From a bacterium (GTDB taxonomy: Bacteria > Patescibacteriota > Minisyncoccia > Phycocordibacterales > Phycocordibacteraceae): 30,778 nt of DNA. The position numbers and the translations under genes were made by a program. The stretch covers positions 1 to 30,778 of the forward strand of contig JAJXUQ010000002.1 of the NCBI GenBank assembly GCA_021782685.1, written 5' to 3'. This document shows positions 1 to 30,778 of this stretch, in pieces; position 1 is the stretch's first letter; each line of letters begins with the position of its first letter. The notes below the pieces were generated by a model. The model saw nothing but the letters and a program-made list of their open reading frames with translations. It did not search any database and was not told the DNA's origin.

Positions 1-1
1 T

Positions 2-139
2 CTCGTGCATGTCTCCGAATTCGAGACTCCGGCGGCGCTCCGCGAGACGCTCGAGCTCGGGAAGACGTATCCTTTCACCATCTCGCTCTTCGAGCCGAAG
101 GAGCAGCGCATGACGCTCACCTTCGCGAAGAAGAAATAA
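2..139 (+). CDS. rpsA: 3' end of an S1-domain protein, probably ribosomal protein bS1 (partial, start outside window)
   Basis: Frame 2 reads LVHVSEFETPAALRETLELGKTYPFTISLFEPKEQRMTLTFAKKK* (TAA 137-139). LVHVSE matches the S1-repeat (G)LVHISE motif. Not in the ORF track. Confidence 0.65.
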   Translation, partial: LVHVSEFETPAALRETLELGKTYPFTISLFEPKEQRMTLTFAKKK

Positions 140-196
140 TCGCGCTTCGCGCGATCATAATGAAGCGAACCCTGCGGCGCCTTACGGCGCTGCAGG
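139..196. terminator. Two hairpins between convergent S1-domain gene and pth, probable bidirectional terminator
   Basis: ATCGCGC-TTC-GCGCGAT (139-155) and CCTGCGGCGCC-TTAC-GGCGCTGCAGG (171-196, one G-U pair), followed by T-rich sequence. Confidence 0.55.
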
Positions 197-237
197 CGTT
201 TCGTATTTGAACAAGGTTAAATCTTGTTACGGCTATC

Positions 238-834
238 CTAGCGCGTATTCGCGAACATGGTCGCGGCTTCGATGCCTTCGGCGGCGAAGAGCTGCGTTGC
301 CTCGACAGATTTCTTGAGCGCCTTCTTGAGGGCGGCTTCTTCAGCCGGCTTGAACTTGCCGATGACGTGCTTGATCACTTTCTCTTCCCCCGAAACCTTT
401 TTCGCCTGATGCCGCTTCCCTGCCGCTGAAATGCCGATGCGAATGCGTGCGAACTCTTTGGTCTTTATGGCGCGCATGATGCTCTCGACGCCCTTGTGCC
501 CGCCGCTCCCGCGTCCGAAGACCATTTTTACAGTGCCCAAAGGAAGATCGAGGTCGTCGTGGATGACGAGGAGGTTTTTTGCCGCCCTTGGGCTCTTCAC
601 GAACGCCGCAACCGCCTTCCCCGAGAGGTTCATCATCGTCTCGGGCAGGACGAGCGTCGCTTTTTCTCCAGCGACCGCGCCTTTCGCAACGAGCGCGTTA
701 CTTGTCTTATTGAAAACGAATTCATCGAAGCTTTCGTCCTTTGCCACGAGCTCCACCGCGCTCCGTCCCGCGTTGTGCCGCGTCTTTTCATACTCTTTTC
801 CCGGGTTCCCGAGTCCGACGATGACGAACGCCAT
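238..834 (-). CDS. pth: Peptidyl-tRNA hydrolase
   Basis: IVGLGNPG..Y..TRHNAG, LPETMMNLSG, VIHDDLDLPLG, GSGGHKG, RIRIGI motifs. Confidence 0.97.
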   Translation of the reverse strand: MAFVIVGLGNPGKEYEKTRHNAGRSAVELVAKDESFDEFVFNKTSNALVAKGAVAGEKATLVLPETMMNLSGKAVAAFVKSPRAAKNLLVIHDDLDLPLGTVKMVFGRGSGGHKGVESIMRAIKTKEFARIRIGISAAGKRHQAKKVSGEEKVIKHVIGKFKPAEEAALKKALKKSVEATQLFAAEGIEAATMFANTR

Positions 835-900
835 TCGAAAATCCTAACATACAAGAAACGATACCCTTGCGCACCGTAACGAACCGCGTACAATGCGCAC

Positions 901-1500
901 ATGTCTGACAATGGAAAGGGTCTTCTGAAGGATCTTTTCACCCTCGCGCTCCTTATCGTGGTCGTGGTCATCCCAATCCGCGCCTTCGTGGTGTCTCCAT
1001 TTGTCGTCGACGGAGAGTCGATGCACCCGACTTTCGAGAATCTCGACTACCTTATCGTCGACGAGCTGGTCTACGACTTCCAGGCGCCGGCACGCGGCGA
1101 TGTCATCGTCTTCCGCTATCCGGGCGATCCTTCCATATTCTATATCAAGCGCATCATCGGGCTGCCGGGCGAAACCGTCTCCATCAATCGCGGCGTCGTC
1201 ACTATCACGACGGTCGCGGGACGCACGTTCACGCTCGCCGAGCCGTATGTCGTAAGCGAAGACGCGACATACACGAAGAGCGTTACGCTCACTTCCGGAG
1301 AATATTTCGTCATGGGCGACAATCGCCCCAATAGCTCCGACAGCCGCGTATGGGGTCCTTTGCCAAGGAAGGACATTATCGGGCGCGTCGACCTACGGCT
1401 CTTGCCGCTCTCAAGAATCGGCTTCTTCCCGGGAGCAGTATCTTATACATCCTCTCCAAGCATAACCGCGCCCACGACAACACCGTTAACGGCACCATGA
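901..1500 (+). CDS. lepB: Signal peptidase I
   Basis: N-terminal TM, GESMHPT (catalytic Ser), YIKRIIGLPGE (catalytic Lys), GDNRPNSSDSR box E. Confidence 0.95.
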   Translation: MSDNGKGLLKDLFTLALLIVVVVIPIRAFVVSPFVVDGESMHPTFENLDYLIVDELVYDFQAPARGDVIVFRYPGDPSIFYIKRIIGLPGETVSINRGVVTITTVAGRTFTLAEPYVVSEDATYTKSVTLTSGEYFVMGDNRPNSSDSRVWGPLPRKDIIGRVDLRLLPLSRIGFFPGAVSYTSSPSITAPTTTPLTAP

Positions 1501-2642
1501 TGCGCGACGTCATTCCGGCGGAAGAACTCTTGAGAAAGACGCGAGCAGTCGGACAATATTACGGCTTCACTCCTCTCGAGACCATTACGGCGAAGACGCG
1601 CGGCGGTGCGCGCAAGAGTGCGGCCTATCCGGAAACACTCGCGAGTCTCACGCTTGATCCTGTGGCCGAGACGGTAACGAGTTTCTTGAGACAGCTTCAG
1701 AATGCCGCCGTCACGCCGACGGCGCGGCAACCGCTCTTCATCTGGCACACGAATATCGCTCCGGGGCGGCCGGCGCAAAAAAAAGCGGTGATACAGTTCC
1801 ACGCGCTCGGCACAGACCGCGCGATCGCGGATGCCGTCATCATCCACGCGCTTCTCGCGCTTTCGCGCGATCTTTTCCATGAGGAGCCCATCATACGCAT
1901 CAACTCCATGGGCGATAAGGAAACCCGGGTGCGCTACGCGCGCGAATTGAGCACGTTCTTCAAGAAACGCGCGAACCTGCTGCCCGAAGAGTGCGTAACC
2001 TGCGCGAAACGCGACGCGTTCGAGGCAGCCGAGCTCGCCATAGCGCGCGAATGCGCGGAAGACCTGCCGGCACCGACCGAATACCTTTCGGATATGAGCC
2101 GGAAACGTTTTGAGGACTTGCTCGAATACCTTGAGATGACCGAAACATCCTATGAGCTTTCCCGCGATCTCTTGAGCCGCGGCAACGTCTGGAGCGATAC
2201 CTGCTTTGAGCTTGTCGCAGGCGGGCGGCGCATCGCGTGGGGTTCGCGCTATAACGATCTCACGCGGCACTTTTTCCCTCACGCGCCCTTTAACGCTATC
2301 GGCGCGGTGCTCCAGGTGGCGAGCAATGGCGGGGTCACCGTGAAGGCAGCGCCCGCGCGGGCGCGCTTTTCGTTCGTGCATATCGGCGACGAGGCGAAAC
2401 GGCTCTCGATACGGCTTGCCGAAGACTTCCGCCGCGCGCATGTCCCCTTGGCGCAGGATATCGGCATCGAATCGCTGACCGAGCAGCTGCATCTCGCCGA
2501 GCGGCGCGAGAGCCCCTACATCCTCATCATGGGGCGCAAGGAAGCGCTCGAAGGTTCCGCGATCCTCCGGAATCGGCAAACGCAGGAAAACACCGTGCTC
2601 CCGCTTTCGGGCCTTGTCGAACGTTTGAAAGCCATATCGTAA
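1497..2642 (+). CDS. Degenerate HisRS-like protein with C-terminal anticodon-binding domain (381 aa)
   Basis: YGFTPLE, RINSMG, SRGNVWSDTCFE, WGSRYNDL and IMGRKEALEG..ILRN line up with the HisRS layout, but signature residues are altered. Start placed at ATG 1497 (ATGA overlap with lepB stop), not 1350. Confidence 0.75.
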   Translation: MMRDVIPAEELLRKTRAVGQYYGFTPLETITAKTRGGARKSAAYPETLASLTLDPVAETVTSFLRQLQNAAVTPTARQPLFIWHTNIAPGRPAQKKAVIQFHALGTDRAIADAVIIHALLALSRDLFHEEPIIRINSMGDKETRVRYARELSTFFKKRANLLPEECVTCAKRDAFEAAELAIARECAEDLPAPTEYLSDMSRKRFEDLLEYLEMTETSYELSRDLLSRGNVWSDTCFELVAGGRRIAWGSRYNDLTRHFFPHAPFNAIGAVLQVASNGGVTVKAAPARARFSFVHIGDEAKRLSIRLAEDFRRAHVPLAQDIGIESLTEQLHLAERRESPYILIMGRKEALEGSAILRNRQTQENTVLPLSGLVERLKAIS

Positions 2643-2715
2643 GGCACCGCGAAGCCGGCCGCTTTATTCCTCTGTAGTAGACAATCGAGGCTCTGTCGTG
2701 GTAGAATCGTTCCAC

Positions 2716-2979
2716 ATGGTAGCCGCCGGCATACGAGTCGAAGTCCGTCGCGGAAAGAACGAGAGTTCTTCCGCGCTTATTCGCCGTTTTACCCGCCGCG
2801 CGCAAGGGCTCGGCCTCGTGCACGAGGTACGCGACCGGCGCTACTGGCAGCGCACCAAATCGAAAAACGTCAATCACAAGCGCGCGCTTATCTCGAAAAT
2901 GCGGCGCGAGAGATATGACGATCTGGTGAAGCTCGGGAAAATCGATCCGGCGGCGCGAAAGACGCGCGGCAAACGCTAG
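2716..2979 (+). CDS. rpsU: 30S ribosomal protein bS21
   Basis: VEVRRGKNESSSALIRRFTRR..GLVHEVRDRRYW, small and basic. ATG 2716 lies 8 nt after TG-G-TAGAAT. Confidence 0.75.
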   Translation: MVAAGIRVEVRRGKNESSSALIRRFTRRAQGLGLVHEVRDRRYWQRTKSKNVNHKRALISKMRRERYDDLVKLGKIDPAARKTRGKR

Positions 2980-2982
2980 CGA

Positions 2983-3462
2983 ATGGCGAGCGTTTCCGTC
3001 AAGAATCTTACGCGGCGCGCTACGGTGCCGCGTTTTGCGTATCGGACGATCTCGGGAACGGTGCTTCCGGACTGGGATATCTCTCTGGTCTTCGTCGGAC
3101 CCGCGAAAGCGCTCTCTTTGAATGAGCGGCTCCGCGACAAGTCTTACATACCGAATGTCCTTTCATACGCTCTCGGGGCACGGAGCGGCGAAATAATCAT
3201 CTGCCTTCGGGAAGCGGAAAAACAAGCTCCGACATACGGGATGAACGAGCGGGAATTCGTACTCTATCTGTTTATCCACGGTTTGCTGCATTTGAAAGGC
3301 TTGGCACATGGCGTTACGATGGAGGAACGCGAACGAAAGCTCTTGGCGCAATTCGCCAAGAGTGCCGTACGCACCCACTCTCATGCCCCGACGCATCGCC
3401 ACCGGAATCGACATCGGCACGTACCAGGTAAAACTGGTCGTCATCGAGGAACTCGCGGATAA
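2983..3462 (+). CDS. ybeY: rRNA maturation endoribonuclease YbeY
   Basis: PNVLSY, GEIIIC and FIHGLLHLKGLAH (H-x3-H-x5-H zinc motif). Confidence 0.88.
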   Translation: MASVSVKNLTRRATVPRFAYRTISGTVLPDWDISLVFVGPAKALSLNERLRDKSYIPNVLSYALGARSGEIIICLREAEKQAPTYGMNEREFVLYLFIHGLLHLKGLAHGVTMEERERKLLAQFAKSAVRTHSHAPTHRHRNRHRHVPGKTGRHRGTRG

Positions 3463-4543
3463 ACGCGCGGGCATGCGCCAGCTGCGCATCCTCGGTACGG
3501 GGCTTGCCGAGAGCAAAGGGCTGCGGCACGGGTACATCGTCAATAAAGAAGAAGTCGTCGCGAGCATCCTCGAGGCGAAACGACAGGCGGAATCCGTCGC
3601 GCGCGTACCTATTCGCTCGGGGTTTCTCGCTATCGGCGGCATTTCGCTCGATGAGGCGCGCGCGACCGGAAGCGTCATCATCTCGCGGGCTGACCAGGAG
3701 ATAACCGCGCTTGATATCGAGAAAGTCGGGAAAGCCGCACGCGAGGCCGCGGCACCTGCCTTCCTTAATCGGTATGTGCTCCACAGCATCCCGCTCGAGT
3801 ACCGCGTCGACGACGCAAAGGTACTAGGCGACCCTGTGGGGATGAAAGGCGTCCGTCTTGAAGCCGAGTATCTTTTCACCACCTGCCTTTCCCAGCACAA
3901 GGACGCGCTCTCGCAGGCGGTCGAAGACGCAGACATAGAAGTCATAGACCAGATGGCATCCCCGCTTGCGGGCTCATACGTGCTCCTCGAAGGGGACCAG
4001 AAGATGAAAGGATGCGTTCTCGCGAATATCGGCGCCGAGACGGCCTCGATCGTCGTCTATGACGAGAATATCCCGATTTCGGTAAAAGTGTTCCCGATGG
4101 GCTCGAGCCACATCACGGATGACATCGCGCTCGGATTCCGCATTTCTCTCGAAGAAGCGGAGCGGGTGAAGATCGGCAGGCTTTCGGGACAAATGTATCC
4201 GCGCAAGAAAGTCGACGATCTCATCGCGAGCCGTCTTGGAACCATGTTCGCGCTCATCGACAAGCACTTGAAATCGCTCGGCCGCCGAGGACCTCTGCCT
4301 GCCGGCATCATCATATCGGGCGGCGGCGCCGGCATCGGCTCCATAAGCGATATCGCGAAAGGATCTCTTAAGCTTCCCGCGCGGCTTGCGGAGTTCCGCC
4401 TCCCTGCCGATACGAAAATCCGCGACGCGACCTGGGCGGTTGCCTACGGCCTCGCGCTGTGGGGGCTTACCGGCGACACGAGCGCTCCGAAAAAGAGCTT
4501 CCGCGACTTCTTCGGGAAGTTCTTTCAGCAATTCCTCCCCTGA
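3383..4543 (+). CDS. ftsA: Cell division protein FtsA (386 aa)
   Basis: GIDIGTYQVK, SKGLRHGYI, ANIGAET, ISGGGAGI and a C-terminal amphipathic helix; directly upstream of ftsZ. Start set at ATG 3383. Confidence 0.93.
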   Translation: MPRRIATGIDIGTYQVKLVVIEELADKRAGMRQLRILGTGLAESKGLRHGYIVNKEEVVASILEAKRQAESVARVPIRSGFLAIGGISLDEARATGSVIISRADQEITALDIEKVGKAAREAAAPAFLNRYVLHSIPLEYRVDDAKVLGDPVGMKGVRLEAEYLFTTCLSQHKDALSQAVEDADIEVIDQMASPLAGSYVLLEGDQKMKGCVLANIGAETASIVVYDENIPISVKVFPMGSSHITDDIALGFRISLEEAERVKIGRLSGQMYPRKKVDDLIASRLGTMFALIDKHLKSLGRRGPLPAGIIISGGGAGIGSISDIAKGSLKLPARLAEFRLPADTKIRDATWAVAYGLALWGLTGDTSAPKKSFRDFFGKFFQQFLP

Positions 4544-4621
4544 AGAGGAATCCGTATTTGAGAAATGTCAATATTTGCATACGGTACGATTCTGTTATCA
4601 TAGCGGGAACACACTTTATAT

Positions 4622-5884
4622 ATGTCGAAACGCGTAGAGCCGGAGATTGAGACTTTCGCACGGATTCGCGTGGTCGGCGTGGGCGGATCGGGCAAGAACG
4701 CGATCAATCACATGATCGAATCGAAAGTCCGCGGCGTCGAATTCATCGCGGTCAACTCCGACGCGCAAGACCTCCACCGCTCGCTCGCGAAACGCAAGAT
4801 ACACATCGGCAAGAACCTCACGCGCGGACTCGGCACCGGCATGAACCCCGAACTCGGCAGGCGCGCCGCCGAGGAAACGCGCCAAGAGATCCAGGAAGCG
4901 CTCTCGGGAAGCGATATGGTCTTCATCACCTGCGGCATGGGCGGCGGTACCGGTACGGGCGCTTCGGCCATCGTAGCGAAAATAGCGAAAGAGGTCGGCG
5001 CGCTCGTCATCGCGGTCGTCACCAAGCCTTTCTCTTTCGAGGGAGCGCAGCGCAAAGACATCGCCGAGCGCGGCCTTGCCGAACTCAAGAAAGAGGTCGA
5101 TGCTTTCATCGTCATCCCGAACGACAAGCTGCTCTCCATCGTCGATATGCAGACTTCGGCGAAAAACGCTTTCGCCCTGTGCGATGAGATCTTGCGCCAA
5201 GCGGTCGAGGGAGTTTCCGACATCATCACGACGCCGGGCGAAATCAACACCGACTTTAACGACATAAAAGCCATCATGGAAGGCGCGGGACCCGCGCTCA
5301 TGGGCATCGGCATCGCCGAAGGCGACGGACGGGCCAAGGAAGCCGCGCAGCAGGCGGTCAACTCTCCGCTCCTCGACGTCTCCATCAAGGGCGCGAAGGG
5401 CATCCTCTTCGTCGTTGCCGGTTCCGACGACCTCGGCATCATGGAAGTGCAGGAGGCTGCGAAAGTCATAAACGAATCCGTCGATAAGAACGCGAAGGTC
5501 ATCTTCGGCATGATGCATGACGAAAAGCTCAAGAAGGGGCAGATCCGCATCATCGTCATCGCAACCGGTTTCCCCGAGAGCGCGGCGCATGCTTCGCACG
5601 GCGGCCTCGAGCGCTCCTTGTTCTCCCTGCCGGCCGAAGGGCGCACGGAAGAACGCGGCCGCATCTATCACGAGATCCTAAAGAGCGACGAGAAGCAGGA
5701 GGGCGAGAAGAACGAAAGCAAGCGCGAATCGAAAAAGAGCGAACCGCTCCTCTCCGTCGAGAAGGAAAAGGAAGAACCCTTGGTAACCGCGACGCCCCAG
5801 AAACGCGAAGAGACCCCGGTGATCCCGGAAGATGACGAGGCATGGGGCGCTATCCCCGCATTCCTGCGCAGACATAAGAAGTAG
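4622..5884 (+). CDS. ftsZ: Cell division protein FtsZ
   Basis: GVGGSG, GMGGGTGTG tubulin signature, NTDFNDI T7 loop, acidic linker, conserved tail IPAFLRR. Confidence 0.99.
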   Translation: MSKRVEPEIETFARIRVVGVGGSGKNAINHMIESKVRGVEFIAVNSDAQDLHRSLAKRKIHIGKNLTRGLGTGMNPELGRRAAEETRQEIQEALSGSDMVFITCGMGGGTGTGASAIVAKIAKEVGALVIAVVTKPFSFEGAQRKDIAERGLAELKKEVDAFIVIPNDKLLSIVDMQTSAKNAFALCDEILRQAVEGVSDIITTPGEINTDFNDIKAIMEGAGPALMGIGIAEGDGRAKEAAQQAVNSPLLDVSIKGAKGILFVVAGSDDLGIMEVQEAAKVINESVDKNAKVIFGMMHDEKLKKGQIRIIVIATGFPESAAHASHGGLERSLFSLPAEGRTEERGRIYHEILKSDEKQEGEKNESKRESKKSEPLLSVEKEKEEPLVTATPQKREETPVIPEDDEAWGAIPAFLRRHKK

Positions 5885-5982
5885 CTTCGCGACGCCGGTC
5901 GTGGTATACGTTTATCCGGAGAAGGAGAAAGCGGCTCTTCTGCTGATGCCTTCATTTTGTCCTATCTGCAAGGAGGAATGTC

Positions 5983-6690
5983 ATGGATTCAGAAACGGAG
6001 AAACGCCCGAAGCCATTGGCGACGGACGGTATCAGTATCGTTGCGCGCGTGAGGAGAAGAAGCGCTCTGCCCGGACATCCGAGCATCGCGCTCGGCTGGA
6101 AACTGTCCGACAGGGAGCTGCTGCAATTTACCGCGGAAAAAATCAGGCAAAAGAGGATCCTGAGGATGCTCGTGACCTATTGGTCTGACAACAAGGAGGA
6201 TGCCGTGCAGCGGACGATAGTCAGGCGTCTTAACGGTAAGGAATTCGTTCTCACCTGCCATTCGTCAGGGAAGCTTCGGGTGAAGTGTTGCCTCGTTGTC
6301 GGTACGCGGTACCGTATGCGCGGCCTCGAAGACTATTTTCTTTCCCGAAAGGAAGACTTCTCTTCTTACAGATATCCCGCTACAGAAATCGATGCTGCGT
6401 GTCGATGCGGCGATAAGCTCGGCGATAGCGACACATACGTCATCGCGACCGGATGTGTTGCAGTGGACATAGACGGCGGACTCTTCAGAAGCCCGGCGGA
6501 TTGGGAATTCGTGAACAGCAGATACGCCCTCCCGCCCCAAAATCGCCTCGCCTTCTGGAGACGACGAGCAGCGGTATACCTCGTGCGCCCCCTTCGGAAA
6601 GCCTATAGATTCCTCAAGGAGAACTCCGAGAAACTCAAACTCCGGCGGCTTGAGAGGAACATACGGCAATTCGAGGAAAGAAGAGGATGA
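5983..6690 (+). CDS. Hypothetical protein (235 aa; start ambiguous, alternative ATG 6166)
   Basis: Long ORF with AGGAGG 6 nt before ATG 5983 and its own downstream terminator. No family recognised. Confidence 0.6.
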   Translation: MDSETEKRPKPLATDGISIVARVRRRSALPGHPSIALGWKLSDRELLQFTAEKIRQKRILRMLVTYWSDNKEDAVQRTIVRRLNGKEFVLTCHSSGKLRVKCCLVVGTRYRMRGLEDYFLSRKEDFSSYRYPATEIDAACRCGDKLGDSDTYVIATGCVAVDIDGGLFRSPADWEFVNSRYALPPQNRLAFWRRRAAVYLVRPLRKAYRFLKENSEKLKLRRLERNIRQFEERRG

Positions 6691-6714
6691 TAAACCAACA
6701 ATACGCATTACATT

Positions 6715-6741
6715 AAAAGCCTTCGCTCCGCGAAGGCTTTT
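6715..6741 (+). terminator. Intrinsic terminator
   Basis: AAAAGCCTTCGC-TCC-GCGAAGGCTTTT, perfect 12-bp stem after the 5983-6690 ORF. Confidence 0.75.
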
Positions 6742-6798
6742 CCTATATATATATAATACCGTCTTGCGACTCACGAACCTATGCTTCATACTGCATGT

Positions 6799-7722
6799 AT
6801 GAATGACCTCATCATCATCGGCGGCGGACCGGCAGGCGTTGCGGCGGGCGTATACGCGGCGCGCAAACGGCTGAAGACCGTCCTCGTCGCGGAAGAGATC
6901 GGCGGACAATCGACCGTCTCGGACAACATCGAGAACTGGATCGGGAAAACGGGAATAAGCGGCGCGGATCTCGCGAAATCGTTCCAGACGCATCTGGAGG
7001 CGTTGAAGGGCGATAACGTAACGCTCGCGCTCGGTGAAAGAGTCGTCTCACTCGAAAAGAGCGCGGAAGGATTTGCGATAAAAACGAGAACGGGGAAAGA
7101 GTATTTCTCGAAAGCGGTGCTTGTCGCTTCCGGCGCCAGCCGTCGGAAACTCGCCATTCCCGGCGCGGAAAAGTTCGAGAACAAGGGCGTCACGTACTGC
7201 GCCTCCTGCGACGGCCCCCTCTTCGCCGATCAGGACGTCGCGGTCATCGGCGGCGGCAATGCCGGCTTCGAGACTGCGCTGCAGCTTCTCGCTTACGCGA
7301 AGTCCGTCACGCTCATCCACCGGCATAAAGAATTCAAGGCCGATCCGGTCACGGTCGAGAAAGCGAGCATGCACCCGAATATACGCGTTATCCGGCATGC
7401 CGAACCGACCGAGGTCACGGGCGAACAGTTCGTAACCGGCCTTACCTATACGGACAAAGATTCGGGCGAGACGAAAGATATCGCCGTCACCGGTATCTTT
7501 GTCGAGGCGGGCGTCATCCCGAATACCGACTTTGCCGAAGGCATCGTCGAGCTCGACGCGATAAAGCGCGTGAAAGTCGATCCTCGCACGCAACGGACAA
7601 ACATCGACGGCCTCTGGGCTGCGGGCGACTGCACCGATGAGCTCTATCACCAGAACAACATCGCCGCAGGAGACGGCGTGAAAGCGCTCGAAGACATCTA
7701 CCTCTGGATAAAGAAGCAGTAA
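6799..7722 (+). CDS. trxB: Thioredoxin-disulfide reductase family flavoprotein (TrxB/AhpF C-terminal type, 307 aa)
   Basis: IIGGGPAG FAD motif, YCASCDG redox CxxC, VIGGGNAG NAD(P)H motif, AAGDCT. Start set at ATG 6799. Confidence 0.9.
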   Translation: MNDLIIIGGGPAGVAAGVYAARKRLKTVLVAEEIGGQSTVSDNIENWIGKTGISGADLAKSFQTHLEALKGDNVTLALGERVVSLEKSAEGFAIKTRTGKEYFSKAVLVASGASRRKLAIPGAEKFENKGVTYCASCDGPLFADQDVAVIGGGNAGFETALQLLAYAKSVTLIHRHKEFKADPVTVEKASMHPNIRVIRHAEPTEVTGEQFVTGLTYTDKDSGETKDIAVTGIFVEAGVIPNTDFAEGIVELDAIKRVKVDPRTQRTNIDGLWAAGDCTDELYHQNNIAAGDGVKALEDIYLWIKKQ

Positions 7723-7726
7723 CCGT

Positions 7727-7765
7727 AGAAAAACAGTCCGCGCTTTTGGCGCGGACTGTTTTTCT
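7727..7765. terminator. Bidirectional intrinsic terminator
   Basis: Perfect 17-bp stem AGAAAAACAGTCCGCGC / GCGCGGACTGTTTTTCT with 5-nt loop, between convergent genes. Confidence 0.85.
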
Positions 7766-7787
7766 CAAAACTCAAGACAAGGGGAAC

Positions 7788-7904
7788 TTATGCGGCGGCT
7801 TCCTCGGAAGTCTCGGGGGTCTCCGGCATCGCTTCCGGCGCAACCATTCCCTCTTCGTTCGGCATCGTCGGCTCTGCAGCCGGCATTGCGGTATCCTGAT
7901 CCAT
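7788..7904 (-). CDS. Small acidic Pro/Ala/Glu-rich protein (38 aa)
   Basis: MDQDTAMPAAEPTMPNEEGMVAPEAMPETPETSEEAAA*. Host-like codon usage; ends 22 nt before the 7727-7765 terminator. Below the ORF-track cutoff. Confidence 0.6.
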   Translation of the reverse strand: MDQDTAMPAAEPTMPNEEGMVAPEAMPETPETSEEAAA

Positions 7905-8087
7905 TTGGATTTAGTGGCACGGGCTTGTCTTCTTCTCGTATGAGAAAAAACAAACCCATCCCAGTAGATTAGCTGGCAATGGGTTTCGACCTACGTGTAT
8001 AGGATAGTACATGCAGGCCGGATTCACAAGTACCGATGCCAATGACGGGGGATTAAATATGCGACGCGGTATGTTAAGGTAAATTTC

Positions 8088-9530
8088 ATGGACGAGGAGC
8101 GAAACTCCACTCAGGACGAATACGACGCGCGTACCAATGCGTTTAAGACGCTCGTGGACAAGGTGTACTTCCACCGGCTGCCCTCTTACGGCAACAAGAT
8201 ATTCTATTCGCTCGGATTCATGGCGCTTACGTGCCTCGTGATACTCGCGACAACGGGAATCCTGATGGCATTCATGGGCCAGACATGGTGGCTCACGAAC
8301 CCGTGGGGTATCTTCTTCCGCAGCGTGCATCTGTGGACAGTACAGGCGCTCATCGCGGTACTTATCCTGCACATCCTCGTCGGACTGACCACAAGCGGCT
8401 TCAAGGCGCCGCGAAGGATGGTGTGGGTCTTCGGCGCGACCATTTTCTGCCTGATCCTCATTCAGACGGAGTTCGGTTACGGTCTGCGCGGCGACTTCTC
8501 TTCCCAGTATCGCGCGGTATCCGGAGCCGACTTCTGGAACGGGACGCACTTGGGTTACTGGATAAACCCTCTCAATTACACGCAAGTTTTCGCGCTTCAT
8601 ATCGCCATAATCCCGCTCGCCATATTCCTGCTCTTTATCGCCCACTATCTGCTCGAGCACACCTATGGCATCGCGCGGCCATACCGCAAAGACATTCCGT
8701 ACAGGATGGTCGACGCGGACCACCGGATACTCTTCATCCGCGGCGGCATACTTGTCGCGCTTATTCTGGCGCTCGCGTCCTTCTTCCACTCCCCGTACGT
8801 CCCGCCGGTACGCATCATGGACGTCGCGCGGCAGGACCCGACCCTCATGGCGACGACGCTCCTGCAGGAATTCGACCATACTTCGGATACGGCAACCTAT
8901 TTCGACTCTATCGATCCGTACACATTCGACACCAGGAAGGCCTACGTAGTAGACCCGTATGAACGGTACCTGGTAAACGGAGAGGGACCGAACGCGTGGA
9001 CGGCATTCGAGAACGAGTCCGCGGCCGCGCAAGAGGCGGATATCCAGCAAGCCAAGCAATACGCCGCCGCTCCGGACACGAGCTCGTTCGCAAGCACGAC
9101 AAACCCCGTCATTTCGATGCTCGACACGCTTCTGCCGATGGCGGAAAGCGGACTGTACGAATCTCTCTTGAACCAGGAAAACCCGAACGCGAACGATACG
9201 TATGTCTTGCGCTTCCTCGACGACACAGGAGCGCTCCACGACAAGGCGGCATCGCTTAACATGAGCACCGCCGAGTGGGGCATGACAAAAGACGAGACGG
9301 GGAGCGTGCTCAAGCTTCCTCCCGGCTCCTGGTGGCTCGCTCCCCTGGGCATCGTGAACAGCGCCTTTAATCTCCTCAGCAACCCGTACGGCGATCGCGA
9401 CGCGGCGATCATTCTCGGGCTCATCATGCTCGTGTTCATCCTCTTCCCCTACATACCTTACGTAAATCGCCTGCCGGAATTGCTGCATCTCGCGCCTTCC
9501 ATCTGGAGAGAGCGCCCGCCGCGGAAATAG
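8088..9530 (+). CDS. Cytochrome b6-like membrane protein: N-terminal di-heme domain fused to a large soluble domain and terminal TM helices (480 aa)
   Basis: Four heme-ligand His in two helices: RSVHLW-x-LILHI (13 residues between) and FALHI-x-IAHYL (14 between); KIFYSLG and WVFG motifs. Confidence 0.85.
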   Translation: MDEERNSTQDEYDARTNAFKTLVDKVYFHRLPSYGNKIFYSLGFMALTCLVILATTGILMAFMGQTWWLTNPWGIFFRSVHLWTVQALIAVLILHILVGLTTSGFKAPRRMVWVFGATIFCLILIQTEFGYGLRGDFSSQYRAVSGADFWNGTHLGYWINPLNYTQVFALHIAIIPLAIFLLFIAHYLLEHTYGIARPYRKDIPYRMVDADHRILFIRGGILVALILALASFFHSPYVPPVRIMDVARQDPTLMATTLLQEFDHTSDTATYFDSIDPYTFDTRKAYVVDPYERYLVNGEGPNAWTAFENESAAAQEADIQQAKQYAAAPDTSSFASTTNPVISMLDTLLPMAESGLYESLLNQENPNANDTYVLRFLDDTGALHDKAASLNMSTAEWGMTKDETGSVLKLPPGSWWLAPLGIVNSAFNLLSNPYGDRDAAIILGLIMLVFILFPYIPYVNRLPELLHLAPSIWRERPPRK

Positions 9531-9543
9531 CGGGAGCGCGCGC

Positions 9544-10713
9544 CTAGACGGAGCGTACCGAGGGGGCAGAAACCGCTATCGCGCGGTTGCCAAGGTGCAC
9601 GAGGCTGTGTTCCTCCAGGAAGGCGGCGATGGTCGCCAGATGCGCGCTCTCGGCCGGATCCTGCATCGCTTTCTCGAATGCCGCTTCGTCCGGGTACAGA
9701 CGCTCGACTTCGTCGCGCACCCACACGCTGGTGATATCCGTGTGCACGATGCCGCGCTCTGCATGGCGGATGAGCGTCACCATCGCTTCCAGAGCGGTCG
9801 AGGACGGCTTGTACCCGCGCTGGGCCCTCATCGCCTGCTCCACATCGGCGAGATGCAGTATCTCCGCGACGTCGACGCTTACCCCGAGACCCCCGACGGC
9901 AATGGGCGTCTCGACCGGAAGGTTCCGATAGTTGTGGTGGCGCGCGGCGAGATCGCTCTCCTTGGGGAAGCCGAGCGCGGACAGGATGGACGCGGAGTGC
10001 TCTTCGTGCGGACGGATGAGTTCTGCGAGCGTCTGGTTCGCGTCGATGCCCTGCTTTACCAGAGCGTCTACCGTGCGCGGCGGAAGGAGGAGCGTCGCCG
10101 GCGCGATATCCTTCGGCCGACGCCCCGTCATCATGAGAGCGCGGACGAGAGCCTCGGGATCGGCGGTCTCCGACACGTGGTTGCGCGCGAGCGCCGCGTG
10201 CACGAGCGCATCATCCTGGTGCAAGTTCAGCAAGTACGCGCACTCTTCGTCGGTTACCGTGTTTGCGATGAGGTCATACGGGATATCCACTTTCCCGATG
10301 TCATGCAGAAGACAGGCTCGGTAGAAGACCGGAAGCGTTATGCGCTCTTCGTCGAACAGTTCCGCGAAATGCACCTTGCTTCCGAAAAGCTGCCGTTCGA
10401 CCTTCCCGCGCGCAAGACGATACGTCTCGGCGCAATGATCGGCAGTCTCAGGGTGGAAGAGCTCGATGACGGTAAAAGCCTCCCATATCGCCTCCGTCAT
10501 GAATGATTCCGCGTCGAAAAGCTGTCTTTCGTAGAGCGCTTTCACGCGCGCGACTTCCCTTGCAAGCAGATCCTGTTCGCGGAGCGTTCGCAGCGCGTAC
10601 TCGAAACCGGCCTGCCGCGCGATCTCGCGCGCACGGAGCGTAGGGTCCTTTTCGGGCGAAATCTCGCTCTGTATCGGGTACCCTTCACCGAAAGAATGGT
10701 CGGTATGCCGCAT
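9544..10713 (-). CDS. HD-domain phosphohydrolase, HD-GYP-like
   Basis: HCAET, LLHDIGKVDIP, HEEHS, ARHH, LADVEQAM..QRGYK. No GYP loop. Confidence 0.8.
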   Translation of the reverse strand: MRHTDHSFGEGYPIQSEISPEKDPTLRAREIARQAGFEYALRTLREQDLLAREVARVKALYERQLFDAESFMTEAIWEAFTVIELFHPETADHCAETYRLARGKVERQLFGSKVHFAELFDEERITLPVFYRACLLHDIGKVDIPYDLIANTVTDEECAYLLNLHQDDALVHAALARNHVSETADPEALVRALMMTGRRPKDIAPATLLLPPRTVDALVKQGIDANQTLAELIRPHEEHSASILSALGFPKESDLAARHHNYRNLPVETPIAVGGLGVSVDVAEILHLADVEQAMRAQRGYKPSSTALEAMVTLIRHAERGIVHTDITSVWVRDEVERLYPDEAAFEKAMQDPAESAHLATIAAFLEEHSLVHLGNRAIAVSAPSVRSV

Positions 10714-10779
10714 GAACGATAACTCCAGTATAGCACGATTCTGGACAACTGGAGATCGCGTTTCGAAGAGCCGAGTTCG

Positions 10780-11166
10780 TTATTCCGTCGTTCTTCCGTC
10801 AAAATGCTCTTCGCGTTCGTCTGATTTTGCGGGATGCACGGTCCCGTCTTTATGCTCGGGAGGCGAATAGACCGTATAGAGTTTGAGATCGCCTACTCCG
10901 GTGTTGATCACATTGTGGCGCGTACCCTGCGGGATGACGACCGCCGTATCGGCAGCGACCGCATGCTCTACCCCGTCCAGGACCACCTTCCCTTCGCCTG
11001 TCTCAAAGCGGATGAATTGATCAAGGTGGTGCACTTCCTCGCCGATCTCCTCGCCCGGGCGCAGCCGCATGAGCACAAGCTGGCTATTACGCGCCGTGTA
11101 GAGCACGCGGCGATAATCGGTGTTTTCCTTAGTCGCTTGTTCGATATTGATGAGGTATCCTTTCAT
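10780..11166 (-). CDS. Cupin domain protein
   Basis: IGEEVHHLDQFIRFETGEG (cupin motif 1) and IPQGTRHNVIN (motif 2). Confidence 0.9.
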   Translation of the reverse strand: MKGYLINIEQATKENTDYRRVLYTARNSQLVLMRLRPGEEIGEEVHHLDQFIRFETGEGKVVLDGVEHAVAADTAVVIPQGTRHNVINTGVGDLKLYTVYSPPEHKDGTVHPAKSDEREEHFDGRTTE

Positions 11167-11172
11167 GAGAAA

Positions 11173-11201
11173 ATTCTAAATCGTTTTTCAGATTTCTGCA
11201 A
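11173..11201 (-). promoter_or_regulatory. Sigma70-type promoter of the cupin gene
   Basis: Minus strand TTGCAG (11201-11196), N17, TAGAAT (11178-11173), then 6 nt to ATG. Confidence 0.6.
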
Positions 11202-11205
11202 AAGT

Positions 11206-11270
11206 TTGTGCAGTTAACACCTGTCACCTCTCGGTGACTAATTTGTCACCCCAAGGTGTTAACTGCACAA
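11206..11270. repeat. 65-bp palindrome with perfect 17-bp arms and internal GTCACC/GGTGAC repeats
   Basis: TTGTGCAGTTAACACCT (11206-11222) and AGGTGTTAACTGCACAA (11254-11270). Confidence 0.9.
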
Positions 11271-11274
11271 TCCA

Positions 11275-11302
11275 TTGACCTTGCGCGTCTCGAGTGTATA
11301 AT
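11275..11302 (+). promoter_or_regulatory. Near-consensus sigma70 promoter with no downstream plus-strand ORF
   Basis: TTGACC (11275-11280), N16, TATAAT (11297-11302). Confidence 0.7.
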
Positions 11303-11308
11303 GGCTAA

Positions 11309-11360
11309 GAATCAATACGAAAGAGGACCCGAACGGCCTACTGCCTAAGGGGCCTTTTTC
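11309..11360 (+). ncRNA. Candidate ~50-nt hairpin small RNA convergent with the NYN gene
   Basis: Follows the 11275 promoter. Stem 11319-11330 pairs with 11349-11360 (11 of 12 pairs, including a G-U valid only on the plus strand), ending in a U-run over the NYN stop codon. Confidence 0.5.
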
Positions 11361-11868
11361 ATTTATGCAGATACTCTATCTTCCTCCTCACGTCCGTGTT
11401 TTCAAGATAATCGAAGAATTCACCGCCAAGGCTTTTGTACAACGATGAAGCAAAAGCCTTGTTCGGGAAAAGCATCTTTCCGAAACGCCCTTTCTTGATC
11501 AGGAAATCAACGAGCTTCTTGTAGTCGCCATCGCCGGAGACGATAAAGACTTTCTCAAAAGGTTCGCTCTCTACCATCTTCTTCATTATGCCGAATATGA
11601 TATCGGAGTCGACGTTTCCTTTCTTGTTACCACGGAGTGCCGAGGAGTGTTCTCTGAAGGAAAGGATGAAGCCGGCCTTCTGAAGGCCGTCGTATAAATC
11701 CTGATTTTCTTCAGAGACGAATCCGAGAAAATAATAGGCCTCGGTGATATTGTATTTATCCCGAAGATAAACACGAAGTTTCTTGTGATCGACAGCCCAA
11801 CCACTCTCTTTCGTCCCAAGGTGGAGATTCTGTCCGTCGATGAAAGCTATGTTTCCAGATGCCATCAT
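11359..11868 (-). CDS. NYN (LabA/DUF88, PIN-like) domain ribonuclease (169 aa)
   Basis: AFIDGQN, KGNVDSDI, IVSGDGDY with the acidic catalytic residues intact. Start set at ATG 11868 (or 11865) after TG-A-TATCAT. Confidence 0.9.
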   Translation of the reverse strand: MMASGNIAFIDGQNLHLGTKESGWAVDHKKLRVYLRDKYNITEAYYFLGFVSEENQDLYDGLQKAGFILSFREHSSALRGNKKGNVDSDIIFGIMKKMVESEPFEKVFIVSGDGDYKKLVDFLIKKGRFGKMLFPNKAFASSLYKSLGGEFFDYLENTDVRRKIEYLHK

Positions 11869-11935
11869 CACTAATGATATCACCTGGTATCGGTGCACGG
11901 TTCGATTCCTGGATGGGGTAGAATTTAGGTCAAAT

Positions 11936-12706
11936 TCACCGTATCCCCGTATCACACGTCAAAGATACGCTCTGCGAACTCCCGGCAGCGACCGCGACCT
12001 GCTGCGGCCGACAGGTCGGCGGCATTCCGTTACCTCCCACGGGAACAAAGGTATACGTGCCCGGATCGAGCGAAACGCTGAAAGCTCCGTTTGCGTCGCT
12101 CGTTATTGTCGTATACGGAATAGAAGAATCTGCCGGCTGCACCCGGATTGTCGTCCGGTATGGCTTATCGGCGCACTGCGGTTCCGGCGGATAGTGCTCC
12201 ACGGGGCACGTGGGGCCGAGCATAACGGTGCCGCGCACCGTCCCCTGCATGGATGGAGCGGGCGCAGGAGACGGCGGCGTACCTTCCTGAGCCACGATGA
12301 AATGAATGCTGTACGCAGGTGCACCAGACATGCTCGGTACCGTGAGATCGACTTCTCCTGTACCGTTGAACTCGAAGTAGGTCGAAGAACAGTTACTCGT
12401 CGCTTGAAGGCTATTTCCCGGAAGACCGCCATTTGAGACATACCCGGCCGTCGCGTCACCCTGCACCGTTTTGAAGTAGCCGGTCACATCGGCCGGATAG
12501 AGCGCGCGAGGGAGATCGATAAAAATGCGCGACGTTTCAGTCTCGTCCTGCACCGAGCCGTTCGGGATCGAATGGCAGGCGGCAAGCTGTTCATCATAAG
12601 AGCCGCTTTGGTGCGCGGAACGCGAGCTGCTGTTGATCTTCGTGAACGCGGCGAGCGCTGCAACGACTGCGACGAGGATTATGAGACCGAGAGCGACTCT
12701 CTTCAT
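11936..12706 (-). CDS. Membrane-anchored/secreted two-domain protein with C-terminal carboxypeptidase-regulatory-like beta-sandwich
   Basis: N-terminal hydrophobic helix, Pro-rich linker, GTVRGTVMLGPTCPVE..QCAD, TSDANGAFSVSLDPGTY, CDTGIR; paired cysteines. Confidence 0.75.
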   Translation of the reverse strand: MKRVALGLIILVAVVAALAAFTKINSSSRSAHQSGSYDEQLAACHSIPNGSVQDETETSRIFIDLPRALYPADVTGYFKTVQGDATAGYVSNGGLPGNSLQATSNCSSTYFEFNGTGEVDLTVPSMSGAPAYSIHFIVAQEGTPPSPAPAPSMQGTVRGTVMLGPTCPVEHYPPEPQCADKPYRTTIRVQPADSSIPYTTITSDANGAFSVSLDPGTYTFVPVGGNGMPPTCRPQQVAVAAGSSQSVSLTCDTGIR

Positions 12707-12732
12707 ACCGACCTAGTATAACGTACCCTAAC

Positions 12733-12822
12733 TGGCGGAGAGGGGGAGATTCGAACTCCCGAGACCCTTACGGGCCTGCCGGTTTTCGAAACCGGTGCTT
12801 TCGACCACTCAGCCACCTCTCC
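12733..12822 (-). tRNA. tRNA-Ser(CGA), long variable arm, CCA encoded
   Basis: GGAGAGG acceptor, CCGGT-TTCGAAA-ACCGG anticodon arm, GGGAG-TTCGAAT-CTCCC T arm, ends GCCA. Confidence 0.97.
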
Positions 12823-12843
12823 AATCTTGAGACTTTACCATTT

Positions 12844-12871
12844 TTGAATTCATCACGGAAGATGCTACATT
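12844..12871 (+). promoter_or_regulatory. Promoter for the tRNA-Glu precursor
   Basis: TTGAAT (12844-12849), N16, TG-C-TACATT (12866-12871). Predicted start about 12878. Confidence 0.55.
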
Positions 12872-12877
12872 CAGTGA

Positions 12878-12975
12878 ACGGCCCTATCGTCTAACGGTGG
12901 GTCTCCGGTGCCCGGTCAGGGATTTTCCGTTTTTAAGATAAAGTAACTTCCGTACACGGCCCTATCGTCTAACGG
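12878..12975 (+). repeat. 20-bp direct repeat duplicating the 5' end of tRNA-Glu
   Basis: ACGGCCCTATCGTCTAACGG at 12878-12897 and 12956-12975, 58 nt apart. Confidence 0.95.
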
Positions 12976-13029
12976 CTAGGACAGCGCCCTTTCACGGCGT
13001 AAATCGGGGTTCGATTCCCCGTAGGGTCA
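12958..13029 (+). tRNA. tRNA-Glu(TTC), CCA not encoded; integration target
   Basis: GGCCCTA/TAGGGTC acceptor, GCGCC-CTTTCAC-GGCGT anticodon arm, CGGGG-TTCGATT-CCCCG T arm, discriminator A13029. Confidence 0.95.
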
Positions 13030-14698
13030 CAAAATGTCCGTGGGTACGCTTGTACTCCTCAGAAAGCTTGAAAATACAAGATAGTTTTGGTGTTCCATTA
13101 ACTATTTCGTCGTAGGTCGGGATTTCCTCAAAGAACAGGCCGAAAAGCCGCCTACGGTCGTGCAAACTCTTTGTATTAGCAAGGATTTCCGCCGGGTGTT
13201 CCATAAGGTGCTTTGCGTGCCGTCGAAATGCACGGATGCTACGCTCGTTTACTTCGACGCGGGTTCGCACACTCTCAGCCTTCTCAATCTGCGCCTCAAG
13301 ATCCTCTGCCTCTCCCTCAAGATGGCGACGCATTATTTCTGATTTTGCGAGACCGAAGGCCTCTACTTTCTGGGCAAGCTCAGCTTTCAGATCAGAAACG
13401 CTCCGGCTAATGACCGATGACTGCAAAAGTATTTCCTGCTCACGAGAACGGTATTTATCAACGAGGTGCAGTTCAAGGCCTGCAAGGAACCCGTCCTCAA
13501 ACTTAAGACCAGTGAGGTAGTCGTTCACTGTTTTCTCAAACTCATCCTTCGGGATACGGATGCCTTTATGTGCTCGATTCCCGGTCTTATGACCGCCGCA
13601 ATGATACGCGGGGTATGTCTTGCCAGACTTGCCACGAGAGGCGCTCCCGAGCATTTCTGAACGGCACAATGAGCACAGGATGCATTTCCATGGATACCCA
13701 GGATTATCTTTCATGCGCTTCATCTTCGCCCAGGGCGAGTAGTTAAAAATGATCTTGACCTCACCATCTGGGTTTTCTTGTATGTACTTCTTCCCACGAT
13801 TTGCTTTGTTGAAAATGTCGATGGAAACAAGCCCTTCGTACTGAGCGCGAACAGGTACCTCAGCCCATTTTTCGTGAATGACACCCGCGTATTCCGTTTG
13901 CCCGATATAGCGTTGCATTTGCTTCACAGTCAGTGCGTTGCCTCCGCGAACCCCGATCACCCTTGGATACTCGCGGTCGCTCCTATCCCAATGCTTATTT
14001 TCTATCGTCTTAAATCCCATGGCGTTCAGGGTATCGACGATTTCTTGATCGTCCCTACCGTCTGCGCGCATCTCGAACATCTTACGGAAATAATGCGCTC
14101 GATCGTTTGGCAGTCGTATAACCCTTTTTCTTCCATCCACAAATACTTCCTCGTTCCTCATCCCGTCCGGTGCGCGGCGTAGGGCGTATCCATTGCGGCG
14201 AGCGTGCACCGATCCGCTTATAAGCCGCGTTAGGATTTCACGCGCTTCGGCCTTTGCCTGGTATGCAACAACCATTTCACCGACCTCACCCGGTGAGTAC
14301 CTGCTCCAAGGAAACTCAATCCCAAGATGCTCCAAGGTATTTTTCTCGTCTTGAATGATGCCTTGACTGTCTACGACCGTGACACCTATCTCTTTCAACT
14401 TCTTCTTCATCCGCATGTGTTCTTCATACCCACCGCGTGTGAAGCGATCAATAGATTTACAGACATAAAAGTTAACGGGCTTTTTGCTCGCCCTTATCCA
14501 CGCAAGCACCTCATCGAAATCGTCGCGTTCGGTAGTGGTAGCGGAATGTTGCTTTCGAAATACTTTCAGAATCTCCCAGTCCCGATTGTTCGCCACGCGA
14601 ATACCAACCTTCGTCTGGTCGTCCAGGCCATTCCCTTGAAGTTGCTGTTTATCGCTTACGCGACAGTCGATAACGCAAGTCGGTCGATCGTTCGTCAT
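12992..14698 (-). CDS. Large serine recombinase (integrase), integrated-state form, 568 aa
   Basis: DCRVS catalytic Ser, SIDRFTR, recombinase domain, CSLC..YHC zinc-ribbon region, coiled coil. The last 11 residues are read antisense through tRNA-Glu. Confidence 0.92.
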   Translation of the reverse strand: MTNDRPTCVIDCRVSDKQQLQGNGLDDQTKVGIRVANNRDWEILKVFRKQHSATTTERDDFDEVLAWIRASKKPVNFYVCKSIDRFTRGGYEEHMRMKKKLKEIGVTVVDSQGIIQDEKNTLEHLGIEFPWSRYSPGEVGEMVVAYQAKAEAREILTRLISGSVHARRNGYALRRAPDGMRNEEVFVDGRKRVIRLPNDRAHYFRKMFEMRADGRDDQEIVDTLNAMGFKTIENKHWDRSDREYPRVIGVRGGNALTVKQMQRYIGQTEYAGVIHEKWAEVPVRAQYEGLVSIDIFNKANRGKKYIQENPDGEVKIIFNYSPWAKMKRMKDNPGYPWKCILCSLCRSEMLGSASRGKSGKTYPAYHCGGHKTGNRAHKGIRIPKDEFEKTVNDYLTGLKFEDGFLAGLELHLVDKYRSREQEILLQSSVISRSVSDLKAELAQKVEAFGLAKSEIMRRHLEGEAEDLEAQIEKAESVRTRVEVNERSIRAFRRHAKHLMEHPAEILANTKSLHDRRRLFGLFFEEIPTYDEIVNGTPKLSCIFKLSEEYKRTHGHFVTLRGIEPRFTP

Positions 14699-14707
14699 AG
14701 TGGGTAG

Positions 14708-14923
14708 CTATTTAACAGCGAGTTCGCCGCTGTGGTCAACGACGATTTCTGTGCCAAGCGTGCTCGCGTACGCGTCGAACAACGCATCGGCAAGTTTGCC
14801 CATGCGCTGATTTGCGTCGCGGATCTGCTCATCTGTCATTTCTTCTGCAGATGATCCCAACGCCGCCCTGAATTCTGCGTCTGATACCACGGCATATAGC
14901 CGGGAAATTGCAGGCCGCTTCAA
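14708..14923 (-). CDS. Small helical protein immediately upstream of the recombinase (71 aa, start uncertain)
   Basis: VSDAEFRAALGSSAEEMTDEQIRD..LADALFDAY; co-oriented, stop 9 nt before the integrase ATG. A directionality-factor or regulator role is only a guess. Confidence 0.6.
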   Translation of the reverse strand: MKRPAISRLYAVVSDAEFRAALGSSAEEMTDEQIRDANQRMGKLADALFDAYASTLGTEIVVDHSGELAVK

Positions 14924-15535
14924 ACAAACCTCAAAGGTCGAAAAATCGACCCCTCAGGTTTAATTGCTCGTATCCCACAATTCTTAAGAAGATGTTGGCG
15001 TATCTCCTCCTTGCACTTAGGAGGACAAAAACTTCCCGCTATCGACGACCGTATTTTCAATTTGCCCGGCTGGATATAGTCAATCACAGCGCAACGCTGA
15101 TCGCAACCGGTTTTTCACTGCACCAGTGCAGTAAGTACCGAACAATCTTGCAAAATCTCGCATCGCATTTTGGGCGTATGTGGCTCATTTGCTAAACTTC
15201 CCCTCATTTGGGCAATGCGACATTTCTAGAAGTACCCGACATTTTCCGACATTGCCTTTTCCCTCTAACTTTGGCCTAGCGCCTATGTTTTCGAACGCAA
15301 AAGGTTCGGGATTTCGATGTCGGATTATTCGCGAGCTCTGGCAGAAAGGCGACATAAAGCGACATTGCTGTTTTCCAAGAGATCGGCTTATTTGCGGGGC
15401 TTTCTACAGAAAACGACCGGTTTTGCCCATGTCGTATTTTCTCGAAGCGGATCTGGGTGCCCTAAAAAGCGGCCTTGGACACGAGTTTAGGGTCGTCCTG
15501 CAGTCATGCCACCCGCCAGCCGCTCAAAACGGCCT

Positions 15536-15895
15536 CTAACCCAACTTCCCAAACCGCGCGTCGTTGATGATCTGCTCCCACGAGGCGAAGTAGAGAGGGG
15601 CAATGCGTGAGGCCAACCCCATAGCCCAGTTGTTTATTGAGCGATGTTCGATCTTTGCCTTTTTCTCTGTGCCGTTTGCGCGGTAGAACACGATGAGGTG
15701 CTCAACGCCATTCCCATAGCCCTTCTGCGCGTTTGCACTCACGATGTCTGTGAGCGGGATCTCAAAGACGCGAGCACCTTTCTTCGTCTCGAAAGAGAGG
15801 TTCGCGCGGCTGAGTACGAGCGCCCCCTTTTTGGTGTTGAGGAAGCCGCCCTTGTAGAGGAGCTTGTCCTCCTTTTTCAAAATCTGTTCTGGCAT
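15536..15895 (-). CDS. PH/GRAM-like domain protein (119 aa)
   Basis: KGALVLSRANLSFE..VFEIPLTDIVS pattern of bacterial PH-like folds. Confidence 0.65.
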   Translation of the reverse strand: MPEQILKKEDKLLYKGGFLNTKKGALVLSRANLSFETKKGARVFEIPLTDIVSANAQKGYGNGVEHLIVFYRANGTEKKAKIEHRSINNWAMGLASRIAPLYFASWEQIINDARFGKLG

Positions 15896-16070
15896 GATGT
15901 TGCGCTAATGAGTAAGCGCAATGGGTAGCAGAAAGCCCACCGCGTGGCGCGACCGTTTCCAGCCGTGGCCTGACAAGGCAAAACCCACACGATGGGCTTT
16001 CTGCTCTTGTCAGGTCTTTGAGCCATGCCGGTAGCCGTAGCGACCGGTTTAGGCTCTGCCTCTTTGGGCG
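15896..16070 (-). ncRNA. Structured 5' leader or antisense-type regulatory RNA
   Basis: Downstream of TG-T-TAAAAT (16085-16077); three hairpins plus a 12-nt perfect alternative pairing. Confidence 0.5.
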
Positions 16071-16132
16071 TCTGAGATTTTAACACAAAACGGCTTGGAG
16101 TTCGTCGGTAGTCATCGTGGTAATCTATCTAA

Positions 16133-16858
16133 ATGAGGGCAAGAAAGATGGCTCCTAAACGATCCGAAGGTGCCAACCTGACTAAGATCATTGCTGGCTT
16201 GAAGCGGCAAATTATAAGTCTTGGCCAACTCCATTATCAGTCGCAAAAAGATACAAACTTCAAGGAGTGGCGGGAACGAACACTCTATCTCTTGAAACTT
16301 GGTTTTGGCGGTGGGAAAGAATACGAGGATGTTGACGATGCGATTGAGAAAATGCCGGAGAAAGATGACACGGAGGGTCGCTACACAGATAACGAGAGGT
16401 ACAAGTACTGGCTTGAGGATGAAGATGGTTCCGATGACGGCGAGGAGGGCAAGTTTAACGAAGATCGTTGGAAAAAAGATTACACCGACGCTAAAAATTG
16501 GATACAGAGACTTTTGAAACTTCGGATCGAGGAACTAGAGCTCCTGACGACGGAGAGTTCGGTGCCCGAGAGACCAAGAGGTAGTAAAAATGTACAGATC
16601 GCCACCCAAGTAGTTGATGTAAAAATAGATCTCTCCACAGAAGTAAACCACTTGGTGGGTTTTGTTCACGAAAACGAGCCGGATCCGAGTAAAGCCAAGG
16701 AGGCAGAGGAAAAAATTAGAGCCCTCGAAAGTGAGTTGAAGCAAAAGTCTTCCCGTTGGAGCGAGGTTAAAGAGCTTTTGATCTGGATCGCTAACTACAG
16801 CAAGGATTTATTTTTGAAGGCATTGCCAATTATTCTGGCGCACTACGGAATAAAATAG
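16133..16858 (+). CDS. Hypothetical island protein with acidic central tract (241 aa)
   Basis: Long ORF; TG-G-TAATCT 6 nt before ATG; AT-rich codons. No family recognised. Confidence 0.75.
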   Translation: MRARKMAPKRSEGANLTKIIAGLKRQIISLGQLHYQSQKDTNFKEWRERTLYLLKLGFGGGKEYEDVDDAIEKMPEKDDTEGRYTDNERYKYWLEDEDGSDDGEEGKFNEDRWKKDYTDAKNWIQRLLKLRIEELELLTTESSVPERPRGSKNVQIATQVVDVKIDLSTEVNHLVGFVHENEPDPSKAKEAEEKIRALESELKQKSSRWSEVKELLIWIANYSKDLFLKALPIILAHYGIK

Positions 16859-16868
16859 TGATCTGCGA

Positions 16869-19229
16869 TTACTTGCCCAGAACATCTTTTAGGCCTTGGT
16901 ACGCCGGGTCAGCTGATAGGCCTTTCTTGATGAAATCGATGTCCAGCTTCCCGTCTTTTACAGGAAGAGCGATCTTTACATCCTTGCGAAGTTTTTGCTC
17001 GTTGCACTTTCGGAAGTATGAAAAGCGCCAACTAGACTGGTTAAACGCTGAACACACAAACAACTTGGCCTCAAGAGAGCTGTACTCAGGCTTCAGTTTG
17101 CATACGAGAATGTCGGCAACCGCTGAAAATTTGTAGGGGTGATAGAACGCTCGGTATTTTGAACCGTTCGCTGGTATCGTTATTAAATCCTCGAAGACTG
17201 TGGCCTTGCCAGGATCAAAGTACCCGCCAATCCCGTTGTTTTCTTCTGTGGTAGTAATCACAGGAACTGAGCCAGGACTCAACTGGTTCAGGGGCGGACA
17301 ATCTCCTCGGAACACATCTTCAATAAGATCTCCCATGTCTACGACCTTGAAATTGCCTTTTGCGAGGGTGAGATGATCTGGCCGCTTTTCTCGTAAGAGA
17401 ACATTGAAAAGATTTGATGCGGTGGTGGATATATCAATTCCACTCTCAACATTATCGTCGAGATACGCTTCTGCGCCGCAGTCCATAGTCGGATCGGTGA
17501 GGCTCACTTCTTTGAAGCCAAGCACCTTAGGCGTTTTCTCAGGCTCCTTATCTAGCAACAGGAATTCTCGCAATCTCTCAAGAATGAGTGGCATGTTCGA
17601 AGGCACATTGTCATTCTGAAGCCGCTTCGACTTCTTCATGGAAAATCCATCATCCATGATCGCCCAAAGAACTTTCTTATTATCGTGAGGTTTCCACGCT
17701 TCTAAAACTACCGCGTAAGTTCCTTTGTGAGCATTCGGTAGGAAGAGGTCGTCGGATAGCTTAATAACTGCCCTGAGCGTATGGCGTTTGAGCAAGTTTG
17801 TGCGCCATGTGATCTCACCGCGTCCATCGTCCGTTGATGACATGGTGGATGCCGGAAGAATAGCGAATAACTGCCCTCCATCAACCATCTGCGCCAACGC
17901 GTGGTCAACGAACTTCCATTCGGGATCAGAGAGCGCAAAGGGCGGGTTCATCAGCGTACGCGAGATAAACCTCTCAGGAGCTTTCCCATCCTTTAGCATT
18001 TTTTCGTACTCTTTCTGTTTGACGCGCTTTGCTTCACCCCCGATCCTGAAGAAATAGTTATCGAAAGTGTTGCCTTCGAAGATGTTGCTGTTGCCGTCTC
18101 CTCGGAAAATCATGTTAACAAGAGCGAGGCCGACAACCTCTGGGTCTTGTTCCATTCCATAAATGTGCGACTTCTTGAAACTATCTATCACCTTAGGGGA
18201 TGTTTTTTTGACGCGATCGAGTGCCGCAACCAAGAAGCCGCCCGTACCACAGGTCGGATCATAAATGTAATCTTTCTCGCTCACGCTCAACGCATCCGCC
18301 GCAAAGCGCGTGATGTGTCGAGGCGTTAAGACGATGCCAATCTCTTTCGCATCATTCGCGTATTTGAGGAAGATCTCATAGAACTGCCCGAGCAAGTCCG
18401 ACCCGCTATTGATAGCGGATTTTATGTTGATACTCCGAAGCTCTTGGATGCAGTCAACGAGTGCTCGTCGGTTTTTCCTATGATTATCGCGCGATGTTGG
18501 GAGACTGATTGCAATTTCTTGCGCGAAGTTCTCCTTTCCGTATTCGCTCAAAAGGGAGCGCACGCGAGAGTTTATATCGTTGATTAGGGTAGTCGGATCA
18601 TCGCTGATAGTCATGTAATCGTCATTCACCAGAGCAAGCAAGAGTGAAGCGATAACGCGAGCACGATTGCGTTTGTTGATTGCGCCATCATGGAGCATCT
18701 GATTTATCGTGTTTGCTTTCTCTATGAAAAGCTCGGCTGAAATCTCTTGATCTCGGACATTCGGATCGTTGCTCTTGATGATTTCCAGGGCTTGCTCGCG
18801 TGTGATGAAGCCCGTAGTGTCGATCCCGTTTATCTGAACACGCTCCCAGGTTTTGCCATTAAAAAAATAGGTCTCAACCAAGAAGGTTGTGTTTTCGTGC
18901 CCGGCCACACCCGTAGCGAATGGACATTTTACGCTTTCTCCCGCGCTAATCTTATCTGCATAGTCGACTTGCGCCTCCCGTACTGCTTTCGCCAACTCTT
19001 TATGTTCGGCCTTAGCTTCGATTGCCCAATAGACACCTTCGGAGACCTTCACCAGATTTTCCGGCTTCCCGCCGTCAAGTAATGGCTTAAGAACTCGATC
19101 ATGGAGCGCTTCGTTTTGCGTGAAGACCTGACCATCCGCATGTTTAAGCGGACTCCTGATGTCCCACCCAAGATCCTCTAGGGACTTTAGGATGAACGGA
19201 TAGGCGCGGAACTCTGAATTTTTGGACAC
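16869..19229 (-). CDS. Single-chain restriction-modification enzyme: nuclease, N6-adenine methyltransferase and one target-recognition domain (BcgI-alpha-like/Type IIG, 786 aa)
   Basis: PE..IEAK..EAQVDY nuclease motif, LTPRHI, YDPTCGTGGFL (motif I), MNPPF (motif IV), C-terminal HsdS-like VPVITTTEENNG. Start set at GTG 19229, 6 nt after TACAAT. Confidence 0.88.
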   Translation of the reverse strand: MSKNSEFRAYPFILKSLEDLGWDIRSPLKHADGQVFTQNEALHDRVLKPLLDGGKPENLVKVSEGVYWAIEAKAEHKELAKAVREAQVDYADKISAGESVKCPFATGVAGHENTTFLVETYFFNGKTWERVQINGIDTTGFITREQALEIIKSNDPNVRDQEISAELFIEKANTINQMLHDGAINKRNRARVIASLLLALVNDDYMTISDDPTTLINDINSRVRSLLSEYGKENFAQEIAISLPTSRDNHRKNRRALVDCIQELRSINIKSAINSGSDLLGQFYEIFLKYANDAKEIGIVLTPRHITRFAADALSVSEKDYIYDPTCGTGGFLVAALDRVKKTSPKVIDSFKKSHIYGMEQDPEVVGLALVNMIFRGDGNSNIFEGNTFDNYFFRIGGEAKRVKQKEYEKMLKDGKAPERFISRTLMNPPFALSDPEWKFVDHALAQMVDGGQLFAILPASTMSSTDDGRGEITWRTNLLKRHTLRAVIKLSDDLFLPNAHKGTYAVVLEAWKPHDNKKVLWAIMDDGFSMKKSKRLQNDNVPSNMPLILERLREFLLLDKEPEKTPKVLGFKEVSLTDPTMDCGAEAYLDDNVESGIDISTTASNLFNVLLREKRPDHLTLAKGNFKVVDMGDLIEDVFRGDCPPLNQLSPGSVPVITTTEENNGIGGYFDPGKATVFEDLITIPANGSKYRAFYHPYKFSAVADILVCKLKPEYSSLEAKLFVCSAFNQSSWRFSYFRKCNEQKLRKDVKIALPVKDGKLDIDFIKKGLSADPAYQGLKDVLGK

Positions 19230-19343
19230 ATACAAATTGTACCTGGACTTCCCGGAAAAGGACAGGACTCCCTTTGGAATAACCCGTGTTCTATTAGGAG
19301 TGGGGTAATGAGATCTTCTCCCGACCGCCAGAATAGCCATGCT

Positions 19344-19450
19344 CTACGAAGCCATTTCGGGCTCAACCTCATCAAGCCCAAGTAAGTCAGACATAGATTG
19401 CCAGTCGAGCACCATTCTTTCCATAGTGTTCCATTCCAGGTACTCTATGT
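19344..19450 (-). other. Detached 3' end of the recombinase gene (35 codons plus TAG), in frame only in the excised circle
   Basis: Reads NIEYLEWNTMERMVLDWQSMSDLLGLDEVEPEMAS* when fused through TCACAA to ..HGHFV of 12992-14698. Confidence 0.7.
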
Positions 19451-20149
19451 TCACAACCTCCCTCCGTCTCTTTCAATCGACTCGATCTTGCCGTCTTCGA
19501 GGCGGATGACGCGGTCGACGTAGCGGCGATCGTCGGGCTCGTGCGTAACCATCACGATCGTCTGCCCCATATCAGTCTGAAGCTTCTTGAAGAGGTCGAG
19601 AACGACCTTGGCCGAGGCCGTGTCGAGGTTGGCGGCAGGCTCGTCGGCAAAGAGGATATCGGGCTCGTTGATGAGCGCCCGCGCGATCGCGACGCGCTGC
19701 TGTTCGCCGCCCGAGAGCTCATCCGGATAATGGCGGAGCTGGTCGCCGAGGCCGACGATCTCGAGAAGCTCGGTAGCGCGCTTCTCATAGGCGGCCGAGG
19801 CGGTGCCGAACGCCATCGCCGGAAGTATCACGTTCTCTATCGCCGAGAGTTCTACGATGAGCGCGTACTCCTGGAAGATGTACCCGAGATGCTCGAGGCG
19901 GTACTCGGTCTTCGCCGCGTCCGAGAGCGCGAGGACGTCGTCGCCCTGGATGCGGAGACTCCCTCCCGTGGGCGTATCGAGGAGCGAGAGCTGATGGAGG
20001 AGAGTCGACTTCCCCGACCCGCTCCTGCCCATAATGGCGACGAACTCCCCACGCTCGACAGCAAAGGAGACGCCGCGGAGAGCGCGCGTGGGCACTTCGC
20101 CCGGATAGGTGCGTTCGAGATCCTTCACGACGAGCATAGGTTCAGACAT
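19451..20149 (-). CDS. ABC transporter ATP-binding protein, LolD/MacB type
   Basis: GRSGSGKS Walker A, LSGGEQQRVAIARAL, ILFADEP, MVTHE. Confidence 0.95.
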   Translation of the reverse strand: MSEPMLVVKDLERTYPGEVPTRALRGVSFAVERGEFVAIMGRSGSGKSTLLHQLSLLDTPTGGSLRIQGDDVLALSDAAKTEYRLEHLGYIFQEYALIVELSAIENVILPAMAFGTASAAYEKRATELLEIVGLGDQLRHYPDELSGGEQQRVAIARALINEPDILFADEPAANLDTASAKVVLDLFKKLQTDMGQTIVMVTHEPDDRRYVDRVIRLEDGKIESIERDGGRL

Positions 20150-20158
20150 ATCTCATTA

Positions 20159-21382
20159 TCACCCCCATATGGCTTTGAGGATCTTCTCTCGGGCGACGAG
20201 CCGCGCGGGGACCACTCCCGCAAGGAAACCGGCAATAAAGAAGCCGGTGACGCTTTCAGCCAAGAGCTTCCCGCTGAAGGAAAACTGCATGGGGCCGAAG
20301 GGCAGCATGATGGGATGCCGGGTGAGGATCGGCAGGAGGATGCCGAAGATGAAGATAAGCCCCGTACCGACGCCGCAGGCGACATAGAAGAGCGACTGGA
20401 AGACATAGGAATAGACGATAACGCCCTCTTTGATCCCGATCGCCTTCAGGATCCCGATCTGCCGGCGTTTGCTCACGGCGTTTATGTAAATCATGACGAA
20501 GATGGTCACTGCCGCGACCGCGACCGAGATGACGCTCACGATGAGCGCGATGAGCGTGAAAGCATCCAGGGCGGATTGGATCACGGCGAGGAGTTCGGGA
20601 TACGCTTGCACCTTGAGCGAAGGATAGAGCGCCTCTATGCGCGCCTTGTAGTAACTGAGCGGATGAAGATTCTCGTCGACCTTCACGAGAATCTCGGAAG
20701 CCTGGTTGGAAGTGGAGAGGACCGACTTGGCCTCGCGCGCGGTGATATAGGTGTTGGTAAGCGCGGTGCCGAAGGTGATGTTCACGATCCCCTTCACCGT
20801 GTATTGACGCGAGACGCCGTTGCCGTAGACCACGGTCACCTTGTCACCGACCTTAGCACCTCCGAGGTCAGTAGGTACGGGGAGCCCGTAGCCGCCCGCA
20901 AGCGCGGCCGGCAGGAGGATTTGATCCGTATCCTCCGGCGTAAGGAACTGTCCGGCAACAAGATACCGCTTGAGCGAGAGCGCATCGTCGACTTCCGCGG
21001 GGTCGATGCCGATGATCTGCGCGGAGACGCGCTTGTAGACGCCATTCTTCTCGGGGTCGTAGGAGATCGATCCGGCAGTGAGATAAATGCGCGTGGTGCC
21101 GAGGACACCCGGGATCGTCCCGATCTCCGCGCGCGTCTGCCGCTCGTCGCTTATGAACTGCTTCGGCACCGGAAACTGTTCGGGCGAGACGACGATGCTT
21201 GAGGTGGTCGTCTTGGTGAGGAGGCCGGTGATGGTCGCGAGCAGGCCGGAGAAGACGCTCGGCACAAACATCATGTTGAAAAACGAGAGCGAGAGGATGA
21301 GGAGCATGAGAGCGAGCGTGCCGCGCCGCCCGCGCTTGATCGACTTGTACGCGATGAAGAATGCAGTGCGGAGCCCGTTCAT
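20159..21382 (-). CDS. FtsX/MacB-like ABC permease
   Basis: N-terminal TM, large extracytoplasmic domain, KRRQIGILKAIG, three C-terminal TMs. Confidence 0.9.
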   Translation of the reverse strand: MNGLRTAFFIAYKSIKRGRRGTLALMLLILSLSFFNMMFVPSVFSGLLATITGLLTKTTTSSIVVSPEQFPVPKQFISDERQTRAEIGTIPGVLGTTRIYLTAGSISYDPEKNGVYKRVSAQIIGIDPAEVDDALSLKRYLVAGQFLTPEDTDQILLPAALAGGYGLPVPTDLGGAKVGDKVTVVYGNGVSRQYTVKGIVNITFGTALTNTYITAREAKSVLSTSNQASEILVKVDENLHPLSYYKARIEALYPSLKVQAYPELLAVIQSALDAFTLIALIVSVISVAVAAVTIFVMIYINAVSKRRQIGILKAIGIKEGVIVYSYVFQSLFYVACGVGTGLIFIFGILLPILTRHPIMLPFGPMQFSFSGKLLAESVTGFFIAGFLAGVVPARLVAREKILKAIWG

Positions 21383-22905
21383 GATCCGGTCACGACCTTC
21401 TCCCCTGCAGAGAGTCCGGAGAGGATCTCGGCCATGCCGTCCTGGCTTTTGATGCCGACGGTAACTGCGCGCGTGACCGGCACGCCGTTCTCGAGCACCA
21501 TGACGGTCGTCGACGTCCCTGTAGAGGCGAGCGCACTCACCGGGACTATAAGCGCGCTAGATGAAGAGGCGGTCTCGATCCACGCGTTCGCCGTCATTCC
21601 TGCGCGGATGTCCGGGTAATCTTTGGCGAAAAAGATCGTGGTCTGATAGTAGACCGCGCCGCCCACGATGGTCGCGGCCGGATCGATCTCGCTGACGGTG
21701 CCGTTAAAGACAGTGCCGGCGGGAAAAGCGTCGAGCTCGATTGTGGCTGGATCGCCCACCGCAACCTCGACCACGTTATCCTCGGAAACATTCACTTTGA
21801 CCTCGAGCTTGGCATCAGGCATGAGCGAGACAACGGCAGTATTCGGGCCTACAACCTCGCCGACGGTACCGTTCGTATCGGTAATCGTGCCAGAGGCGGG
21901 TGCAATGATCTCGAGATCACGAATCTGTGCCGCGATAGCATCTGCGTTCGCTTGGGCTGCCGCGACCGCTGCCGTCTGTGCGTCGATGCTCGTCTGGGTC
22001 GAGCTGGCGGTAGTGAGATTAAGCGAGGCATTAGCCGAAGCGACGGAAGTCTCGGCGAGCGCGATCGAGTGCTCAAGCGCCTGTACTTCGGCGAGCGCAG
22101 CATTCACCTCCGAGAGACCGGTCGCGGCGCTCGCGCGATAGGCGGTAGCATCGGTAGTCGAGAGGCTGACGCTCTTTCCCGCCGCGCTTACCGCATCGGT
22201 GAGAAGCGCTTGGAGATTGCTTATGCTGTTGTCCGCGCTCGCGAGCGCGGCGTCGAGAACAGCGGGCGTCGCGGTTGCAGCGGGAATCCGCGCGAGCGCC
22301 GCGAGAGTCTCGTTCGCCGCCGCGCGCTCGGCGACGATCCGATTCTTGAGCGCAAAGTCGCCAAGATCGAAGGTGAGCACGGGATTGTTCGTGTTTCCGT
22401 TCGTGAAGAAGCGCGCGAGCTGGTTCACCACCGCGTCATTCGCTTTTGCTGAAGCGTCGGCGAGTGTTGAACCCACGGTGGCGTAGGCATTCGCGAGCGA
22501 TTGCTCGGCCGAGGCGAGCGCAGCCTGGGAGACGGCGATGGTTTGCGGTGTCGCGCCGCCCTCGAGCGTCCCGAGCGCCGCCTGCGCGGCAGAGACATTC
22601 GCGCGCGCCTGCGTATACTGCGCCTCGAGCACGCTCGCGTCCTGTTTGGCGAGGACCGCGCCGGCAGCGACATGCTGCCCCACCGAGACAGTGAGCGCGA
22701 CAATCTTGCCGCTCGCCTTGAAGGCGAGATCTGCCGTGGTCGGCGACTCAACGTTTCCGCTTGCGAACGCTTCTTCGACAATCGGCGCGCGCACGACTGC
22801 GGCGGTGGTATAGCTCGCGCGCGGCCAAGAGATGTACGCAACGGCCGCGATCGTGCCCACGACGATCGCAGCTAAGACCACGACACGCCGGGACACGGTT
22901 TCCAT
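21379..22905 (-). CDS. MacA/HlyD-like efflux adaptor subunit with long helical region (508 aa)
   Basis: ADLAFKASGKI..VSVGQHV and IIAPASGTI lipoyl halves, VNVSEDNV, VTVGI..AEILSGLSAGEKV. Start ATG 22905. Confidence 0.88.
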   Translation of the reverse strand: METVSRRVVVLAAIVVGTIAAVAYISWPRASYTTAAVVRAPIVEEAFASGNVESPTTADLAFKASGKIVALTVSVGQHVAAGAVLAKQDASVLEAQYTQARANVSAAQAALGTLEGGATPQTIAVSQAALASAEQSLANAYATVGSTLADASAKANDAVVNQLARFFTNGNTNNPVLTFDLGDFALKNRIVAERAAANETLAALARIPAATATPAVLDAALASADNSISNLQALLTDAVSAAGKSVSLSTTDATAYRASAATGLSEVNAALAEVQALEHSIALAETSVASANASLNLTTASSTQTSIDAQTAAVAAAQANADAIAAQIRDLEIIAPASGTITDTNGTVGEVVGPNTAVVSLMPDAKLEVKVNVSEDNVVEVAVGDPATIELDAFPAGTVFNGTVSEIDPAATIVGGAVYYQTTIFFAKDYPDIRAGMTANAWIETASSSSALIVPVSALASTGTSTTVMVLENGVPVTRAVTVGIKSQDGMAEILSGLSAGEKVVTGS

Positions 22906-23004
22906 ACACTTAGTATACACTGCGTGCCGCCAAAATCCGGTGTACATGCGGGCAAACGGCGCTCTTTCCGCATAGTACCGCTCATGGTATAGTCCTTCTA
23001 TCTC

Positions 23005-23077
23005 GCGCGGTTAGCTCAGTTGGTAGAGCGCTACATTGACGTTGTAGATGTCGGGGGTTCGAATCCCTCACCGCGCA
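23005..23077 (+). tRNA. tRNA-Val(GAC), CCA not encoded
   Basis: GCGCGGT/ACCGCGC acceptor, CTACA-TTGACGT-TGTAG anticodon arm, TTCGAAT T loop; TG-G-TATAGT promoter at 22985-22993. Confidence 0.95.
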
Positions 23078-23078
23078 C

Positions 23079-23846
23079 ATGAGGCCTCATAAGAAGACCG
23101 GGTCGAGAGAGAAAATCTACATATACGGCAAGCATGCACTCACCGAGGTGCTCACGACCGCGCCGAAGGTGGTACGCAAAGTTTTCCTCTCGCCGGATGT
23201 ACGCGACCGCGCGCTTCGCGACCTCTTGGCGAAGCATTCCGTTACCGTAGCGCCGCTCGCACAGGGTCGTGGCGCGGAGCTCGTCGGCCGCGATGCGGTG
23301 CATCAGGGTGTGATCGCGAGCATGAACCCATCTGCCCTCCTCCTACCGCTTAGCGACTTCCTCGCAAAGCTCGACATGGGTAAGAAACCAGCTATCGTAC
23401 TACTTGGCGAGGTGCAGGACCCGCACAATGTCGGCGCCATCATCCGCTCGGCCGCTGCCTTCGGCCTCTCGGGAGTCCTCATCCCCGAGCGCCACACGGC
23501 GGGCATCACGGGTACGGTGGTGAAGACTTCTGCCGGTATGGCCTTTCGCATCCCGCTCGTCTCAATCGGCAACGTAAACGCGACCGTGGTCGAGCTAAAG
23601 AAGAAAGGCTTTTGGATCTACGGCCTCGCCATGGATGGAACGACGGCGCTCGGTTCAGAAGCTTTCGACGCGCCCGCCGCCTTCATCGTGGGCAACGAGG
23701 GCGCCGGCATACGGGAAAAGACGCTCGGCGCATGCGATGTCACGCTCTCTATCCCCATGCACGCGCGCACCGAGTCGCTGAACGCCGCCGTCTCCGCTGC
23801 GGTCGTCTTTTACGAATGGTCGAAGAAACATCCGGAAGCGCTATGA
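23079..23846 (+). CDS. rlmB: SpoU/TrmH family RNA 2'-O-methyltransferase, RlmB-like
   Basis: HQGV, VQDPHNVGAIIRSA, IVGNEGAGI, ESLNAAVS. Confidence 0.88.
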   Translation: MRPHKKTGSREKIYIYGKHALTEVLTTAPKVVRKVFLSPDVRDRALRDLLAKHSVTVAPLAQGRGAELVGRDAVHQGVIASMNPSALLLPLSDFLAKLDMGKKPAIVLLGEVQDPHNVGAIIRSAAAFGLSGVLIPERHTAGITGTVVKTSAGMAFRIPLVSIGNVNATVVELKKKGFWIYGLAMDGTTALGSEAFDAPAAFIVGNEGAGIREKTLGACDVTLSIPMHARTESLNAAVSAAVVFYEWSKKHPEAL

Positions 23847-24706
23847 CGCACGACCGGCACCTCACGGCGCTTCCTTGGCCGGACTACGAGCTCCTCGATT
23901 CCGGCGACAACATGAAGCTCGAGCGCTTCGGCAATGTCGTCGTCGCGCGGCCCGAGACGCAGGCATTGTGGCGGAAACGGCGCCCCGAGCTCTGGGAGAA
24001 GGCGGACGCCGTATTCGCATTCCGCGACAAGAAAGGCGCATGGGACGTGCGCAAGGGCGTGCTGGAGGCATGGGAACTCTCATGGGGGCCGACGCGCTTC
24101 CTCGCCCGCCTCACGAACTTCAAGCATACGGGCGTCTTCCCCGAGCAGGAACCGAACTGGCTCTGGTTGCAGCAGCGCATCGCCGCGCTCGAAGGACCGA
24201 AAGTACTGAACCTCTTCGGCTACACCGGCATCGCGTCCCTCGCCGCCGCGCACGCGGGCGCGCTTGTCACGCACGTGGATGCCTCGAAACAATCGCTCGA
24301 CTGGGCGCACGAGAACGCGCGGCTCTCGGACATCCCGGAAGACAGGATCCGCTGGATACTCGACGATGCGCTCGCTTTTGCGAAACGCGAGGCGCGGCGG
24401 GGCGCTTCGTATGACGGCATCGTCCTCGATCCGCCCGCCTTCGGGCGCGGCGCCAAAGGCGAGGTGTGGCGGATCGAGGAAGACCTTCCGGCGCTCCTTG
24501 CAACGCTCAAAGAGATTCTCTCGGACACGCCCGGCTCGTTCTTCCTGATAAACGGCTACGCCGCAGGGTACGCCCCCTATTCTTTCGCGCAGGCGGTCGA
24601 GAGCACGTTCGGCGAGACCGGCGGCGAATGCGGAGAACTCCATATAAAAGAATCTTCATCTGAGCGCGTTATCCCCGCTGGCATTTATGTGCGCTTCGTG
24701 CGGTAG
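23843..24706 (+). CDS. Class I SAM-dependent methyltransferase, RlmI/RlmK-like (287 aa)
   Basis: YELLDSG..KLERFG, HTGVFPEQ, VLNLFGYTG, HVDASK, IVLDPPAFG. ATGA overlap with the upstream stop. Confidence 0.85.
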   Translation: MTHDRHLTALPWPDYELLDSGDNMKLERFGNVVVARPETQALWRKRRPELWEKADAVFAFRDKKGAWDVRKGVLEAWELSWGPTRFLARLTNFKHTGVFPEQEPNWLWLQQRIAALEGPKVLNLFGYTGIASLAAAHAGALVTHVDASKQSLDWAHENARLSDIPEDRIRWILDDALAFAKREARRGASYDGIVLDPPAFGRGAKGEVWRIEEDLPALLATLKEILSDTPGSFFLINGYAAGYAPYSFAQAVESTFGETGGECGELHIKESSSERVIPAGIYVRFVR

Positions 24707-24715
24707 ACTGTCTTT

Positions 24716-25585
24716 ATGCACCACCAGCAGACAGTAGTCCTCTACCACGGCAAATGCCCCGACGGCTTCGGCGGCGCATACGCCGCATGGAAGAAGTTCG
24801 GCGACACTGCCGAGTACATCCCCGTCGATCACGGCGACGAACCGCCGGAAGGGCTCGCGGGAAAGGAAGTGTACCTTATCGATTTCTGCTACGAGACCGC
24901 CGAGCAGATGGATGAGCTCGCGAATGCGACAAGACGTCTTGTCGTGCTCGACCACCACGAAAGCACGAAGACGCTCGTAGAGAACGCGCCCGAGCACGTC
25001 TATGACGCCAAGCGGTCCGGAGCGACTATCGCCTGGAACTACTTTCACCCCGACACGCCCGCACCGCGGCTCATGAAGTACCTGGAAGACGGCGATCTCT
25101 ATCGCTATGCGCTTCCTGAAACGCGCGAAATCTTTTCTTACCTGTTCGTCTTGCCTCCTGCGTTCTCCGCCTGGGACGATTTCGCGCTCGGACTCGAGGA
25201 TGATATCCGTCGCGCCGACATTCTGAAGAAGGCGGAAGCGTATACGGAATTTTTCGAAGCGCTCGCAAAAACGTCGATTGAACGGGCGAAGAAAATCCGT
25301 TTTGAAGGATATGAGGTGTATTTCGCCGTCACGCACCCGGACATCACGATGAAGTCGTTTGTCGGGAACGAACTGTACAAGAAACTGCCTCCCTTCGCGC
25401 TCGTCGTAACCGCGCATCCGAACGGCTTCGGCGTTTCCATTCGTGGTGACAATACGGTTGACGTATCGAAAATCGCTGAAAAATACGGCGGCGGCGGACA
25501 TCCCGGCTCCTCCGGATTCTTCATCCCGAACGGCAGCACGATGCCGTGGATCGAGATCGACGAGCATGAAAATCCTGGCGATTGA
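24716..25585 (+). CDS. DHH/DHHA1 family phosphoesterase (oligoribonuclease-like)
   Basis: YHGKCPDGFG, LIDF, VLDHH, SGA, DGDLY, GGGGHPGSSGF. Confidence 0.88.
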   Translation: MHHQQTVVLYHGKCPDGFGGAYAAWKKFGDTAEYIPVDHGDEPPEGLAGKEVYLIDFCYETAEQMDELANATRRLVVLDHHESTKTLVENAPEHVYDAKRSGATIAWNYFHPDTPAPRLMKYLEDGDLYRYALPETREIFSYLFVLPPAFSAWDDFALGLEDDIRRADILKKAEAYTEFFEALAKTSIERAKKIRFEGYEVYFAVTHPDITMKSFVGNELYKKLPPFALVVTAHPNGFGVSIRGDNTVDVSKIAEKYGGGGHPGSSGFFIPNGSTMPWIEIDEHENPGD

Positions 25586-26738
25586 GACCTCTTGCGACGA
25601 GACCGCGGTAGCGATACTCGAAGCGCGCGGCGACGAGAAGTCGGCGCGCTTCACGGTGCTCGGGAACGCGCTCCTCTCGCAGATAGACATCCATCGGGAA
25701 TACGGCGGCGTCTTCCCCGCGCTCGCCAAGCGCGAGCACGCGAAGAACCTCGTGCCCCTCCTCGAAGCGGCGCTCGAGGAAGCGGAGCTCCTGCATGAAG
25801 ACACGCAAGCGCTGCCGGATGAGGCGCGCGCCAAGATTTCTGAAATCTTGGCGCGCGAACCCGGCCTCGCGGAAGCGTTCTTCGAATTCGTTTCCGAGTG
25901 CGAGCCGCCCGCTATCGACGCGCTCGCCGTCACCGCAGGCCCCGGCCTCGAGCCCGCGCTCTGGGTCGGCATCAATTTCGCCAAAGCGCTCGCACTTACG
26001 TGGGGAAAGCCGCTTGTCGCGGTCAACCACATGGAAGGCCACATCATGGCCGCGCTCGCGAAGAACGAAGGCGAAGAACTGATGATAGAGGACGTCGCGC
26101 TGCCGGTACTCGCGCTCCTTATCTCCGGCGGGCATACGGAACTCGTCGTGATGAAAAGGTGGCTCGAGTATACGCTTGTCGGGCAGACGCGCGACGACGC
26201 GGTGGGCGAAGCGTTCGATAAGGTCGCCCGCATGCTCGCGCTCCCCTACCCGGGCGGACCGGAAATCTCGCGCCTTGCCGAAGAGGTTAGGGCATCGGGC
26301 GTCCGGACTTCCGATTTCGAGCTTCCGCGTCCGATGATCGACTCGAACTCGTGCGATTTCTCCTTTGCCGGACTCAAGACCGCCGTGCTGTACCTTCTGA
26401 AAGATAAGCCGGGGGTGAACGAAGAGGAGAAGAAGCATATCGCGCGCGAGTTCGAGAACGCGGTGGCTGACGTGCTCTGGAGAAAGACCTCCCGCGCGCT
26501 CGAAGAGACGGGGGCGAAGACGCTCGTCATCGGCGGCGGCGTCTCCGCAAACAGACATATCCGCCGGGTCTTTACTGAAAAAATGAGAACGGAACATTCC
26601 GGAACGGCGCTCCGTATCCCTCCCGCCGCGCTCACTACCGACAACGCCATCATGATCGCGCTCGCCGGTTTCTACCGCGCGCGCCGCGAAGAGTTCACAG
26701 GCGACCCCGAAGCGAACGGGAATCGTCCGCTCGCATAA
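25566..26738 (+). CDS. tsaD: tRNA N6-threonylcarbamoyltransferase TsaD (390 aa)
   Basis: ILAIETSCDET, GPGL, NHMEGH, SGGHT, GEAFDK, SFAGLKT, TDNAIMIA. Start ATG 25566. Confidence 0.96.
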   Translation: MKILAIETSCDETAVAILEARGDEKSARFTVLGNALLSQIDIHREYGGVFPALAKREHAKNLVPLLEAALEEAELLHEDTQALPDEARAKISEILAREPGLAEAFFEFVSECEPPAIDALAVTAGPGLEPALWVGINFAKALALTWGKPLVAVNHMEGHIMAALAKNEGEELMIEDVALPVLALLISGGHTELVVMKRWLEYTLVGQTRDDAVGEAFDKVARMLALPYPGGPEISRLAEEVRASGVRTSDFELPRPMIDSNSCDFSFAGLKTAVLYLLKDKPGVNEEEKKHIAREFENAVADVLWRKTSRALEETGAKTLVIGGGVSANRHIRRVFTEKMRTEHSGTALRIPPAALTTDNAIMIALAGFYRARREEFTGDPEANGNRPLA

Positions 26739-26765
26739 GCGGCGTATTTGCTATATTCTTAGGCG

Positions 26766-28934
26766 ATGGACGAGAAATTCCTGAAGCCCTACGATTCCCG
26801 AGAAACCGAACCGCGCATCTACGAAGCCTGGGAGAAGAGCGGTTACTTCAATCCCGACAATCTCTCCGGAGACGGAAAGCCGTTCACTATCATCATGCCG
26901 CCGCCGAACGCGAACGGGTCGCTCCATGCCGGGCACGCCTTGTTCATCACGCTCGAAGACATTTTGGTCCGTTTCAAGCGCATGCAGGGATATAAGGCGC
27001 TCTGGCTCCCCGGCGCCGACCACGCGGGCTTCGAGACGCAGGTGGTGTATGAGAAGAAGCTCGAAAAAGAAGGCCGCTCGCGCTTCCAGATGGACCCGAA
27101 GGACCTGTACGACGAGATCTACGCGTTCACCGTCGAGAACAAGGCGCATATGGAGAATCAGATACGGCAACTGGGCGCTTCCTGCGACTGGTCGCGCGAG
27201 AAATTCACGCTCGACGATGCGGTAGTGAACGAGGTGCAAAAGACGTTCGTGAAAATGTTTTCAGAAGGTCTCGTCTATCGCGGGAAGCGGACCGTAAACT
27301 GGTGCCCGAAACACCAGACCTCGCTCTCGGATGTCGAGACGACGAGCGTCGAAGAGGATGCGCCGCTCTATTATTTCAAGTACGGGCCGTTCACCATCGC
27401 GACCGCGCGGCCTGAGACGAAGTTCGGCGATAAATACGTCGTCATGCACCCCGACGACGAGCGGTATGCGCAGTGGAAAGAAGGCGATACGCTCGAGGTG
27501 GAATGGATCAACGGGCCCATCACCGCGACCGTTATCAAGGACACGGCGATCGACCGGGAATTCGGCACGGGCGTCATGACCATCACGCCCTGGCACGACG
27601 CGACGGACTTCGAGATCGCGAAACGCCACGCGCTTCCCTACGAACAGGTCATCGATTGGCGCGGGAAGCTCCTCCCGATCGCCGGGGAATTCGCCGGTAT
27701 GAAGATCCTCGACGCGCGGCCGAAAATAGTCGAGAAGCTCGCGGCAAAAGGCCTGGTCGAGAACATAGACGCGTCCTACCGGCACGTCGCGAAACGCTGC
27801 TATAAATGCAACGCCTTCATCGAGCCGCAGGTACGGGATCAATGGTTCGTGAAGATGGCTCCGCTCGCGCAGATGGCGATCGAAGCGGTGAACGCGGGCG
27901 CGGTGAAGTTCATTCCCGATAACTACGAGAAGGTTTTCCGCTACTGGATGGAGAATACGCTCGACTGGAACATTTCGCGCCAGATCGTCTGGGGAATTCC
28001 GATTCCCGCATGGTTCCGCAATCGCGGCACCGACGCCGAGGAATCGGTCGCCTCGCTGCAAAGGCCGGAAGGCGCGGGATGGGAGCCGGATACGGATACT
28101 TTCGACACCTGGTTTTCGTCCGGCCAGTGGCCCCTCATCATGACCGGATTCCCTGACGGGAAGGACTACGCAACCTACTACCCGACGGATGTCATGGAGA
28201 CCGGGCATGATCTCATTTTCAAATGGATACCGCGCATGATCATCTTCGGTCTCTATCTCGGGAAGAAAGCACCCTTCCACACGGTCTATCTTCATGGGCT
28301 CGTAAACGACGCACAAGGAAAGAAGATGAGCAAATCGAAGGGCAACGTAGTGAACCCTCTCGATCTCACGGAAAAATACGGGACTGACGCGCTTCGCATG
28401 GCGCTCATCGTCGGCAACACGCCCGGCATCGACCTCGCGCTGTCCGAAGACAAGGTGCGGGGCTATAAGCACTTCGCGAACAAGCTCTGGAATATCGCGC
28501 GATTCGTGCTCGAGAATACGGCAAGCGCTCGCGAGGCGAAAACGGGTAGTAAGACTTGGCCTAGCGGCCCGGAGCGCGACCGATTTTCGCCTCGCGAGCG
28601 CGAGCTTCTCGAACAAGCCGAGACGCTTCTCGCCGACGCCACCCGAGATATCGAAGCGTACCGCATATACCTCGCCGCCGAGAAGCTCTACCACTATGTC
28701 TGGCACGAGTTCGCCGACAAGATCCTCGAAGAATCGAAACCGATACTTCAAGGAACGGACACTGCGGCGAAAGCGTCGCGCCAAGCGTTCCTGCTCCACA
28801 CTTTTGACGCGTTCCTGCGAGCCCTCCACCCGTTCATGCCCTTCGTTACCGAAGAGATCTGGCAGTCGCTTCCTGCCAAAGACGCCGCGTTCCTTATGGT
28901 TGCGCGCTGGCCTGCCGCAGATGCGGTAGAATAG
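26766..28934 (+). CDS. valS: Valine--tRNA ligase, short form (722 aa)
   Basis: PPPNANGSLHAGH, GADHAG, WNISRQIVWG, DTWFSS, KMSKSKG, LHPFMPFVTEEIW. Confidence 0.96.
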   Translation: MDEKFLKPYDSRETEPRIYEAWEKSGYFNPDNLSGDGKPFTIIMPPPNANGSLHAGHALFITLEDILVRFKRMQGYKALWLPGADHAGFETQVVYEKKLEKEGRSRFQMDPKDLYDEIYAFTVENKAHMENQIRQLGASCDWSREKFTLDDAVVNEVQKTFVKMFSEGLVYRGKRTVNWCPKHQTSLSDVETTSVEEDAPLYYFKYGPFTIATARPETKFGDKYVVMHPDDERYAQWKEGDTLEVEWINGPITATVIKDTAIDREFGTGVMTITPWHDATDFEIAKRHALPYEQVIDWRGKLLPIAGEFAGMKILDARPKIVEKLAAKGLVENIDASYRHVAKRCYKCNAFIEPQVRDQWFVKMAPLAQMAIEAVNAGAVKFIPDNYEKVFRYWMENTLDWNISRQIVWGIPIPAWFRNRGTDAEESVASLQRPEGAGWEPDTDTFDTWFSSGQWPLIMTGFPDGKDYATYYPTDVMETGHDLIFKWIPRMIIFGLYLGKKAPFHTVYLHGLVNDAQGKKMSKSKGNVVNPLDLTEKYGTDALRMALIVGNTPGIDLALSEDKVRGYKHFANKLWNIARFVLENTASAREAKTGSKTWPSGPERDRFSPRERELLEQAETLLADATRDIEAYRIYLAAEKLYHYVWHEFADKILEESKPILQGTDTAAKASRQAFLLHTFDAFLRALHPFMPFVTEEIWQSLPAKDAAFLMVARWPAADAVE

Positions 28935-28938
28935 ACAA

Positions 28939-29643
28939 GTGACCTTCACTACGCTCGGCTACGCATTTCTCGGCGGTCTTCTCCCCTCTTTCATCTGGCT
29001 CTATTTTCTCTTGAAGGAGGACGCGCGCTGTCCCGAGCCACGAGCCCTGATCGCGCTCGCGTTCGTCGCGGGAATGATCGCGGTGCCGCTCGCGCTCCCT
29101 TTGGAAGAATATGCGAAAACGCACCTGAACGACGCCCTGTCGGTCCTGGTCGCCTGGGCAATGATCGAAGAGACGCTCAAGTATGTCATGGCGGCTTCGC
29201 TCATCCTCTGGCAGCGCGCGGTCGATGAGGCGCCCGACTATGTCATCTACCTGCTGACCGTGGCGCTCGGCTTCGCCGCGGCGGAGAACATGCTTTTCCT
29301 GCTCGTACCGCTCGCCGACGGGCATGTCGCCGCAGGGATATTCACGGATGACTTGCGCTTTCTCGGGTCTACGCTGCTCCATGTCGTCGCCTCCGCGACT
29401 ATCGGTTTTGCTCTCGCATTCTCCGCCGCGCGCCGTCCGGCAACGCGCGTCGCGGTCGCGGCGCTCGGACTTATCCTCGCCGTCGCGTTGCACACTGTCT
29501 TTAACACGCTTATCATTACCAAAGGTGCTCCGACCACGCTTGCCGCCTTCTTCCTCGTCTGGATGGTCGCGGTTATCTTCTTCGCTGCGTTCGAAGTGCT
29601 TAAATATTTTCAGTACCGCAATACCTCTAATAACACTCTCTAA
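28939..29643 (+). CDS. prsW: PrsW family intramembrane metalloprotease
   Basis: Multi-TM; IEETLK (EExxK), LGFAAAEN, LLH, LHTVFN. Confidence 0.85.
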   Translation: MTFTTLGYAFLGGLLPSFIWLYFLLKEDARCPEPRALIALAFVAGMIAVPLALPLEEYAKTHLNDALSVLVAWAMIEETLKYVMAASLILWQRAVDEAPDYVIYLLTVALGFAAAENMLFLLVPLADGHVAAGIFTDDLRFLGSTLLHVVASATIGFALAFSAARRPATRVAVAALGLILAVALHTVFNTLIITKGAPTTLAAFFLVWMVAVIFFAAFEVLKYFQYRNTSNNTL

Positions 29644-29645
29644 GT

Positions 29646-30149
29646 ATGAAGCACTCATTCTTTGATCGTCTGTATGGCGGCGCGCCGACCGGCGGCGCTT
29701 TCGATTCTTTCGATGACGAGCTGCCGAACGCGACGATCCCCGCGCGCAAAGAGCCGTCCGAGCGCTCGCGCGGAACGGAAAACCGTTCCCTCCCGCTTGA
29801 TGACGCCCCCTCCGGAGACGAAGGACAGCTTCCGGTCGACGTGCATCAGACTGCGGGCGATATCGTGATACGCGCTTTCGTCGCGGGCGTCCGTCCTGAC
29901 GAGCTCAATATCTCCATAAGCCGCGATATGGTCGAGATTGACGGGTCCCGCATGGAACGCGAACAGATTTCCGGTCCAGATTATTTCACGCGCGAGCTCT
30001 TCTGGGGCTCGTTCTCTCGTACGATCCTCCTCCCGCAAGAGATCGATGTCGAAGCTTCTTCAGCGAGCGCCAAAGACGGCCTGCTCACCATCATCCTTCC
30101 CAAGCTCGATAAGGCGAAGCAGACGAAACTGCGCGTGAAGTCGGGCTAG
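29646..30149 (+). CDS. Hsp20/alpha-crystallin small heat-shock protein
   Basis: VDVHQT..IVIRAFVAGV, ELFWGSFSRTILLP, AKDGLLTIILPK. Confidence 0.92.
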   Translation: MKHSFFDRLYGGAPTGGAFDSFDDELPNATIPARKEPSERSRGTENRSLPLDDAPSGDEGQLPVDVHQTAGDIVIRAFVAGVRPDELNISISRDMVEIDGSRMEREQISGPDYFTRELFWGSFSRTILLPQEIDVEASSASAKDGLLTIILPKLDKAKQTKLRVKSG

Positions 30150-30162
30150 CGCCGCGGCGTAC

Positions 30163-30778
30163 TCATTTCAGCGTTACCGTCTGCTCCTCGGGCGGGAGCG
30201 CGACCTGTTCGACGGTAAACGGCAAGTAGGCGATACGCCGGCCGTCCGACGTTTCTATGCTCACGCGCCACTGCCCCGCCGCATCTATGCGTACCGTCGA
30301 ATACCCCCGATACCCGCCGTCGCGGCCGCCGACTATCGGGTAGGCGATAACCGCTTTCGTCACCCATTGCCCTGCCGCCGGATCATACCACTGCCACCGG
30401 TGCACGATGGTCGTAGTGAGCATCGTCGGCGCAAAGACCGCGCTATACGCGGAGAGAGACTCTCCGGGAACGACATGCAAAGTCGGCGGGAAACCGAGAT
30501 AGCGAACCTGCCAGGGTTCCGCCTCGCTTTCCGCCATATATGCGCCCGGAACGCGCCACACGGAATGATACACGCCAGCCGCCTCCGCCGAGAGCGGCAG
30601 GGGCGGCAGGATATTCGTGAAATAGAAGACGTTCATAAGCACGAGCACGGCGAGCGCTCCGGCGCGAATACGGGAAAGGTCGGTGCGGAAGCGCTCGGGC
30701 GCAAGAACGCGCAAAAGAGCGACGAATACCGCAAAGACTCCGATCGACGCCGCCCCGCTCTCAAGAAAAGAGAGCGTC
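30163..30778 (-). CDS. DUF2914-family membrane protein (partial, 5' end outside window)
   Basis: TM segments then SAVFAP..IVHRWQ..GGRDGGYRGYS..GQWRVSIET. The frame stays open to the window edge. Confidence 0.75.
   Translation of the reverse strand, partial: TLSFLESGAASIGVFAVFVALLRVLAPERFRTDLSRIRAGALAVLVLMNVFYFTNILPPLPLSAEAAGVYHSVWRVPGAYMAESEAEPWQVRYLGFPPTLHVVPGESLSAYSAVFAPTMLTTTIVHRWQWYDPAAGQWVTKAVIAYPIVGGRDGGYRGYSTVRIDAAGQWRVSIETSDGRRIAYLPFTVEQVALPPEEQTVTLK

Follow-up and report, generated by a model that had tools for sequence, protein, structure and literature searches.

A large serine integrase with its attachment site inside its own gene: an integrative island at the 3' end of tRNA-Glu(UUC) in an ultra-small bacterium

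By its layout, the system closest to the one described here is that of DsiB from Dehalococcoides, a large CcrB-like serine recombinase that places small islands at the 3' terminus of a tRNA-like gene (PMC3146451). McMurdie et al. (2011) reported that the 3' end of dsiB always overlaps attL with the stop codon lying outside the island, and they speculated that DsiB may attain full function only when its island is circular or has another island next to it (PMC3146451); its C-terminal region was found to be divergent and no conserved tail was defined by the authors (PMC3146451). Attachment sites inside an integrase gene are also known from Mx8, where integration alters the enzyme (IntP/IntX; Tojo et al. 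1996, as cited in PMC4383910), and from the SSV-type archaeal integrases, where it splits the enzyme (PMC7253208). Both are tyrosine recombinases, an unrelated family with a different chemistry. The original prediction for our locus had named these tyrosine integrases (Mx8, SSV1 type) as the established cases, which is correct, but with dsiB a serine-recombinase precedent exists as well (PMC3146451). A further likeness is found in mycobacteriophage BPs and its relatives, in which attP is located in the 3' end of a gene and integration results in a C-terminally different protein with changed properties (PMC4557955, PMC3694055). This integration-dependent immunity is, by analogy, a precedent for a state-dependent switch, although in BPs it is the repressor gene that is cut, the integrase is of the tyrosine type and the effect is the removal of a degradation tag, whereas no such tag is evident in the integrase studied here. 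Targeting of tRNA 3' ends has been stated as not known for serine integrases (Islander 2014, PMC4383910), and our literature search yielded no report of Patescibacteria serine integrases that target tRNA genes.

We analyzed a stretch of 30,778 nucleotides (the window; contig JAJXUQ010000002.1 of assembly GCA_021782685.1) from a Patescibacteria chromosome. Its positions 13033-19456 very probably represent a 6424-bp integrative island that was inserted by its own large serine integrase and has the anatomy described below (Table 1). The G+C content is ~0.49 within 13000-19500 and ~0.6 outside. The island is inserted at the extreme 3' end of a tRNA-Glu(UUC) gene of this ultra-small bacterium, and the tRNA is still whole after the insertion, its last acceptor bases and the discriminator (TCA) falling within the core. 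At the other end the TGA stop codon of the host ABC ATPase is the complement of TCA at 19451-19453 and is also part of the core, and is therefore retained in both states. No 3' fragment of the tRNA-Glu is present at the far end of the element, where only TCACAA is shared. In this it differs from tyrosine-type tRNA islands, in which attP copies the 3' part of the tRNA and leaves a direct repeat, and from Mx8 and SSV, in which long identities rebuild the tRNA, while here the tRNA is left whole and few bases are shared. The DsiB islands differ as well, as they target the tmRNA gene (ssrA) with a 20-bp direct repeat compared to tRNA-Glu and a 6-nt core (3-9 nt in the family), and as their integration module additionally encodes a small serine recombinase (DsiA), ParB and Mom, whereas the window element has one recombinase and no such domains. 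Joining the cores in silico gives a circle of 6424 bp with the junction ..CTCTATGT-TCACAA-AATGTCC.. and an empty site with the junction ..GTAGGG-TCACAA-CCTCCC... All of these elements of the original prediction, namely the TCACAA cores, the tRNA-Glu, the 568-aa ORF, the 6424-bp circle, the 592-aa form and the position of the ABC ATPase stop, could be confirmed in the sequence.

Table 1. Features of the island and its flanks (positions in the window; a dot denotes no strand).
Feature	Positions	Strand	Basis or remark
tRNA-Glu(UUC), integration target	12958..13030	+	ARAGORN call tRNA-Glu(ttc)
Large serine integrase, integrated state, 568 aa	12992..14698	-	ORF list; Pfam domains
Core copy, attL	13027..13032	.	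TCACAA (TTGTGA on the integrase strand)
P arm of rebuilt attP	13033..13075	.	inside the integrase coding sequence, codons ..EEYKRTHGHF; extent approximate, estimated from typical lengths of serine-integrase att sites; supported by the family alignment of rebuilt attP
Small ORF, 71 aa as listed, true start perhaps later	14708..14923	-	just upstream of the integrase gene
Cargo ORF, 119 aa	15536..15895	-	gene call in sister contigs; no family match (Pfam, PADLOC)
Cargo ORF, 241 aa	16133..16858	+	236 aa in sister contigs; no family match (Pfam, PADLOC)
Type IIG-like restriction-modification enzyme, 823 aa	16869..19340	-	N6 methylase and specificity domain
Detached integrase 3' end, P' arm of attP	19344..19451	-	35 codons (NIEYLEWNTMERMVLDWQSM...) and TAG
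Core copy, attR	19451..19456	.	TCACAA
Host ABC-transporter ATPase, flanks the element	19451..20149	-	ORF list, sequence, domain search; G+C ~0.6 from 19500

The element is read as a mobile defence island with a type IIG-like restriction-modification enzyme as cargo, the 823-aa protein matching Pfam N6_Mtase (1.3e-30) and Methylase_S as well as the PADLOC model REase_MTase_IIG (6e-37). The small ORF accompanies the integrase throughout the family, jackhmmer placing it directly ahead of the integrase gene and in the same orientation in ~47 loci; it has no Pfam or PADLOC match and is a candidate for a directionality factor or regulator.

The integrase itself belongs to the large serine integrases, as shown by its catalytic, recombinase and zinc-ribbon/coiled-coil parts. 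Pfam Resolvase matches residues 12-170 (7.4e-12), including the motif CRVSD at residues 12-16 that is nearly invariant in the alignments, and Pfam Recombinase is matched with 2.2e-7. The match to Zn_ribbon_recom (5e-4) is under its curated cut-off, and the Cys positions are invariant. The structure model of a homologue with 59% identity has the fold of a large serine integrase with long helices at 409-488, and its best Foldseek matches are solved full-length serine-integrase-DNA complexes including those of PhiC31 and Bxb1 (E down to 5e-16), while a phmmer search of the integrase against solved structures gave no match. Fold, domain order, short att sites and a very short core are shared with SPbeta SprA, PhiC31, Bxb1, A118/LI and SCCmec Ccr. 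The window family, which has more than 1000 database members, shows 14-15% identity to the solved serine integrases in structural alignment and differs from the phage and island serine integrases in an extra helical C-terminal region with a swappable tail and in its targeting of tRNA 3' ends.

In the integrated state the integrase (568 aa) ends with ..HGHFV-TLRGIEPRFTP*, its final 11 codons and the stop being the antisense strand of the tRNA-Glu. In the rebuilt circle the ORF continues in frame to a protein of 592 aa ending with ..HGHFV-NIEYLEWNT...EMAS*, and the point where both C-termini diverge is the V codon contained in the attL core. It is only after excision, in the circle, that the detached tail at the far end becomes an in-frame continuation of the integrase ORF. 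As the chance of an open frame as long as 35 codons is ~0.19, the 6-nt identity and the open codons are weak evidence when taken alone. However, a hidden Markov model built from the tails of other proteins, with the window excluded, matches 19347-19472 on the minus strand with E=3.4e-8 among 44,693 six-frame fragments, this being its single match in the window, and because of this homology the tail is more than a chance open frame. The rebuilt window tail also aligns without gaps to those of the homologues. As to a second, inverted copy of attP, the window offers no more than a 16-nt inverted match of 81% (19232-19247 against 19435-19450). Among 120 homologues, 98 end with an antisense-tRNA peptide and 14 carry a WNT-type tail, so that the predicted EWNT-like tails do occur in the family.

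The same layout was found in 36 related Patescibacteria loci, each with a tail remnant at the distal end of the element that is upstream of the integrase gene and invariably shares its strand. Junctions were anchored on the V codon, since the longest-common-substring approach was misled by chance 4-mers and was dropped, and all 28 junctions analyzed in this way could be rebuilt in frame (26 automatically and two by eye with the core GTGA), with shared cores of 3-9 nt across the family. A natural joined (attP) form of one relative is present in the contigs L092 and L093, which connect the integrase end with the far end of the L025 and L027 elements, exact at GTGA and with 85-92% identity. Thus, the attachment site is located within the integrase gene and recombination exchanges the C-terminus of the enzyme, a claim of the original prediction that is borne out by the homologue tails, the 36 loci, the in-frame rebuilds and the joined-form contigs. 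From the junction anatomy, that is the 3-9 nt cores and the joined-form contigs, we infer that the enzyme recombines attP with attB and that the crossover spans 2 bp. Among the species-representative genomes the integrase gene abuts an antisense tRNA in 35 of 45 full-length relatives, and in 25 of these it is a tRNA-Glu.

The position of the crossover differs from what had been expected. Two GTAC motifs (19440-19443 and 13044-13047) do lie symmetrically about the last AA of the window core, as predicted, but AA as the crossover centre fails across the family. The junctions of three elements (L015, L016 and L026) share only TGA on the integrase strand, and the two bases preceding GTGA often differ between the two junctions of family elements; for these reasons the crossover is placed within TG or GA, and the exchanged dinucleotide is probably GA or TG on the integrase strand (TC or CA on the tRNA strand). 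The left-arm GTAC shows no conservation across the family, and a scan for dyad symmetry in the rebuilt attP and attB gave a weak signal whose family peaks, counted from the G of GTGA, are at -1.5 and +3.0 and do not fix the centre by themselves.

The tails share a conserved amphipathic helix (L-x-W-N-T-x-E-x-x-V-L-x-W-x-x-V-F), which in the homologue model is predicted with moderate confidence (pLDDT ~62-66) behind a disordered linker. Part of the tail conservation is at the level of the DNA, as would fit an attP arm: close to the core even third codon positions are conserved, and at 18-30 nt from the crossover, within the expected range of an att arm, Asn is encoded by AAC in nearly all tails and Glu almost always by GAA. 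These positions could also speak for genome compaction only, meaning that attP overlaps the 3' end of the integrase gene, that the tail is kept as P'-arm DNA with an inert peptide and that the 568- and 592-aa forms are equivalent; the low-confidence linker ahead of the modelled tail and the truncated integrase forms, which retain every recognised domain, point in the same direction. We regard this explanation as unlikely, as the conservation reaches ~66 nt from the core and exceeds the usual half-site, and there it shows the periodicity of a protein (codon position 2 > 1 > 3), with 13.4, 19.2 and 7.7 bits at codon positions 1, 2 and 3 of tail codons 11-26 and with the two Trp at tail codons 8 and 18 being invariant. 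Moreover, the tail of a second element, described below, is strongly different in its DNA and yet retains the W-9-W spacing.

The TAG of the 592-aa ORF (19344-19346) sits 3 nt ahead of the ATG of the next gene (19340), and this arrangement might instead be read as an expression switch. The circle would couple the integrase to the restriction-modification gene on entering a new cell, while in the inserted state integrase transcripts would run antisense into the tRNA-Glu and the restriction gene would depend on transcription from the host ABC operon. The sequence does have this gene order and the 3-nt spacing, and the restriction gene points the same way as the tail remnant and the ABC ATPase. 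But the genes behind the tail are unrelated among the relatives, showing that a coupling to one cargo is not conserved, and the conserved tail peptide would be left unexplained, which makes such a switch quite improbable as the explanation.

Evidence for natural variation at the left junction came from close relatives of the window. The sister assembly L094 matches the window at 99.99% identity between 24698 and 13024 and diverges past the latter position. Residues 1-558 of the cluster mate P0121 (589 aa) are 100% identical to the window integrase and are followed by a different WN-type tail that belongs to a second element and starts exactly at the core. A contig from run X2 likewise matches from 13024 onwards and has 332 unmatched letters ahead of that point, which is explained by the tandem form with the second element behind the integrase. 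The adjacent-island case considered for DsiB is therefore observed here for the window element, while no second element was found in the assembly of the window itself. Neither attP nor attB junctions of the window element were present in the assembled contigs of four mine-drainage/tailings runs that contain the element, where contigs break at the tRNA so that absence is not implied, and no exact empty site was found, all contigs with an identical ABC ATPase also carrying the element. Relatives from the same genus have tRNA-Ser, tRNA-Glu and tRNA-Val side by side without a nearby ABC ATPase, and because tRNA-Val and not the ABC operon is located beside their tRNA-Glu the exact empty site cannot be demonstrated. 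The missing junctions, together with the presence of the element in all sister contigs and the decay of many relatives (20 of 28 fragments of the integrase 3' end are still found next to a tRNA), would also be compatible with an immobile island whose open rebuilt frame is a leftover. We consider a fixed relic of this kind very unlikely, since the integrase gene is intact, as are its tail and the conserved small ORF, and since a left junction that differs between 99.99%-identical assemblies, with the second element exactly at the core, argues for recent recombination there.

In our reading, which we consider very probable, attP lies inside the integrase gene, 35 codons ahead of its stop, and strands are exchanged within GTGA (integrase strand). 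This exchange spares the tRNA and the ABC ATPase stop and cuts the integrase ORF. The chromosomal enzyme then ends after 11 antisense-tRNA residues, its true 35-residue tail is stranded at the far end of the island beside the restriction gene, and the complete 592-aa enzyme is encoded by the excised circle only. In a tandem array, a family element directly behind the integrase gene supplies a full-length enzyme with the tail of the neighbour. The sequences show this anatomy and its generality across the family. Whether insertion alters the behaviour of the integrase is a separate matter. The original prediction suggested that the isoforms could provide a built-in switch of directionality or activity; it is possible, if somewhat short of an even chance, that the tail matters for activity, stability or the choice of reaction. 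More tentatively, and rather doubtful at present, the tail might be a built-in state sensor, such that no other form than the complete, circle-encoded integrase would be competent for insertion or properly regulated for it. The shortened form might then be limited to excision together with its small partner, or be inert, and an upstream element of a tandem might borrow the tail of the downstream one so that neighbours control the mobility of each other.

Serine integrases are valued for genome engineering because they are one-directional, and structural work is actively addressing what sets this direction. A state sensor in the tail, if true, would be a protein-level directionality device of serine integrases without a separate factor. 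The analysis also serves as a warning for annotation, as the C-termini of window-family integrases in the databases are mostly antisense tRNA.

In summary, this family of integrases targets tRNA ends, which serine integrases are not known to do according to a standard reference (PMC4383910), and rewrites its own C-terminus at every insertion and excision. If both forms of the enzyme are equal, the island would still be a clean example of coding sequence that contains an att site. If they differ, it would represent a natural self-limiting integrase, and this could account for the spread of minimal defence islands and their stacking behind the tRNA genes of ultra-small bacteria.

The statements of the original prediction on the sequence of the window (tRNA, ORF, cores, circle and the stop of the ABC ATPase) were rechecked and all proved correct (Table). 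The final 11 codons and the stop of the 568-aa integrase ORF are read from the strand opposite tRNA-Glu, across its acceptor, T arm and anticodon-loop region, so that the integrase of the integrated state ends with ..HGHFV-TLRGIEPRFTP*. Pfam assigns Resolvase and Recombinase domains with the recombinase zinc ribbon below the cut-off, and the G+C content is about 0.49 between the two TCACAA copies against about 0.6 outside. Scripted joining of the two cores gave a 6424-bp circle, in which the ORF extends by 35 codons without frameshift (NIEYLEWNTMERMVLDWQSM...EMAS*) to 592 aa and its TAG sits 3 nt ahead of the ATG of the next gene. As 35 open codons have a chance of about 1 in 5 and a 6-nt identity is trivial, these features alone are insufficient, and the question of a real tail is decided by the homologues.

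Table: Features of the window at and around the integrated element
Feature	Position	Strand	Remark
28-nt direct repeat	12870-12897 / 12948-12975		89%, including an exact 20-nt stretch
tRNA-Glu(UUC)	12958-13030	plus	ARAGORN
TCACAA hexamer, two copies	13027-13032 and 19451-19456		read from sequence
Integrase ORF, 568 aa	14698 to 12992	minus	ORF call
Small ORF	14708-14923		directly upstream of integrase gene
21-nt inverted repeat	15927-16005		90%, 37-nt loop, just upstream of 119-aa cargo ORF
Type IIG-like restriction-modification enzyme	16869-19340	minus	gene next after tail
16-nt inverted match	19232-19247 vs 19435-19450		81%
ABC ATPase	19451-20149	minus	past right end, TGA stop inside core
ABC-transporter operon	19457-23004		membrane-fusion protein, FtsX permease, ATPase; G+C host-like
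tRNA-Val(GAC)	23005-23078		beyond ABC-transporter operon

Using a search of 5.8 billion proteins we found more than 1400 relatives of the integrase, the best 120 of them with 41-66% identity. From these 120, 98 end with ..LV-TLRGIEPRF.., ..LV-TLPGIEPGF.. or ..LV-TLQRIEL, all being antisense translations of tRNA T arms, and 14 carry the longer tail L-x-W-N-T-x-E-x-x-V-L-x-W-x-x-V-F, to which the rebuilt tail of the window aligns without gaps. Homologues with EWNT-like tails do exist. An HMM made only from the tails of other proteins matched the remnant in the window (19347-19472, minus strand, E=3.4e-8 among 44,693 six-frame fragments) and nothing else in the window. The 16-nt inverted match connects the start of the restriction-modification gene with the P' arm of attP and contains GTACCTGGA; as a spare inverted attP copy it would amount to no more than a faint trace.

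A family scan with one genome per prokaryotic species gave 73 loci, nearly all labelled as Patescibacteria/CPR (or unclassified) metagenome-assembled genomes. At its 3' end the integrase gene runs into an antisense tRNA. A tRNA adjoins 35 of the 45 full-length integrase copies (25 tRNA-Glu, 4 Trp, 2 Lys, 2 Gln, 1 Ala and 1 Arg). The tail HMM matches 36 loci at E<1e-4 (38 with the window-free HMM), each hit sharing the strand of the integrase gene and lying 0.9 to 10.9 kb upstream of it. When the V codon, where the two C-termini diverge, was used as the anchor for both junctions, 26 of 28 elements could be rebuilt in frame automatically and the remaining two (L048 and L036) by eye with the core GTGA; all rebuilt tails are of the WNT type. 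The proposed location of attP within the integrase gene is upheld for the element of the window and for the family.

Assembled contigs, which break at the tRNA, showed no circle or empty-site junctions of the window's element. Among the homologues, the tail-bearing integrase P0097 and P0095, which ends in the antisense tRNA, are 93% identical up to the crossover. The P0097 contigs, one from an NCBI assembly (L092) and one from an independent Logan assembly (L093), align to the integrated element in L025 as two segments, the integrase gene as far as GTGA and the far-end remnant from the same GTGA onward, with 4 nt overlap and 92% identity, and likewise to L027. Judged from these alignments, their arrangement is the predicted joined (attP) form, and both the joined and the integrated state occur in nature. 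The tail-bearing integrases P0077, P0050 and P0034 are located between element genes without an adjoining tRNA, P0077 and P0050 in conjugation-type elements. P0077 lies mid-element on a 112-kb long-read contig (L086:1-21797) along with two TrwB/VirD4-like ATPases, a relaxase and an nSTAND NTPase; a tRNA-Gln is found 9 kb downstream, not beside the integrase gene.

The tail is conserved at both the protein and the DNA level. Near the core conservation is highest at third codon positions, with AAC for the Asn of WNT in nearly all tails and nearly always GAA for Glu, which fits an attP arm. Codons 11-26 carry 13.4, 19.2 and 7.7 bits of information at their first, second and third positions and include two invariant Trp, a pattern that marks selection on the peptide. 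For a tail-bearing homologue of 59% identity, the AlphaFold2 model (mean pLDDT 85.7) has the full large-serine-integrase architecture with an extra helical region after the coiled coil; a disordered linker (554-571) spans the crossover and is followed by a helix (574-587) of moderate confidence. In structure it comes closest to solved complexes of full-length serine integrases with DNA, PhiC31 and Bxb1 included, at 14-15% identity.

On the integrase strand the block shared by both junctions is usually GTGA, or TGA alone in L015, L016 and L026, and within a single element the two bases ahead of it often differ from one junction to the other. Since both partners must share the dinucleotide that is exchanged, it should be TG or GA (on the tRNA strand CA or TC, at the end of the acceptor stem plus the discriminator). 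A dyad scan with weak peaks at -1.5 and +3.0, the latter being best for the window alone, slightly favours GA. The AA originally proposed as crossover centre and the left-hand GTAC are both peculiar to the window's element, and TC or CA takes the place of AA as the centre.

The second member of the 90% cluster of the window's integrase, P0121 (589 aa), is 100% identical to it over residues 1-558 and divergent thereafter. Its contig from another assembly (L094) equals window 24698-13024 at 99.99% and diverges directly after TTGTGACCC into ..V-THIRRNWNQAVAELIAWDRL..*, a different tail that retains two Trp nine residues apart and is followed by genes for a Peptidase_M78 and a 141-aa protein. In the sister population a second family element thus lies between integrase gene and tRNA and provides the integrase with a foreign tail. 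This element (L094:11676-12998) starts with the divergent WN-type tail followed by the ImmA/IrrE-type Peptidase_M78; the contig stops before its integrase gene. It follows that recombination took place recently at the left junction of this island in the window, and that attL- or attR-like hybrid sites can be used as targets. A tandem of the same layout is seen in L016. Only the last 40-200 integrase codons are kept at 28 loci (within L055-L085), 20 of them still adjoining an antisense tRNA. These fragments look like decayed elements and, given the tandem cases, might still act as landing sites.

A related integrase (43% identity over the C-terminal 326 residues) is present at the same tRNA-Ser/tRNA-Glu locus of the same-genus relative L002 (G015:C16), and within the genus this site has been targeted repeatedly. 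One copy of the 28-nt direct repeat, 78 nt upstream of the true tRNA-Glu, duplicates its first 18 nt and the preceding bases and might be left over from a previous rearrangement at this busy site. tRNA-Val lies within 30-400 bp behind tRNA-Glu in several relatives from the same genus, whereas in the window the 3.5-kb ABC-transporter operon separates it from the element; this block is thus possibly an older insertion or rearrangement. No exact empty site was found among the relatives examined, where tRNA-Val directly follows tRNA-Glu. The small ORF recurs at about 47 loci, always at the same position, matches no Pfam or PADLOC family and is a candidate directionality factor or regulator.

Mx8 and SSV-type tyrosine integrases are textbook cases of an attP that lies within the integrase gene (PMC4383910, PMC7253208), and in mycobacteriophage BPs an attP within another gene acts as a switch (PMC4557955, PMC3694055). 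The assumption that the layout has no precedent among serine recombinases needs correction, as one is published: in Dehalococcoides the 3' end of the serine recombinase gene dsiB was noted to overlap attL in every case, and the gene was speculated to be complete only in the circular form or when placed behind a neighbouring island (McMurdie et al. 2011, PMC3146451). According to Islander (2014) serine integrases were not known to target tRNA genes (PMC4383910), and the literature searched held no description of this tRNA-targeting family from Patescibacteria. The state-dependent C-terminus may, though this is somewhat less likely than not, serve as a switch for the activity or direction of the integrase.
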